A stretch of DNA of 64,000 bases. Source: Methylobacter sp. (lineage in GTDB: Bacteria; Pseudomonadota; Gammaproteobacteria; Methylococcales; Methylomonadaceae). This document shows positions 1 through 64,000 of this stretch, piece after piece (position 1 is the first letter of the stretch; each line of letters opens with the position of its first letter). A program made the translations under genes and the position numbers. The notes below the pieces were generated by a model. The model saw only the letters and a program-made list of their open reading frames with translations. It was not told the origin of the DNA and searched no databases. Location: positions 39,931 to 103,930 of the forward strand of contig NZ_JAUXVR010000009.1 of the NCBI RefSeq assembly GCF_030680395.1, read 5' to 3'.

Positions 1-396
1 TCCTAATGCCTGTTTAGGCCTTTCAAGCCTGGGAAGAACACGCGCCTTGTAATAGCGCTCAATTAACATCGCCACTGTAATACGGTTCTTTTCAGCTTCA
101 ATATGGGCCACAGCTGCGGTTTTACGTATTTGTTTCTCTCCTGCGACATCATGTCCCAAAGACACGTGGGCGCTTAATTCTTTAGCCTTACGCCGGGCGT
201 CGGAAAGCGACAAATCCTTATAGGAACCGATAAACATTTGGCGTTGTTTGCCAGCCAACCGATAACGGTATCGCCACATCGGAGCAGCCATTTCTTTACG
301 GTAGCAAAGATAAAGGCCGCCACCATCAGCTCGACCTTCAAAGTGTTCACCTTTATTGATCCAGGCTTTAATTTGGATGTCAGTTAATTTAGCCAT
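1..396 (-). CDS. P4-type tyrosine integrase, N-terminal part only (gene continues beyond the left window edge)
   Basis: I translated the reverse strand from the ATG at 396. It reads MAKLTDIQIKAWINKGEHFEGRADGGGLYLCYRKEMAAPMWRYRYRLAGKQRQMFIGSYKDLSLSDARRKAKELSAHV... This shows the LTD..I / GGLYL / W..RYR / G.Y...SL..AR pattern of the DUF4102 arm-binding domain. It is absent from the ORF track because no stop lies inside the window. Confidence 0.8.
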   Translation of the reverse strand, partial: MAKLTDIQIKAWINKGEHFEGRADGGGLYLCYRKEMAAPMWRYRYRLAGKQRQMFIGSYKDLSLSDARRKAKELSAHVSLGHDVAGEKQIRKTAAVAHIEAEKNRITVAMLIERYYKARVLPRLERPKQALG

Positions 397-708
397 TTTA
401 TCTCCGATGTGTACCAGGAATTTTGCTACACTCTTTTAGTTATGCTGCTTATAGCGATTATTGCGTACCAAATGAGTACCAAGAGAATTTGGTACACGCC
501 TTGGTACATATTTATTGTGCGCTTATATGGGATTGCTTGCAACAGCTAGAAACAAGAAACCCTCTAAATACGCGGGCTTCGTAGGGGACAGCGGTTTGAT
601 TGGGAGCGACTGAAACAATATTTTATATTCTCAGTCAGAATATTAAGTTAAACTGATTATTCAACCATTTTCAAGTCTTGCTTTCAGTTTCTGAGGATAA
701 ATAGTGTC

Positions 709-1116
709 ATGGCATTTCAGCTACATCCACGCTTGGATCAGGATTGCATAACTATCGGCCGTTTTGAGTTATGTCGTTTATTAATGATGAATGACAGCCA
801 GTATCCCTGGTTTATACTGGTTCCGGAACGGACGGGCTTGCAGGAAATTTATCAATTGAGCAGAGCCGAGCGTGAATTGCTGACCGAAGAATCCAGCTAT
901 CTTGCCGAAAATCTGGCAGCGCTTTATAAAGCTGACAAAATGAATATTGCCGCAATAGGCAATATGGTCCCGCAACTGCATATCCACCACATAGTCCGCT
1001 ATCAGACCGATAAAGCCTGGCCTGCGCCGGTCTGGGGGAAGTTCACTGCTGAGCCTTACACAGACCGGCAAATTGCAGACACCTTAACTCGCGTTAAAGC
1101 TCAGTTGGGAATGTAA
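709..1116 (+). CDS. HIT-family (histidine triad) nucleotide hydrolase/transferase
   Basis: 135-aa ORF with the histidine triad H-x-H-x-H-x-x in PQLHIHHIVRY. Confidence 0.85.
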   Translation: MAFQLHPRLDQDCITIGRFELCRLLMMNDSQYPWFILVPERTGLQEIYQLSRAERELLTEESSYLAENLAALYKADKMNIAAIGNMVPQLHIHHIVRYQTDKAWPAPVWGKFTAEPYTDRQIADTLTRVKAQLGM

Positions 1117-1154
1117 AACAGGCACAAGACCTTTCGCCTTATGCCTTAAAAATC

Positions 1155-1616
1155 TTAATCAACCAAAAACTCGGTAAAATAGGCCTCTTTAAAACCTTCG
1201 GTATGTTTAGCCTCGCCCTCTTCGGAATCCTCTTTCTCAGCGGGCGCGCCGTGTCCTTTGTCACCTTCCTCCATCTTTTCCAGTGTCTTACGAATAACAG
1301 CAGTGGTTTCCTGACGCAATGCTTCGCGCTGTTCCATGGTTTGCAATCCTTCAGACGGCCTACCGCTGTATAACATGATTAATTCGTGCCTTAATGCAGG
1401 CATGTGCTTTTTTACCGCCGCAATAGTGCCGGCGCCTTCAACCAATAGTTGAACATTAATCAGCAAAAACTTTTTTGGTTCCGCCAAATTAACGGTAAAC
1501 TTGGGAGTCATTTCCATGTATTTTGCACCGGCTTCCGCTTCCGATTCTTTTGCCCCTTCATTTGCAACAGCAACAGACATAAACAAAAGACTTAATACTA
1601 CAATTAATAAACGCAT
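1155..1616 (-). CDS. FliL-family-like periplasmic protein with signal peptide
   Basis: It has an N-terminal signal peptide (MRLLIVVLSLLFMSVAVA). The core is FliL-like (FTVNLAEPKKFLLINVQLLVEG...KKHMPALRHELIMLYSG...) and the C-terminus is YFTEFLVD. There is no flagellar gene context. Confidence 0.55.
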   Translation of the reverse strand: MRLLIVVLSLLFMSVAVANEGAKESEAEAGAKYMEMTPKFTVNLAEPKKFLLINVQLLVEGAGTIAAVKKHMPALRHELIMLYSGRPSEGLQTMEQREALRQETTAVIRKTLEKMEEGDKGHGAPAEKEDSEEGEAKHTEGFKEAYFTEFLVD

Positions 1617-1702
1617 AACAGACTCCGTGTAACTGGAAAATAATGGTCTAGTATAAGGCCAAGCCCATCAATTTTAAAACCAATCCAAGTACTGACAAGG
1701 CA

Positions 1703-2713
1703 ATGACAACTAATCTCCCGATCGGCCCGATAATGCTCGATGTTGCCGGCTTAACCCTGGCCCAAGACGAAAAAGAAAAAATAAACCATCCCAATACAGG
1801 GGCGGTCATCCTTTTTTCGCGTAATTATCAAAATCCCGAACAAGTGACCGAGCTGATTAACAGTATCCGCGCCGCGCGTAATGGCGACATACTGATCGCC
1901 GTCGATCAGGAAGGCGGCAGAGTACAACGCTTTCAACAAGGTTTCACGCGCTTGCCACCTGCCTCAAGCTACGCACAAAGCCCTGAATTGGCGGAACCGG
2001 CAGGCTGGTTGATGGCCGCCGAATTACTGGCTGTCGGTGTCGATTTCAGCTTTGCGCCGGTGTTGGATATTGATTGCGGCGTCAGCGAAATCATCGGCAA
2101 CCGTTCATTTTCAACCGATCCGGCACTTGCAACACGTCTTTCAAGCCTGTTCAGGAAGGGCATGAATGAGGCTGGCATGGCCGCAACCGGCAAGCATTTC
2201 CCCGGACACGGTGCAGTGGCTTTGGACTCGCACCTGACCTTGCCGGTTGACGAAAGAGATCTGGACAGCATCCGGGCAAAAGACTTGACGCCCTTTAAAC
2301 AACTGATCGAGGAAGGTCTGGAAGGCATTATGCCTGCGCATGTGGTCTATCCGAAAATAGATCCGAATCCGGCCGGTTTCTCGCCGTTCTGGATACAGCA
2401 GATATTACGCAAGGAATTAAACTTTAACGGCACGGTGTTCAGCGACGATTTAAGCATGGAAGGCGCGGCATCGGTCGGCGACTTCCCGGAACGCGCCAGA
2501 CTGGCCCAACTTGCAGGATGCGACATGATCCTGGTCTGCAACAACCCGGCGGCCGCCGGGCAGGTACTGGATGCCTTGCCGATAACCCGGAATCCCATCA
2601 GAGAGCAACGACTGGGCAGGATGCAAGGCAAACCGCAAATGCACCGCGAACAGCTGATGCAATCCGAAAAATGGCAGCAGTTATCAACCCTCATCATCAA
2701 CCACACCCTATAA
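1703..2713 (+). CDS. nagZ: beta-N-acetylhexosaminidase NagZ (GH3, peptidoglycan recycling)
   Basis: 336 aa with NagZ/GH3 signatures AVDQEGGRVQRF, KHFPGHG and FSDDLSMEGA. Confidence 0.9.
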   Translation: MTTNLPIGPIMLDVAGLTLAQDEKEKINHPNTGAVILFSRNYQNPEQVTELINSIRAARNGDILIAVDQEGGRVQRFQQGFTRLPPASSYAQSPELAEPAGWLMAAELLAVGVDFSFAPVLDIDCGVSEIIGNRSFSTDPALATRLSSLFRKGMNEAGMAATGKHFPGHGAVALDSHLTLPVDERDLDSIRAKDLTPFKQLIEEGLEGIMPAHVVYPKIDPNPAGFSPFWIQQILRKELNFNGTVFSDDLSMEGAASVGDFPERARLAQLAGCDMILVCNNPAAAGQVLDALPITRNPIREQRLGRMQGKPQMHREQLMQSEKWQQLSTLIINHTL

Positions 2714-2715
2714 AC

Positions 2716-3255
2716 ATGCTTGAAGAAATCAAACACGTCCAGGCAACGGCCGATTTGCTGCACAGCGAACAGGAAGTTGAAGCCGCCATCGATAACATGG
2801 CTCAGGAAATCAATATCACGCTTGCCGATCGCAACCCGTTATTACTCTGCGTTATAAACGGAGGCATCGTTACTTTCGGCAAATTACTGACCCGATTAAC
2901 CATCCCGTTAACCATTGACTCTATTCATGCCAGCCGTTATCAAAACCAGACTTCAGGCGGCAGTATCAAATGGCTGGTTAAACCGGAAACTCCGCTTAAA
3001 GACCGCACTGTGCTTATCGTTGACGACATTCTCGATGAAGGCATTACTCTTGAGGCTATCTATGAATACTGCCGGGAACAAGGCGCGACAGCTGTCTACA
3101 GCGCCGTGTTAGTGGATAAAATCCTCGGCCATGAAAAACCATTAACTGCGGATTTTATCGGACTGAAAGTGGAAAACCGTTATTTGTTCGGCTACGGTAT
3201 GGACTACAAAGGCTATTTACGCAACTCACCGGGCATTTACGCCTGCAAGGAATAA
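2716..3255 (+). CDS. hpt: hypoxanthine/guanine phosphoribosyltransferase
   Basis: It carries the PRPP-binding loop VLIVDDILDEGITL. I place the start at ATG 2716 (MLEEIKHVQ...), directly after the nagZ stop. The track's 2518 start would overlap nagZ by about 200 nt. Confidence 0.8.
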   Translation: MLEEIKHVQATADLLHSEQEVEAAIDNMAQEINITLADRNPLLLCVINGGIVTFGKLLTRLTIPLTIDSIHASRYQNQTSGGSIKWLVKPETPLKDRTVLIVDDILDEGITLEAIYEYCREQGATAVYSAVLVDKILGHEKPLTADFIGLKVENRYLFGYGMDYKGYLRNSPGIYACKE

Positions 3256-3260
3256 ACATC

Positions 3261-3989
3261 ATGACTCAATTAGCCATCATTGGCGGCACCGGCCTGACCC
3301 AGCTTAGCGATTTAAAAATCATCAAACGCGAACAACTGAGCACGCCTTACGGTTCGCCATCTGCCGAGTTTGTTACCGGAGAATTGAACAACAGCCAGAT
3401 TATATTCCTGGCCAGACACGGCAATCCGCATACCATCGCCCCGCACAAAATAAACTACCGGGCCAATATCTGGGGACTTAAACAGCTCGGTGTTGAACAG
3501 ATCATCGCCGTCGCCGCAGTGGGAGGCATTACCTGCAAAATGGCTCCTGCGCATATCGCCATCCCCGACCAGATTATCGATTACAGTTATGGACGCATGC
3601 ATACTTTTTTTGAAGACGAAACGGTTACTCACATAGATTTTACCTGTCCGTACAGTCAAAAACTGCGCTCCCGCTTAATTAGCGCCGCTGCCAAAATCAA
3701 CATAAAAATCAGCCCGATAGGTACCTACGGCTGCACCCAAGGTCCGCGCCTGGAAACCGCCGCAGAAATCCAGCGCATGGAAAGAGACGGCTGCGACCTG
3801 GTCGGCATGACCGGTATGCCGGAAGCCGCGTTAGCCAAAGAACTCGGTATGGATTATGCCGCGATCAGCGTAGTCGCCAATTGGGCCGCAGGAAAATCGG
3901 AAGGAGAAATAACTATGGAAGAAATTGAGCGGCACCTCCATAAAGGCATGGCGAATACCGCTGAATTACTAAAGGCTTTTTTAGATTAG
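3261..3989 (+). CDS. mtnP: 5'-methylthioadenosine/methylthioinosine phosphorylase (PNP family 2)
   Basis: 242 aa. The N-terminus is IIGGTGL, and ARHG..H and GMTGMPEA motifs typical of MTAP-type phosphorylases are present. It is tightly packed after hpt. Confidence 0.8.
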   Translation: MTQLAIIGGTGLTQLSDLKIIKREQLSTPYGSPSAEFVTGELNNSQIIFLARHGNPHTIAPHKINYRANIWGLKQLGVEQIIAVAAVGGITCKMAPAHIAIPDQIIDYSYGRMHTFFEDETVTHIDFTCPYSQKLRSRLISAAAKINIKISPIGTYGCTQGPRLETAAEIQRMERDGCDLVGMTGMPEAALAKELGMDYAAISVVANWAAGKSEGEITMEEIERHLHKGMANTAELLKAFLD

Positions 3990-3997
3990 GTTACGGC

Positions 3998-4477
3998 CTA
4001 ATGATGACAGCCCGCGCCATGGATATGTCCATGCTCGGCTTCCTCTTTAGTCGCCGGTCTAACATCCACAACTTCCACATCAAAAGTTAAGGCCATTCCT
4101 GCCAGCGAGTGATTGCCGTCAATGGTAACATCATCGCCCTCGATCTTAACGATGGTGACTTCGCCGGAACCGGAACTGACATCGGCATGAAACATCATGC
4201 CGACTTCAAGCTCGTCTATGCCTTCAAACATTGCGCGTGAAATCACCTGAATCATCTCATCATTTTGTTCGCCATAAGCATCTTTGGCGGCAATGCGCAC
4301 CTTAAATTTGTCACCGACAACTTTGCCTTGTAAAGCATCTTCCAGCCCGGGAATGATGTTTCCCGTACCGTGCAGATAAACCAAGGCATCATCACCTATT
4401 GAACTATCCAGCACTTCGCCTTCATCGTTAGTCAAAGTATAGTGAATTGAGACAGCCATATTGTCAGCTATTTGCAT
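3998..4477 (-). CDS. slyD: FKBP-type peptidyl-prolyl isomerase SlyD
   Basis: 159 aa with an FKBP core plus IF insert (YLHGTGNIIPGLEDAL) and a His/Cys-rich metal-binding tail, HGHIHGAGCHH. Confidence 0.85.
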   Translation of the reverse strand: MQIADNMAVSIHYTLTNDEGEVLDSSIGDDALVYLHGTGNIIPGLEDALQGKVVGDKFKVRIAAKDAYGEQNDEMIQVISRAMFEGIDELEVGMMFHADVSSGSGEVTIVKIEGDDVTIDGNHSLAGMALTFDVEVVDVRPATKEEAEHGHIHGAGCHH

Positions 4478-4581
4478 GATAAAACCTTTTTCGTAATTTA
4501 AAAGCCGACTATGATAAAGAGTTGCAGCTCTTTTGTCTGAAAAATTATTTCAATCCATCATACAACCACAGGAAATCAATC

Positions 4582-5082
4582 ATGTCGCGCTGGAGACCGC
4601 CGGGGCCCAAGTCATCCCCTTACATCACGCCGGAAGGCTATCAAGCGTTGGAAACTGAACTGAGGGACCTGTGGACCAAACGCAAAGAGGTTACCCAGGC
4701 TTTATCAGCGGCGGCAGCGGAAGGCGATCGCTCCGAAAATGCCGAATACATTTACCGAAAAAAAGAATTACGCGGCATCGACCGGCGCATTCACTATCTG
4801 CAAAAACGCCTGCCCGACCTTAACATCGTATCCCAACCGCCTGACGATCAGGACAGGATTTTCTTTAGCGCCTGGGTGACCTTGGAGAATGAAGCGGGCG
4901 AAGAAGTGACCTACCGCATTGTCGGAGCTGATGAACTTAATCCTAAGAAACAATACATCAGCCTCGATTCGCCGCTGGCAAGAGCACTGCTTAAAAAAAC
5001 CGTTGATGATGAAGTCGCCATTAACAATGAGCTTAAAGAAACCCGGTACACAGTTGTTGATATTAATTACGGCAACAGATGA
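4582..5082 (+). CDS. greB: transcription elongation factor GreB
   Basis: It has the Gre coiled-coil N-terminus (ITPEGYQALETELRDLW...EGDRSENAEY) and the Gre C-terminal domain. The start is set at ATG 4582 (MSRWRPPG), not the upstream TTG at 4522. Confidence 0.85.
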   Translation: MSRWRPPGPKSSPYITPEGYQALETELRDLWTKRKEVTQALSAAAAEGDRSENAEYIYRKKELRGIDRRIHYLQKRLPDLNIVSQPPDDQDRIFFSAWVTLENEAGEEVTYRIVGADELNPKKQYISLDSPLARALLKKTVDDEVAINNELKETRYTVVDINYGNR

Positions 5083-5205
5083 AACCTATTGTGCACCCGT
5101 TCAGAATGCATTCCGTTACACAGGCTTCGGATTCCATCATATCCGGTTTAAATTAAAGAATTAATATTGCAATAAATATAACACCCTATATAATACGCCG
5201 GGTAT

Positions 5206-5295
5206 GGAGAGGTGGCTGAGCGGCCGAAAGCGGCGGTCTTGAAAACCGTTGAGGGTTGATCCCCTCCCAGGGTTCGAATCCCTGCTTCTCCGCCA
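5206..5295 (+). tRNA. tRNA-Ser (anticodon UGA), class II with long variable arm, encoded CCA
   Basis: I folded it by hand. The acceptor is GGAGAGG/CTTCTCC and the anticodon stem is GCGGT/ACCGT with loop CT-TGA-AA. The T arm is CAGGG-TTCGAAT-CCCTG, the discriminator is G, and CCA is encoded. Confidence 0.93.
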
Positions 5296-5302
5296 TATAT
5301 AA

Positions 5303-5339
5303 AAAACCGATTGTTTTTTAAAAACAATCGGTTTTTTTA
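5303..5339 (+). terminator. intrinsic terminator after tRNA-Ser
   Basis: Perfect hairpin AACCGATTGTTTT-TTA-AAAACAATCGGTT followed by a T run. Confidence 0.75.
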
Positions 5340-5755
5340 TGCCTGTTTGCCCGACTTTGCGCGGCAGCTTAGATTGAATCTCTTTGGACAATCCACCGGC
5401 AACTTCTGATGTCGTTGACATTCCCTGGATCCCCCACTTAGTAAGCTGTAGGTATCTATCAGCTGCTGTTAGCCCATCTAAACCTTAGTCAACTATGACT
5501 TTTTCGATTGTAGACCTATCCAAGGAAGAGGGCCGATATAGCCTCTTCCAATGCCAAATAAGTCGTAAAGGTATAGAACAATATAGTGTGATTTCCTTGG
5601 TCTGACGGTGCTTACCACGTCAATGCCCCACCGTTTCATGCTACCATGCCCGCCAATCTGCATCTAAATTACAGGAACGGATGCGCACCAACAGCAAATA
5701 ATTCTTTATCTCAGTTGTAGATTAATAATAATTCAAATTTCTCAAGCAAATACGC

Positions 5756-7366
<1,611 letters not shown>

Positions 7367-7376
7367 CAGACACCCC

Positions 7377-7412
7377 GTAGGTCGGGTTAGCAGCCTTATC
7401 GCGTAACCCGAC
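7377..7412. repeat. REP hairpin (GTAGGTCGGGTTAGC...GCGTAACCCGAC) upstream of the RAYT gene
   Basis: It is an inverted repeat GTCGGGTTA(G/C)...TAACCCGAC. The same unit recurs at 7986-8075 and 8187-8283. Confidence 0.8.
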
Positions 7413-7426
7413 AACCAATCTCACAT

Positions 7427-7963
7427 ATGCAATACAGACGCGCATTCACCCCCGGCGGCTCCTTCTTCTTCACTCTAGTGACGCAAGGAAGAAAACCCAT
7501 TTTCTCCAACCCCGAAGCAGTCGAAGTCCTGCGCAACGCCTTTCGTAACGTCCGCAAATCGCGTCCATTCGAAATCGATGCAATGGTGGTTATGCCTGAT
7601 CACCTACATTGCATTTGGACATTACCGCCCGGCGATGCTGATTTCGCGACCCGTTGGCGATTAATCAAAACCTGGTTTACCAAGCATTGCGACCCGGCCT
7701 TACACAGCATGCGTAACGCATCCCGCCAAGCGCGAGGCGAGCAGGCCATTTGGCAACACCGTTATTGGGAGCATTTGCTTCGTGACGAAAGCGATTTCGA
7801 ACGTCACGTCGATTACATACATTACAACCCGGTCAAACATGGATTAGCATCATCGCCCATAGAATGGCCGTATTCCAGTTTCCAGCGTTATGTCGAAGCC
7901 GGTATTTTTCCGCCCGATTGGGGCAAAAACGCCATTAATTTTGCAGGCATAGGTCATGAATAA
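7427..7963 (+). mobile_element. REP-associated tyrosine transposase (RAYT, IS200/IS605 Y1 HUH family)
   Basis: 178 aa with the HUH motif in VMPDHLHCIWTLP and the catalytic-Tyr helix YIHYNPVKHG. It is flanked on both sides by its cognate REP hairpins. Confidence 0.85.
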
Positions 7964-7985
7964 ACCCCACAACAAATCACAAACC

Positions 7986-8075
7986 GTAGGTCGGGTTAGC
8001 GATAGCGTAACCCGACAAGCCCCCGATGCACCAAAGACCGAAAATGTCGGGTTACGCTGCGCTAACCCGACCTAC
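7986..8075. repeat. REP pair in inverted orientation (REPIN-like doublet)
   Basis: GTAGGTCGGGTTAGCGATAGCGTAACCCGAC lies at 7986-8016. Its inverted partner GTCGGGTTACGCTGCGCTAACCCGACCTAC lies at 8046-8075. Confidence 0.8.
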
Positions 8076-8080
8076 GAGGC

Positions 8081-8176
8081 TATTCCGGTTTCCAGCATTA
8101 TGTCGAAGCCGGTATTCTTCCGCCCGATTGGGGTCAAAACATCATCAATTTTGAAGGCATTGGACATGAATAAACA
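8081..8176 (+). pseudogene. duplicated 3' fragment of the RAYT gene
   Basis: 8081-8176 aligns with 7871-7966, the last ~96 nt of the RAYT gene through its stop, with scattered mismatches. It is followed by a second REP doublet. Confidence 0.7.
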
Positions 8177-8186
8177 TAATGGCAAT

Positions 8187-8283
8187 GTAGGTCGGGTTAG
8201 CGGTAGCGTAACCCGACAAGCCCCCGACGAACATGTCGGGTTACGCTACGCTAACCCGACCTACGAGGCTAACCCGACCTACG
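8187..8283. repeat. second REP doublet plus an extra REP half-site
   Basis: One REP lies at 8187-8217 and its inverted partner at 8235-8264. An extra CTAACCCGACCTAC half-site lies at 8268-8283. Confidence 0.8.
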
Positions 8284-8285
8284 GG

Positions 8286-8379
8286 GCTGACCGAAACGCT
8301 GGGCGAGCAAATGGCGAAAGGCGCGAAACTGGATCAACTGATACGCCAGAAGTTGGGAGGCTTGGGGTATGAGTTTTGA
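8286..8379 (+). repeat. 94-bp duplicate of the hsdM 3' end (copy of 7273-7366) carrying the hsdS start
   Basis: By hand alignment there are 4 mismatches in 94 nt. This copy contains the hsdS ATG (8369) inside ATGAGTTTTGA, the ancestral stop/start overlap. Confidence 0.85.
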
Positions 8380-9703
8380 GGCTGCCACTTACCAAGTTGA
8401 ACAATTAATTAGTAAGAAATTCTTGGAAATTGGGGATGGCTATCGCGCAAAAAACAGTGAGCTTTCCTCCACCGGTATCCCGTTTGCGCGAGCTGCAAAT
8501 ATCAACGATGGATTTAAATTTAACGATCCTGATTTTTTTCCCGAAGCTGATCTAGCAAAAGTAGGAAATAAAATCAGCAAACCAGGTGATGTGGTGTTTA
8601 CATCGAAAGGCACCGTAGGCCGGTTTGCTTTGGTCGGTGCAAATACCCCCCGATTCGTTTATTCGCCGCAGCTATGTTTTTGGCGCTCTTTGGATCAAAA
8701 AAAGTTATTGCCAGAATATCTCTATTACTGGATGAACAGCCAAGAATTTTTAAATCAGCTTGGCTATTTGAAGGGCCAGACTGATATGGCTGATTATGTC
8801 AGTCTGAGGGATCAGCGAAAAATTACGGCGACGATACCAAGTACTGATGTGCAGCAATTAGTTGTAGCTGTATTAAAACCAATTGATGACCGCATCGCAC
8901 TACTACGCAAAACTAACACCACCCTCGAAGCCATCGCGCAGGCCCTGTTCAAATCCTGGTTCGTGGACTTCGACCCCGTGCGCGCCAAACAACAAGGTCG
9001 CGAGCCGGAAGGCATGGATGCCGAAGCCGCCGCGCTCTTCCCCGACAGCTTCGAGGAATCGGAACTGGGGTTGGTGCCGAGTGGCTGGCGGGTTGCGCCT
9101 GTTGGTGATGTCGTGGAAATCGTAGGTGGTGGCACCCCGAATACAAAAGAGACGGAATATTGGGAGCCAGCTGAATTTGCTTGGACCACTCCTAGAGATT
9201 TATCTGGTTTGCAATCGCCAGTACTTTTGAAAACTGAGCGGTTATTGTCAGCAAAAGGTGTGTTAAAAGTAAGTTCAGGATTACTACCAATTGGCACTTT
9301 ATTGCTCTCTTCTCGTGCACCAATTGGCTATCTCGCTATTGCTCAAATACCACTAGCGATCAATCAAGGCTACATCGCTATTTTGCCAAGCAGTCAGTTA
9401 CCGCCGCTTTATATGTATTTTTGGTGCAAGCAAAACATGGAAGTAATCAAGAGCCGCGCTAATGGATCGACTTTTATGGAGATAAGCAAAAAAGCCTTTC
9501 GGCCAATACCTGTGCAGGTTCCGCCTGTGGATCTGTTAGATAATTTTTTAGACGTCGCAAATCCAATTTTTACTCGCTTGACAGAAAACGAAAAACAAGC
9601 CCAAACCCTAACCACCCTCCGCGACACCTTGCTCCCCCGCCTGATCTCCGGTCAGCTGCGCTTGCCCGAAGCCAAAACATTGCTTGAGGAAACCATCGCA
9701 TGA
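8369..9703 (+). CDS. hsdS: type I restriction-modification system, specificity subunit HsdS
   Basis: 444 aa with two target-recognition domains. They are separated by a conserved coiled-coil spacer (LEAIAQALFKSWFVDFDPV) and followed by a conserved C-terminal helix (LTTLRDTLLPRLISGQLRL). Confidence 0.9.
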   Translation: MSFEAATYQVEQLISKKFLEIGDGYRAKNSELSSTGIPFARAANINDGFKFNDPDFFPEADLAKVGNKISKPGDVVFTSKGTVGRFALVGANTPRFVYSPQLCFWRSLDQKKLLPEYLYYWMNSQEFLNQLGYLKGQTDMADYVSLRDQRKITATIPSTDVQQLVVAVLKPIDDRIALLRKTNTTLEAIAQALFKSWFVDFDPVRAKQQGREPEGMDAEAAALFPDSFEESELGLVPSGWRVAPVGDVVEIVGGGTPNTKETEYWEPAEFAWTTPRDLSGLQSPVLLKTERLLSAKGVLKVSSGLLPIGTLLLSSRAPIGYLAIAQIPLAINQGYIAILPSSQLPPLYMYFWCKQNMEVIKSRANGSTFMEISKKAFRPIPVQVPPVDLLDNFLDVANPIFTRLTENEKQAQTLTTLRDTLLPRLISGQLRLPEAKTLLEETIA

Positions 9704-11208
9704 TAGACCCGTATCATTTGGAAGACCTGTCGCTGCTGGCAGAATCGGTCGACCTGGAATGCAAACTGGCGCAAGGCCAGGACGGCAAGGGTGAAGTGCC
9801 GAAAGATTTCTGGTCGACTTATTCGGCGATGGCCAACATGCACGGTGGCGTGGTGCTGCTGGGTGTGCGCGAAAAGGCCGGTGTATTCAGTGTCGCCGGC
9901 ATTGCCAATGTCGAGAAAATCCGTACCGATTTGTTCAATACCCTGAACAATCGCGCCAAGGTCAGCATGAATTTGCTGACGGATAAGGATGTGACGGCAG
10001 TAACGATGGAAGGAAAAACGGTGTTAATGATCCGTATACCTGCAGCGACGCGCAAACAAAAGCCGGTGTATCTCAACGGCCAGCCCCTGGGCAATACCTA
10101 TCGCCGCCTGCATGAAGGCGACCGTTCTTGCGACGACGAAACCGTCAAGCGCATGCTGGCCGAGCAACTGGAAGACAGTCACGACACGCGCATCCTCAAC
10201 AAATTTGGCTTGCAGGACCTGGATATAGAAAGCCTGCATGCCTATCGCAATGCTTTTGCTGTGCATCGCCCCGGGCATCCGTGGATCGATGTAACCGATA
10301 TTGATTTTCTGCGGCTGATCGGCGGTTGGCGCGAGCATCGAACCTCCGGCGAAACTGGGCTGACGGCAGCGGGGCTGTTGATGTTTGGGCATTGGCCATC
10401 CATCGTAGAGGCGTTTCCGCTGTATTTTCTCGATTATCAGGAACGGCCTGCCGACCAGGATTCTCAAACCCGTTGGCTGGATCGCGTGGTCCCCGACGGT
10501 TCCTGGTCCGGCAATTTGTTTGATTTTTTTCGTCGCGTGATTCGCAAGCTGACCGCCGACCTGAAGGTACCCTTTGTCTTGAAAGGCGATACCCGGATTG
10601 ATGACACGCCGGTGCATCAGGCGCTGCGCGAAGCCTTGGTAAATACCCTGATCCATGCGGACTATTCAGATCGTGCCTCAGTACTGGTGGTGAAACAACC
10701 GGCGGGATTCGTTTTTCGCAATCCCGGCATGATGCGGGTTCCCGTAGAGCAAGCTTTGCACGGCGGAGCCAGCGACTGTCGTAATCGCACACTGCACCAG
10801 ATGTTTCTGTTCATCAACTTGGGGGAAAGGGCGGGCTCTGGTCTGCCGAAAATTCGCGCAGGCTGGGAGACAGCAGGAAACATTATGCGCTTGTTTGATT
10901 CGTGCGAACCATTTGATCAGACCCTGCTCGAGATGGATTGGGTGCAGCCCTCTCTAACGGATTCCATCGAAAGTTCACCGATAAGTTCACCGATAGGTTC
11001 ACCGATAGGCTCACCAAAAACCGGGGAAAAAATTCTTCAACAACTTCGTGAAAACCCGCAATGTTCGACTCAGCAATTGGGCGATGCGCTAGGTATCAGC
11101 AAACGCGCTGTTTTGAAGCAAATTGAGAAACTTAAGCAACAAGGGCGCTTGGCGCGTATTGGTTCGGCGAAGGGTGGCCACTGGCAAGTATTGGAACAAA
11201 AACCATGA
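9700..11208 (+). CDS. AlbA_2 (Schlafen-type, divergent AAA_4) + HATPase_c_4-like + C-terminal winged-HTH protein embedded in the hsd operon
   Basis: The N-terminus reads ESVDLECK...[20 protein letters not shown] (AlbA_2/Schlafen core pattern E..LEFK...AfaN..GG.l.iGV). The middle reads [14 protein letters not shown]...FRNPG (RecG-C-terminal-like HATPase_c_4). The C-terminal wHTH reads [33 protein letters not shown] stop/start overlaps occur at both ends (9700-9703 and 11205-11208). Confidence 0.8.
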
Positions 11209-14200
11209 CCGAAGATCAACTGGAACAAGAAACCCTAAGCTGGCTGGCCGATGTCGGCTACACGGCTGTCTATGGCCCCGAGATTGCGGTGGACGGCAGT
11301 GCGCCCGAGCGCAGCAATTATATCCAGGTGGTTTTGGTCGAACGCTTGCGTAATGCGATCAATCGGCTCAATCCTCTGGTTCCGCTGGTCGCCCGCGAAG
11401 ATGCCTTGCAGCAGGTCTTGAATCTGGATACGCCGGTGCTGCTGGCGGCCAATCGACACTTTCACCGCTTGCTGGTCAACGGTGTGCCGGTGGAATATCA
11501 AAAACAGGCTGAAACACGCGGCGATTTTGTGCGCCTGATCGATTTTGAGGATGTTGCTGCCAATGAATGGCTGGCGATTAATCAGTTCTCGATCAAGGGC
11601 CCAAAATATACCCGCCGCCCCGATATCATCCTGTTCATCAATGGCTTGCCGCTGGTGCTGCTGGAGCTGAAGAACCCTGTCGACCTCACTGCCGATATCT
11701 GGAAGGCCTACGACCAGATTGACACTTACAAAGAGCAGATTCCAGATGTGTTCCAGTACAACGAAGTGCTGGTGATTTCGGACGGCACCGAAGCGCTGAT
11801 GGGGTCGCTTTCTGCCGACAAAGAGCGTTTTATGGCATGGCGCACGATTGATGGCGTGGAGCTTGATCCGCTCGGTCAGTTTAACGAACTGGAAACACTG
11901 GTGCGCGGTGTGTTGGCTCCGGCTTATCTGCTGGGTTTTTTGCGCTTTTTTGTGCTGTTTGAAGATGACGGCACGCTGGTCAAGAAGATCGCCGGTTATC
12001 ACCAGTTCCATGCGGTGCGTTCGGCCATCACGCAGGTGGTAGCCGCATCACGCCCCGGCGGCAGTCACAAGGGCGGCGTGGTCTGGCATACGCAAGGCTC
12101 CGGCAAGAGCATCACCATGACCTGCTTTGCCGCCCGCGTGATGCGGGAAGTGGCGATGGAAAACCCGACCATCGTGGTGATTACCGACCGCAATGATCTG
12201 GATGGGCAATTGTTTGGCGTGTTTTCGCTGTCGCAGGATTTATTGCGCGAGCAGCCGGTACAGGGCGAAACCCGTCAGGATTTACGCGCCAAGCTGGCCA
12301 ATCGTCCTTCCGGCGGCATCGTGTTTGCGACGATCCAGAAGTTCATGCCCGGCGAGGATGAAGACAGCTTCCCTGTGCTGTCGGATCGTCACAATATCGT
12401 GGTGATTGCCGATGAAGCGCACCGCACCCAGTACGGTTTTGAGGCAAAACTCAAAACTGTCCGTCGTACCCACTCCCCGATAGAAGCTTTCGGGGGCAAA
12501 CTTAACAGGAATGACGACGTTTTGATGGCTGCCGAAGAGCCGGCCAGCTATTTAACGCGCTATCAGGTCGGTTACGCCCAACATTTACGTGATGCACTGC
12601 CGAATGCCACCTTCGTCGCTTTTACAGGCACGCCCGTATCCTCCGAAGACCGCGATACCCGTTCTGTGTTCGGCGATTACATCCACATTTACGACATGCA
12701 GCAGGCCCGCGAAGACGGCGCGACAGTGGCGATTTATTTTGAGTCACGGCTGGCCAAGCTGGGTCTGAAGGAAGAGTCATTGCCAGACATCGACGCCGAA
12801 GTCGATGAACTGGCGGAAGACGAGGAAGAAGACCAGCAAGCCCGGCTGAAGAGTCGCTGGGCGGCGCTGGAAAGCGTCGTTGGTGCAGAACCCCGCATCC
12901 GGCAAGTGGCCGCAGATCTGGTCGCTCACTTCGAGGAACGCAGCAAGGCACAATCCGGCAAGGCCATGGTGGTGGCAATGAGCCGCGAAATCTGCGCGCA
13001 CCTGTACAACGCCATCATCGCGCTACGCCCCGACTGGCACGATGAAGACCCGGAAAAGGGTGTGATCAAGGTGGTGATGACCGGCTCCGCCAGCGACAAG
13101 CCACTGCTGCGACCGCATATCTATTCCAAGCAAGTCAAAAAGCGTCTGGAAAAGCGCTTCAAAGACCCCGAAGATCCAATACGTCTGGTGATCGTGCGCG
13201 ATATGTGGCTGACCGGCTTTGACGCGCCTTGTGTGCATACGATGTATGTGGACAAGCCGATGAAGGGTCACAACCTGATGCAAGCCATTGCGCGAGTCAA
13301 CCGCGTGTTCCGCGACAAACAGGGCGGCTTGGTGGTTGATTACATCGGCATCGCCAATGACCTGCAACACGCATTAAAGGAATACACCGCCAGTAAAGGA
13401 CGCGGACGCCCGACCGTCGATTCTCATGAAGCCTATGCCGTGCTGGAAGAAAAGCTCGATATATTACGGGCCATGCTGCACGAATTTGATTACAGCGGAT
13501 TCCTGACGGGTGGCCATAGCATGCTGGCGAAAACTGCCAACCATGTTCTTGGCATCAAGGATGGCAAGAAACGCTTTGGCGATACTGCCCTGGCGATGTC
13601 CAAAGCCTTTACTCTTTGCTGCACGCTGGACGAAGCCAAGGCCGTGCGTGAAGAAGTCGCCTTCTTTCAGGCGGTCAAAGTGTTGCTGACGAAGAAAGAA
13701 ATCAGCGGCAAAAAGAAAACCAATGAAGAGCGCGAACTCGCCATCCGCCAGATCATCGGCTCGGCGGTGGTATCCGAAGAAGTCGTCGACATCTTCAATG
13801 CCGTGGGGCTGGATAAACCGAATATCGGCATCCTGGACGAAGACTTCCTGAACGACGTGCGTAACCTGCCGGAGCGCAACCTCGCCGTGGAATTGCTGGA
13901 GCGCTTGCTGGAAGGCGAAATCAAAACCCGCTTTGCCAGCAATGTCGTGCAGCAGAATAAATTCTCAGAACTGCTCGCCAACGTCATCAAGCGTTATCAG
14001 AACCGTTCTATCGAAACCGCACAGGTGATGGAAGAGCTGATCCAGATGGCAAAAAAATTCAAGGAGGCAGTAAACCGCGGAACCGATCTTGGTCTCAACA
14101 GTGACGAACTAGCCTTCTACGATGCGCTGGCGAACAACGAAGATTCTGTGCGCGAACTGGGTGATGAAACCCTGAAGAAAATCGCCCATGAGCTGGCGGA

Positions 14201-14375
14201 AAATTTACGCAAAAGCACCAGTGTAGATTGGGCTGTTCGTGAAAGCGTCCGTGCCAGCTTGAGATTGATGGTAAAGCGGATATTGCGTAAATATAAATAC
14301 CCACCTAACAAACAGGAAGAGGCTGTGCAACTGGTGCTGGAGCAGGCAGAAAGTTTGAGTGCAGAGTGGGCTTAA
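11205..14375 (+). CDS. hsdR: type I restriction enzyme, restriction (helicase-nuclease) subunit HsdR
   Basis: 1056 aa. The N-terminal nuclease region reads [21 protein letters not shown]2 motifs are present: GSGKS ([11 protein letters not shown]), DEAH ([11 protein letters not shown]), FTGTP and QAIARVNR. A type I HsdR C-terminal domain follows. Confidence 0.93.
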
Positions 14376-14860
14376 GTTATCATTTAGTGTCGAAAGTAAT
14401 TGCGAGGTGACTTCGGACGGAGTTCATCCATCTTCGTACCTTTACGGGACCTTGGGTCTTGTATGACTGACCTGCTTAGGATGCGGAATGCGTTGGTTGT
14501 TAGAAAATCGGCTTAACCGGGCCGCTGTATTGATAGTTGTACAAGACATCTTTCAATTTTCTCCACTATTTAGTACTGTTTGCGCCGTCAATAAAAATAA
14601 CGAACGCATTAGAAACAATAAGACAGTGATTAACAGCTGACAAAACTTCCTCGCTCTTTTGCAACTACATGTAATTGCTACCCCACGAAATCGGGAAGAG
14701 AGTCTACCTGAGATGCCCTAAATTTCTGGAGCCGAGTTAATTCATTTAATATTCACAAGAGTTATGATAAAGTTCACATTGTCATGTAACTAATTAAATA
14801 TGCTTAATATCTAGGCAGTTACAGACCTAATAATAATAACTACAACGAGGTTTACATTAC

Positions 14861-15373
14861 ATGAAATTATTAAAAAGCGCTGTCGTAGCTACTACATTGG
14901 CACTTTCTTTAGGATCTTTTTCCGCTACTGCCGATACCTGTTTGGGCATGGCATGTATGTATAATAGAATGACTCCAATTGAAGGAATCAATGCTACTTT
15001 AGGTCAAGTTACTGAAGCATTGAACGCTATTCAGGTAAGAAACAGCGGGGGCGCGGCAGACACTGGCAAAGCCGGTGACGATGTCATTATAAACAATATC
15101 AAAGATGCACTAAAATTAAGTAAAGAAATCAATGCTAACGATAAACTTGACCGTAATCGTAACCGTGCTAATGATTATTTGAAAAAAGCTCGAACAGCTG
15201 TACAACAAGGTGATTTGATTAAGGCAACAGAAGAATTAAAAGAAGCTGAGAAACGTTTTTCAGATCTTAAAGGTATGATCGATTTAACTCAAGCCGATAG
15301 AGTATCACAACAGACCAACCTGCTAAACCGTATTATGGACACGCCCGATACCGCAGCCGGCAGCCGTAAATAA
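14861..15373 (+). CDS. hypothetical secreted helical protein
   Basis: 170 aa with signal peptide MKLLKSAVVATTLALSLGSFSATA. The body is charged, helical and repeat-like. I recognise no family. Confidence 0.5.
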   Translation: MKLLKSAVVATTLALSLGSFSATADTCLGMACMYNRMTPIEGINATLGQVTEALNAIQVRNSGGAADTGKAGDDVIINNIKDALKLSKEINANDKLDRNRNRANDYLKKARTAVQQGDLIKATEELKEAEKRFSDLKGMIDLTQADRVSQQTNLLNRIMDTPDTAAGSRK

Positions 15374-15407
15374 TACAGTTATCAACTTCACAACAATAAA
15401 ACCGGAA

Positions 15408-15432
15408 AGGCCAGAGTAAACCTTTACTCTGA
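15408..15432 (+). terminator. hairpin after the 14861-15373 gene
   Basis: CAGAGTAAA-CC-TTTACTCTG stem about 35 nt after the stop. The T tract is weak. Confidence 0.4.
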
Positions 15433-15624
15433 CCCCGGTTATTTCCACGCCCACGAAATCCACCGATTCCATAACAAGATAAATTGAATACTTCGTTAAT
15501 GGAATGAGCCCTACAAAAGCTCCTTTTTCTTAACCATAAAGTGTTTAAATAACATATGGTTGTTGTTTATTAGGGCAACTGTCCATTGTCCCTGTTTGTC
15601 GCCCGCCTGTTACGCATTACCTGA

Positions 15625-16719
15625 CTAAAGCTCCGCTTGCAGTCCAGGTATGCCAATGCGCTGGATACGCATAGCATTGTCGCCTTCTTCATAAACCGGC
15701 AATCTTCCTTCTATTTTCCAGAGCCGGAAAGCGAGCGCATGCGATAAAACACGAATCGGATAATCGCGGGGCAATTGCTGCAAATAAGGCTGTATGGTGA
15801 CAAAATCGGTCGCTCCGTACTGTTGCATGATAAAGCGAAGGCCGCCATTGGCAAGACCGATGTTATAGGCCAGCAGACCCAAAAACAGATCGTTGTGCAT
15901 CTCGGTCAGATAGTATTTTAATGTAGCGGCGGCGATAAAGGCATTGTGCCGTGGATCAAGCAATGAAGGCTTGTTTACCGCCAGCTGTTTGCCGGCCTGC
16001 GCCATGACCGCTTTCGGTACCTGGGTAATTTGAAACAGACCATGCCCACCATCCCGGCTGTCTCTGGGCAAAAAGGAGGATTCCGTCGCGGCGATGCCTT
16101 GCAGAAGATTGGGATCAATATCGAACACCTTGGCCGCTTCAACAATAGCCGGATTATAGGTCTCTGCCCGGTTAACCATCTGTAGCAATTGCGTCGGATC
16201 ATAACGCCGGTAGGCGGCGTAGACCTGATGAGCCAGCGTAACCCGGCTGGCTTCCTGCTTGCCTCCGACCAGCATGCGAAAGTGTCCGAACGCTTGGGCA
16301 AAATGGTTTTGCATCACAAACCAGCCGATGACCAGCGCAAAGCTGATAGCCAGAATCGGGGATAATATCGCCGCCCTGTCCTGCAACCATTTACGCAGCT
16401 TCCACCAGCCTATCAGCAACACGGCCGCCGCCAATATCAATCCCAATACGCCGATTGCAAACGGCAATAGGCTGGTGAAAAAACGGGTGCCGGAAAACCA
16501 GCCGGCCGAATAGCCCAACAAAATCATAACGACAAAAACCGCAGTTATTGCCAACCCCAGCACTTCAAGACCGATCATCAACAGTCTATGTTTAAAACTG
16601 GCAACCGGCGGTTTGGGCAATGTCTTTTTCGATGTTTTCCGTGGCGTTCGGGGTTTAGGTTTTACAGCCGTCTCCAGTTTGACACTGGCCCGTTTGCGAG
16701 GTTCTGCCGGTTTATTCAT
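15625..16719 (-). CDS. membrane-anchored lytic transglycosylase (SLT domain)
   Basis: 364 aa. The N-terminus is Lys/Pro-rich and is followed by several TM helices. The SLT catalytic region reads IAATESSF...GGHGLFQIT...AYNIG. Confidence 0.8.
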   Translation of the reverse strand: MNKPAEPRKRASVKLETAVKPKPRTPRKTSKKTLPKPPVASFKHRLLMIGLEVLGLAITAVFVVMILLGYSAGWFSGTRFFTSLLPFAIGVLGLILAAAVLLIGWWKLRKWLQDRAAILSPILAISFALVIGWFVMQNHFAQAFGHFRMLVGGKQEASRVTLAHQVYAAYRRYDPTQLLQMVNRAETYNPAIVEAAKVFDIDPNLLQGIAATESSFLPRDSRDGGHGLFQITQVPKAVMAQAGKQLAVNKPSLLDPRHNAFIAAATLKYYLTEMHNDLFLGLLAYNIGLANGGLRFIMQQYGATDFVTIQPYLQQLPRDYPIRVLSHALAFRLWKIEGRLPVYEEGDNAMRIQRIGIPGLQAEL

Positions 16720-16876
16720 ACGACTGCCATGGATGGTGGAAGTGTCGCGACCGGTAGGGAACTGGTGCGACCAAACAAATTATCCAGTTTCGGCAAGGTA
16801 TTGTGGCGCATAAGTTCGGTAAGGATTGAAGTCACAAGATTATAGTTTGAACGACCGTAATCCGTAGACCGAAAAG

Positions 16877-17395
16877 CTAGTCATGCTTGACAAAAATAAG
16901 CTTGTCGGTAGCAAAACCCAATGCCTTGGCGCGATCGATCAATGCTTGCAAAGTCGCCTCCGGCAGTTGTTTGGTTCGGGATAATATCCAGAAATAAGAG
17001 CGATCCGGCCCGGTTACCATCGAATAAGCGTAATCCTTTTTATCCAGCTCGATAATATTATAGCCGCCATAAAACGGCCCGAAAAAAGACACTTTCAGTC
17101 TGCCTTTATCCGCCTGCTCGACAAAATAGGCCTTGCCTTGCGCCTGCTGCCATTCACCGGCCTTCGTGTCCCAGCCCTTGTTCAGCACATCAACACCGCC
17201 ATCTTCACGCAAGGTATAGGTTGCAGAAATATTCTCCAAGCCCCGCTCGAATCGATGATCGAGCCGCGCGATTTCGTACCAGGTGCCCAGATAGCGGTTA
17301 ACTTCAAAACCGTCAACCGCCGTAACCCCTTCGGGAATGCCGGTGCAGCTTGTCAATAAGGCAAAAATCAGCATACATAATGCTTTCATGCGCAA
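16877..17395 (-). CDS. blc: outer-membrane lipoprotein Blc (bacterial lipocalin)
   Basis: It has a lipobox (LLTSC) and the lipocalin signature YLGTWYEIARLDHRFERGL. Confidence 0.88.
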   Translation of the reverse strand: MRMKALCMLIFALLTSCTGIPEGVTAVDGFEVNRYLGTWYEIARLDHRFERGLENISATYTLREDGGVDVLNKGWDTKAGEWQQAQGKAYFVEQADKGRLKVSFFGPFYGGYNIIELDKKDYAYSMVTGPDRSYFWILSRTKQLPEATLQALIDRAKALGFATDKLIFVKHD

Positions 17396-17758
17396 TCCCT
17401 TTTAAAAGTGTTTTATAAATCAGTCGGCTAACTGTAACCGCCAAACCTCCGACAATCAACTTAAAGCCATTCATCCGTCGGCAACAACGGCAATCATTTG
17501 CCGGTTGGTAACAAACTGCACGGTTTTTTCCAGACCATTCTTTCGGGATACGCCATCAATTTAACATTGGCCGAAAAGCCTTAACATTCTTTAACTTAAC
17601 TTTACCTTTACGAGCCTGTTCCGACTCCCTTGCTGGCCGCTATATTGCTCAAGAACTTATGTAGTTCCGTTAAGTCAGTTAGACGCTGCCTTGCAAGAAC
17701 GGCAATACGGACGGCCAACCGGCCATCCAACAATGATAACCAAGATGAGGATAAAATC

Positions 17759-18664
17759 ATGAGTATTAGCAGTATAAACAGCAGCAGTTCGGCAATGATG
17801 TCAGGCGCAATGAAGCGCCCCGATCCAGCGAAAATGGCCGAAGATTTATTTTCGAAACTGGATACCGCGGGGAAAGGCTATATTGAAAAAAGCGATTTGC
17901 AAACCGCGCTTGGCAACATGTCGCAATCGGATAGCTCAAGCAGCTCCACTTCCGCTGATGACATGTTCTCCAAAATGGATAGCGATGGCAACGGCAAGGT
18001 TACCAAAGAGGAAATGTCGGCGACGATACAAAAAATAGCATCGGAACTGGATGGACAATCCCCGAGAATGCGCATGCAGGGCGACATGCCTCCACCGCCA
18101 CCTCCCGGCGGCGCTCAAGGCGCTCAAAAATCAAGTTCGTCAGACAGCTCCAATTCCAGCCAAGACATCGATCTGGCAGACGCCAACGAGGACGGCACGG
18201 TGAGCGCTAAAGAGGCGCAGGCCTATGCGGCATCGCAAGCCTCATCCGATACGTCATCGACGTCAAGCGCCGATGCGCAGTTAATGCAAATGTTGGCAGG
18301 CGGCATGCCGCCCCCGCCGCCGCAAGAGGGCGGCCAAGGCGGTCAAGGCTTTACCAAAGATCAACTGACCTCAATGTCAAAAGACCTGAATTCGACAGGC
18401 AGCGAAAGATCCAAGGTAATGAGCGATGTAGCAGCCAATTTCGATGCTGCCGACATTAACGGCGACGGCAAGGTGAGCGGTAGCGAAGCGAGGACTTTTG
18501 AGGATTCGAAAAACGCGTCCGGCACCGGCAGCAGTACCGATACGTCATCAACGTCTTCTGCCTCAAACGCCGATGCGCAGTTCATGAAACAGATGGTGCA
18601 ATTGCTGAAATCTTACGGCTTCGATCAGACAGCGGAAAGCAGCGGCTTTTCGACCTCCGCTTAA
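17759..18664 (+). CDS. EF-hand calcium-binding protein with Ser-rich and poly-Pro linkers
   Basis: Four EF loops are present: DTAGKGYIEKSD, DSDGNGKVTKEE, DANEDGTVSAKE and DINGDGKVSGSE. The start is set at ATG 17759 (MSISSINSSS), not the upstream TTG at 17630. Confidence 0.75.
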   Translation: MSISSINSSSSAMMSGAMKRPDPAKMAEDLFSKLDTAGKGYIEKSDLQTALGNMSQSDSSSSSTSADDMFSKMDSDGNGKVTKEEMSATIQKIASELDGQSPRMRMQGDMPPPPPPGGAQGAQKSSSSDSSNSSQDIDLADANEDGTVSAKEAQAYAASQASSDTSSTSSADAQLMQMLAGGMPPPPPQEGGQGGQGFTKDQLTSMSKDLNSTGSERSKVMSDVAANFDAADINGDGKVSGSEARTFEDSKNASGTGSSTDTSSTSSASNADAQFMKQMVQLLKSYGFDQTAESSGFSTSA

Positions 18665-18690
18665 TTCAAGCTCTGCCGTTAGGTAATTTT

Positions 18691-18748
18691 CACCACGAAG
18701 ACACGAAGAGCACGAAGTTTTATATTTTTCTTCGTGCTCTTCGTGGTG
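18691..18748. repeat. CACCACGAAG...CTTCGTGGTG hairpin repeat, copy 1 (probable terminator)
   Basis: CACCACGAAGACACGAAGAGCACGAAG-loop-CTTCGTGCTCTTCGTGGTG, followed by TTTTT. The same family occurs at 22106-22176 and 39397-39457. Confidence 0.8.
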
Positions 18749-18807
18749 TTTTTATGTGACTTACAAAGTATCGCTCCCCTCTGCCCGACATCGTCGCGCT
18801 GAAACAT

Positions 18808-20235
18808 TTACTCGGTAAAAGGAATATTTATTTCAATACGCAACCCGCCTTGCGGGCGATTGCTAGCTTGTATGCGCCCGGCATGGGCCTCTATCGCACG
18901 ATAGGCGATGGCTAATCCCAGACCTATACTGTCGGCTTTGCCTCGATCGCCGCTACGGAAAAACGGTTCGAAAATCGCCGACAAATCGCTCTCGGCAACG
19001 CCCGGCCCCTGGTCATAGACCGCCACCTGTAAGCGGCGTTTACCGGTATCGAAACGAACTATAACCGCCACCTCACCGCCTTTTTTGCAATGCTGCAACG
19101 CATTACGCAATACGTTTTCAATCGCGCGATGCAGCAATTCGCTACGGCCTTTGACCACCGTTTCTTCAATGCCGTCATAGCGAATAACAACCCCATACTG
19201 CTCGGCTTCAAAACGGGCATTTTCGACAATATCGTCCAGCAAACCGCCGATGTCGAAATCATGGCTTTCGCTGCCGGAAACACCGGCTTCCAAACGGGAC
19301 AGCACCAATAATTCGCCGACCAGGTCGCTGATGCGTTGCGATTCCCGTTCAATACGTTCCATCATCGCCATAATCTTTTCCGGTTGTTGCTGGGCCAGAC
19401 CGATAGCGGCCTGTATCCGCGCCAGCGGCGAACGCAATTCATGGGAGACATCGTGCAGCAAGCGTTGCTGGGCATGCACCAAATTATGAATCTGTCCGGC
19501 CATGTGATCGAAGTTTTGCCCCAGATCGGATAATTCATCGCGACGCTTTCCCATTGATGAACCGACCCGGGTATCCAGATCGCCTTGCGCTAGCGCGGTA
19601 AAAGCGTTGCGCAAACTGCGAATCGGCTTGGCAAAATACCAGGCCAGCGCCGCACTGAATATCAGACTGGCAAAAGTACCGGCCAGAATCGGCAACAGCG
19701 GCGATGGCGGCTCGCGCGGCGACCGGGGAGGACGCGAAAAATAACCCTCAGGAGGCGGCGGAGCAAAACCGGCATCCGCTTCTTCACCCGGCATGCGCGG
19801 CGGACGATCGGCAAAACCGTGTTCCGGCAGCGGCACAAACAGCAAATAACGATGTCCATCCTCTGTCGACACCCTACGAATCGCCTCAGGATAGGCGGCC
19901 TGCAAGAATAGTGTCCGCGCCTGCTGCAAAACCTCGGGCGCGACGCTACGCTGTAGAAGTTCCCGGTCTTGATCGTCAACCGCATAAACCGGCGGAAAAG
20001 GAGCATCACGCATGGCCTCAAGAAAGTTGCGCAACCCAGCAACTCCGCCATGCCGGATAGCATTATCCGCGACAGCGACAAACGATGCCGCGTGCCTGAC
20101 ATCAATCGTATGCTTGACCGTTTCAGTTCCCTGCCACGCGTTATGCCTTAACCAGACCGCCGTGCCGACACCGATACCGGCCACCAGCAAAGCCAGCCAG
20201 AAGGTAAGGAAAAACTTCCAGAACAAACGCCCCAT
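18808..20235 (-). CDS. two-component sensor histidine kinase (CpxA-like: periplasmic domain, HAMP, HisKA, HATPase)
   Basis: 475 aa with two TM segments and a HAMP region. The H-box is LLHDVSHELRSPL, the N-box is VLRNALQH, and the G-boxes are DQGPGV and GLGLAIA. Confidence 0.88.
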   Translation of the reverse strand: MGRLFWKFFLTFWLALLVAGIGVGTAVWLRHNAWQGTETVKHTIDVRHAASFVAVADNAIRHGGVAGLRNFLEAMRDAPFPPVYAVDDQDRELLQRSVAPEVLQQARTLFLQAAYPEAIRRVSTEDGHRYLLFVPLPEHGFADRPPRMPGEEADAGFAPPPPEGYFSRPPRSPREPPSPLLPILAGTFASLIFSAALAWYFAKPIRSLRNAFTALAQGDLDTRVGSSMGKRRDELSDLGQNFDHMAGQIHNLVHAQQRLLHDVSHELRSPLARIQAAIGLAQQQPEKIMAMMERIERESQRISDLVGELLVLSRLEAGVSGSESHDFDIGGLLDDIVENARFEAEQYGVVIRYDGIEETVVKGRSELLHRAIENVLRNALQHCKKGGEVAVIVRFDTGKRRLQVAVYDQGPGVAESDLSAIFEPFFRSGDRGKADSIGLGLAIAYRAIEAHAGRIQASNRPQGGLRIEINIPFTE

Positions 20236-20239
20236 GCCC

Positions 20240-20935
20240 TTACTCCTTCACCAATTGGTAACCCTGACCGCGCACTGTCTGAATATAAGAGCGCCCGTCG
20301 CTTTGACAGCCCAGTTTCTGGCGAATGCTGCTCATATGCACATCGATACTTCTATCGAAACGCGCCAAAGGCCGTCCGAGCGCTTTTTCCGACAATTCGT
20401 TTTTGGTGACGATACGGCCGACATTCATCGCCAGCGTTTCCAGCAAATTAAACTCGGTACTGGTCAGATCCATATCCTGATCGAACCATGACGCCTTGCG
20501 TTTTTCGCCCCAAATTCTCAAAGGGCCGGCAACAATCGGCCCGTTGCCGATGGCATCGCTTACAGGCTGGGTCCGGCGTAAAATCGCGCGGATACGCGCC
20601 GCCAGCTCCCTTGGCGTGCAGGGCTTGGGCACATAATCGTCCGCTCCTGATTCCAATCCGATAATCCGGTCGACATCATCGCCTCTGGCTGTAAACATCA
20701 GCACCGGAATACGGCTTTCCATACGGATGCGCATTAAGACCTCGGTGCCTTTTATATCCGGTAACATAATGTCGAGAATCACCAGCTGGTAGTCGCCCGA
20801 CAAAGCCAGCCGCCGCCCCGGCTCGCCCTGATGGGTCACTTCGACCGCGAAGCCATCCTGTTCCAGATAATCCTTGAACAGCCCTGCCAGTTCCACATCA
20901 TCGTCGATGATTAAAATTTTCGTCACGCTCGCCAC
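20240..20935 (-). CDS. OmpR/PhoB-family response regulator (CpxR-like)
   Basis: The receiver domain reads ILIIDDD...LVILDIMLPD...K. The C-terminal winged-helix reads FNLLETLAMN...IDVHMSSIRQKL...VRGQGYQL. It lies 4 nt upstream of the kinase gene. Confidence 0.9.
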   Translation of the reverse strand: MASVTKILIIDDDVELAGLFKDYLEQDGFAVEVTHQGEPGRRLALSGDYQLVILDIMLPDIKGTEVLMRIRMESRIPVLMFTARGDDVDRIIGLESGADDYVPKPCTPRELAARIRAILRRTQPVSDAIGNGPIVAGPLRIWGEKRKASWFDQDMDLTSTEFNLLETLAMNVGRIVTKNELSEKALGRPLARFDRSIDVHMSSIRQKLGCQSDGRSYIQTVRGQGYQLVKE

Positions 20936-21001
20936 CTTAATTATTTTGTTAACGGCATCATAACTTCACACCGTGACAACCGCCACACTCCGCCCACTGG
21001 A

Positions 21002-21016
21002 TTTACCTGAATTTAC
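21002..21016. promoter_or_regulatory. CpxR-type direct-repeat box (GTAAA-N5-GTAAA on the minus strand) in the divergent regulator/cpxP intergenic region
   Basis: The plus strand reads TTTAC-CTGAA-TTTAC. A third TTTAC lies at 21034-21038. The box is 67 nt from the regulator start and about 100 nt upstream of the CpxP-like ATG. Confidence 0.6.
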
Positions 21017-21116
21017 ATTTCAATAACAGCGCTTTACCTGCATTGGAGTGATACTGAACACGACGGAATCAACCCTGTTCCGTCGCCTCTTTTATTAAAT
21101 ACACGGAGATTTTTTT

Positions 21117-21560
21117 ATGCGCAAACTGCTGTTGATTCTGCCCTTATTACCGGCGATAGCCTTAGCTAACCCGCAAATGCCCGGCGAACCTCCTTTCGGA
21201 GGCATGCCGCCATCCAAACATCATCGATCCGGGCATGATGAAGCGCACTTGCCGGGCTTTTTACATCAACTCGATCTGGGCGAAACACAACAAAGTGAAA
21301 TCAAAGCGCTGGTCAAAGCCCATCGCGCCGAACTCGATGCCAAGCTGAAAAATGCAATAAGCATTGGCAAGGAGATTCATCAGCTAAGCTTTTCCAACGA
21401 CTACAGTGATGACAAAATCCAGGCGCTGCTTGACCAGGCGGACGCCATTCACAAAGAAACGGCATTACAGAAAGCCAGACTGGACAATGCCATTTTCAAA
21501 CTGTTAACCAAGGAGCAACAAGAGAAATTGCAAAGCAAAATGGCTCATTTCGAAGATTAA
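21117..21560 (+). CDS. periplasmic CpxP/Spy-family protein (LTXXQ)
   Basis: 147 aa with a signal peptide and an LTXXQ motif (LLTKEQQEKL). It is divergent from the two-component genes, as in the E. coli cpxP-cpxRA layout. Confidence 0.75.
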   Translation: MRKLLLILPLLPAIALANPQMPGEPPFGGMPPSKHHRSGHDEAHLPGFLHQLDLGETQQSEIKALVKAHRAELDAKLKNAISIGKEIHQLSFSNDYSDDKIQALLDQADAIHKETALQKARLDNAIFKLLTKEQQEKLQSKMAHFED

Positions 21561-21624
21561 TCCATAGCGCTGCATTGTGCGCCCGGTTATTGGCTGGGCG
21601 CAATTCTCAAGACCGAAAACCCTG

Positions 21625-22100
21625 TTTTCCGGTTCCCAAGCTCCAGTTCTCGTCGTTATACACAAGTATCTGCGTAACACCGTCTATTCCTCATTCCCAC
21701 ACAGCGCGCCACTGCCATTAAGTTAAGCACAATGACGCCGTAGGAGCGGGCCATGCCCGCGATGAGGAAGCTACATTTCTGCAATCGCTGCCCAAATGTC
21801 GCGGGCGCGGCCCGCTCCTACAACCCTTAACTTAATAGCAGTGACACAGCGCGTTGGAACGAGAGTAATTTTAGTGGACGCTGGTTGCTCCAGCTTGGGA
21901 ATTCGGTGTGGGAAGCTCCAGCTTCCCGTTTCGCGAAGCTAGAGCTTCGTCACCTGGGTTCCCAAGCTGGAGCTTGGGACCCCGCGGAATTTTCTCGTTC
22001 CCACGCGCGGCGTGGGCATGCAGTGCTGGACGCGCTGCGTCCCGCATTCGCAAAACGTTGGTCGTAACTCGCGGCGTAGCGCATGGGAACGAGGTATGCC
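21625..22100. repeat. composite cluster of at least three palindromic repeat families
   Basis: Outer arms TTCCCACACAGCGCGCCACTGCCATTAAGTTAAG and CTTAACTTAATAGCAGTGACACAGCGCGTTGGAA (21694-21727 and 21826-21859) form a nested palindrome. They enclose a GTAGGAGCGGGCCATGCCCGCGA / TCGCGGGCGCGGCCCGCTCCTAC REP (21739-21821). Three ..AAGCTnnAGCTT.. palindromes follow at 21910-21980. CTCGTTCCCACGCGC...GCGCATGGGAACGAG arms lie at 21997-22094. Confidence 0.8.
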
Positions 22101-22105
22101 TTCTT

Positions 22106-22176
22106 CACCACGAAGACACGAAGAAAAACACTTAATTAATTCATTGAAAACTTCGTGTTCTTCGTGTCTTCGTGGT
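22106..22176. repeat. CACCACGAAG...CTTCGTGG hairpin repeat, copy 2
   Basis: CACCACGAAGACACGAAGAAAAAC...loop...CTTCGTGTTCTTCGTGTCTTCGTGGT. Confidence 0.8.
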
Positions 22177-22195
22177 TATTCTTACTGTCGCCGCA

Positions 22196-22210
22196 TTTAC
22201 CCAATTTTAC
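22196..22210. promoter_or_regulatory. second CpxR-type box upstream of the hydrolase/efflux operon
   Basis: The plus strand reads TTTAC-CCAAT-TTTAC, in the same orientation as the cpxP box and nearly identical to it. A further TTTAC lies at 22227-22231. The box ends 78 nt before ATG 22288. Confidence 0.5.
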
Positions 22211-22287
22211 ATTTTGCTAACATTGATTTACCCGTAATTCCGGCATACTGAATCCTTCATATCAAGCCACCACTCCCTCAAATCGCC

Positions 22288-23568
22288 ATGAACAAAACTA
22301 CGGCTTATTTTCCGGCAATGATCGCCTGTGCAGTTTTCCTGACCGGTTGTTTTTTCCGCCCGTCCCCGCCAACATCGGAAGAGCAGGCTGAAAAGGTCGG
22401 ACAGTTTATTGCCGAGGGCGGCTACTCTCCCGCGCACAGCTACGCGATCGATTCGATCCGCGAAACTTGGCGGCATGATGGTCAAGCCGTGGAAATTTCA
22501 ATGCTTGCACCGACCGCTCCGGGCGTTTATCCGCTGATTATTTACCTGCCGGGCTTGGGCGAGCATGCCGATGGCGGCCGACTCTGGCGCGAAACCTGGG
22601 CTAAAGCCGGTTACGCGGTTTTCAGCATGCAGCCGCTTGAAATCGGCGAAGCGCTCAAAGAACTGGGGCCAATGCAGGGAATGGGCGACGATGCAGGACC
22701 GGCCGGACCTCCCGAAGACGAGCAGGGCCCGCCTGGCGACAACAAATCCATGCCGTCGAAAGCCCTCAGAAACAGCGAGCTGCACTATCTGGGACATGAG
22801 TATTTTTCTCAGGAATCCCTGAACAAACGCATCAACCACCTGCTCTGGGCTCACGCTCAACTCAAGCTGAGGTCAAAGTCAGGCAAAGGCTTGTTTGCGG
22901 CCGCGGATTTGTCGCGATTGATCATTGCCGGTTACGACCTCGGCGCGCAAACAGCGGCCGCGATGATTGGCGAGAAATCCGGGGCCGATCTGTCCCAAGC
23001 GCAAGACTTCAAGCCGCTTGCCGCAATTTTATTCAGTCCATCCGTCGATATGGCGCTCGGTCAGGTCGCGACCCGTTACAAAAATATTTCCATTCCCTTG
23101 CTGGTGGTGACCGGCAGCGAGGACGACGATCCTTACGGGATCAGTTCTCCTTATGTGCGCACGGCAATCTGGGAATACGCACCGCTTGGCAATAAATATT
23201 TGCTGCTATTAAATAAAGGCAATCATCATCTATTGGCAGGATCTAACTTGAAACATCGGCAAGAGCCGGGCTCACCTCAGGAATCCAGCGGAAAAACCGG
23301 CCCCGGCGACGCCATGCCGCGCTTTGGCGGTTCTTTTCAAGGCGGGGGCGGCCCGGCCGGTGGCCCTCCTCCGGGAGGCATGACGGGCAGGTCGCCGCAT
23401 GGCGGTCGGCAGGACAGCGAACAGGATTTTAAACATATCGCCGCCGTATTCAGCGTATCCGGCGCATTTTTAGACGGCATCGGCAAGTCCGACGCCGTTG
23501 CCCAATCGTGGATTTCGGGGAAGCCCAATCACTGGCTGAAGAAGTCGTCAAACCTGAAAATGAAATAG
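22288..23568 (+). CDS. lipoprotein, alpha/beta-hydrolase fold (dienelactone hydrolase / PAF-acetylhydrolase-like) with Gly/Pro-rich inserts
   Basis: It has a lipobox (FLTGC). Hydrolase-fold strands read LIIYLPGLGEHADG and the nucleophile-elbow position reads IIAGYDLGA. A later acid/His region reads VVTGSEDDDP...GNHH. Confidence 0.6.
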   Translation: MNKTTAYFPAMIACAVFLTGCFFRPSPPTSEEQAEKVGQFIAEGGYSPAHSYAIDSIRETWRHDGQAVEISMLAPTAPGVYPLIIYLPGLGEHADGGRLWRETWAKAGYAVFSMQPLEIGEALKELGPMQGMGDDAGPAGPPEDEQGPPGDNKSMPSKALRNSELHYLGHEYFSQESLNKRINHLLWAHAQLKLRSKSGKGLFAAADLSRLIIAGYDLGAQTAAAMIGEKSGADLSQAQDFKPLAAILFSPSVDMALGQVATRYKNISIPLLVVTGSEDDDPYGISSPYVRTAIWEYAPLGNKYLLLLNKGNHHLLAGSNLKHRQEPGSPQESSGKTGPGDAMPRFGGSFQGGGGPAGGPPPGGMTGRSPHGGRQDSEQDFKHIAAVFSVSGAFLDGIGKSDAVAQSWISGKPNHWLKKSSNLKMK

Positions 23569-23575
23569 CCTACCG

Positions 23576-25002
23576 ATGAGAGCGACAAAGAAAAATACGC
23601 TGTGGTTGCTTGCGCCGCTAATATCGGGATGTTTTATGGTGGGCCCCGATTACCGGCAGCCGCAAACCCAATTACCGGCAAACTGGAGCACTACCGAAAT
23701 CGGCAGCCCGGCAGCAAAAATGGCCGACATCAGCCGTTGGTGGACCGTTTTCAACGATCCTGTTCTGACGGAACTGATGGGGAAAGCTCAAGCGGGTAAT
23801 CGGGATTTATATCAGGCTGAGGCCAGATTGCGTGAGGCGCGCGCTCGTCGTCAGTTGGCCAAGGCCAATTTGTTGCCGACATCGTCGTTAACAGCATCGG
23901 CCCGCCAAAGCGGCAGCAGCGAGGCTGCCGCTTTGGCACCACCAGCGAGCTGTACAGTAATAGCCTGGATGCCAGTTGGGAAATCGATATTTTCGGCAAA
24001 AAGCGGCGCGCCATCGAAGCGGCCGAGGCGACCATGCAGGCGGCACAGGAAGATTTGCGCGACGTTTTAGTCAGTTTGTGCGCGGAAGTGGCGCTTAACT
24101 ATGTCGATGTGCGCAGCTACCAAACCCGCCTTAAAATTACCGAAGACAACTTGGCCGCACAGAATGAAACCTACGACATTACCCGCTGGCGGTATCAAGC
24201 CGGACTGACCACGCAGCTGGATGTCGATCAGGCCAAATTGACAATGGAAAATACCCGCGCCGGTATCCCCAGTTTGCGAAGTACGCTGGAACAGGCCAAG
24301 CACCGACTGGCGCTGTTGCTGGGACAACAACCCGACACCCTGAAGCGGTTGCTGGCCGCATCCGCCCGGATTCCCGCCGCCTCTGCCGGGATCGGCGTTG
24401 GCATCCCGGCAGACCTGTTGCGCCGACGTCCTGATGTGCGGCGTGCCGAGCGTAAACTGGCCTCGCAAACCGCTCAAATCGGCGTTGCCGAGGCGGCGCG
24501 CTATCCCGATTTCACGCTATCAGGCTCTATCGGCCTGGAATCTCTGGCTTACGCCAATCTCTATACCGCCGGGGCCAAGGCCTTTCAAGTCGCCGCAAAT
24601 GCCGCCTGGACCTTACTCGACGCAGGACGCATCCGCAGTAACATCAACATTCAAAACGCCCTTCAGGAACAGGCGCTGGGTTTGTATCAGTCGACTCTAC
24701 TGACTGCGCTCCGCGATGTCGAAAATGCGCTGACGGCTTATTCCGAAGAACGTAAGCGCCGCGATGCACTGAACGCGGCTGTGGAGGCAGGCATCAGTGC
24801 ATTGGCTCTGGCCGACGCGCAGTACATTTCCGGCTTACTCGATTTTCAGCGAGTTCTGGATTCGCAGCGCTCGCTACTGAGCGCGCAAACCCAATTAGCC
24901 ACCAGCGAGTCTGAAGTCGCCGCCGATATTGTTCGACTTTACAAGGCGCTCGGCGGTGGCTGGCACGCCAACAACAACTCTGAGCAAACCGATCATGAAT
25001 GA
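23576..25002 (+). pseudogene. NodT-family outer-membrane efflux lipoprotein, reading frame broken near 23932
   Basis: The track splits it into 23576-24070 and 24034-25002. The N-terminal part has a lipobox (LISGC) and VGPDYRQP. The family-typical ...FGTTSELYSNSLDASWEIDIFGKKRRAIEAAEA continues in another frame from about 23932, which is consistent with one missing base at the TTT run 23932-23934. Confidence 0.75.
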
Positions 25003-26271
25003 TCCAAACAGCCAGGCAACACAACCTATCGCCGAAGTGCTCGGGCTCAATCCGGCAAACAGCCGCTCAAAAAATGGCGGTGGCTTGCCGTTGCGCTCGG
25101 CATCACGATCCTGGTCGTCGTCTTCGCATTCAATAGCGGCAATGACCAACAAGCCAGTTATGTCACGCAAGCTGTAACGCGCGGTGATCTGGAGGTTACC
25201 GTCAGCGCCACCGGCACTTTGGCGCCGCTCAAGGAAGTCGAAGTCGGCATAGAGGTATCCGGAACCATCAAGTCGGTAGAAGCGGATTATAACGATAGCG
25301 TCACGGTCGGCCAGGTGCTGGCGCGTCTGGATACTACCCGGCTTGAGGCGCAGGCCTTGCAATCGCAAGCCGCACTGGAGTCGTCCCGCGCCAAAGTCCA
25401 GCAGACTCATGCCAGCTTGCTGGAGGCGGAAGTGAAAATGGCGCGACAGCTGCATGTCCAGCAATTGAGCGGCGGCAAAGTGCCGTCCCTATACGACCTC
25501 GACACCGCCAGGGCGACGCTGGCGCGGGCACGCGCCGATGAAGCCGCCGCCAAGGCAGCGGTAGATCAGGCGCAAGCGGCGCTGAATGTCAATCGCACCG
25601 ACATTACCAAAGCGGTGGTGCGCTCGCCGATCAACGGCGTGGTGTTGAAGCGCTCGGTGGAACCGGGACAGACTGTCGCCTCGCAGTTTCAGGCGCCGGT
25701 GCTGTTTACGCTGGCCGAAGATTTAACGCAAATGGAATTACAGGTCGATGTCGATGAGGCGGATGTCGGTTTGGTGCAGCCGGGTCAGAAAGCGTTGTTT
25801 ACCGTCGATGCCTACGCCGACCGCAGCTTTCCGGCCGAGATTACCCAAGTGCGTTTCGGTTCGGAAACGGTAGACGGGGTGGTAACCTATAAAACCGTGC
25901 TGCGGGTCGATAATTCCGCGCTGTCTTTGCGGCCGGGTATGACTGCCACGGCCGTAATTACCGTCGATAAAAAAACCGACGTTTTGTTGGTCGCCAACAG
26001 CGTATTGCGCTTTACGCCGCCGGTAACGCCGGGCAAACAAAAGGCTAAAGGCAGTTTCCTGGATTCGCTGCTGCCGCATCCGCCGCGTCAAGAATCGCGT
26101 CAAGCGGAGGCCGCAAACAGCAAAACCCAACAGGTTTGGACTCTACGTAACGACGAACTCGCGTCTATCAGCATTACCAAAGGTGCGACTAACGGCATTG
26201 TCACCGAAATTGTCGACGGCGCTGTTACAGCCGGTACCGAACTGGTTACCGGACAGGTCAGTAAACCATGA
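24995..26271 (+). pseudogene. macA: MacA/HlyD-family periplasmic adaptor, apparent frameshift in an A6 run near the 5' end
   Basis: ATG 24995 overlaps the outer-membrane factor stop (ATGAATGA) and reads MNDPNSQ...ANSRSK. The TM helix and family core (KKWRWLAVALGITILVVVF...VTRGDLEVTVSATGTL...) are in another frame that has no upstream start codon. The frames meet at AAAAAA, 25069-25074. Confidence 0.7.
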
Positions 26272-26999
26272 TCGCTACGTCTGCCAATGAGAATCCGCAG
26301 CCGCTGTTGGAGCTGCAACAAGTCACTAAAGTCTATGGCACCGGCGAAGCAGCTATGCCGGCCTTGCGTGGCGTAAGTTTTCGGATTGAACCAGGCGAAT
26401 TTGTGGCCGTGATGGGACCGAGTGGCTCGGGCAAGAGTACCTGCATGAATATTTTAGGCTGTATGGATCAACCGACTGCTGGGCGATATTGTTTTCAGAA
26501 TGTCGATGTCGGCCTGCTGTCGCGCAATCAGCGCACTTTGTTACGCCGTCATTATCTGGGTTTCATCTTTCAGGGCTTCAATCTGCTTAACCGCACCTCG
26601 GCGTTGGAGAACGTGGAATTGCCGTTGATTTATCGCGGTATCGACAGCGATGTCCGCCGCGCCGCCGCCTATCAGGCGCTCGATACAGTCGGTCTGAAAG
26701 GTTGGGAGCACCACACGCCCGGCGAATTATCCGGCGGGCAACAGCAACGGGTCGCCATTGCTCGCGCTATCGTCACTCAACCTTTGTTGCTGCTGGCCGA
26801 CGAACCGACCGGTAATCTCGACTCGAAACGCAGTGAGGAAATCATGGAATTGTTGACGACATTTAATCGCGATAGGGGGATTACCATCGTCATGGTTACT
26901 CATGAAGCCGACATGGCGGCTTACGCCAAGCGTACCGTGCATTTTCGCGACGGCCTGATCGAAAGCGATCAAAACCAACCCGGAGACAGCTTATGTTAG
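26268..26999 (+). CDS. ABC transporter ATP-binding protein (MacB/LolD-type)
   Basis: Walker A is GPSGSGKST, the signature is LSGGQQQRVAIARA, and Walker B is LLLADEPTGNLD. The start overlaps the macA stop. Confidence 0.9.
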   Translation: MIATSANENPQPLLELQQVTKVYGTGEAAMPALRGVSFRIEPGEFVAVMGPSGSGKSTCMNILGCMDQPTAGRYCFQNVDVGLLSRNQRTLLRRHYLGFIFQGFNLLNRTSALENVELPLIYRGIDSDVRRAAAYQALDTVGLKGWEHHTPGELSGGQQQRVAIARAIVTQPLLLLADEPTGNLDSKRSEEIMELLTTFNRDRGITIVMVTHEADMAAYAKRTVHFRDGLIESDQNQPGDSLC

Positions 27000-28198
27000 G
27001 CGTTGCCTTACGATTGGCATTGAGGGAAATGCGGCGCAACATCATGCGTTCGGTGCTGACCATGCTGGGCATTATTATCGGCGTTGCCGCGGTGATTGTG
27101 CTGGTTACCCTTGGCAGCGGGGCAACCCGGCAGGTGACGCAACAAATCGCCAATCTGGGCAGTAATCTGTTGATGGTTAGCGTCGGCAAGCGCATGGGAC
27201 CGGGGCAAAGTTCTACGGCCCCGGCCTTCAAATTGGCCGATGCCGAAGCGTTGGCCCGCGAGGTGCCTGCACTGGCCGCAGTGGCGCCGCAAGCATCGTT
27301 CGCCTCCACGGCTATTTTCGCCAATGAAAACTGGGGCACGACCGTGACTGGCAGCACCGAACAGTATTTCACGGTCAATAACCGTCAGTTAGCGGAAGGC
27401 CGTATTTTTACCGGCAGCGAAGCGCGTTCTGGCGCTGCCGTCTGTGTTATCGGCGAAACCGTGCGCGTCAAGTTGTTCGCAGGACAAAGCCCGCTCGGCG
27501 CAAAAATGCGCCTACGGAAACTGTCGTGCGAAATCGTCGGATTACTCAAACCCAAAGGCCAGTCCACTATGGGCAGCGACCAGGACGACATCGTCATTGT
27601 GCCGTTGCGCACTTTTCAGCGCCGGATTGCCGGTAATGACGACGTCAGCCTGATCCAGGTATCGGCCAAGGACGACATATCGACGGATGCGGTTAAACAG
27701 GAGCTGCAGCGGCTGCTACGAATCCGCCGACATTCGTCGGCGGACGAAGACGATAATTTTAATGTGATGGATATGAAAGAGATCGCCGCCATGCTGTCAG
27801 GCACCACACAAATGATGACGGGATTACTTGGAGCTGTAGCGGCGGTGAGTCTGCTGGTCGGCGGTATCGGCATCATGAACATCATGCTGGTGTCGGTTAC
27901 CGAACGCACTCGCGAAATCGGCATCCGCCTTGCCATCGGCGCGCTGGAAAACGAGATATTGCTACAGTTTCTGGTGGAAGCGGTGGTGCTGTCGTCGTCC
28001 GGCGGGTTAATCGGCATTGTGCTGGCGCTGGTTTCTTCCAGTATATTGGCCGCTGTTTTGCAGGTGCCGTTGGTGTTTAATCTACCGGTTATTGCCATCG
28101 CATTTATGTTTTCGGCGACGGTCGGTATCGTGTTCGGCTATGTCCCGGCTCGTAAGGCGGCGCGCATGGATCCGATCGAAGCGTTGCGTCACGAGTAG
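26993..28198 (+). CDS. ABC transporter permease, MacB/FtsX family with periplasmic domain
   Basis: 401 aa. It has an N-terminal TM helix, a large periplasmic domain and a C-terminal FtsX 3-TM bundle (GIGIMNIMLVSVTERTREIGIRLAIGA). Confidence 0.88.
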   Translation: MLGVALRLALREMRRNIMRSVLTMLGIIIGVAAVIVLVTLGSGATRQVTQQIANLGSNLLMVSVGKRMGPGQSSTAPAFKLADAEALAREVPALAAVAPQASFASTAIFANENWGTTVTGSTEQYFTVNNRQLAEGRIFTGSEARSGAAVCVIGETVRVKLFAGQSPLGAKMRLRKLSCEIVGLLKPKGQSTMGSDQDDIVIVPLRTFQRRIAGNDDVSLIQVSAKDDISTDAVKQELQRLLRIRRHSSADEDDNFNVMDMKEIAAMLSGTTQMMTGLLGAVAAVSLLVGGIGIMNIMLVSVTERTREIGIRLAIGALENEILLQFLVEAVVLSSSGGLIGIVLALVSSSILAAVLQVPLVFNLPVIAIAFMFSATVGIVFGYVPARKAARMDPIEALRHE

Positions 28199-28410
28199 CC
28201 CGCAAAGCGGAGGCTGCGGTCATTGCCTGGCAGTTTGATCAACGTTCGAATTGTCCATAATCGCAGCCAACCACTTGATCTTTATCGGTGCCACAAGCCG
28301 CCCCCCCCCTTCTCTCTACCCAAATTTTTAAAGACAATTCTCGGCTCGCCTGTCAAAATCGGAAACATTTCCATTGAACAGATTCGTCATCAAACGGAGC
28401 ACCGTGTGCC

Positions 28411-29634
28411 ATGAAACTCCAACATATCGATATACATAACGCCATTACCGCATTGAGTTGCGCGCTGGATTTAGTCGGCGTTGACGAAGTCAGGCACGGC
28501 AAGCGCGTGGCGATCATGGCCAGGGCGATTGCCCGGCACCTGAACTGGCCGGAAGTTGACTGCCTGTCCATTCTTTACGCCGGTATGCTGCATGATTGCG
28601 GGGTTTCCAGAGTTCATGAGCACCACCAACTCACGGAAACACTGGAATGGGACGGTGCGGAAGATCACTGCATCCGCGGTTCCGATTATTTGTCTGCCTG
28701 TCCGCCGTTGGCGTATTTGTCCGCCGAGATTCGCTACCATCACACCCGCTGGGAAGACCTGCTGGCGTCGCCTGTCGATCATCGCCTTTGCTTGCGCGCC
28801 AATCTGCTGTATCTGGCGGATCGCATCGATATGCTGCAAACGCCTTTCCTGAGCACCGGCCATATACTGACCGAGTATCCGGCGATTATCGCGCAAATCA
28901 AAACGCTGTCCGGCATCTTGTTTGCGCCGGAACTGGTGGATGCCTTTGCCGAAATCGCCGATGTCGAGGCCTTTTGGCTGGCGATGGAACCCGAATATCT
29001 GGATGAAGATTTACGCAGCATCGGTAGCCATATGCCAACGACCCTGCTCGATATTGCTGCGATCAAAGAGCTGGCGCGGCTGTTTTCGCGCGTGGTGGAC
29101 GCCAAATCCCCGTACACCGATGAGCACTCGCAACGGGTGGCGCATATCGCCCGGCAACTGGCTATGGATTTCGGCATTAAAGGTTACGAACTGGAGCAGG
29201 TTGAAATCGCCGGACTGTTGCACGACATCGGCAAATTGCGGGTATCGGAAGACATCATCGACAAACCGAGCAGCCTGACGCCGGAGGAACGGGCCACCAT
29301 GCACCGCCATAGCTACGACACCTTCCGCATCCTGCAACGGGTGTTTGACGACTCGAAGATTCCGCTATGGGCCGGATTCCACCATGAGACTTTGATCGGC
29401 GATGGTTACCCTTTTAAAAACGGCACCAAAGAACTGGACCTGGAATGCCGCATCATTACCGTTGCCGATATTTTCCAGGCCTTAGCGCAAGAACGGCCCT
29501 ATCGCCATACCATGAGCCTTGACTATATTCTCAACGATTTACAGTCGCGCGTTGCCAGCGGCCATCTCGATGCGGGAGTGGTGGCTAAATTGACTGAAAA
29601 TGCAGAGCTTTATTACCGGCTGGCTGTGGCTTGA
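28411..29634 (+). CDS. HD-GYP domain protein (predicted c-di-GMP phosphodiesterase) with an additional degenerate N-terminal HD-type domain
   Basis: The C-terminal domain reads LLHDIGKL...HHETLIGDGYP (HD and HHExxDGxGYP). The N-terminal half has HD (MLHDCGVS) and HHTRWEDL but no GYP motif. Confidence 0.8.
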   Translation: MKLQHIDIHNAITALSCALDLVGVDEVRHGKRVAIMARAIARHLNWPEVDCLSILYAGMLHDCGVSRVHEHHQLTETLEWDGAEDHCIRGSDYLSACPPLAYLSAEIRYHHTRWEDLLASPVDHRLCLRANLLYLADRIDMLQTPFLSTGHILTEYPAIIAQIKTLSGILFAPELVDAFAEIADVEAFWLAMEPEYLDEDLRSIGSHMPTTLLDIAAIKELARLFSRVVDAKSPYTDEHSQRVAHIARQLAMDFGIKGYELEQVEIAGLLHDIGKLRVSEDIIDKPSSLTPEERATMHRHSYDTFRILQRVFDDSKIPLWAGFHHETLIGDGYPFKNGTKELDLECRIITVADIFQALAQERPYRHTMSLDYILNDLQSRVASGHLDAGVVAKLTENAELYYRLAVA

Positions 29635-29805
29635 TACTTTGACTTTTTGAAAAGAAACGATAAGAAAATACTCGAAATCAGAATGTGAGTTGGATTACGC
29701 CCAATGGATGGAGGAGGTAGAACCGCATCTGGAACAGCAATCGAGAATAATGCAGGGCAGTTACCGAGCGGGTAGCGCAACCCAGCCTATGGCGCTGTTC
29801 CCCTG

Positions 29806-29881
29806 CCAACGCTGCTCCGCATAGCGGGAGCAGCGTTGGTTAAGAAACCTTGTTAATTTATGATAAAAATAATTAACAAGG
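29806..29881. terminator. two strong hairpins in the convergent gap after the HD-GYP gene
   Basis: CCAACGCTGCTCCGC-ATA-GCGGGAGCAGCGTTGG has a 15-bp perfect stem (29806-29839). CCTTGTTAATT...AATTAACAAGG follows at 29848-29881. There is no clean T tract. Confidence 0.45.
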
Positions 29882-30009
29882 AAGACGAGAAAAAATCAAC
29901 TAATGTATGTTATGCAACAAATCCAACAAAAAAATCAGGCTGTTGCCGAAAAGCTGACATAAAACCGAATGCAAGCCTGCACATTATTAGCGATTTAACC
30001 GGGTCATTG

Positions 30010-30321
30010 TTATGAATCCGGCATTGCCGCCAGACGGTTCTCCAGTTCGGCGTTGACCAATGCATCGTAATGGCGCTGCAGGATAGAATCGGTAGGACGC
30101 GGAAACAGGGCGGATTCGATTTCGCTTTGCAGATGCGTGAGAAAACTCTGCTTGAGAGTCGATCCCTCAGGGACTGTCAGTTCTGAATTCGAGCAGGAAT
30201 CACTGACGGCATCGGATTGTTGGGGCGCTTTTGGAGAGAACAGCGTGCTGCAACCCAATGGCAAAAAAGCACATGCTGCAATTAAAAGCAAGATCAGGAG
30301 CAACAGAGTAACTTCGAACAT
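30010..30321 (-). CDS. hypothetical small lipoprotein/membrane protein
   Basis: 103 aa with a hydrophobic N-terminus ending in LPLGC (lipobox-like). I recognise no family. Confidence 0.45.
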   Translation of the reverse strand: MFEVTLLLLILLLIAACAFLPLGCSTLFSPKAPQQSDAVSDSCSNSELTVPEGSTLKQSFLTHLQSEIESALFPRPTDSILQRHYDALVNAELENRLAAMPDS

Positions 30322-30523
30322 ATCAATACCTCACTATTATTTGGAAAATGTTAAGTACACACATCAGCTGAATGGTGGTGACTCGACCTTTTATGATGAG
30401 CAATTAAAATGCCATTTATGGGATAGGTGAAGATTTTGATAAACCGTTAGCCAAGCAGTAAAGTTGGGTTGAAACAGTCTCAACCCAACCCCTACCCTGC
30501 CTGGACGAATTAACCGCTGCTTA

Positions 30524-31396
30524 TTATGTATTGCTCAAATTGACTATCAATGCCTGCAATTCGAACTTTGCCGGTGCCTGGTGCGTATGAATCGCGTAAA
30601 CCTGACGGCTGATTCCAGGCTCGCCTAAATAGCGGTAACTGATGTCGCTTGCCTGTTTGGGCAAGGTATATTCAGGCATTAATGCAACGCCGATACCGGC
30701 CTTAACCATCTGCAAAATCCATTCCTCGCTGTTACTCCGGTAAGCGGCGTAAAGATTGATTTCCTGATTTTGACAAATACATTTCAGATCTTCTCTTAAC
30801 TCACAGTTTAGCCGGTCCAGATAAGGCTCTGACTGTATATCTTTCAGATCGACTTTTTTCAATTGATTAAAACGATGGGTAGTGCTGAATGCGACCACAT
30901 AACGTTCTTCGTAAAGCAAGATCGATTGATACGGTGGACCCGGCAATTGTGCCGGAGCGCTGATCACGAGATCCAGCAAGCCTGAATCCAGTTGCTGCAA
31001 TAAACTCGCTTCGCTATCGACGATTAATTCCAATTCGATATTCGGGTATTCTTGCTGATACCACGCCAGACAAGAACTTAGGCGTTGCGCGCCTATCGTC
31101 GTCATCAGGCCGATGCGCAAGGGAATGGTATTTAACCGGGTAAAACGAATCGCTTCCGCTTTGGTTGCCTGAAGGTCTCTATAAATCTTGCGCAGATTGG
31201 ATTCAACCATGCGACCTAACGGCGTTAGCTGGCAACCGGAGCGAGTGCGCGTAAATAATTCCCCGCCCATTTCATCTTCCAGCTTTTTTATGGCCTGTGT
31301 CAAAGACGGTTGCGAGACATAAGTGAGTTGCGCCGCGTGTGTGATTGTTCCTTGATCACAGACTGCCAAAAAATAACGAATTTGCTGCATTTCCAT
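30524..31396 (-). CDS. LysR-family transcriptional regulator
   Basis: The HTH N-terminus reads MEMQQIRYFLAVCDQGTITHAAQLTYVSQPSLTQAIKKLE and is followed by a LysR substrate-binding domain. I prefer the start at 31396 (MEMQQ) over the track's 31474. Confidence 0.88.
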   Translation of the reverse strand: MEMQQIRYFLAVCDQGTITHAAQLTYVSQPSLTQAIKKLEDEMGGELFTRTRSGCQLTPLGRMVESNLRKIYRDLQATKAEAIRFTRLNTIPLRIGLMTTIGAQRLSSCLAWYQQEYPNIELELIVDSEASLLQQLDSGLLDLVISAPAQLPGPPYQSILLYEERYVVAFSTTHRFNQLKKVDLKDIQSEPYLDRLNCELREDLKCICQNQEINLYAAYRSNSEEWILQMVKAGIGVALMPEYTLPKQASDISYRYLGEPGISRQVYAIHTHQAPAKFELQALIVNLSNT

Positions 31397-31780
31397 GAGA
31401 GATGCCCCCTGATATAGAGAAAAGCTATTGTTCCATAGAAAGTCGGTATTATACAAACCTTTATGTTTCAACATAGGATTGCGCTTAATTTTATAAAACG
31501 ATATCAGAAAGCTATGAAAGCAGTAATCTTAAATAAAACCGGATTGGTCGTTTGAAGTGTTAATGAATCGATATTTACAGCGGCAAAAAGTCCGTCATTT
31601 CATCCGCTAAGCTATCCCATCAGAGCAAGAAGCGCGTCCGGAACAATTACTGAGCCATGCATCATATCCATGTCGCCATAAGGTTACTGGCTTGGGTTTC
31701 TTGCTAATCAGGTTAACGATTGCATGATCCGCTTTAGTTGACGATTCTGTTTTCGCTAAAATAAACGAGAGGTTTTAAAC

Positions 31781-32377
31781 ATGAAAAAAAACACCCTGTT
31801 AACCCGCACCTTAGCCGGCAGTTGCCGTGCTTTAGGTTTATTTGGATTATTGGCCGTCGCTTTGCCGTCGGCTGTCTATGCCCATCGCGGGGCGAATAAT
31901 GAAGTCGATGCCTGCAATATTCTGGTGGGTCATGAGCGGGTACACTTTACCGCCTATACACCGGCATTGAGCAATGACAAAGAGTATTGTCAGACAATTC
32001 CGCATCTGGGCTCCACTAATCTGGTATTCGATTATGAAGGCAAAAGCCTGCGTAATTTAACCGTCGAATTTGAAATCACCAAAGAACCGGAAGGAACCCG
32101 GGTTTTCTATCTGGAACCAACAAAGATAAAATCGGGCACAGTGAATGGCGTGGTTGATTTCAGTAAATTCGGCGCAGGTAATTATCTGGCTCATGTTGCG
32201 ATAGTGCATAAAGACAAAAGCATCGATAGCCACATTCCGCTTTCGATAGGTCTTGGGCGAGAAGCTTCAGACTTTTTGCCGATAAAATCGCTATTCATTG
32301 TGACACTTATCGCGGCAGTTGCTTACTTAATGAAACGCGCCGCTGGCAAACATCCACCGAGGCCATCCGATGTTTAA
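31781..32377 (+). CDS. hypothetical secreted protein with C-terminal membrane anchor
   Basis: 198 aa. The signal peptide ends AVYA and the predicted mature N-terminus is His (HRGANNEVD...). A C-terminal TM helix reads LFIVTLIAAVAYL. The gene is divergent from the LysR gene. Confidence 0.5.
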   Translation: MKKNTLLTRTLAGSCRALGLFGLLAVALPSAVYAHRGANNEVDACNILVGHERVHFTAYTPALSNDKEYCQTIPHLGSTNLVFDYEGKSLRNLTVEFEITKEPEGTRVFYLEPTKIKSGTVNGVVDFSKFGAGNYLAHVAIVHKDKSIDSHIPLSIGLGREASDFLPIKSLFIVTLIAAVAYLMKRAAGKHPPRPSDV

Positions 32378-33254
32378 AGACTATCTGAACAAACTGAAAA
32401 CGCCTTCAACTTTCCGAAATAACATTTTTAAATTACTGTTTTTGCTGCCTATTGTTATAACGCTAATAGTTTTTTTTAGCGAAGATAATGACGAGTATTC
32501 TCAAATAGGCAGCGCCTTTTATGATGTAAAAAACACCAATCAACAATGTGCCGCCGGTACGCTCGAAGGAGAAGCTGGCGTCGTCAATGGCGAAGCGACG
32601 CTTGAAGGCATTAAGTACAATATACGCACGCCATTAAATTATGATGCCACTATCGCCCATCCGTTGCTGGTGGTGTTGTCTCCGGCAGGTTCCAACCGGG
32701 CAAAAACCGAGAAAACGACAGCGCTTACGCTGAAAGCGACGACCGCCGGATTTATCGTCGCTTATGCCGATCATCCTGATTTATCGCCTACCTCTACCAT
32801 CGAACTCGGCACTATTCCCGGCTTGATTGCTAAGCAATGGTGTGTTGATAAAGAACGCATTTTTCTTACCGGCCATTCCGACGGCGGTACTGCTGCGATG
32901 GCCTTGGCGTTTATGTCCGGCACCAAGCATATTCCCAAAGCGATTGCACCTAGCGCAGCAGGAATCGATTCTCAGGATTTGCGTGATCACAAATGCCCGG
33001 CTCCGCTTCCTGTGATGATCATGCACAGCGTCAACGATCGCTTGTTTCCGAAGTACGGTCAGCAGTCTTCCGGCTGGTGGGCGACGTGCAATCAATGCGA
33101 ACCTATACCGGAAAAGATTGCCAATGGCTGCATGGCTTATTCCGGTTGTGCTAACGGTGTAAAAACGTGGTATTGCGAAGGCGATAAACCCCATGCGCAG
33201 TGGCCGGGTATTAATGATATTTTGCTGGATTTTTTGGCTGCAGGGGGGCGTTAA
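32370..33254 (+). CDS. alpha/beta-hydrolase, PHB-depolymerase/esterase (LpqC-like) family, membrane anchored
   Basis: It has an N-terminal TM helix and the nucleophile elbow FLTGHSDGGTAAMALA. The start overlaps the upstream stop (ATGTTTAA). Confidence 0.7.
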   Translation: MFKDYLNKLKTPSTFRNNIFKLLFLLPIVITLIVFFSEDNDEYSQIGSAFYDVKNTNQQCAAGTLEGEAGVVNGEATLEGIKYNIRTPLNYDATIAHPLLVVLSPAGSNRAKTEKTTALTLKATTAGFIVAYADHPDLSPTSTIELGTIPGLIAKQWCVDKERIFLTGHSDGGTAAMALAFMSGTKHIPKAIAPSAAGIDSQDLRDHKCPAPLPVMIMHSVNDRLFPKYGQQSSGWWATCNQCEPIPEKIANGCMAYSGCANGVKTWYCEGDKPHAQWPGINDILLDFLAAGGR

Positions 33255-33504
33255 GCGTTACGGACAACAGCTGAGAATCGCAGCCTTTAAGGCTGGTAAT
33301 CATCAACATGTCCTACAAAAGAACAGCTACCTAATGAAAAGGAACTAATCGATAACTGGATGCCCGGTAACAAACCATGCCCGCCACAAGCTGATAATGA
33401 ATTGGCCAGCAAAACCGGCTAATTTAAAGCAGATAAAGTTGATAATAAACCAACAATAACTCATATCAACAAACCTGTTAGACAAGTTTGAGGTGCGCTC
33501 ATTC

Positions 33505-33531
33505 GGGGTGGGTTAGCCCACCCCTTTTTTT
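33505..33531 (+). terminator. canonical intrinsic terminator about 250 nt after the esterase stop
   Basis: GGGGTGGG-TTAG-CCCACCCC followed by T7. Confidence 0.75.
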
Positions 33532-33835
33532 ATATCGATTTTACGAAAATCTATCATGTTCCGTAAACTTTCTATCAAACAATAAGTATTACCTATAGTT
33601 ATCTGAATGGACTGACCAACGAAACCCAACATTCGCGATCGATGGAATCGTGCTTTCGTGATGAATTAACTGCGCGATCAGGAGCATCAATTCCAAAAAC
33701 CCCCGCAATTTTAATTGGCCTATCACCCGTTTTACTGTCACTATCGGATAATGCTGTTGGGCATTACTAACTATTGCGCAACATCAGTTAATAAAAGTTT
33801 TCCAAATCAATCTTAATGGTTATGAGGACACGATT

Positions 33836-34738
33836 ATGAACATACTTATTACCGGCGGTACCGGATTTATTGGCAGTGCATTGGTTAAGAGCTTGGTCGA
33901 TCAAGGCCATGCCGTTACGGTGTTAAGCCGCAGTCCCAATAAGATAGCCGAAATATGCGGTCCGGGCGTTAATGCGCTGGGCAGCCTTGCGCAACTTAAA
34001 GCGGAAGACAGTTATCAGGTCATCATCAATCTTGCCGGTGCGCCGATTGTCGACGCGCGCTGGAGCGAGGCTCGCAAACAGCTGATCCGGAGCAGTCGTA
34101 TCGACCTGACTGAGCACTTGATAACCTGCATCGATCGCATGAGCGTTAAACCCGAGCTGTTAATCAGCGGTTCCGCTATCGGCTATTACGGCGACCAGGG
34201 GGACACGGTGTTAACCGAGCAATCGACTCCCTATGAAGATTTCTCGGCACAGCTTTGCGCCGATTGGGAAGCTGCCGCAAAACAGACCGAACAATTCGGC
34301 GTCAGGGTTTGCCTGATCAGAACCGGCTTGGTCATTGCCGACGGCGGCGGTTTTTTGCAACGGATGTTGCTGCCGTTTCGCTTGGGATTGGGCGGGCGCC
34401 TGGGCGACGGGAAGCAATGGATGTCCTGGGTTCACCGTCGGGACTGGATCAATATTGCACAGACGATGATGGCCGATTCAACGATGCAGGGCGCTTATAA
34501 CGCGACCGCCCCGAATCCTGTCACCAATGCCGAATTCACCCGGATACTGGCGCAATGCCTGAATCGCCCCGCTCTGCTGCCGGTTCCGGCTTGCGTGTTA
34601 AAAAGTCTGCTCGGCGAAATGTCAGAGCTGGTCTTGGGCAGTCAGCGCGTGATCCCGGAACGGCTGCTGACGCAGGGTTTCAAGTTTCAGTACGAGGATC
34701 TTGCTGCGGCGTTAAATGAGGCGTTATCGCATAAATAA
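33836..34738 (+). CDS. TIGR01777/YfcH-type NAD-binding epimerase-family protein (with DUF1731 C-terminus)
   Basis: The N-terminus is a Rossmann motif, MNILITGGTGFIGSAL. Length (300 aa) and C-terminal region are typical of the YfcH/SDR39U1 family. Confidence 0.8.
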   Translation: MNILITGGTGFIGSALVKSLVDQGHAVTVLSRSPNKIAEICGPGVNALGSLAQLKAEDSYQVIINLAGAPIVDARWSEARKQLIRSSRIDLTEHLITCIDRMSVKPELLISGSAIGYYGDQGDTVLTEQSTPYEDFSAQLCADWEAAAKQTEQFGVRVCLIRTGLVIADGGGFLQRMLLPFRLGLGGRLGDGKQWMSWVHRRDWINIAQTMMADSTMQGAYNATAPNPVTNAEFTRILAQCLNRPALLPVPACVLKSLLGEMSELVLGSQRVIPERLLTQGFKFQYEDLAAALNEALSHK

Positions 34739-34744
34739 GCCGAT

Positions 34745-36151
34745 TTACAGAGGCGAATTCATAATTCGCCTCTGCGCCGGATCAATCCGCCCTACAACGG
34801 TCGCTTCCTTAAACCGGGCCTTGGTTAGTTTGCTCTCGAGGCCATGATCGATAATCGGCGCGGGATAACTGCAGGCACTGTGCTTTTTAGCCCATTGATG
34901 AATGGTTTTAGGCGGAAAGGCTTGCAGTTCGGGCAGCCAGCGATAAATGTACCGGCAGTCCTGATCGAATTTAAGTTGCTGGAGCCAGGGATTAAAAATC
35001 CTGAAATACGGTTGTGCATCGCAACCGGTCGAGGCCGCCCATTGCCAGTTGCCGTTATTGACGCAGGGATCGTAATCGACCAGATGCCGGGCAAAATAAC
35101 GCTCGCCCCAGCGCCAGTCGATATGCAGGTCTTTGACCAGAAATGAGGCGGTGATCATGCGCACCCGGTTATGCATGTAACCGGTGGCGTTGAGTTCTCG
35201 CATCCCTGCATCCACTATCGGAAAGCCGGTTTTTCCATCGCACCAGGCTTGAAAATAATCGGGATTGTTATCCCAATGCAGGCCGTTAAACCTTTCCAAA
35301 AAAGCCTGTCCGAAAACCTGCGGAAAGTGATAAGCGATATGGGTGAAAAAGTCGCGCCAATACAGTTGCCGAATCAGCGGATGTTCGCTGCCGAGCCGTT
35401 CGGTAATGGCATAAAATACTTCCCGAACCGAACAGGTACCGAACTTTAAATGTGCGGAAAGTTTGCTGGTCGCATCCAGCGCCGGAAAATCGCGGGTGTT
35501 TTGATAATCGGCGTAATCGCCAAGCCTATCCAGTATCGTCAGCGACTGATCACGCCCGCCTTTGATTGCGGGTTCCGTGAGCGATACATTGAGCTGATCG
35601 ATGGTAAATTCAGAAGCGGCCGCTAAAAAATTATGCCTAACCAAAGCTTCCGGCAAGGCAACCGGAAACTGTTTGGCATTGTTATAAAACGCCGTAAATA
35701 CTTTATAAGGCGTTTTATCAATTTTTACAGCCTGCTCCGGTTCATTAAGCAGGCTATCGGGGAGCTTATGCAGTGCAATACCCAGCTGTTCGCAAACAGT
35801 TGCCAGCTCATCATCACGCCGCCGACTGAAAGGCGTGTAATCGCGATTGATAAACACGGCTTGTACCTGTTGCTGTTGGACCAGCTGCTTTACGACCTGC
35901 TCCGGCAGTGCATGATAAAGCGCCAGTTTGCCGCCTACCGACTGCAACTGCCGCTGAAGATCTTGAATGGACTGCAACATAAACTGCAAGCCCGGTTTGC
36001 TTTGGTAAGGATGCGGCTCAATCTGCCGGGGATCGAAAATAAAGCAGGGAATCACCTGCCATGAAAGTCGCAAGGCTTCAAGCAAGGCGGTATTGTCTTC
36101 AAGACGCAGGTCACGACGGAATATGAACAATGAAGTCGAGTAAGCGGTCAT
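34745..36151 (-). CDS. phr: deoxyribodipyrimidine photolyase / cryptochrome-photolyase family protein
   Basis: 468 aa. The N-terminus reads LFIFRRDLRLEDNTAL. The FAD-binding C-terminal signature reads WRDFF...GYMHNRVRM...LVDYD...NNGNWQWAASTG.DAQPYFRIFNP. Confidence 0.88.
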   Translation of the reverse strand: MTAYSTSLFIFRRDLRLEDNTALLEALRLSWQVIPCFIFDPRQIEPHPYQSKPGLQFMLQSIQDLQRQLQSVGGKLALYHALPEQVVKQLVQQQQVQAVFINRDYTPFSRRRDDELATVCEQLGIALHKLPDSLLNEPEQAVKIDKTPYKVFTAFYNNAKQFPVALPEALVRHNFLAAASEFTIDQLNVSLTEPAIKGGRDQSLTILDRLGDYADYQNTRDFPALDATSKLSAHLKFGTCSVREVFYAITERLGSEHPLIRQLYWRDFFTHIAYHFPQVFGQAFLERFNGLHWDNNPDYFQAWCDGKTGFPIVDAGMRELNATGYMHNRVRMITASFLVKDLHIDWRWGERYFARHLVDYDPCVNNGNWQWAASTGCDAQPYFRIFNPWLQQLKFDQDCRYIYRWLPELQAFPPKTIHQWAKKHSACSYPAPIIDHGLESKLTKARFKEATVVGRIDPAQRRIMNSPL

Positions 36152-36211
36152 CGAGGCCTTTTTTAAAAACAGCGGAAAAGATATTGAACGAGGATGTTAA
36201 CCCTTAAACTT

Positions 36212-36640
36212 TCACTCTATAACATGCGCCTGTTGCAGTTGCGAACGGAGCCTTTCTACCCGTTTGCGATTAACCCCGAAATCGCCGTAACCGGTACGCG
36301 AGGCGGAACGGATATGAATTAACCCGGCTTTTGTATCCAGTATCGCGTCTATATCATCGACAAAGCGAAACACCAGACTGGTTGCCTGGGCATGAAGCGT
36401 GCCGCCGGCTTCGTCGGTGATCACCGTGCGACTTTGACTGATCAGGGCTGTTTTTAGCGCTGCCCAAGCCTCGTCAACATTACCGGTGATTTTAAACGGC
36501 GCAATAACATGCTCGGGGTCTGTAGCCTGGCTTGAAACACAGTTCGGGCTGCTTGGACAAGGGGGTAATTGCTTTTCTGATGCCTGAGTTGCGGTGCTTA
36601 GCGTCATAACGATAATATAAAAAATGGTTTTAAACTTCAT
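36212..36640 (-). CDS. DUF1499-family protein (secreted)
   Basis: It has a signal peptide (MKFKTIFYIIVMTLSTATQA) and the PPCPSSPNCVSSQA motif typical of DUF1499. The start is set at 36640. Confidence 0.7.
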   Translation of the reverse strand: MKFKTIFYIIVMTLSTATQASEKQLPPCPSSPNCVSSQATDPEHVIAPFKITGNVDEAWAALKTALISQSRTVITDEAGGTLHAQATSLVFRFVDDIDAILDTKAGLIHIRSASRTGYGDFGVNRKRVERLRSQLQQAHVIE

Positions 36641-36934
36641 CAGTGTAACCCTTAAAAAGATTTGTGACATCGGACATTTCTGATGACTGCCTGCCGGAAC
36701 CGGGATAGCAACACATTTACTTGTCTTTACGATTTAAGTGCAACCTCCTCTGTATACAGCGTAAACCCCGACATTTTGACGGAGAACGTAGCGGCTGCTC
36801 ACCCGCGCCACCCACCCTAAAACAAGCAGACCAAACGCCGGAAAGAACGGGATTGAGCACCGGGGTTTATTTAGGTTCCATAGCATCATTGTAAACGCTA
36901 CACCAAGACCGGATGGCACGACTACGCATCATGA

Positions 36935-37015
36935 TCAGCTTTTATACCTCAACAACACCAATATCAAAACAGTGCCCCAGATATTAATCAATAATTCGGA
37001 TATTTGATATTCCAT
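36935..37015 (-). CDS. candidate 26-aa hydrophobic small protein
   Basis: I read this myself. The peptide is MEYQISELLINIWGTVLILVLLRYKS-stop. It is preceded by a perfect AAGGAG (37021-37026) with a 5-nt spacer. I have no homology evidence. Confidence 0.3.
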   Translation of the reverse strand: MEYQISELLINIWGTVLILVLLRYKS

Positions 37016-37612
37016 GCCCACTCCTTAGCTCATCGGCTTGAGTAAATTTCGTTGGAGGTACAAATACGATAATCTGCGGATTCATGTTAGGGGATAATCA
37101 CGATACGCAGGACGAATAGCACGAAGTCCATAGCTCAAAAAGTAAGTAGATTGATCAATAAAACCACGAGGAACGCAAACGACTGCTCCCGCATTACTAT
37201 CGATCACTATTCCGGATAGCGATTCTACCTCCCGCTATCCCATGGGGCCCTACCTTCTCCGTAAAGCGCCCTCCATCCTTGGGGGGTGCCGCGCTATCTA
37301 CATCCTTGCAGGAATCCCTTTGGAGAAAGAGCAACCGTACTTAGGTAGGCACCCCTGCTGTAGAATAGAGAGTTCAATTTCTTCGAGCAATAAGTGCCAT
37401 TACCTAGCAGAAAAAACCGATACCGGATCAATACCTTACATCGTCGAAGCCTCTTATTTTTTTGAATTTAAGGTTAAGTCTTCTGCCTGCCCCTGCTAAA
37501 GCGGAAGACCAAAAATCGATTGAAAAATCCGTCAAAGCCGATAGACTCCTGTACTACCAACGCGATAATGGAATAGACTCCATCCCTCACTCATTCAACA
37601 CTCATCAAATCC

Positions 37613-38548
37613 ATGAAAAAAATTCCTATCGGCATCAGCGGTTGTTTATTGGGTCAAAATGTCCGTTTTGATGGAGGACACAAGCGCGATTCTTATATCA
37701 CAGGCACCCTGACTGAATACTTTGAGTTCCATCCCTTCTGCCCGGAAGTAGAAATAGGCCTGGGTACGCCTCGGCCAACCATTCACCTGGTAAAAATTGA
37801 CAATACAATACGCTGTGTGGGTATTAAAGACCCTGAAATGGATGTAACCGAGCGATTACGCAGCCATGCTGAACATCAAAAAGAGCTGCACGCCGACTTA
37901 TGCGGTTATATTTTAAAAAAGGATTCGCCCAGTTGCGGCATGGAGAGAGTGAAGGTTTATGCTGGCGCTCAACCGCACAAAGATGGCGTCGGCATTTATG
38001 CCGAAGTGATGATGCGCAATAACCCGCTGTTACCGGTAGAGGAAGAAGGCCGACTGGGCGACGCCGGACTGCGCGAGAATTTTATCCAGCGCGTTTATGT
38101 GCTCTACCGCTGGAAATTAATGCTGGCAGAGGGATTAACGCCAAACAGCCTGACTAATTTTCATGCGCGTCATAAACTCATCATCATGAGTCATGAAGAT
38201 TATCGCGACCTGGGGCAACTATTGGCAGGACTCACCAAAACCAATCTTGCCGACGTTGCGGAACAATACATTTTGCAGCTGATGACGACCCTTAAAAAGG
38301 TCGCTACCCGCAAGAACCATGTCAATGTCTTGCAACATATTCAAGGCTACTTAAAAAAGACGCTAAGCGCTGACGATAAAGCCGAACTTTGCGAAGTGAT
38401 TGAACGTTATCGTAATGGCTACGTTCCGTTGATAGTGCCTTTAACCCTGCTTAAACATCATTTCCGTAAAACGCCCGATCCGTACATCGAAGAGTCCTAT
38501 TACATGTCGCCTTATCCGCAAGAACTGCAACTCATCAATCAATTATAA
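37613..38548 (+). CDS. DUF523 + DUF1722 (YbgA-like) fusion protein
   Basis: The N-terminus reads IGISGCLLGQNVRFDGGHK (DUF523). The C-terminal half is YbgA-like (FHARHKLIIMSH...LQHIQGYLKK). Confidence 0.78.
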   Translation: MKKIPIGISGCLLGQNVRFDGGHKRDSYITGTLTEYFEFHPFCPEVEIGLGTPRPTIHLVKIDNTIRCVGIKDPEMDVTERLRSHAEHQKELHADLCGYILKKDSPSCGMERVKVYAGAQPHKDGVGIYAEVMMRNNPLLPVEEEGRLGDAGLRENFIQRVYVLYRWKLMLAEGLTPNSLTNFHARHKLIIMSHEDYRDLGQLLAGLTKTNLADVAEQYILQLMTTLKKVATRKNHVNVLQHIQGYLKKTLSADDKAELCEVIERYRNGYVPLIVPLTLLKHHFRKTPDPYIEESYYMSPYPQELQLINQL

Positions 38549-38550
38549 GC

Positions 38551-39390
38551 ATGGCAAAAATTTTAATTGTCGGCTGCGGCGCGATAGGTTCGGAACTTGC
38601 CGGGGTTTTATCGGCCCAAGGTCATGATGTCACCGGGCTAAAACGCAAACCGCCTTTATCCGCGTCCTGCTCTATCGAATATATCGCTGCCGATATAAGC
38701 TCATCCGCCGACCTGGCAGATTTGGACACCGATTTTACGCAGGCGTTTTTTATTGTTTCGCCTGACGGGCGCAATGAACAAAGCTATCGCGCTGTTTATG
38801 AAACCGGCTTAAATAACCTGCTCGCCAAGCTGCCCGAAACACATTGGCTAATGATCTCGTCCACCAGCGTTTACAGGCAGTCGCAAGGCGAATGGGTCGA
38901 TGAAGATTCAGTCGCAGAGCCGGACAATATCACCAGCCGGTTGATCAGACAGGCCGAACAAACATTGATGGATTTGAACCCTGCTAATATCGTGGTGCGC
39001 TTTTCCGGCATTTACGGGCCGAAGCGAGAATACCTGTTAAGACTGGCGATGCAAGCTCCGGCCATACAGCAAACCCCAGCTTATTTTACCAACCGGATAC
39101 ATCAGCAGGATTGCGTCGGTGTTTTATCTTTTTTACTGGAACAGCGCTTGACGGGAAATAACTTGGCTCAATGCTATCTGGCCAGCGATGATGATCCGGC
39201 ACCGACCTGGGAAGTAATGACCTGGCTGGCAGATCGCCTGCATTGCCAGCCGCCGACTGTTAAAGCAGTCGATGCGGATGCCGGAATGAATAAGCGCTGT
39301 AGCAATACTCGCTTAAAAGCGTTGGGTTATCGGTTTCAATATCCAAGCTATAAAGACGGCTATATGGAATTAATCGCCGCACGGAAATAA
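38551..39390 (+). CDS. NAD(P)-binding Rossmann-fold (SDR/epimerase-like) protein
   Basis: The N-terminus is ILIVGCGAIGSELA. It starts 3 nt after the preceding gene. Confidence 0.7.
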   Translation: MAKILIVGCGAIGSELAGVLSAQGHDVTGLKRKPPLSASCSIEYIAADISSSADLADLDTDFTQAFFIVSPDGRNEQSYRAVYETGLNNLLAKLPETHWLMISSTSVYRQSQGEWVDEDSVAEPDNITSRLIRQAEQTLMDLNPANIVVRFSGIYGPKREYLLRLAMQAPAIQQTPAYFTNRIHQQDCVGVLSFLLEQRLTGNNLAQCYLASDDDPAPTWEVMTWLADRLHCQPPTVKAVDADAGMNKRCSNTRLKALGYRFQYPSYKDGYMELIAARK

Positions 39391-39396
39391 TTTTTT

Positions 39397-39457
39397 CACC
39401 ACGAAGACACGAAGGAGAAGCAATGCAAGACTTCGTGTTCTTCGTGCCTTCGTGGTG
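39397..39457. repeat. CACCACGAAG...CTTCGTGGTG hairpin repeat, copy 3
   Basis: CACCACGAAGACACGAAGGAG...CTTCGTGTTCTTCGTGCCTTCGTGGTG lies in a convergent gap. Confidence 0.8.
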
Positions 39458-39475
39458 TTCTTTTAATTTACGCCC

Positions 39476-40570
39476 TCATGCACCCGCATACTTCGGATAA
39501 TCGGTATAACCCTTTTCATCGCCGCCATAAAAAGTCGCCTGATCGGGCGTATTCAGCGACAGGTTTTTTGCGAACCGCTCAGGTAAATCCGGGTTAGCGA
39601 TAAATAATTTACCAAACGCCACCATGTCTGCATGGTTCTGTTCAATGGCCTTGTCGCCGCGTTCCAAATCGTAACCGTTATTAGCCATATAAAGACCTGC
39701 AAAACAGTTTCTTAATGCCACATAATCCAGCTGCCGCTCACCGGTCATCATGTCGCCTTCCAGAACATGCAGATAGGCCAACGGATAGTCGGATAATCTT
39801 TTGGCGACAGCATTAAAAGTCTGTTGCGGCTGACTGTCTTCAATATCATTAAAGCTGTTTTCCGGCGACACTCGCACACCGACGCGATGGGCTCCCCAGA
39901 CAGCGATAGTTGTCTCAACAACTTCAACCAATAAACGCATCCGGTTGGCAATGTCGCCGCCGTAATCGTCTTCCCGACGGTTGCTACCGTCTCTTAAAAA
40001 CTGATCCAATAAATAACCGTTGGCGGCATGAATCTCCACGCCATCGAAACCGGCTGCTTTGGCATTTTGTGCCGCAGCGGCGTACTCGGCAACAATACCC
40101 GGCAACTCGTCGAGGGTTAGCGCATGCGGCGTTTCAAAATCCTGCAAACCCTGATAGGTCATAACCTGACCGGCGGCTTTCAGCGCAGAGGGCGCAACCG
40201 GCAAAATATGATCGGGTTGCAGCGATGAATGGGAGATTCTGCCGGTATGCCAGAGCTGGATAAAAATCCGGCCGCCTTCCTGATGAACAGCATCGGTGAC
40301 ACGCTTCCAGCCTGCAACCTGCGCTTCGGAATGAATGCCCGGAGTTCCAGGGTAGCCAATGCCGCTAGCCGATATTTGGCTGCCTTCGCTAATAATCAAT
40401 CCGGCCCCGGCTCGTTGCCGGTAATATTCAATATTCATGTCCTGAGGCACATTACCCTCGCCCGCCCTGTTGCGCGTCAAAGGCGCCATAATGATCCGGT
40501 TGGCTAACGCCAGTTCCCCCAACAATATCGGCGAAAACAGATTGTTTTTATCATTTGTCACTGATGTCAT
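39476..40570 (-). CDS. NADH:flavin oxidoreductase, Old Yellow Enzyme family (N-ethylmaleimide reductase-like)
   Basis: 364 aa with OYE motifs: LANRIIMAPLTRNRA, IFIQLWHTGR, GFDGVEIHAANGYLLDQF and YGG. Confidence 0.88.
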   Translation of the reverse strand: MTSVTNDKNNLFSPILLGELALANRIIMAPLTRNRAGEGNVPQDMNIEYYRQRAGAGLIISEGSQISASGIGYPGTPGIHSEAQVAGWKRVTDAVHQEGGRIFIQLWHTGRISHSSLQPDHILPVAPSALKAAGQVMTYQGLQDFETPHALTLDELPGIVAEYAAAAQNAKAAGFDGVEIHAANGYLLDQFLRDGSNRREDDYGGDIANRMRLLVEVVETTIAVWGAHRVGVRVSPENSFNDIEDSQPQQTFNAVAKRLSDYPLAYLHVLEGDMMTGERQLDYVALRNCFAGLYMANNGYDLERGDKAIEQNHADMVAFGKLFIANPDLPERFAKNLSLNTPDQATFYGGDEKGYTDYPKYAGA

Positions 40571-40798
40571 GATGCCCTCGAATTTGAATAACGTAATACA
40601 GATAACTTTTAAAACCCAACGACAAACGCTGTAGCCTCACTTATAAAGACCATCTTTATTTTTGTATTAGATCATCAAACTGTATTTTCTGCATGTTTGT
40701 AACCTCGTCAAATCTCGCAAGCCCCCAACCTTGAAGCGTCCAGACCTAAGTATCAGTCGTCCCGACTTTGTTAGATTCAGTAACATCAAATTTTTTCT

Positions 40799-40848
40799 CT
40801 TGAAACACTGAACCGCCTTGGTTTCAAGCTGTTTTTTCAGTATTTTTT
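40799..40848 (+). terminator. orphan plus-strand hairpin plus T tract between two minus-strand genes
   Basis: CTTGAAAC-(14 nt)-GTTTCAAG followed by CTGTTTTTTCAGTATTTTTT. No plus-strand ORF lies upstream. Confidence 0.35.
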
Positions 40849-40869
40849 GTCTGGACAATGGGGTCCACT

Positions 40870-42228
40870 TTAATTAGAAGTGTCCGGTTTTAAAACCATT
40901 TCATTATTCCCTCTGCCAATCCCATAATAAGTAATACCTTGTCTTTTAAGCAGTTCGGGCTGATATAGGTTTCTGCCGTCAAAGATTACTCTGTCTTTCA
41001 AGGTATTTTTTATATGGTCAAAATCAGGACTCCAAAAGTTTTTCCATTCTGTTACAACTATTAATGCATCTGCGCCTTGTAATGCCTCATCAGCTGTTTT
41101 GACCAAACTCAAACCGGACTTGTTGCCGTAAATTCGTTTTGCTTCATCCATAGCTTCCGGATCAAAGGCTTGAACGCTTGCGCCTGCATTAATTAATGCT
41201 TCCAATATGATGCGACTTGGCGCTTCCCTCATATCATCCGTTTTAGGCTTAAATGCCAGCCCCCAAAGTGCAAAAACTTTTTCTTTAACATCGCCGTTAT
41301 AATGTTGCAGCACTTTATTAATAATGACCTGTTTTTGGCGGTCATTAACATTTTCGACTGCATTAAGTAATTCCGCCTTATAGCCAACCTGTTTTGCAGT
41401 ACGCTCCAGAGCTTTAACGTCTTTAGGAAAACAAGAACCACCGTAACCACAGCCTGGATAGATAAATGAATAACCTATGCGTGAATCAGAGCCTATGCCG
41501 GTTCTGACATGTTCGATATCTGCGCCTAACAATTCGGCTAGATTGGCAAGTTCATTCATAAAACTAATTTTGGTTGCCAGCATTGCATTAGCCGCATACT
41601 TAGTGAGTTCGGCTGAACGAATATCCATGACGATGACTCTATCGTGATTACGATTAAATGGCGCATAAAGCGCTTTTAATAATTCTGCCGTTCTTGGATT
41701 ATCCGTTCCCACAATAATTCTGTCAGGCTTCATAAAGTCAGTAATCGCAGCACCTTCTTTTAGAAACTCAGGATTTGAGACCACATCAAAATCAACATTA
41801 ACACCACACTCTTTCTGGACTTGAAGCATGACCTCCTTCACTTTATCGGCAGTGCCGACAGGTACCGTCGACTTATCAATGACAATACGATATTCGGTCA
41901 TATTTTCAGCAATCGATTTAGCGACAGCTAAAACATATTGTAAGTCTGCCGCACCATCTTCATCCGGAGGAGTTCCCACAGCGATAAACTGAAAAACGCC
42001 GTGACTGACTGCTTCTTGTATATCGGTGGTGAATCTTATCCGGCCGGCTTGCTGATTTTCTATGACCAACGCTTCTAAACCAGGCTCATAAATTGGGATA
42101 ATGCCTTTTTTTAAGTTGTCGATTTTTTCTTGATCGACATCGATGCAAACCACATCATTCCCAGCCTCGGCTAAACAAACGCCTGTGACCAAGCCTACAT
42201 AGCCGGAACCAAATACCGTTACTTTCAT
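40870..42228 (-). CDS. ugd: UDP-glucose 6-dehydrogenase
   Basis: 452 aa. The N-terminus is [12 protein letters not shown] and the catalytic Cys region is [11 protein letters not shown]. Confidence 0.92.
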
Positions 42229-42702
42229 TACTACGTCCTTAAATTTTAATTGATTGAGAAAAGATTTTAGATTGACTCCTGAGGCATACCTCAGAAAATA
42301 ACCTTATAAAACAACAAACTGTTTGATATTTTGCGGCATCAATATCTGCAACATAGCCGGAAAGTCGTCATGCCGGCAGGGATGCCAGTATCCAGTCACA
42401 TGGATATGAAGCTTTAAAATACAACCCGCGTTCATTAAGCGCCTGACAAGTCACAAAGTTACCGTCCCCTTCGACTACGCTCAGGACAGGCATGGCACTG
42501 GGTTCCGGCATAACCCACAGGGATGTGGGGAATGCAGATATTGCAGGAGCAAATATCTGTCCCTGCCGGAACGACGAACTTGGAAAATTCGTGGGCATAC
42601 CTCAGGATTGACTCTAATTTTTGGATATTCTGAAACCTGGAGCGATTGCGCCCTATGGTCCAAGTCAGGATCATGAGCCATTGCCTTGTTTCGAAACATA
42701 TC

Positions 42703-43815
42703 TTATTTCCTTGCGTTGATAAAAACCGCCTTGATAGCCCATTGGGATGGCATTTCAAAAAATCGCCAGCAAAAATAGCAGCACGGAATAAATAACATTA
42801 AAAAAACATACCCTGCAGTCGGAGTAAATACGCCAATCTTTGCGCCCCAAAAAACCACGGACAAACCGGAGAATAAAACAATAGATGGCGTTTGCAAAAG
42901 ATAGACAGAGTAAGATATATCGCCGATAAATTGAGCGATTGCTTTAGTCTTGCCGACAACGTTAGAGTTAACGCTAACGATAAGAATCACTGGAAAAACA
43001 AGCGTGATAATGACGAGGTCGTAAATCCATCCCAAGTCGAATTGCAGCGTAAAAACAAACAAAATCGCCATCGAAACCAGCCAAAAGGCTGAAACCCTAA
43101 ATCGCTCGAATACTCTGCCGCTAAAAATCACTAATCCGAGAATAAAGGAGTAAAACACCCGTGCAAAACCGTAAATAAAGTTTTGGCTCGACCAGCCAAC
43201 GTCCAGACCGTGGTTTGAAAATGCACTCCAAAACAAAGCGCACCACGAAACCAACAGTACAATAAGCAAATATTTATTTAGCAATCTACGAAAAAAAACA
43301 AAATAAACAATATTAATCATCAACTCAAAAAATATTGACCAAGCCGCACCATTAAAAATATAGAGCCTGTCAATCGAATAAGGCTGAAAAAAACTGGGCA
43401 GCATTAAAGCGTTAAAAGCCACCGATCCAATGAGAGGAAGCGTATCAAGATAGTGAAAGTCTTGATACAGCTTTGCCCCCATCACAAAAAAACCAATGGA
43501 TACTGAGGCCGCTAACAGGGGCCATAAGCGCGCTAACCGGGCGATTAAAAACTGCCTGAATAATATTTTAGGTCTGGCCTCTAATGAATAATTAGCCGCA
43601 ATCACAAAGCCACTAAGAGCAAAGAAAAAATCCACGCATAAATAGGCTTTTGGCAGAATGACTCCTCTGGCATCAAAAAGAAAGTCCGTGTGATAAAGAA
43701 GGACGCAAATTGCCGCAACGCCCCTCAATAGGTCCAGTGACGCATAATGTGGAGCTGCTTTATTGACACCTCCCAGCGGTTTATTCATTTCGTGTTGAAT
43801 TAAAATATTACTCAT
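42703..43815 (-). CDS. acyltransferase family 3 (polysaccharide O-acyltransferase, OafA/WecH-like)
   Basis: 370 aa and polytopic. The N-terminal motif reads LDLLRGVAAICVLLYH. Confidence 0.8.
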   Translation of the reverse strand: MSNILIQHEMNKPLGGVNKAAPHYASLDLLRGVAAICVLLYHTDFLFDARGVILPKAYLCVDFFFALSGFVIAANYSLEARPKILFRQFLIARLARLWPLLAASVSIGFFVMGAKLYQDFHYLDTLPLIGSVAFNALMLPSFFQPYSIDRLYIFNGAAWSIFFELMINIVYFVFFRRLLNKYLLIVLLVSWCALFWSAFSNHGLDVGWSSQNFIYGFARVFYSFILGLVIFSGRVFERFRVSAFWLVSMAILFVFTLQFDLGWIYDLVIITLVFPVILIVSVNSNVVGKTKAIAQFIGDISYSVYLLQTPSIVLFSGLSVVFWGAKIGVFTPTAGYVFLMLFIPCCYFCWRFFEMPSQWAIKAVFINARK

Positions 43816-43873
43816 AACGGCCCTAAAAATATTTAATGAAACAGTAGTAACAGACTAGAATCATTCAATTTTT

Positions 43874-44875
43874 TCACTGCAATCTTTGGCGAATTTGTTG
43901 CATCTGGGGCCGGTCAACACCATTAATCGGCTCTAGCGACAGCACATAGGCATCTGACCACCACATTCCGCCGGCCCAATAAAACCAACCCAAACAATTC
44001 TGGTCAGCCACATCCAAAAATTTATCCAGCGCCAGCAGCCACCTTGGATCATTCCCAGGTACGCCCCACTCGCCGATCACACCACGCTGCCCATATTTTG
44101 CGAGCCAATCGATAAAAGGTTGCAAACGCTTTTCTACCAGCAGCGGCAAATTAACGGTATCATCAAGAGAGGTCAAATAACGGCCGGAGTAATCAGCATC
44201 AAAATAGACATGGGCTTCGTATACCACCAGCCCGCTGGGATCGGTAACAAAAGGGGTGGGATTAACGCTAGGCCAGCGGTGAGCATTACTCCAGCCATCA
44301 CCTGCCACATAAATATAATGGGAGGGGTCGATCATCCTGACGCCATCGACACCGGCTTGAGCCACCTGGTGCCAACGCCCCCCGGTATCGTGAGGCTCAT
44401 TCATCAGTCCATAGGCAAGTAATGCACGGTGATTGCCCACTGCCTGCGCCAGCCGTTTCCACACGTCGCGAAATGCCTTCGCTGGAACAGCCTCTGTACC
44501 GACAATATTTCCACGGTAACGGCCATAGTTATGTAAATCCAGCAGCACATGCTGATTCTGCAAGGATGCATCGTCCAGAAACTTGATGATCAGGGCCAGA
44601 TAGGCTGGGTCCAGTGCGCCGTACAGCACAGGCTGGAGCCGCTCCCAAATGAAAGGCAAACGAATCGCGTTAAACCTGGCTTCGTCGTAATACTGAATCT
44701 TGGCCGCCGTGGGAAATCTGTAATCGTAGTTTACTTTGCCTGGAATCCGGCCGGGGCCAAACTCGGCGCCTGCCAGATTGATACCACGCTCCGGCAATGC
44801 GCATTCCGCAGCCATGGCTGCTGTAGAACAGAGCCAATAAGCCTGGATTAGAATAAATATGATCACTTTGAACAT
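43874..44875 (-). CDS. secreted glycoside hydrolase family 5 (endoglucanase-like)
   Basis: It has a signal peptide, GINLAGAEFG, the catalytic acid/base NEP (GLMNEPHD) and a later EWG nucleophile region (GVIGEWGVPG). Confidence 0.82.
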   Translation of the reverse strand: MFKVIIFILIQAYWLCSTAAMAAECALPERGINLAGAEFGPGRIPGKVNYDYRFPTAAKIQYYDEARFNAIRLPFIWERLQPVLYGALDPAYLALIIKFLDDASLQNQHVLLDLHNYGRYRGNIVGTEAVPAKAFRDVWKRLAQAVGNHRALLAYGLMNEPHDTGGRWHQVAQAGVDGVRMIDPSHYIYVAGDGWSNAHRWPSVNPTPFVTDPSGLVVYEAHVYFDADYSGRYLTSLDDTVNLPLLVEKRLQPFIDWLAKYGQRGVIGEWGVPGNDPRWLLALDKFLDVADQNCLGWFYWAGGMWWSDAYVLSLEPINGVDRPQMQQIRQRLQ

Positions 44876-45022
44876 GTCACTAACTCCCGAATAAATTCGT
44901 TATATTTAATTAAGGTAAGGCATACTATTTTTTAGATGTCATCTATTCATCGGGCAACTCCCAGACCTGATTTAACAGCTCATTCAGAAGTAACTGACAA
45001 GGTCGCTACCCCCTCGTGCCTA

Positions 45023-45979
45023 TTATTTCGAAGGCTGTTCTGAACGATCCAGCGCTACATTTACCGGCGAATACTCCTGATGCGCATGACCGAAGGCACC
45101 GGCAACAGTACCGGCACCACGAAGGATATGAGTCATCGCGCGCATCCCGTAATAGGATGAAAAAAGTAACCCCGGCAACATAGCAACCCCAAAGCCTATC
45201 CGCATAAAGCCTTTCACCGCAACCAGTTTAGCCAAGCTCAGCGGTGTTCCGTCGAGCAGCTCAGTCACTGAAAAAGTATTTCCTAACCGATACTGACGCT
45301 GAACAATCCACCTCATTTTCAAACGGCTCATAGGAACCTCTTCGTACACAGGCGCACCGGCCGACCATACGATACGCATGCCCAAAGCAACAGCCTTACG
45401 GAAAAACATAAAGTCGGAACCTCCCGTCATTCGCATACGCTCGTCAAAACAATGCCGTGTCTTGCGAATAAATGCACGCGAAATCAATACATTATTCGTA
45501 GCCGCCTCTCTCAACTGCGCTTGGTCGGCAAATTGCCAGCTATCAAAGACTCGACTTTTAACTAACCACTGCGGCGCAGCTTCCGGGTAGACAGGAATGA
45601 CCGCGCCAAGCACACAATCTGCACCCGTCGCGCGTTGCGTTTTCAGCAATTCGTCAATCCAGGTATCGCCCGGCCACTCATCATCATCGATGAAGCAAAA
45701 GAACTCGGCGTCATCCGGCACCGCAGCAATGCCGGTATTGCGTGCAATGGGAATGCCTTGCGCCGGCTCGGAGATATAATGAACGTCCAACGTACTGCCT
45801 GATTGGAACCGTCCTATACTGGCTTTAGCCGAACATTCCTTGTCATTATCGACAACGATGGCCGTCACTCGGAAACTGCGTGCCTGATCGTGGCATTGCT
45901 GTCGATCCAAACCTTCCAGAACTCGAATCAAGCCCTGCGGGCGACGATAAGTGATGATAATTACAGCGACATTAATCAT
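45023..45979 (-). CDS. glycosyltransferase family 2
   Basis: The N-terminus VAVIIITYRRP is GT-A-like, the DxD-type motif is CFIDDDEWP, and there is a C-terminal membrane segment. Confidence 0.82.
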   Translation of the reverse strand: MINVAVIIITYRRPQGLIRVLEGLDRQQCHDQARSFRVTAIVVDNDKECSAKASIGRFQSGSTLDVHYISEPAQGIPIARNTGIAAVPDDAEFFCFIDDDEWPGDTWIDELLKTQRATGADCVLGAVIPVYPEAAPQWLVKSRVFDSWQFADQAQLREAATNNVLISRAFIRKTRHCFDERMRMTGGSDFMFFRKAVALGMRIVWSAGAPVYEEVPMSRLKMRWIVQRQYRLGNTFSVTELLDGTPLSLAKLVAVKGFMRIGFGVAMLPGLLFSSYYGMRAMTHILRGAGTVAGAFGHAHQEYSPVNVALDRSEQPSK

Positions 45980-46034
45980 AAATCCTCATTTTCAATATTT
46001 ATCCAGTACGGTATGACGTCATTTTTTGTGACTA

Positions 46035-47345
46035 TCATCCGACAACCCTTAATCCAACCTCTCGCAACACACGTACAATAAATTTTGGATTACCCAACAC
46101 GTATCTCCGCCACATTCTTCCAGGTTCCCGCAACAACCTGTATACCCATTCAATACCCAGCCGGCGCATCCAAACCGGTGCCCGGTGAACTTCGCTACAA
46201 AGGAAATCAAAGAGCGCTCCAACCCCCCATGCAGACAATGTAACTTCCGGCACCAATCGTTCGATCCAGCGTTCCTGCAAGCCATTGCCCATTGCAACAA
46301 GAACAAGAGTAGGCTTAGCTGCCCTTATCCTGTCTATAACCTGCCTTTCTTCCGCTTTGGAAAAAAATCCGTGTTGATAGCCGACTATAGTGTGATGAAG
46401 CCAACGCTTAGCGAAAACATCTGCACAACGGCTAGCCACATCTGCGTTAGCGCCCAGTAGAAAAATACGTAAAGGCGTGTGGCAATGATCGAGAAAATAG
46501 GGAGTGAAATCGGTACCGTTAAGGTTGTCTGGAAACGCTTGCCGATAAAGCAGTTTGCTGGCCAAGTTGATGCCCGATCCATCGTTAAGCAGTAAAAACC
46601 GGTTGAGCATGTTTCGAAGCCGGGTATCTTCATAGGCAACATTTGCAAGATTGGCATTCAAAAAAGCCAATCGCACCGGAATCTTCTGCTTGAGTCTGGA
46701 CTCAAGCAGGGCTAAAGCTTCCTCGCGCGTCATCGCGCTAACATTTAATCCAAAGATTTCACAGCCTTCAACCGAAAGCGAATCAGGGCTGGTTTGTTCC
46801 TCAAGCACCGGAATCCTCTGCTTGAGTATTGACTCAAGCTGAGCTAAAACTTCCCCACACATGATCACGGCAGCATCTAAATCGATGACTTCACGGCTTT
46901 CAACCGAAAGCGAATCAGGACTGGTTTGTTCCTCAAGCACCGGAACTCTCTGTTTGAGCTTGGACTCAAGCCGGGTTAAAACTTCCCCACACGTAATTAC
47001 GGCAGCATCTAAATCCAAGACGCCACGGCGCGAATCAGGGCTGGGTTGATCCTCAATCATCGGAATCCTCTGCTTGAGTATTGATTCAAGCTGAGCTAAA
47101 ACTTCTCCGCACGTAATCACCGCAGTATCTAAATTCAAGACGCCACGGCTTTCAACCGAAAGCGAATCCGTGCTGGTTTGTTCCTCAAGCACCGGAACTC
47201 TCTGTTTGAGCCTGGACTCAAGCCGGGCTAAAACTTCCTCACGCATCATCACGGCAACCTCTAAATTCAAGACTCCGCGGCTTTTAACCGCAAACGAATC
47301 GGGCCCGGTTTGTTTATCATTCACTAGCAGGGTATTTTTATTCAT
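46035..47345 (-). CDS. WecB/TagA/CpsF-family glycosyltransferase with a tandemly repeated N-terminal extension
   Basis: The C-terminal ~240 aa are the family core (FLNANLANVA...DGSGINLAS...FLLGA...LVAMGNGLQERW...GVGALFDF). The N-terminal ~190 aa are about four extra copies of the first ~44-aa unit. Confidence 0.8.
   Translation of the reverse strand: MNKNTLLVNDKQTGPDSFAVKSRGVLNLEVAVMMREEVLARLESRLKQRVPVLEEQTSTDSLSVESRGVLNLDTAVITCGEVLAQLESILKQRIPMIEDQPSPDSRRGVLDLDAAVITCGEVLTRLESKLKQRVPVLEEQTSPDSLSVESREVIDLDAAVIMCGEVLAQLESILKQRIPVLEEQTSPDSLSVEGCEIFGLNVSAMTREEALALLESRLKQKIPVRLAFLNANLANVAYEDTRLRNMLNRFLLLNDGSGINLASKLLYRQAFPDNLNGTDFTPYFLDHCHTPLRIFLLGANADVASRCADVFAKRWLHHTIVGYQHGFFSKAEERQVIDRIRAAKPTLVLVAMGNGLQERWIERLVPEVTLSAWGVGALFDFLCSEVHRAPVWMRRLGIEWVYRLLREPGRMWRRYVLGNPKFIVRVLREVGLRVVG
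46650..47300. repeat. about 132-bp in-frame tandem repeats (roughly 4-5 units, alternating a/b subtypes)
   Basis: The units encode V(L/I)(N/D)L(D/E).AV...(E/G)EVL..LES.LKQR(I/V)P...EEQTSPDSLSVES. Subtype a reads GGAATCCTCTGCTTGAGTATTGA and subtype b reads GGAACTCTCTGTTTGAGC, and they alternate. Confidence 0.85.
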
Positions 47346-47420
47346 AACATCTCTTTAATATTGCGATCGCACTGCTGTCCCAATATGCGCAAGTCAAAAT
47401 CCTGTGACTGAGTGTAAAAA

Positions 47421-48347
47421 CTAATACAGCCTGAACATTTGCAAGCCAAGGGCATGACGAAATTTTCCAGTATTCAGCCAAAACTTGAATGCGCATTTAA
47501 GCGCCAGATCTTTACGAAATGGCAAGCAAACCGCCGTAAATGCCAGAAAAACCGGTATCTTGATCAAGGCCATCAGGTAAGTTTGAATGCGCGAGGAAAA
47601 AGAGGTCCGCGCAATGATAATGCTGGCGTAGGTCTGGCCGCCTCGCATGTATCGCCTATATAAATGACCGATACGCAAGCGTTCCGGCGGAACGGCTTCA
47701 TACAGCTTGGCGTTTTCAGATGCCAGCAATACCGCACCGGAAGCATGAAGCCTTGCAAAAAAATCCGTATCCTCTCCACCCGACCGGCCAAACTCTTCCC
47801 GAAATCGTAAGCCAAGCCGTTCAATACTTTCCCGACGGACTATCGCATTGCATGTTGAACCCGTATTGACTTGACTACCGTGCAAGCCCACTCTCTTTAC
47901 AAAGGGCGCTGCCTTACAGACCCAGTTGGGAGCCGTGTCAGGAAACATTGCATCAATGGGCCCAAAAATAGCATCGGCCCCAGAATCTTCGGCCTGCTTA
48001 ATGAAATTGACCAGCCAATCGGCATCGGCCCACTCGTCGTCGTCAATGAAAGCCAGATAATCGCCATTTGCCGCATTAAGACACGCATTACGTGCAACAG
48101 AGATATTGCCGGCCGCGGAAATAACGACCCGAATAGCAAACGGCCAACCGGTTTCCCCGGCCAGCATTAGGCCGACAGCGCCATTTGCGCTGTCATCGGC
48201 AATGACAACATCGATTGTCGTATCCACCGGTACGCGACAAGCGGCAATGGAACGCAGCGCAATCAATAGCGACGGCCGCCCTATGCTGGCGATGCAGACC
48301 GTCACACTCAGCGCACGCGGTTTTCCAATACTCAATTGGTCATCCAT
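47421..48347 (-). CDS. glycosyltransferase family 2
   Basis: It has VTVCIASIGRP and FIDDDEWAD motifs and a C-terminal membrane segment. Confidence 0.82.
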   Translation of the reverse strand: MDDQLSIGKPRALSVTVCIASIGRPSLLIALRSIAACRVPVDTTIDVVIADDSANGAVGLMLAGETGWPFAIRVVISAAGNISVARNACLNAANGDYLAFIDDDEWADADWLVNFIKQAEDSGADAIFGPIDAMFPDTAPNWVCKAAPFVKRVGLHGSQVNTGSTCNAIVRRESIERLGLRFREEFGRSGGEDTDFFARLHASGAVLLASENAKLYEAVPPERLRIGHLYRRYMRGGQTYASIIIARTSFSSRIQTYLMALIKIPVFLAFTAVCLPFRKDLALKCAFKFWLNTGKFRHALGLQMFRLY

Positions 48348-48350
48348 AAA

Positions 48351-49016
48351 TCAATCTTTCCAATCATCAAAGCTGAACCGATACTTGCCCTTTTTCAAAT
48401 CTTCCTCAATGGACCGGAAAGGTTTCGCGGGAAATCCGGAAATGAGACTGCTATCGCACACAAGTTTAGAAAGGACGACCGATCCGAGCGCAACAATATT
48501 ATTGTTCCCTATGGATGTACCCGGAGAAAAGCGCACCGCAGAGCCGATGTAGTTATTATCGCCAATGCGGATATCTCTATCTTCAACGCTCAAGCCATGG
48601 GTCCAAAACTGACTGCCATGACCGGCAATCCAGCTGCCTTCACCGATAGAAATCTCGCCATAAACGTCGAAGAAATGCTCGTCCAGCACTAAAGAACGAG
48701 CGCCCAGCGTCAAACGAGGCGTGTAATGACGTCCCTTGAACCGATCCTGGGTAATATGCCAAGAGCAGGTAAAGCGGTTGCATTTTCCAATCCTGGCGCT
48801 ATCGCCGATTCGCACATCAATCGGCCCTTTGAACAAATTAAGCATTCCGATATTAACCTGCTCTCCCAATCGGAAACTCGATACCGCTATGACAGTAAGA
48901 AAGCCTGTTTTGGATGAAGCCGGAATTTCGTATCCCATCAAGACGCGATAAAACCACCGCCGTAAACCCGCTAACGGCATGGCAGAGATTAACGCTGCAA
49001 GCACTATTTTTTTCAA
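48351..49016 (-). CDS. left-handed beta-helix (hexapeptide-repeat) acetyltransferase
   Basis: Hexapeptide repeats are present (IGEGSWIAGHGSQF, IGDNNYIGSAVRF, IGNNNIVALGSVV). Confidence 0.75.
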   Translation of the reverse strand: MKKIVLAALISAMPLAGLRRWFYRVLMGYEIPASSKTGFLTVIAVSSFRLGEQVNIGMLNLFKGPIDVRIGDSARIGKCNRFTCSWHITQDRFKGRHYTPRLTLGARSLVLDEHFFDVYGEISIGEGSWIAGHGSQFWTHGLSVEDRDIRIGDNNYIGSAVRFSPGTSIGNNNIVALGSVVLSKLVCDSSLISGFPAKPFRSIEEDLKKGKYRFSFDDWKD

Positions 49017-49061
49017 TTTCTTCTCCTGGTTTTCATTAACAATATCAGGTAGTAACCTAAA

Positions 49062-50360
49062 TTAAGACTTTGCCTGCTCAACGGCAGGCTCACGCCAAGT
49101 TATGCCGCAACATAACAAAAACACCATCCAGAGTGGGACGTAGCTGCGGAACAGACTCGATTCCATCGTGTTGTTCAGCAATACAAACAACAAACAGGTC
49201 AATAGCAGCAGACCTGTAAGCCCGTCATGCCGCGCCAAGCGCAGGATGCTCAGGAACAAACCGATAGTCAGGACCGCTACTAATAAAAGGCCGACATAGC
49301 CCATCTCCAATACAACGTCAACGTAACCGTTATGGGCTTGTAACAGACCGGCAATAAAACCCTGGCCTAATGCTCGCGCTGCGTCTCCGACGCCCCAGAA
49401 AGAGCCGAAACCGTAGCCGACAAATGGCGCCTGATTAATGTAATAGCCGGCAAATGCCCAGATCTTGGTGCGTCCGGTGAATGTGGTATCGTGAAAAATG
49501 AGTTCCGATATGTCGCTGATGCCGAATGGAATGAGCAATGAGGCCGCTACAACCGCTACAGCAAAGGTTAAACACATGACGACTGCAATAGTGCGCGCCA
49601 GCGAGTCTTGTATCCTGGATAGGCTGACGATCAATCCCGCAAGCAGAGGGGTGACAATCATCAAACCTATAGAGGTTTTAGAATGGCTCACAACGCACAA
49701 ACCAACTGCCAGTAGCGCCAGAGCGGCAAATATCCAGCGCAAACGGCCTTGATGCCGGGCAGATGCATAGACGATAAAAAAGAAGCCCGTTGTAACAATC
49801 TGGCCCAAACCATTCTTCTGGGAATAGATGCCACGATAGCCAAAGTCCGGGACACCCAATAACGGCAGTATGAGCACGTTGATTATGATCACAGCGGCAA
49901 AAATCCAGCATACTTTGTCGAGTATCTGTTGCCGGTCAACAACCATGATAAAGGGGGCAACCACACAAAATAACAATAATGCCTGTTGCATTGAGCGTCG
50001 CAGACTGATTGCCGGCACATCGCTCCAAAAAGCGCTAACTATCTCCAGCAGCAGATACGCAAACAGCAAGAAGATATGCAAGCGCGCTCTTCTCAGCTCC
50101 TTGTTACCTGTGTTCGCCCAAAAGTAACCAACCATTCCTGTCAGCACAAGCCACACGATCTTATTGCTCGCGGTTCCCTCAGATACAGTCTGATTAATGC
50201 CCGAGCCAAACTCAGTCTCCGCTGTCGCGGAGAACATCAGCAACGGCGCGATAATCAACGCATAGGCAAACGCCAGCGGAGCAATCCATGACACAATCGC
50301 ACTAGGAATATTTTTTAGGCTGTCTTCCAGGAGATTCCCGTTGTTCAATTTATTTGTCAT
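49062..50360 (-). CDS. O-antigen ligase/polymerase-like (Wzy-type) membrane protein
   Basis: 432 aa and polytopic, with an O-antigen-ligase-like loop (SHSKTSIGL...). The position matches exosortase-associated polymerase genes. Confidence 0.65.
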   Translation of the reverse strand: MTNKLNNGNLLEDSLKNIPSAIVSWIAPLAFAYALIIAPLLMFSATAETEFGSGINQTVSEGTASNKIVWLVLTGMVGYFWANTGNKELRRARLHIFLLFAYLLLEIVSAFWSDVPAISLRRSMQQALLLFCVVAPFIMVVDRQQILDKVCWIFAAVIIINVLILPLLGVPDFGYRGIYSQKNGLGQIVTTGFFFIVYASARHQGRLRWIFAALALLAVGLCVVSHSKTSIGLMIVTPLLAGLIVSLSRIQDSLARTIAVVMCLTFAVAVVAASLLIPFGISDISELIFHDTTFTGRTKIWAFAGYYINQAPFVGYGFGSFWGVGDAARALGQGFIAGLLQAHNGYVDVVLEMGYVGLLLVAVLTIGLFLSILRLARHDGLTGLLLLTCLLFVLLNNTMESSLFRSYVPLWMVFLLCCGITWREPAVEQAKS

Positions 50361-51609
50361 GAGAATCCTTGCTTACGTTCGTGAACCTGGTTCGCGCCAA
50401 GATATAAAATATACCGGCCGCCGCAACGGCTTCACCGGCAATGACTGATGTTACGGCCCACTCCGGCACGCCAGCCAAACACACACCCAGGAGCACCCCC
50501 ATTGAAGCGACAGCCCCTATGATTGTCGTTAGCGCAAGCTGTTTGAACTTCCGGCAGGCCTGCACTCCCACCCCGCAGACGGAGCGTATTTGAAAAAGCA
50601 GCGTAGCAAGCGCCCACAGCATGACCGTTAAGACCACACCGGAATATTTATCGCCAAAAAAGTGCTGATTCAGAAAAGGCCATGCGAACCATAGCGCGGT
50701 CGAGAAAGCAATATTCAATACGATGAAGCTGAGTACAGATATGCCCAGTAAACGGAAAAACTGACCCGAATTGCTTTCTTCTGCCAATACGGAAAGATGC
50801 GGCCTGGCAACACGACTCCACGCGGAAGCAACCAGATTAAGCGGCCCGAAAAAAACGCGTCCCGCCTGGATATTCCCAACGGCTGCTGTGCCAAAGATTG
50901 CTCCAACGACAAAAACATAGCCTCGGTTCTGAGCCTCCGTTGTTGCAACGCCTATCAAGCTCCAGGAAGCTTCTTTCCATACTCCGGGATACAGTTCCTT
51001 ACATGTTTGCCACGGACTTTGCAGGATACTGCGTATTTCGCCTATGAAAGAAGGCAGCATAACCATCAGGTTTGCTAAAGCCAGTGCATTCAAACAAAAT
51101 GAAAGAGAAAACGCATGAGGTTCAAGATACAGATACGCATAAACAAACTCGGCAGCAGCCATAATCGCAAAAAATCCATCATCGATTAATACCGATTTGA
51201 GCCTGCCAACCACTATGGCCCGATTTCGAAGATATTCCCGAAATAAACTGGTAGCCAAATAAAATCCAATTGCAGTAATTGTTGGCATGCCCCAGTCTAA
51301 CTCCGGGAATATGGCGAACAAAAAACTGCTCAAAAACGCGACAATGCAAATCAAAATATTGACGACTGAAAATAATGTCCGAAGCTGCTTTTTTCTTACT
51401 CCGGATGTTACGGTAGGCAGCATTACAGAGGCGGGCGTATTCACCATGGCATTCTGAATGCCGACCAGTAAAAATCCCACCGACAGGATAATCCCGAACT
51501 TGCCGTATTCCTGTGGACTCCATGCTTTGATAAGAACCAAGTTCAATGCAAAGTTGAATGCTGAAACCAAGCCTTGATCCACAATTGAAATTGCAACGCG
51601 CTTTTTCAA
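50350..51609 (-). CDS. oligosaccharide flippase (Wzx / polysaccharide biosynthesis protein family)
   Basis: 419 aa and polytopic (about 12 TM). The N-terminus is Wzx-like (IVDQGLVSAFNFALNLVLIK). Confidence 0.7.
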   Translation of the reverse strand: MKKRVAISIVDQGLVSAFNFALNLVLIKAWSPQEYGKFGIILSVGFLLVGIQNAMVNTPASVMLPTVTSGVRKKQLRTLFSVVNILICIVAFLSSFLFAIFPELDWGMPTITAIGFYLATSLFREYLRNRAIVVGRLKSVLIDDGFFAIMAAAEFVYAYLYLEPHAFSLSFCLNALALANLMVMLPSFIGEIRSILQSPWQTCKELYPGVWKEASWSLIGVATTEAQNRGYVFVVGAIFGTAAVGNIQAGRVFFGPLNLVASAWSRVARPHLSVLAEESNSGQFFRLLGISVLSFIVLNIAFSTALWFAWPFLNQHFFGDKYSGVVLTVMLWALATLLFQIRSVCGVGVQACRKFKQLALTTIIGAVASMGVLLGVCLAGVPEWAVTSVIAGEAVAAAGIFYILARTRFTNVSKDSHDK

Positions 51610-51705
51610 AACCAGACCCCGCCGACCTTTCTCTGAGCATTAACCGGCCGACAACCAGCGCTCCAGGATACGGGGAGAATGTTATGCTGCATCTGCATTA
51701 CCATT

Positions 51706-52446
51706 TCATTCATAGGCTTCATTGCTGTTATAAAAAGTACTGCCAATCAGGCGTTTCCGATTTTCAGGGGATAGCGCCTTCAAAAGCGCCTTGATGAAAT
51801 CTTCCTGCGCCGGATAAGCCACAGCCTCATCGCCCAGACTGGAAACCCGGAAAACCATGCCATCGGGGACTTTCCCGGTCAGGCCGTATTTCAATTGTGC
51901 CAGTTTCCATTGACGACTGTTGATAGTCATTGTGTCCCCTATTGTTATCCAATAGGTGACTGGCTCGACTCTAGCGCCTTGAATTGCCAACATCCGTTTG
52001 ACCGGAACAGTTCCAAAACCCGTATTAAAAATACCGGCCACGTTCTTTAGTATCTGAAACCCTTGAGCGCTGTAACAGACTTCGGGCTTGTGGACCTGCA
52101 TCATGTCGCTTTGATCATTTCCATAAGCAATCGACAGCATGATTCGCCTGCCTTCATCGTCGATATAAGCCCGCGACAGGGTCTGACTATAAAGTTTATT
52201 TATCAAGGACTGCCTGACGGGATTCACTAACGGATATATCAAGCTGTCGTCCTCTCGCCAATGGCCAAATTGCTTGGGAAACATAGTTTCCAGGTTAATT
52301 TGCGTTTGTTGTTCCGCTATTTTTTGCACCGGCTTTAAGAGCACAGCAACGTACGCCGTCAACAGCATCAACATCAACATAGTTAAAGCTCTAAGCTGGA
52401 ACGGTCGAGTGCTTGTGACCGGCAATTGAGAGTGTCTGATTTCCAT
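51706..52446 (-). CDS. EpsI-family exosortase-associated protein
   Basis: 246 aa with an N-terminal TM helix, then FPKQFGHWRE... (EpsI-like periplasmic domain). It lies immediately downstream of the exosortase gene. Confidence 0.75.
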   Translation of the reverse strand: MEIRHSQLPVTSTRPFQLRALTMLMLMLLTAYVAVLLKPVQKIAEQQTQINLETMFPKQFGHWREDDSLIYPLVNPVRQSLINKLYSQTLSRAYIDDEGRRIMLSIAYGNDQSDMMQVHKPEVCYSAQGFQILKNVAGIFNTGFGTVPVKRMLAIQGARVEPVTYWITIGDTMTINSRQWKLAQLKYGLTGKVPDGMVFRVSSLGDEAVAYPAQEDFIKALLKALSPENRKRLIGSTFYNSNEAYE

Positions 52447-52465
52447 GGTGATCTTTGCGCCAGGC

Positions 52466-53356
52466 TTAAATCTTGGTTGTCAGGCTTGGCGGCACAAAAA
52501 CCGGCTCTGGAAATATTTTTCTCAGCAAGCTGTCCAGGCTAAAAAACACCAGCATTGCCACTGTAAACATAATAATTCCAGCCGCGTTATGCAGAACCCC
52601 TTGCCCCGCTTCATCGCCTAAATGGTAAGTTATCAGGACCAGTAAAATAACCCGCACCACGTTGGCAAAGAAGGCGACCGGTATAATGCTCAAAAACAAA
52701 AACAGGCGGTGTTTCCAGTTTTTGTAGGCGCTCAGGTGCTGATAGAGCAAGCCTACGGCTGATAATGAAAATAGCGTGTGTAATCCTGAGCAGGCATCGG
52801 CAACCAAAAGCTGATACTTACCGATCAGCAAAGATACACCGACCCGGGCAATGGGGTATCCAGCCCAATAAAGGATCTGTTCCGCTATCAAGGATATTAT
52901 CTGCTTTAATGGTCCAGTGATTTCATCAACCAGAAATCCAGGCAGGGGAATCATAAAGACGACAAATAACAGAGGAAATAATACCTGCTTAACCGCATCA
53001 ATTCCTACGGTAATAAGTAGGCTGCCCCCCACCACAAAAATGATAGAACCGATTTCAAATATCAAGATTTCCTGGGAACGACCCACTGCGTAAAACAACA
53101 GTCCTGATAGCAATACCAGACTGCCTGACCATAAATTACTGGTGTTAGTCGATGCGATGAATAAACGACGCTTTTGCCAAAACAAGTAAACCGTTACCGC
53201 CAATATAAAAGGTCCATGCCCCTGCTCTTCTTTGTTCCAGAGGCCGCAGGCCAGGTCGTAAAAAGTCGGCACATATAAAACCGCCAAACCTAACAGCACC
53301 GGCCAAGCCATTTTAATGCCGCAATCTCGACACCATTCTGATACAGAGGTCATCAC
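52466..53356 (-). CDS. exosortase (EpsH/XrtA-like)
   Basis: 296 aa and polytopic. The conserved exosortase motif reads VADACSGLHTLFSL and a downstream Arg region reads FFANVVRVILL. Confidence 0.85.
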   Translation of the reverse strand: MMTSVSEWCRDCGIKMAWPVLLGLAVLYVPTFYDLACGLWNKEEQGHGPFILAVTVYLFWQKRRLFIASTNTSNLWSGSLVLLSGLLFYAVGRSQEILIFEIGSIIFVVGGSLLITVGIDAVKQVLFPLLFVVFMIPLPGFLVDEITGPLKQIISLIAEQILYWAGYPIARVGVSLLIGKYQLLVADACSGLHTLFSLSAVGLLYQHLSAYKNWKHRLFLFLSIIPVAFFANVVRVILLVLITYHLGDEAGQGVLHNAAGIIMFTVAMLVFFSLDSLLRKIFPEPVFVPPSLTTKI

Positions 53357-53369
53357 CGATAGTTTCCGC

Positions 53370-54266
53370 TTAGTTCATTACCACGCCGAGCAGTTCTGCT
53401 CCGGTGGTGAAAAGCTGGCTTTTAACCCGTAATGCATCGGCCATCCGGGTTTGGTCACGACGAACAACCAGAACGCAACAGCCGGCCCGTGCTGCAACAA
53501 TTTGTGCATCGGCATTGTCCAATGCGGGCGGAGTATCACAAATAATGCTGTCGTATTTTTGCCCGACGGCTTCCAGCATCTGGCTAAAACTTGTGCGACT
53601 GAGAAGCTCTTGGGGATTAGGCGGTAAAGCCCCGGCACAGAGAATTGAGAGATTGGCAAAGGGTTTAACAGGTGTGATGGCATCGGAATAATGAATGCGG
53701 CCTGCCAGTACACTGGATAATCCCAGTTGATTGTCCAATCCGAATAGCTGGTGTTGGTTAGGGTTACGTAAGTTGGCATCTATCAGCAAGGTTCGCTCAC
53801 CCAACTGCGAAATTTCAATGGCCAAGTTGGCAGCAAGCTGGCTGCTTCCATCTTCATGCTGGGTGCTTATTAAAGCCAGCGCTTTTCTATGTCCGCCAAA
53901 CCAGCGCAGCATAAGTTGGCTACGCAGGGCGCGCAAAGCTTCGCACTGACTGCTATTTGGCTGATAAGCGGCAAACAGCTCCGAACTTAAACCGCTCTCG
54001 TTATCAACCTGCAAGCAAGAGTAATCGAACTGACGGGCAAGCGCGCGTAAAATATCATCTTCTTTAAGCAAGCCAAGGCGAAGAGCTGCTTCGCCGAAAC
54101 GCAAATGATATTCGCGCTGCACTTGTGAAATTTGTTCAATGCTTTGTTCCGTCAACTTACCTGACGCAACCAGCAATTTGCCGATTTTGGTATCAACCGG
54201 CGGCATGAAAGGTCTGTCCAGGATATTTTCAACTACGCTATTCATATTAAATTTTCCAAAATTCAT
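53370..54266 (-). CDS. EpsG-like BY-kinase-fold protein with MshEN-like N-terminal domain and degenerate Walker A
   Basis: Walker A' is LLIDANLRNP and Walker B is SIICDTPP. The Walker A position reads ISTQHEDGSSQ, with no GK[ST]. The N-terminus reads KIGKLLVASGKLTEQSIEQISQVQ-REYHL-RFGEAALRLGLLKEDDILRALARQ. Confidence 0.75.
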   Translation of the reverse strand: MNFGKFNMNSVVENILDRPFMPPVDTKIGKLLVASGKLTEQSIEQISQVQREYHLRFGEAALRLGLLKEDDILRALARQFDYSCLQVDNESGLSSELFAAYQPNSSQCEALRALRSQLMLRWFGGHRKALALISTQHEDGSSQLAANLAIEISQLGERTLLIDANLRNPNQHQLFGLDNQLGLSSVLAGRIHYSDAITPVKPFANLSILCAGALPPNPQELLSRTSFSQMLEAVGQKYDSIICDTPPALDNADAQIVAARAGCCVLVVRRDQTRMADALRVKSQLFTTGAELLGVVMN

Positions 54267-54298
54267 CTGGCTTTTAGTAGGAACAAGGCTAGCCCTGT

Positions 54299-55681
54299 TT
54301 AAGGGTTACTCATGACGGGTATTTCTCCCAATACAACCAAGCCTAGTCCTTCAGAAATATCTTCCGTTGTACGCAAACGCCGATCAAACAGTTCCGCGAG
54401 CAGCGCAAAACCTGTACCCAGAAAAGTGCCTAGAAAGAGCGACAACAGCAAATTTAGCCGGGTTTTTGGACTGGCTGGTTTTAACGGGGGAACGGCCGGA
54501 TTAAGGACCGCGATATTACTTTGATCGATCTGGCTTTCTAAATGCACCTGGCCTGCACGTTGCGAAGCCGCATCATAAGCATTTTGTGCGTTCTCGACTT
54601 CTTTGGTAAGCACATCAAGCACGTCTCTTTGTTGTTTTAAATTAAAAATGCGTTGTTTTTGATTTTCCATCGCTTTTTGCAGTTCTTGTGCTCTGTGTTG
54701 GTCAATTTCTGCCGCTTGCCTTACCGATCCGATGGCATTATTGATCTCTACTTCCATTTTTGTGCGCAATGAAGCCAGTTCCGCGGCAGCGCTTTGATAT
54801 TGAGGATGTTTTTTTCCATAGCGCTCGCTAAGTTCGGCTAATTTAGCCCCCGCTTTTACAACATCCGACTTCATGCTTTGCAGCAATGTGTTGCCTAAAA
54901 GATCAGGCAGCTCCTGCAAATGTTTTTTTACGGTCGCCTGAGCCATTTGCCTTAACCGGGTTTGGCTATCGTAAACTTGCGCCTGAACAACAACCAGTTG
55001 ACTGGAAATCTCCGCCAGCCGGGCACTCTCTAAATCCAGCCTTTGACTATCAGCTGCAACAATGCCATGTTCACGTTGCGCTGTGGAGAGTTTTTCCTGC
55101 GCCGCCTGGACATCTTTTCTCAAGTTCAGAGTCTGTCCTTCAAACCATTCATTCTGGCGTTTTGCCGGCTCAACTTTAAGGTCCAGCACGGTTTGAATGT
55201 AAGCATCGCCAAAAGCATTAGCCAATGTAGCGGCAAATTGCGGTTCCTCACTGGTGTAATTTATGTGGATTATGCTGCTTTCTCTTGAAGGTTTAACATC
55301 CAGGCTTTTTAGTAAAGCGTCGGCCAGCCAATCCCGAATGGTACCTTCCTCATTTGTGGCTTCTATATATTGCTCCTTAACCTGAGCAATATCGGTCAGG
55401 TGTAACTGATCAACCACCCGCAAGGCGACAGCATGACTGGAAATAATATCAACCTGTGTCGCCATATAACCGGGTATTAATTGTGATATTACCTGTGAAG
55501 ATAGTGTAAGGCCGGTTAATGGATCGGCATTTTTACTATCGGTAACCACAGACACGGTTGCAATATAGCGTTTCGGTAAAAACAGGCTGACCGTCAAGGC
55601 AATCAAAAGAGTTATAGCCACAGTCAACAATAAAATATTTTTGTGCGCTCTAAGAATCAATAGTAATTGGTTAAATCTCAT
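54299..55681 (-). CDS. polysaccharide chain-length determinant (Wzz/EpsF-like, PCP family)
   Basis: 460 aa with an N-terminal TM helix, a long coiled-coil periplasmic region, a C-terminal TM helix and a PKTRLNLLLS region. Confidence 0.82.
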   Translation of the reverse strand: MRFNQLLLILRAHKNILLLTVAITLLIALTVSLFLPKRYIATVSVVTDSKNADPLTGLTLSSQVISQLIPGYMATQVDIISSHAVALRVVDQLHLTDIAQVKEQYIEATNEEGTIRDWLADALLKSLDVKPSRESSIIHINYTSEEPQFAATLANAFGDAYIQTVLDLKVEPAKRQNEWFEGQTLNLRKDVQAAQEKLSTAQREHGIVAADSQRLDLESARLAEISSQLVVVQAQVYDSQTRLRQMAQATVKKHLQELPDLLGNTLLQSMKSDVVKAGAKLAELSERYGKKHPQYQSAAAELASLRTKMEVEINNAIGSVRQAAEIDQHRAQELQKAMENQKQRIFNLKQQRDVLDVLTKEVENAQNAYDAASQRAGQVHLESQIDQSNIAVLNPAVPPLKPASPKTRLNLLLSLFLGTFLGTGFALLAELFDRRLRTTEDISEGLGLVVLGEIPVMSNP

Positions 55682-55684
55682 GAC

Positions 55685-56491
55685 TTACAACCAACTTTCT
55701 TTTACGTACAACACATCATCCGCCTGTAATAAGCTAAAGTCTTCCACATCTATCTCCTGTTCTTTACCTTCTGCATCGCGGCGTTTAACAATAGGCGCCG
55801 GCCAGCTTTCCGCGCCTTTGGGTGTTAAGCCGCCTCCTGCCGAAATTGCCTGGGCAATGGACATGTTTTTTGCCAATTTATAAGAACCGGGCCGTTGTAC
55901 TTCACCGTAGATATAAAACATAGGCGCACGCGGCACAACGATGACATCGCCATTGGTAACGGCGTAATTTTGTGTGCGATCTCCTGCCAGCAATGCGTTC
56001 AAATCTATAGTTACCTTGCTGCCGTTACTATGCAATAACGTAGCGAAATCAGCCGCTGGAGGCACTTCGGTAATACCACCCGCCTGAGCCAGCAAATCGA
56101 TGACATGACCGGATACTTCAAGCGGATAAATACCGGGTTTATTAACCAGGCCCAATACATTGACTTTCTGGCTTACAAACTGGGTGACCACGAGGGTGAC
56201 TTGGGGCGCTTTAATAAAATCACCATCGTTCAGTCGCCGGGTAATCAATCGTTCCGCTTCGGCGACTGTTTTTCCGCCAAGACTTACCTCGCCGAGCAAT
56301 GGAAAACTTATATTGCCCGTCTCACTGACGCGTATCTCCGTTGTTAAATCGGGGTATTCATAAACACTGATTTTAATAACATCCCCGGAACCCAAGCGGT
56401 AATCTTTATTAATTTCATCCGACCAAGCCATTTCGAACACGCTAAGCCGAAACAATACGATTACTGTAAGCAAAAATCTCATATTCATCAT
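55685..56491 (-). CDS. polysaccharide export protein (Wza/EpsE-like; Poly_export + SLBB)
   Basis: It has a signal peptide (MMNMRFLLTVIVLF) and reads YRLGSGDVIKISVYEYPDLT...GNISFPLLGEVSLGGKT. The start is set at 56491. The track's 56722 start would overlap the upstream gene by about 220 nt. Confidence 0.82.
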   Translation of the reverse strand: MMNMRFLLTVIVLFRLSVFEMAWSDEINKDYRLGSGDVIKISVYEYPDLTTEIRVSETGNISFPLLGEVSLGGKTVAEAERLITRRLNDGDFIKAPQVTLVVTQFVSQKVNVLGLVNKPGIYPLEVSGHVIDLLAQAGGITEVPPAADFATLLHSNGSKVTIDLNALLAGDRTQNYAVTNGDVIVVPRAPMFYIYGEVQRPGSYKLAKNMSIAQAISAGGGLTPKGAESWPAPIVKRRDAEGKEQEIDVEDFSLLQADDVLYVKESWL

Positions 56492-56501
56492 AGAAGGACT
56501 C

Positions 56502-57524
56502 TTATTTAATTTGGGACAAACCTTGTTCCAGAATTTTTTGTTTATCGCGTTCTGGTTTGGTGTCGGAAGGAGGCGCGGCTTGCTGTTCTGCTTGTGCGGA
56601 CGCAATGGTTTTATCCTGTTCGGCAAAATCTCCCTGATACACAATGGTCGCCGCCGCATGTAGCTGTTTAAGGTGCTCGTCCAGTATTTGTTTGTTACGT
56701 GTATTGACAAGAAACTTTTCAATCTGAACTTGCGCCTGCTCCAGACTAATCGGATGCTCAGCGAAATTGATCACCTGCATCAACAATTGTTTTGACTGCG
56801 TTTGAGGCACAATGAGGATATCGCCGACTTTAGCATTGGCAAAAGTACTTAGCATTTCCAAAGGCAACTGTTCAGCAGACTTGGTCACCGTTTCTTCCAG
56901 AAACTTGATTTGATATTGTTTAAGCAACTCTCTGACGTGTTCAACTGTTGAAGCCTGACCTAGTGACACATTAAGAGCAGGATCAAGTTTTGGCGTTTCC
57001 AGATTAAAAAGTTGGAATTGATAAATGCGTCGTTTGGCAAAAAGATCCGGATGTTGCTGATAATACTCCTGCTTGGCTTGAGCGCTAACCGGGGCAGGAT
57101 TCAGCACGTGGCGCTGTACATAAGATTGTGAGAGTATTTCCCGCTGGGCATTCTCTAGCGTCATCATCGTATCCGGATCGCGATCCAGTTGGTTTGAAAG
57201 GGCTTTTTGAACTAACAATTCCTGACCGATCAAACTGTCCAGTGCTTTACGCGAGGCACCGTCTGCCGAACCACTGACGCCTGAAGCTTTTATCACTTCA
57301 TTGACTTGGTGTATGGTGATTTCAGAATCATTGACCTTGGCAGCCACTTGAGTAGACTGTTTTTCGGTTAAGTCCTTACCACAGCCAGCCGCGGCCAACA
57401 TAGATAACGCTAAAACACTGTTAGCCAGATTTCTGGCAACAACTCTTTTATCAACACGTTCAAAATAAATTCCACTCATTAATTCTTTGGTCCCCTTTGT
57501 CGAGTTAATATGCATTTTTGTCAC
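56502..57524 (-). CDS. EpsD-family peptidyl-prolyl isomerase-like lipoprotein (SurA/PpiD-like)
   Basis: It has a lipobox (LAAAGC) and a SurA-N-like region. The position matches epsD of PEP-CTERM loci. An alternative start at 57479 (MSGIYF) avoids overlap with the upstream gene. Confidence 0.7.
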   Translation of the reverse strand: MTKMHINSTKGTKELMSGIYFERVDKRVVARNLANSVLALSMLAAAGCGKDLTEKQSTQVAAKVNDSEITIHQVNEVIKASGVSGSADGASRKALDSLIGQELLVQKALSNQLDRDPDTMMTLENAQREILSQSYVQRHVLNPAPVSAQAKQEYYQQHPDLFAKRRIYQFQLFNLETPKLDPALNVSLGQASTVEHVRELLKQYQIKFLEETVTKSAEQLPLEMLSTFANAKVGDILIVPQTQSKQLLMQVINFAEHPISLEQAQVQIEKFLVNTRNKQILDEHLKQLHAAATIVYQGDFAEQDKTIASAQAEQQAAPPSDTKPERDKQKILEQGLSQIK

Positions 57525-58950
57525 CCAGCAAGACCCCTACGGTCCGCAATATAATTTGCAAATCCAGCCCAAAAGACCAGTTCCGTAAGTAGTCGAGATC
57601 ATATTCAATCCGCGCGGCCATCTTATCCAGACTATCGGTTTCGCCCCGAAAACCGTTGATTTGCGCCCAACCGGTGATACCGGGTTTTACTTTGTGGCGA
57701 ATCATGTAACCTTTTATGAGTTGCCGATAAAGTTCGTTGTGAGAAACGGCATGGGGTCTAGGGCCAACGATGCTCATTCGTCCCTGCAAGACATTAATGA
57801 ATTGGGGCAGCTCATCCAGTGAGGTTCTGCGTAAAAAACCGCCAAAACGAGTAATTCGCGCATCATTACGTTTGGCTTGTTCAATAACACCGCTATTTTC
57901 AGAAACAGTCATAGAGCGAAATTTATAAACCCAGATTTCTTCGCCATTCAAGCCATAACGTCGCTGTTTGAATAGCACCGCACCTGGAGAACTCAGCTTG
58001 ATACCTATAGCAATTAAAATAAACACCGGAATAAGGGGAATCATCAACAACAAAGCAATAACAATGTCACTCAACCGTTTCTGGAGACTCCGCAAACCAT
58101 AAAACGGAGTTTCACACACAGCAACGACAGGCACATTGCAGACTTGATCGAAACGTGCCTGAATCAGATCGGCAATAAACAAATCGGGTACGAAATAAAT
58201 TGATGCGGTAGAGTCGCGCATGGCATCCAATAATTCTATGATTCGCGGCTGATTAGCCATTGGCAACGTAATGAACACCACATGCACCCCGTTCCGACGG
58301 ACAAATTCAGGCAGCATTTTAATAGTACCCAAAATTTTTTCACCATCCGGTACAAAAACCCTGTCAAGGCTTCTGTTTTCAAAAAAACCCAAAAAATCAA
58401 GGTCGGAAAATCTATCCATTCGACTGTTTTTAACCAGTTGCAAGCCCAGGACATCCAGCCCGACAATTACCGCCTTACGTTTTCCGGATTTATGTTTTAA
58501 AAAGAAACCCAGCAATAAAAGCACAGTAATTTGTATTAAAAAGAGCGCAAAAGGCGTGACAACACCCCAGACTTGAATTCCCGGTTCGAAAACCAAGTAA
58601 CCGAAACCGGATAGTTCAAAAATGAACCAGAGAACCATCAACATTAGCAACCAGCGCAGTAAAATATCCAGGAAACTGCGTAGCCAGGGAAACCGATTCT
58701 CTACCCGATAAATACAGACTCCATCCATAAAATGGATGGAGGCAAAAAAAACCACGACCATCATCAACAAAAAAACGCCTGACAATGGCCTTTGCCAATA
58801 CATAAAGCTGCCAGCTAACAGGCTAACGATGCTAATGGGATACAGCAGGTTCTTTATAATAAACAGCACTGGCCTGCCCAACGCTATCAAGCTTCCGCTT
58901 TGGATGCCGGATTTAGAAGCCAATCTTGTCATATCTGTTTTTGCGTCCAT
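57505..58950 (-). CDS. undecaprenyl-phosphate hexose-1-phosphate transferase (EpsB/WcaJ-like initiating sugar transferase)
   Basis: 481 aa with N-terminal TM helices. The C-terminal bacterial sugar transferase domain reads KQRRYGLNGE...DELPQFINVLQGRMSIVGPRP. Confidence 0.88.
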   Translation of the reverse strand: MDAKTDMTRLASKSGIQSGSLIALGRPVLFIIKNLLYPISIVSLLAGSFMYWQRPLSGVFLLMMVVVFFASIHFMDGVCIYRVENRFPWLRSFLDILLRWLLMLMVLWFIFELSGFGYLVFEPGIQVWGVVTPFALFLIQITVLLLLGFFLKHKSGKRKAVIVGLDVLGLQLVKNSRMDRFSDLDFLGFFENRSLDRVFVPDGEKILGTIKMLPEFVRRNGVHVVFITLPMANQPRIIELLDAMRDSTASIYFVPDLFIADLIQARFDQVCNVPVVAVCETPFYGLRSLQKRLSDIVIALLLMIPLIPVFILIAIGIKLSSPGAVLFKQRRYGLNGEEIWVYKFRSMTVSENSGVIEQAKRNDARITRFGGFLRRTSLDELPQFINVLQGRMSIVGPRPHAVSHNELYRQLIKGYMIRHKVKPGITGWAQINGFRGETDSLDKMAARIEYDLDYLRNWSFGLDLQIILRTVGVLLGDKNAY

Positions 58951-59128
58951 ACATTTTACTAATGTAATTTCTTTTAGAATTCAGTTGTATTTGAGGTTTC
59001 CGCACCATAATCGTATGAGACGGCCTCAGCATATGCCACGTAGTCGAACATGGCGGCGTATCGGTAAGTGCTATTTTTTTAAAAATGTGCGGATTAAGAA
59101 CCTTGAAAACCGATAAGCAGATTGTTAA

Positions 59129-59683
59129 TCAGGCAGAAATAAACATAGGGTTTTGACTTATGTTTTTACGACGCAGTTGCAAGCCTAGCAGGACGATTCC
59201 AATCACCAACAAAATCCATGTTTCGGATTCCGGCACTGGAGCAACCGCTAAAGAACCGGAATAACGACCGCCTACTAGACCGTCCCCAATACCGGTAACT
59301 TTTAAAGCGTAACTGCCGGAAGCCAAGGAATTAAAAGTCACTGCCGTTGCCGCCGGATTCAAATCTCCTGAAACAGATCTATAATTCAGTGGGTTGAACG
59401 TCGACGATCCCAGCATTGTGGAATACAACTTAAGGGATAAATTCTGGATGTCTTGGATCACAAAAGAACCAGAAGGTACAGAAAGCGTATAGTTTTGATT
59501 ATTTATTTGACCGCTAATATTGTTAACTCCTCCCAAATTAAAAGTCCAATAATCCTCGAACGCACTTGTACCTACAGTTGCGTTGAATGAGCTGAGGGGT
59601 TGGTTTAAATACAGTGCATTTGCTGAAGCCCCTGTACTAACAAACATCGTTCCCAAAAAAGCCAGTAACGGCAATATTTTCAT
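59129..59683 (-). CDS. PEP-CTERM sorting-signal protein (exosortase substrate)
   Basis: It has a signal peptide (MKILPLLAFLGTMFVSTGASA). The C-terminus APVPESETWILLVIGIVLLGLQLRRK has the P-E-S motif, a TM helix and a basic cluster. The start is set at 59683. Confidence 0.8.
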   Translation of the reverse strand: MKILPLLAFLGTMFVSTGASANALYLNQPLSSFNATVGTSAFEDYWTFNLGGVNNISGQINNQNYTLSVPSGSFVIQDIQNLSLKLYSTMLGSSTFNPLNYRSVSGDLNPAATAVTFNSLASGSYALKVTGIGDGLVGGRYSGSLAVAPVPESETWILLVIGIVLLGLQLRRKNISQNPMFISA

Positions 59684-60124
59684 AATCAAATTTCCACTTA
59701 TCGTAATTAACAAAAAATCATATTTTCAAAAGGCGTATTTTTTAATACTTAATCCGGCTTCTTTTATTAGCCATCCGCAGCTTACGGATTAAAAGCTTAT
59801 TATCTAATACCCAAACTACTGCACTATTGCTAGAGCGAGCGCAGCTTTATAGCTGGTAAGTTCACGATTAATCTTGTATTTCAATCTAACAAATAAAATC
59901 CGCTTCCAAGCAGGACACAATAAATTTCTCAAAACCCAATCAACCACAGCAGGTCGTTTTGTCGTCGTGTTCAGGTTTGGCACATTAAGAATTTCAATTG
60001 GCAAAGCAAAGCGAACTGTATGAGGACTTATAAAAAATTAACGAGCGGTATAGCCGTTAATATACTTAGTTTGTGTACTCAATAATGAACGGCAAAAAAC
60101 CATTCATTCCCAAAGTCATTGCTA

Positions 60125-60250
60125 CTGACATTTCGCGCAGGTTGCCTGACTTCAGGTAAAGAATACAGAAGCAAGATGAGGGGAAACCTGTGTATTTCAT
60201 TAAAATTAGATGAAGATAAGAATAATTTCAGAACCAGGCAGTCTATGACG
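60125..60250 (+). mobile_element. IS30-family-like transposase remnant, fragment A
   Basis: It encodes ...GKEYRSKMRGNLCISLKLDEDKNN... and is near-identical over about 72 nt to 62535-62606. It is truncated exactly at the EpsL gene end. Confidence 0.5.
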
Positions 60251-60253
60251 CGC

Positions 60254-61522
60254 TCAAAATTTAAGTCTAACAGTTGCAGTAATGCTATCACCGGCATAAG
60301 AATAAGATTGGCGATTACTATCACGTTGATAAAACTGGTAAGCCAGATTAAGTTCTGCACAATGAACCGGTGTGTAGCTAACGTTGACTTGCGACGAAAA
60401 CAGTTCGTCTTTGCGCACTCCGGAGTGATTCTGGGTTTCCATGCGCGCTTGTCCTGACAGTACGATTTTGTTAGTAATATTCCAGCTGGGTGTAAAACTC
60501 ACCCCTTCAGAGATATAATAATTTGAAGCCAGCTCAGTAAAAGCCGCTAACTCGTGCCACGTTGAAACAGCGACTACTGTTTTAGCCGTAGGCATCCAGT
60601 TCATACCAATACGCCAGATTTCTCCCTGATAATCTGTCTGGGGCAAATTCGGATGGCTTCGCATTAAATACCCGGCCTGACCTTCAAAATGAAGCTTGGG
60701 CGAGTAATCATATTTAAATAAAGCTCTGGCTAAATTCTCCTGATAGGCAATATCCACAGCTCCCTCACCAAAACTCAACTGTCTGAGGGGAAACCGTGCA
60801 TCAGTATGCGCATATTCAACGCCCAGGGAATTGCCTTTTGATGTTAAAAATGTAACACCGCCATGACTAGTCTGGGACTCGATATTTTGATTTTGCCGCG
60901 CAGCGGCACTATGGCTTGTATCTGACTTTCGCCAACCCGCATCAAAGCGTATGTTCGAGTTCAATTGATAGCGAATATCAAAATAATATGCAGGCCTATC
61001 CAAAAGATCGAGCGAAAAAAACTGTGTATTTTCAAAACCTGCCAGCGACCTGCTGTATTCCGCCCCCAGTCTGCCGGACCAGTCGTGGTCGACCTGCCAT
61101 AGCCAAACGGCACTGTCTTTTGTAGACACATTATCAAGCTGATTGTTGGCCGCGTAGCGGTTGTCATCCACCTGCAGATCCAGATCAAATATCTGACGAC
61201 TTAAAGCCTTGTGTATACGGCCGCCAATCGAAGCTTTGTTGATAAAATCACCCGTTTTCATCTGGGCTCCCGGAGGCCTATCTTCTGAAAGCCTAAACAG
61301 GTTATTGTCATAAGTTAGCGACTCACTCACAAACGGTTGTAACAAATCACCTGCATCGGCTACTGACCAGGCAGATGGCGAGTATATAAATAACAGTAAC
61401 TGCATCCATAACAAGAATCGGCCCCAGCTATTCAGTTTATTCCTGGCTAGAGTTTTAACGGATAAACTTTGCAATAGAACCTCATTTATTAAGTAAACGG
61501 AATGTTTTGACAGTTCGGACAT
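60254..61522 (-). CDS. PEP-CTERM-system-associated outer-membrane beta-barrel protein (EpsL-like)
   Basis: 422 aa with a signal-like N-terminus. Alternating beta-strand pattern runs throughout and the C-terminus ends in an aromatic residue (...TVRLKF). Confidence 0.65.
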   Translation of the reverse strand: MSELSKHSVYLINEVLLQSLSVKTLARNKLNSWGRFLLWMQLLLFIYSPSAWSVADAGDLLQPFVSESLTYDNNLFRLSEDRPPGAQMKTGDFINKASIGGRIHKALSRQIFDLDLQVDDNRYAANNQLDNVSTKDSAVWLWQVDHDWSGRLGAEYSRSLAGFENTQFFSLDLLDRPAYYFDIRYQLNSNIRFDAGWRKSDTSHSAAARQNQNIESQTSHGGVTFLTSKGNSLGVEYAHTDARFPLRQLSFGEGAVDIAYQENLARALFKYDYSPKLHFEGQAGYLMRSHPNLPQTDYQGEIWRIGMNWMPTAKTVVAVSTWHELAAFTELASNYYISEGVSFTPSWNITNKIVLSGQARMETQNHSGVRKDELFSSQVNVSYTPVHCAELNLAYQFYQRDSNRQSYSYAGDSITATVRLKF

Positions 61523-61774
61523 ACTAACTGGAAAGATTAGGGTGACGGATAACCGCTAAAAAGGTCTCCAACAGCTATACAGATAATCAGCTTCTGCCTG
61601 CCTAAGGCTTTAACGTGTAAGTTTTGCGATAAAATATTCAGTAAACGGAATATCTTGACCGCTCAAACACACTCAAGGGAAGGATTAGGATTGAAGAATA
61701 ACCGCTATAAAGATCTCCCTCATATGCCGGCAAAAGCTTATAAAGGATCATTAATATTGTTTGTAATTAATTGA

Positions 61775-62284
61775 CTAACGCAAACACTGAAAAATATTAA
61801 GCCCTTTTACATCCCAGTACTTCAAAGCTTTCTTTTCAGATTGATGCTTTGCCATTTTTTTTAAAGCAAGCTCATACCTTTTAATGTCTTGTTTGAGCAA
61901 TCTAATTTCTTCATCCCAGAGTCCTTCATCAGCAGTACCTTCTATGAACCACGCTCTATGTTGTTTTTCATTTAATTCTGATTTAAGGTCGTCAAGCCAG
62001 CCAGTAATAACGCCTTTACCGACAAAGAAATGTTTTTTGCTATTCCGCTCAAGATCACAGTCCTTAACGACATAATCTCCCACTGCAAAATTGCCGTACT
62101 CATCAACCAAGTAACTTATAAACTCTGCAGCATTATCAATATCAGCTTGAGTTAACTTGTAAATACCGATATCCATGCTTAACTCGCTCTGTTTATTAAT
62201 AAGTATCGATCTAAAGTTGATATTTTTCGGCAGTTCAACATCTGCCCCCCATCGCCTTAAAATCTCGTGCAGAGTCATCTGCAC
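61775..62284 (-). CDS. hypothetical protein (orphan, AT-rich)
   Basis: 169-aa ORF with no recognisable motif. It lies between the two IS30-like remnants. Confidence 0.45.
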   Translation of the reverse strand: MQMTLHEILRRWGADVELPKNINFRSILINKQSELSMDIGIYKLTQADIDNAAEFISYLVDEYGNFAVGDYVVKDCDLERNSKKHFFVGKGVITGWLDDLKSELNEKQHRAWFIEGTADEGLWDEEIRLLKQDIKRYELALKKMAKHQSEKKALKYWDVKGLNIFQCLR

Positions 62285-62489
62285 TTATCAATTTGCCGGA
62301 TATCTGGTTTTGGTCCGCGCATTGATTAGTCACTAATAATGGTTAAAACCATTGTCTTATAGGCAGTCAGATTTATCTATGATTTTTTGAGGTCTGTATT
62401 GCTCCGAACTGAAAAGCTGGAGCCTTATGAAGTAACGTTATGGATGTCATACTGTTTTTAAAATTCAAAATTATTTTGCATTTGGCACA

Positions 62490-62760
62490 AATTATCGCAA
62501 TCGCGACCGGCATTTTTCTGGGCCGCAATGTTTGGGTAAAGACTACAGAAGCAAGATGAGAGGAAACCAGCGGATTTCATTAAAATTAGATGAAGATCAG
62601 AATAATCCGGATAAGACATTAACAATGACCGCAGATAACGGCAAAGAGTTCTCGCTATTCTAAGACTCCAGACGAAATTCAGGCCATAAAAAAACCACTC
62701 CGGGCGGGTTTTAAGTACGGCTTTGTTAATGATGCTATACGCTATATAGGGAGGATGGAA
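62490..62760 (+). pseudogene. IS30-family-like transposase remnant, fragment B (internally deleted, frameshifted)
   Basis: It reads RDRHFSGPQCLGKDYRSKMRGNQRISLKLDEDQNNPDKTLTMTADNGKEFSLF-stop, with a DNGKEF-type DDE core. Another frame gives PDEIQAIKKPLRAGFKYGFVNDA, which resembles the IS30 C-terminal ..E.L..I...LN.RPRK.LGFKTP.E. Confidence 0.5.
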
Positions 62761-63001
62761 GTCTATATGCATTGGTTGCCACCGATTAGCACCACGGGCG
62801 CAACTGCCTGAAGGTCGAAAAGCTAAGCAGGCTTTGTGTAAAAATAAAGATGCTTCGATAAAATAAATCAGCTCAGACTTAACCTGACAGCTACCGGTTT
62901 ATGAGAAGTACCTGTCAGGTTAAATTCAACTTATGGTTTTTTTATTCCAGACGACTGTCCCATCAAACACTATAGCTGCTATCACGAAGTGCATTCATCG
63001 G

Positions 63002-63292
63002 CTAAATGCCCTTGGGATAATCATAACTGTAATGCTTGCGCAATGGCTTGACCACTTCCCATTGACTGTCCAACCCTGCGTGGAAAGACACCAGATCACC
63101 GGGCAGAATTCGTACCGGCTCGCCACCGGCTGGAGTTACCAAAATCTCGCCATCCAGCACATAGGCGCATTCAGTTTCATCAAAATCTATTGGGAATTTT
63201 GAAATTTCTTTTTCCCATATTTCCCAGTTGGCAACACCCAGCTCTTTTAATCGTTCTTCACTTGGATTGTGTTCGATGGTAATTTTGCTCAT
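63002..63292 (-). CDS. small cupin-domain protein (DUF861/EutQ-like)
   Basis: 96 aa with a single cupin barrel (ECAYVLDGEILVTPAGGEPVRILPGDLVSFHAGL). Confidence 0.7.
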   Translation of the reverse strand: MSKITIEHNPSEERLKELGVANWEIWEKEISKFPIDFDETECAYVLDGEILVTPAGGEPVRILPGDLVSFHAGLDSQWEVVKPLRKHYSYDYPKGI

Positions 63293-63461
63293 ATTCTTCC
63301 TAAAAAATTAAACTTGTTAAAACAACAATTCTAGCATCAGGCCTGTCAAAAAGCGCTGAAAACTTGCCCATAAAGAACGTCAATATTTATCGGTAATTAT
63401 TGCTATCTTATTGTTTTAATAACAGCGGCTGCTTAACCGGCTGGCAAAGCCGGCGTTTAAT

Positions 63462-63575
63462 ATGGAAAATTCAACGCTATTTTTTAGACATGACAGTCTG
63501 TTAATGACTATGCGCTATGCTCACCTGGCACCGGAGCATCGTGAAGAAGCGATAAAATTCAATCCGAGATTCTAA
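63462..63575 (+). pseudogene. C-terminal remnant of a tyrosine recombinase/integrase
   Basis: I read MENSTLFFRHDSLLMTMRYAHLAPEHREEAIKFNPRF-stop. It contains the LGH..I.MT.RYAHL box with the catalytic Tyr. No upstream integrase sequence is present. Confidence 0.7.
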
Positions 63576-63739
63576 AGCTTAACCTTTATATGTGCCTGTG
63601 CGCATTTGAACAGACGAAATGTAAACTTCCGCTTTTGACCCTGAGCAATCAGACAAATTTGTATTTTAAAAACAAGATAACGTGCAGCATAACCAGCCGC
63701 CAACAAAGCGCATCATAGATGGCTCTTGTCCAAAGCGGG

Positions 63740-64000
63740 TCAACAAAGTACTACCAGTAAAATCAGGCCAGGGATAATCCCCAGAATCAAACCGACCACG
63801 ATTGCAATAACCTCACCTGTAGAGTAATTGCAACCCACATTACCGGCGCTTACCCGCGCTGCACTATCGTCATCAAGCCCCGCTAACATCATGCCGGAAA
63901 ATTCATCGGCTACTTGTGCTTGGGAAGATGCCACGAGTATACGTGAGCGGGCATCACTAAGACGTGTTTCGGCGGAACGCAAATCATCGCTGAATGGCAC
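63740..64000 (-). CDS. hypothetical protein, C-terminal part (ORF open at the right window edge) with C-terminal TM helix
   Basis: The 86 aa visible end in VVGLILGIIPGLILLVVLC. I recognise no family. Confidence 0.4.
   Translation of the reverse strand: MPFSDDLRSAETRLSDARSRILVASSQAQVADEFSGMMLAGLDDDSAARVSAGNVGCNYSTGEVIAIVVGLILGIIPGLILLVVLC

Follow-up and report, generated by a model that had tools for sequence, protein, structure and literature searches.

A Schlafen-GHKL-wHTH gene overlapping hsdS and hsdR in a Methylobacter type I restriction operon: a predicted ATP-gated second layer of defence

RESULTS

Organization of the locus

The window analysed here is the whole 64,000-nucleotide stretch of Methylobacter sp. 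DNA. The locus of interest consists of one type I restriction-modification (R-M) system and one Schlafen (Slfn) gene, and forms an island with housekeeping genes on its flanks (Table 1).

Table 1. Features of the hsd-Slfn locus and domains of the Slfn protein (positions of the window)
Feature	Position	Strand	Evidence
hsdM, type I methyltransferase subunit, 536 aa	5756-7366	+	Pfam N6_Mtase 4.2e-106, HsdM_N 1.8e-23; PADLOC MTase_I 5e-173
REP/RAYT insertion between hsdM and hsdS	7367-8368	+	NCBIfam REP_Tyr_transpos 9.9e-62
hsdS, specificity subunit, 444 aa, two target-recognition domains	8369-9703	+	Pfam Methylase_S 2.5e-27 in 2 stretches; PADLOC Specificity_I 7.8e-125
Slfn-GHKL-wHTH ('Schlatpase-HTH') prokaryotic Schlafen gene, 502 aa	9700-11208	+	4-nt overlap with hsdS and with hsdR
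Schlafen/AlbA_2 nuclease domain, aa 15-143	9742-10128	+	Pfam PF04326 (SLFN_AlbA_2), E 6.2e-10
Middle domain, about aa 165-300, without Pfam name, conserved	10192-10599	+	joins Slfn to GHKL within the Schlatpase supradomain
GHKL (Bergerat-fold) ATPase domain, about aa 301-415	10600-10944	+	Pfam HATPase_c_4 2.7e-6
Low-complexity linker, aa 416-438, length-variable, [13 protein letters not shown] repeats	10945-11013	+	
C-terminal winged helix-turn-helix (wHTH), aa 439-500	11014-11199	+	Pfam HTH_24 1e-8, HTH_11 2.1e-8 (aa 441-493)
hsdR, type I restriction subunit, 1056 aa	11205-14375	+	Pfam HSDR_N 3.5e-50, SWI2_SNF2 7.6e-75, T1RH-like_C 1.5e-126; PADLOC REase_I 1135 bits

The original prediction had compared the locus with the hsdM-hsdS-prrC-hsdR order of the E. 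coli prr locus. The hsdS-X-hsdR slot was found as described, but hsdM and hsdS do not simply succeed each other, because a REP-associated tyrosine transposase gene and REP hairpins intervene. The insertion comprises the RAYT gene (7427-7963) and at least five REP hairpins, together with duplicates of the RAYT and hsdM tails; inspection of the sequence revealed the duplicated hsdM 3' end at 8352-8378 as well as the REP copies. The listed 'ORF138' (7956-8372) is probably no genuine gene; its residues 112-138 match the end of HsdM in three related loci (L007, L008 and L011, tblastn).

The predicted 502-aa ORF with an ATGA overlap at each junction was confirmed. At 9700-9703 the ATGA combines the start codon of the Slfn gene (9700-9702) with the TGA of hsdS (9701-9703), and at 11205-11208 it combines the start codon of hsdR (11205-11207) with the TGA of the Slfn gene (11206-11208). 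The Slfn start codon is preceded by the Shine-Dalgarno sequence GAGGAA (9686-9691) with a spacing of 8 nt. The Slfn gene thus probably shares a transcript with hsdS and hsdR and would be translationally coupled to them.

Domain architecture of the Slfn protein

The HMM search against Pfam found all three domains that had been proposed for the protein, i.e. AlbA_2/Schlafen, HATPase_c_4 and winged HTH, and every protein string quoted earlier ([41 protein letters not shown]) was present in the translation. The SLFN_AlbA_2 match scored 40.1 bits (Pfam cut-off 25.3), and the HATPase_c_4 match (aa 339-398) scored 27.7 bits, barely over the cut-off of 26. The succession of SLFN_AlbA_2 and a PF13749 GHKL ATPase in a single polypeptide was seen by Pfam, N-box inspection, PADLOC and Foldseek. 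The N-box R310-E311-A312-x2-N315...H319-A320-D321 is located at 10627-10662, followed by FRNPG (aa 339-343) and the glycine-rich GERAGSG (aa 375-381), and the GHKL part resembled histidine-kinase catalytic domains in the Foldseek comparison.

The structure model of the whole protein was of medium confidence (pLDDT 74.5), with values of about 85-95 across aa 170-250 of the middle domain. Residues H193-P194-W195, D245-Y246-Q247-E248 and W269-S270-G271-N272 of this domain were invariant in the alignment of relatives. The PADLOC model for SLFN-type pAgo matched aa 42-345 (9.5e-8), and that for Aga PNTD1-PNTD2 matched aa 156-351 (2.9e-8).

The linker had pLDDT values below 50 and a mean identity to relatives of 0.15, compared with 0.68-0.77 for the core, and its repeats differed among relatives in number and sequence; in one related locus (L026) an IS insertion lies within it. 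The C-terminus was modelled as helices (aa 440-480) followed by a beta wing, and resembled MarR-type and Z-alpha wHTH domains (Foldseek). This short C-terminal HTH, which is also a feature of the pSlfn HisKinase-HTH class, showed a conservation of 0.48, below that of the core and the lowest among the folded parts. Sister proteins encoded at this operon slot carry in its place a domain of about 250 aa without a Pfam match. The wHTH on its floppy linker would be the exchangeable sensor or regulatory module, for which nucleic-acid binding is probable.

Conservation of nuclease and ATPase residues

Conserved acidic catalytic residues had been named beforehand as a test of the prediction. The motif E15-x4-E20-x-K22 (E15-SVDL-E20-C-K22), located at 9742-9765, fits the Ex4(E/D)xK motif of the prokaryotic Schlafens (pSlfns) shown to be phage-activated tRNases (PMC13056530). 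E15, E20, K22 and E58 were invariant in 32 relatives. In a broader set of 62 sequences, down to 24% identity, K22 was still invariant and E15 and E20 were at least 90% conserved; E58, the third acidic position, lies over the acidic position of 'GVDD', and its invariance is limited to close relatives. The protein therefore does not lack the Schlafen catalytic residues, although their conservation is no guarantee of tRNase activity.

The family profile aligned ESVDLECK with the catalytic ESASIEFK of SLFN13 (5yd0, 2e-7), and also matched SLFN14, 12, 11 and 5 and CbCash in the PDB. When the AF2 model of the N-domain (pLDDT 70) was used as a Foldseek query, ranks 6-26, after 2kyy and 3lmm, were all SLFN/SAMD9 AlbA_2 structures, but as weak matches (E 0.015-0.15, TMq 0.3-0.42).

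In the GHKL domain, E311, N315, G343 and G381 were invariant in the 62 sequences. E311, the N-box catalytic glutamate, is nearly co-located with E314 of RzAgo, and the E314A variant of RzAgo lost both ATPase activity and defence (bioRxiv 10.64898/2026.05.29.728809). In SLFN-pAgo, the Slfn-PF13749 supradomain requires ATP binding for tetramerisation and tRNA cleavage (same source).

These patterns bear on the reading that the protein regulates or controls transcription of the hsd operon, in which the wHTH would bind an operator and the N-terminal domains would be merely ligand sensors. The wHTH is akin to MarR, ArsR and BirA-type regulators, the names given in source databases include 'predicted HTH transcriptional regulator', and dedicated controller proteins occur in R-M systems. 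However, a repressor needs no invariant nuclease and ATPase residues, yet these were kept across deep divergence, whereas no other folded part is as poorly conserved as the wHTH, in whose place an unrelated domain stands in sister proteins encoded at this position. Moreover, the gene is flanked by other operon genes instead of preceding them, the present RefSeq name is 'RNA-binding domain-containing protein', and the characterised relatives are RNases (PMC13056530, PMC13462974). This role is very unlikely, and the earlier proposal of a defence effector has far stronger support than that of a 'transcriptional regulator'. The small upstream controller (C) protein of R-M systems was considered as a separate candidate; the 502-aa length, the conserved enzymatic domains, the mid-operon gene and the replaceable HTH did not agree with it.

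Recurrence of the hsdS-hsdR slot

A survey of how often the gene occupies this slot had been proposed. In the 27 related loci whose sequence extends 5 kb or more to either side of the Slfn gene, hsdS upstream and hsdR downstream were found in 14-16, any type I gene was found in about 20, and hsd genes were absent from 8. The distance from the Slfn stop to the hsdR start was 8 nt or less in 22 of 39 loci, with an exact 4-nt overlap in 10. Slot, orientation and 4-nt overlaps hold from 90% down to about 55% identity, and Slfn divergence correlates with that of HsdR (Spearman 0.89) and HsdM (0.86), which argues for long-term co-inheritance rather than repeated random insertion. The hsdS-hsdR position with its coupling thus recurs in relatives and has been co-inherited with hsdM and hsdR. 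Other arrangements occur as well, in which the same architecture stands beside a different type I family with other gene orders (L081, L072).

Related hsd operons were also observed to hold other inserts: Fic/SoFic-like, YhcG PD-(D/E)XK, DUF4276, MNT-like and NERD-UvrD genes, a second Slfn paralogue, and RAYT.

It is conceivable that the hsdS-hsdR junction is merely permissive and that the Slfn gene is hitch-hiking selfish cargo, an independent defence gene or addiction-type toxin with no functional tie to restriction. This would agree with the many unrelated inserts, with the stand-alone copies described below, and with several operons (L026, L011 and L015) in which the Slfn gene is structurally wrecked while the rest is intact. 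The retention of slot, orientation and overlaps together with the correlated divergence speaks against it, and we regard it as scarcely probable. It overlaps with the explanation preferred below, from which it differs solely in denying a synergy with restriction.

Stand-alone copies and the dependence on the Hsd complex

Full-length copies 70-74% identical to the Slfn protein (L004, L006) and core copies 58-59% identical were found alone among housekeeping genes, and the L045 copy was likewise an orphan with housekeeping genes on its flanks. Stand-alone copies were also found in Salmonella and on a Pantoea plasmid, and distant full-length homologues occur as cargo of streptococcal phage satellites, adjoining the integrase.

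The original prediction had likened the gene to prrC. A guard of this kind would be a Schlafen protein bound and kept latent by HsdM2S1(R2), from which a phage anti-restriction protein of the Ocr, ArdA or Stp type frees the tRNase, so that the infection is aborted. The operon slot is indeed identical to that of prrC, a gene found inside a type IC locus (PMC12707154, PMC1484252); relatives have kept the ATGA coupling to hsdS and hsdR, an arrangement favourable to co-translation; and Slfn divergence follows that of HsdR and HsdM. In addition, Slfn-HisKinase genes gave no defence in E. coli K-12 without the native host (PMC13056530), which is what a need for an R-M partner or an anti-restriction trigger would predict. 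Against these points, prrC is always tied to an R-M locus (PMC3458546), whereas the Slfn-GHKL-wHTH family includes the orphan orthologues, cores and satellite-borne homologues found here, and the existence of stand-alone copies weakens the PrrC-like reading. The same architecture also accompanies the other type I family mentioned above, BREX (PMC12839542) and type I CRISPR (PMC13462974), and with such varied partners the family as a whole is unlikely to be specifically adapted, at the protein-protein level, to a single Hsd complex. There is likewise no sequence relationship to PrrC: searches of ORF 9700-11208 with Pfam, NCBIfam and PADLOC gave no ABC/AAA_13 or PrrC-type match. Such a guard is rather unlikely. 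The narrower proposition, that in this lineage the protein is a subunit-like guard, translated together with HsdS and HsdR, silent while on the complex, and set free as a tRNase once restriction is knocked out by a phage DNA-mimic or Stp-like inhibitor, also appears unlikely. If true, it would be a second PrrC-type guard, independently evolved, from a nuclease family that mammals deploy against viruses.

The trigger might instead be a product of restriction, with the wHTH or the whole protein detecting DNA ends, ssDNA or stalled translocation complexes from the type I attack and then cleaving tRNA, which would halt translation during DNA degradation. This has been put forward as a speculation for R-M- and CRISPR-linked Schlafens, by analogy with the ssDNA activation of SLFN11 (PMC13462974), and it is consistent with the linkage of the family to several DNA-targeting systems (type I R-M, BREX and type I CRISPR), with the activation by DNA breaks of RloC, a relative of PrrC (PMC12707154), and with the DNA-binding-type wHTH (Pfam). 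But DNA is not cleaved by BREX, orphan and satellite-borne copies have no neighbouring nuclease, and sister proteins in the same slot lack the wHTH, which makes this reading quite unlikely.

DISCUSSION

The evidence is best explained if ORF 9700-11208 encodes an ATP-gated Schlafen tRNase, and this protein probably provides a second layer of defence, expressed together with the restriction enzyme. Judging from homology with characterised relatives, its N-terminal Schlafen domain would be an endoribonuclease that is latent and metal-dependent and whose most likely substrate is tRNA, and assembly, as in those relatives, would bring Schlafen domains into pairs to form an active two-lobed nuclease. 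The shared transcript and coupling suggest that an abortive-infection-type second layer is delivered along with the type I enzyme. The protein itself is probably a self-contained sensor-effector, not reliant on the Hsd complex for its silence. Against this, the tight coupling at both junctions is also compatible with a protein that becomes a physical part of this complex.

Bacterial Schlafens were recognised as phage-activated tRNases only in 2025-2026. More than half of the defence-linked ones accompany R-M or other DNA-targeting systems, and their trigger was stated to be an open question (PMC13462974). Because close relatives occur with and without an hsd partner, the present locus offers a compact natural test case, and a comparison of embedded and orphan orthologues could discriminate between enzyme guards, product sensors and independent second layers. 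If R-M-linked Schlafens are independent modules, the locus is simply one more case of a family already catalogued.

Comparison with known systems

Mammalian SLFN11, SLFN12, SLFN13 and SLFN14 are tRNA/rRNA endoribonucleases serving antiviral defence. Their nuclease lobe is homologous to the N-domain of the bacterial protein and shares the E-x4-E-x-K catalytic signature, but they have two lobes per chain and an SF1 helicase-type ATPase, whereas the bacterial protein has one lobe and a GHKL ATPase. Being single-lobed, it presumably needs to dimerise.

The closest solved structures are PDB 3LMM, DIP2311 of Corynebacterium diphtheriae, which matches via GHKL and wHTH (Foldseek 3.7e-17 to the full-length model, profile 6.4e-17), and PDB 2KYY, whose domain matches the N-domain (profile 4.4e-23). 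Both are structural-genomics entries without an assigned function, and the identity is just 16-29%.

PrrC of the E. coli prr (EcoprrI) locus resembles the Slfn protein in being a tRNA-targeting RNase (predicted here) with an NTPase regulatory domain, encoded in the hsdS-hsdR slot. The folds are unrelated: PrrC combines an ABC-type NTPase with an ACNase domain of its own, and the present protein has Schlafen and GHKL domains. PrrC is invariably R-M linked and is silenced by EcoprrI, whereas members of the present family often stand alone.

The pSlfn HisKinase-HTH class (PMC13056530) has, like the ORF at 9700-11208, a Slfn nuclease with Ex4(E/D)xK, a histidine-kinase-like ATPase and an HTH. Proteins so composed account for 19.2% of 5,930 catalogued pSlfns, mostly in defence neighbourhoods (Perez Taboada et al., Nat Microbiol 2026, PMC13056530), and about 30% of pSlfn genes have no known defence genes nearby. 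When Slfn-HisKinase fusions were assayed in E. coli, none protected against the phages of the panel, and the pSlfns shown to work differ in their sensor, which is Ig-like in RorSlfn5 and DUF262 in EcoSlfn7, not HTH (PMC13056530). The hsd-operon setting lies outside that analysis.

RzAgo, a 'Schlatpase', shares the unit of SLFN_AlbA_2 (PF04326) and GHKL ATPase (PF13749) (bioRxiv 10.64898/2026.05.29.728809). It differs in having an Argonaute sensor, whereas the ORF here has no Argonaute and its C-terminal module is a 60-aa wHTH. Within Schlatpases, ATP-driven oligomerisation that activates the nuclease has been demonstrated for RzAgo only. Small Schlatpase(+HTH) proteins and Schlatpases fused to HsdS or standing alone in an R-M operon were reported in the same study (Fig. 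1f).

The combination of Schlafen RNase, minimal histidine kinase and wHTH has been linked to R-M, BREX and type I CRISPR (PMC13462974, Clusters 7, 2 and 1, with R-M in Cluster 7), and it is embedded in the BREX loci of at least 1017 taxa, where it was called a 'backup suicidal effector' (PMC12839542). The protein type and its R-M, BREX and type I CRISPR linkage were thus already catalogued in 2026 as 'pSlfn HisKinase-HTH' or 'Schlatpase'. The original statement that no function had been demonstrated for this architecture in hsd operons holds for the function of the hsd-embedded copy; as a claim of novelty it does not, since the R-M linkage (PMC13462974, bioRxiv 10.64898/2026.05.29.728809) and, for BREX, the effector idea (PMC12839542) are published. 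The proteins in PMC13462974 and PMC12839542 have an identical architecture and are encoded within or beside the core genes of DNA-targeting defence systems; these studies are bioinformatic catalogues, to which the present locus adds a concrete type I case with 4-nt overlaps on both sides and a survey of the slot.

Position of the slfn gene within the restriction operon

The 502-residue reading frame predicted between hsdS and hsdR was recovered in the ORF list, and the junction sequences agreed with the predicted overlaps to both neighbours. ATGA was found at 9700–9703 and at 11205–11208, so that at each junction the stop codon and the following start overlap by 4 nt, and a Shine-Dalgarno sequence (GAGGAA) lies 8 nt ahead of the slfn start at 9700. 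The protein strings quoted in the original prediction were all found in the slfn translation. The slot between hsdS and hsdR was confirmed, but the simple hsdM-hsdS-X-hsdR layout was not, since a 1-kb insertion carrying a RAYT (REP-associated tyrosine transposase) gene follows hsdM and the operon therefore reads hsdM-(RAYT/REP)-hsdS-slfn-hsdR.

Features of the window and of related loci (L-numbers)
Sequence	Feature	Positions	Strand	Size	Remarks
Window	hsdM	5756-7366	+		Pfam
Window	REP/RAYT insertion	7367-8368			RAYT gene 7427-7963 and at least five REP hairpins (GTAGGTCGGGTTAGC...GCGTAACCCGAC)
Window	hsdS	8369-9703	+	444 aa	Pfam Methylase_S 2.5e-27
Window	slfn	9700-11208	+	502 aa	ORF list
Window	hsdR	11205-14375	+	1056 aa	Pfam HSDR_N, SWI2_SNF2, T1RH-like_C (last 1.5e-126)
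Window Slfn	SLFN_AlbA_2	aa 15-143			Pfam 6.2e-10
Window Slfn	HATPase_c_4	aa 339-398			Pfam 2.7e-6, barely over Pfam cut-off
Window Slfn	winged HTH	aa 441-493			Pfam 1e-8
L013	RAYT gene	743-1276			Between hsdM and hsdS
L005	RAYT gene	7961-8494			Between hsdM and hsdS
L026	Disrupted slfn	7534-8682			IS630-type transposase inserted in linker; hsdM, hsdR intact
L011	Disrupted slfn	9875-10555			N-terminal deletion, aa 316-502 left; hsdM, hsdR intact
L015	Disrupted slfn	9971-10681			Short remnant, aa 9-83 left; within divergent hsd locus
L010	Disrupted slfn	7556-8452			Truncated; hsdR gone
L002	Second paralogue	5441-6829			Slfn-GHKL-wHTH by Pfam
L003	Second paralogue	2135-3226			tblastn only
L005	Second paralogue	6242-7609			tblastn only
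L002	Accessory genes	7125-8246, 11372-12454
L005	Accessory genes	11552-13387
L003	Accessory genes	6893-9887
L086	Accessory genes	3644-5614
L081	hsdR-hsdS-slfn-hsdM				EcoEI_R_C type I family
L072	hsdM-hsdS-hsdR-slfn				EcoEI_R_C type I family
L045	AAA_13 gene	14044-16335		763 aa	9.6e-148
L101	slfn, swapped C-terminus	6959-8944			Pseudoalteromonas plasmid CDS
L103	Satellite slfn	5992-7506			Streptococcus satellite phage Javan416

The final 27 nt of hsdM (7340–7366) are duplicated at 8352–8378, where the duplicate supplies the hsdS start codon, and the 3′ end of the RAYT gene (7868–7965) is duplicated at 8078–8175. Because of these duplications, 'ORF138' (7956–8372), considered as an extra operon gene, is probably no gene and was rejected; it is made up of REP hairpins and the duplicated RAYT and hsdM tails. 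The insertion may alter how hsdS-slfn-hsdR is expressed. RAYT genes were also observed between hsdM and hsdS in a Methylococcaceae MAG (L013, 93% identical) and an Azonexus MAG (L005, 71% identical); in these different genera, RAYT is either old at this junction or targets it.

G+C content is 0.50–0.61 within the hsd island and 0.38–0.43 in the AT-rich stretches at its edges. The genes bounding it are housekeeping ones: upstream a member of the GreA/GreB family, downstream a gene for an SLT transglycosylase. No further defence gene adjoins it in the window. The AT-rich stretch at 14400–15600 after hsdR (G+C of 0.38–0.42), which holds a 170-aa ORF (14861–15373) with only a weak DUF7117 match, is probably the edge of an acquired island. 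Two short public contigs encode the identical Slfn protein beside the same neighbours, and a genome-collection scan placed the closest genome loci in Methylobacter and Methylococcaceae MAGs.

Domains and active-site residues

All three predicted domains, AlbA_2/Schlafen, HATPase_c_4 and wHTH, were recognized by the Pfam HMM search. At 50% identity the family forms 10,259 clusters when E ≤ 1e-3 is required and 1,048 when the limit is 1e-30. PADLOC (2023 release) and NCBIfam contained no dedicated model for Slfn and gave only partial pAgo-associated and generic HTH-family matches. The PADLOC pAgo model aligned with aa 42–345, indicating that the Slfn, middle and GHKL regions together act as a single homologous unit.

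The nuclease and ATPase signatures are conserved in the family. In 32 relatives of 57–94% identity, E15, E20, K22 and E58 were invariant, as were R310-E311-A312, N315, H319-A320, FRNPG (aa 339–343) and, except for the variable residue 378, GER-GSG (aa 375–381). Across 62 sequences down to 24% identity, including a Methanoculleus homologue, a Chlamydiae homologue and a second paralogue (see below), K22, E311, N315, G343 and G381 remained invariant, and E15, E20 and D321 were at least 90% conserved. The N-box residues E311 and N315 match the GHKL ATPase of SLFN-pAgo, in which the E314A substitution abolishes ATP hydrolysis and defence (bioRxiv 10.64898/2026.05.29.728809).

Within close relatives, identity was 0.68–0.77 for the Slfn, middle and GHKL parts, whereas it was 0.48 for the wHTH and 0.15 for the linker. 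The linker (window 10945–11013, aa 416–438) is a short peptide repeat whose unit and copy number differ in almost every relative; repeats elsewhere include ETPGE, SVETADA and SSGKSTLK. It was also found that the C-terminal module is exchangeable: many relatives (45–60% identity over aa 1–415) are about 610–690 aa long and occupy the same operon slot with the wHTH replaced. The replacement domain of this sister group, about 250 aa, had no Pfam match, and the Slfn-GHKL core is retained (45–68% identical), again in the hsdS-hsdR slot. Sister-group members include L036, L030, the plasmid-borne L101 and many of the related proteins P0122–P0269. That this wHTH protein is a transcription factor appears very unlikely, as such a role fits poorly with the invariant enzymatic residues and the swappable HTH.

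Relationship to Schlafen nucleases

The profile of the 62-sequence alignment, searched against PDB sequences, found 2KYY (4e-23) and 3LMM (6e-17) first, and then SLFN13 (5yd0, 2e-7), SLFN14, SLFN12, SLFN11 and SLFN5; the CRISPR-associated CbCash (9ylu) was also among the matches. The profile alignment set the family E-x4-E-x-K onto ESASIEFK of SLFN13, the glutamates of which we take to be its two catalytic ones. The Schlafen catalytic residues, which the original prediction had singled out for checking, are thus present and conserved as E15, E20 and K22. This E15-x4-E20-x-K22 is the same motif as the Ex4(E/D)xK active-site signature conserved in prokaryotic Schlafens (PMC13056530).

A Foldseek search with the full-length AF2 model (pLDDT 74.5) returned no Schlafens, only the uncharacterised 3LMM and 2KYY, histidine-kinase catalytic domains and wHTH domains of MarR or Z-alpha type. 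For this reason the N-terminal domain was modelled alone and PDB sequences were searched with the profile, and the Schlafen link comes from these two analyses. The N-domain model (pLDDT 70) matched 2KYY and 3LMM and then, at ranks 6–26, only Schlafens and the SAMD9 AlbA_2 domain, with weak scores (E 0.015–0.15, TMq 0.3–0.42). Sequence gives good support for the proposed homology to Schlafen nucleases, and the models give only modest support.

Conservation of the slot and co-inheritance

Because a single-protein scan of genomes gave only 17 loci, a wider sample was drawn from metagenomes by a scan with the alignment. The 80 metagenome loci were the best of at least 565 matches, so that the survey covers relatives of at least 49% identity and not the whole family. 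Identity to the window Slfn was at least 45% at 95 loci, and 27 loci had at least 5 kb on both sides; HsdM, HsdS and HsdR were placed by tblastn. The hsdS-slfn-hsdR arrangement on one strand recurred in 14 of the 27 well-flanked loci by a strict filter and in about 16 by inspection, and any hsd gene was detected in 19.

Co-translation of slfn with hsdS and hsdR is also conserved. The Slfn stop lay within 8 nt of the hsdR start in 22 of 39 loci (exact 4-nt overlap in 10), and the hsdS stop overlapped the Slfn start in 11/27. Slfn identity to the window correlated with that of HsdR (Spearman 0.89, n = 27) and HsdM (0.86, n = 23), showing that slfn and the restriction genes have moved as a unit over a range of identities from 90% to about 55%. 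It is highly improbable that slfn is hitch-hiking cargo with no tie to restriction, which fits poorly with the long-conserved slot and coupling.

Two loci had an HsdR of a different type I family (EcoEI_R_C by Pfam) and other gene orders. On Pseudoalteromonas plasmids, an annotated example reads hsdM-hsdS-'RNA-binding domain-containing protein' (661 aa)-hsdR. Some operons have two Schlafen genes, a second, very divergent paralogue (22–25% identical) directly following hsdM. Other genes embedded in related hsd operons encode Fic/SoFic-like proteins, a YhcG/DUF1016 PD-(D/E)XK nuclease, DUF4276 with a 364-aa partner, an MNT-like nucleotidyltransferase and a NERD-UvrD helicase. The type I operons of this group act as carriers for extra conflict genes.

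Stand-alone, satellite-borne and disrupted copies

Linkage to hsd is not obligatory, and the hsd partner is dispensable for the family as a whole: 8 of the 27 well-flanked loci had no hsd gene by tblastn. Stand-alone copies with the full wHTH architecture were found in Rhodocyclus purpureus (70% identity) and at L006 (74%), next to genes for a P-type ATPase, a Crp-like regulator, an alanine symporter and glycine dehydrogenase. Salmonella Infantis carries a 58% identical core gene as a single insertion adjoining tRNA-Pro, and a Pantoea plasmid copy is also alone. In Streptococcus phage satellites, full-length homologues (30–34% identity) adjoin the integrase, which is a typical defence-cargo slot; examples are Javan416 and about 9 other Javan satellites, where the Slfn-GHKL-wHTH homologues carry the annotation 'ATP-dependent DNA helicase recG'. 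Another orphan, at L045, sits between ubiE, xseA and infB. Two genes downstream of it lies an AAA_13 gene; PrrC and RloC belong to this ABC-ATPase family, and the proximity may be a coincidence.

These copies bear on the original proposal of a PrrC-like guard of the restriction enzyme. The hsdS-hsdR slot and the coupling fit such a guard, but the case is weakened by the orphan and satellite copies and by the occurrence of Slfn with other type I families, BREX and type I CRISPR; moreover, prrC is always R-M linked (PMC3458546), unlike the Slfn family. We consider a guard of this kind unlikely.

At some loci the structure of the Slfn gene has been destroyed although the operon is otherwise intact (Table), which suggests that it is dispensable for restriction and perhaps costly. 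Frameshifts in the Slfn genes of L008 and L009 were kept out of this tally, because the L008 contig has about 2.5× coverage.

Proposed mechanism

The conserved signatures and co-inheritance, taken with what is known of characterised relatives, favour an ATP-gated Schlafen RNase that probably serves as a second layer of abortive-infection type and is supplied at a fixed ratio to the type I enzyme. The Slfn domain would be a latent tRNase, as RorSlfn5 and CbCash cleave tRNA once triggered (PMC13056530, PMC13462974). By analogy with RzAgo, a SLFN-pAgo, the single-lobe bacterial domain would have to pair with another to make the active, two-lobed form, with ATP binding by GHKL driving the pairing (bioRxiv 10.64898/2026.05.29.728809). 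The C-terminal module may be a sensor or regulator, as in characterised relatives. A speculation put forward in PMC13462974, that such proteins sense restriction products, seems rather improbable for this family.

Comparison with known Schlafen classes

The feature is real and was correctly described in the original prediction, and it is of a recently catalogued kind. The 'HisKinase-HTH' composition accounts for 19.2% of 5,930 pSlfns, and the HisKinase fusions assayed gave no defence (PMC13056530). Among 103,533 prokaryotic Slfn proteins, 58.6% contain the 'Schlatpase' supradomain (Slfn + GHKL ATPase), and a short HTH often comes after it; an example is given in which it is fused to HsdS or stands as a separate protein within an R-M operon (bioRxiv 10.64898/2026.05.29.728809). 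A tight association of Slfn-ATPase-DNA-binding proteins with loci for R-M (Cluster 7), BREX and type I CRISPR has been reported (PMC13462974), and a protein with Schlafen, minimal histidine kinase and wHTH parts, present within the BREX loci of at least 1017 taxa, is described as a backup suicidal effector (PMC12839542).

Neither the backup-effector idea nor the R-M association is any longer new. Added here are the residue-level check of the active site, the counts of the hsdS-slfn-hsdR slot and of 4-nt overlap conservation, the evidence for co-inheritance with hsdM and hsdR, and the orphan copies as counter-evidence. The window locus would lend itself well to experiments on the triggering of R-M-linked Schlafens. 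Its protein belongs to the Schlafen/Schlatpase-HTH class and lies outside the PrrC family.
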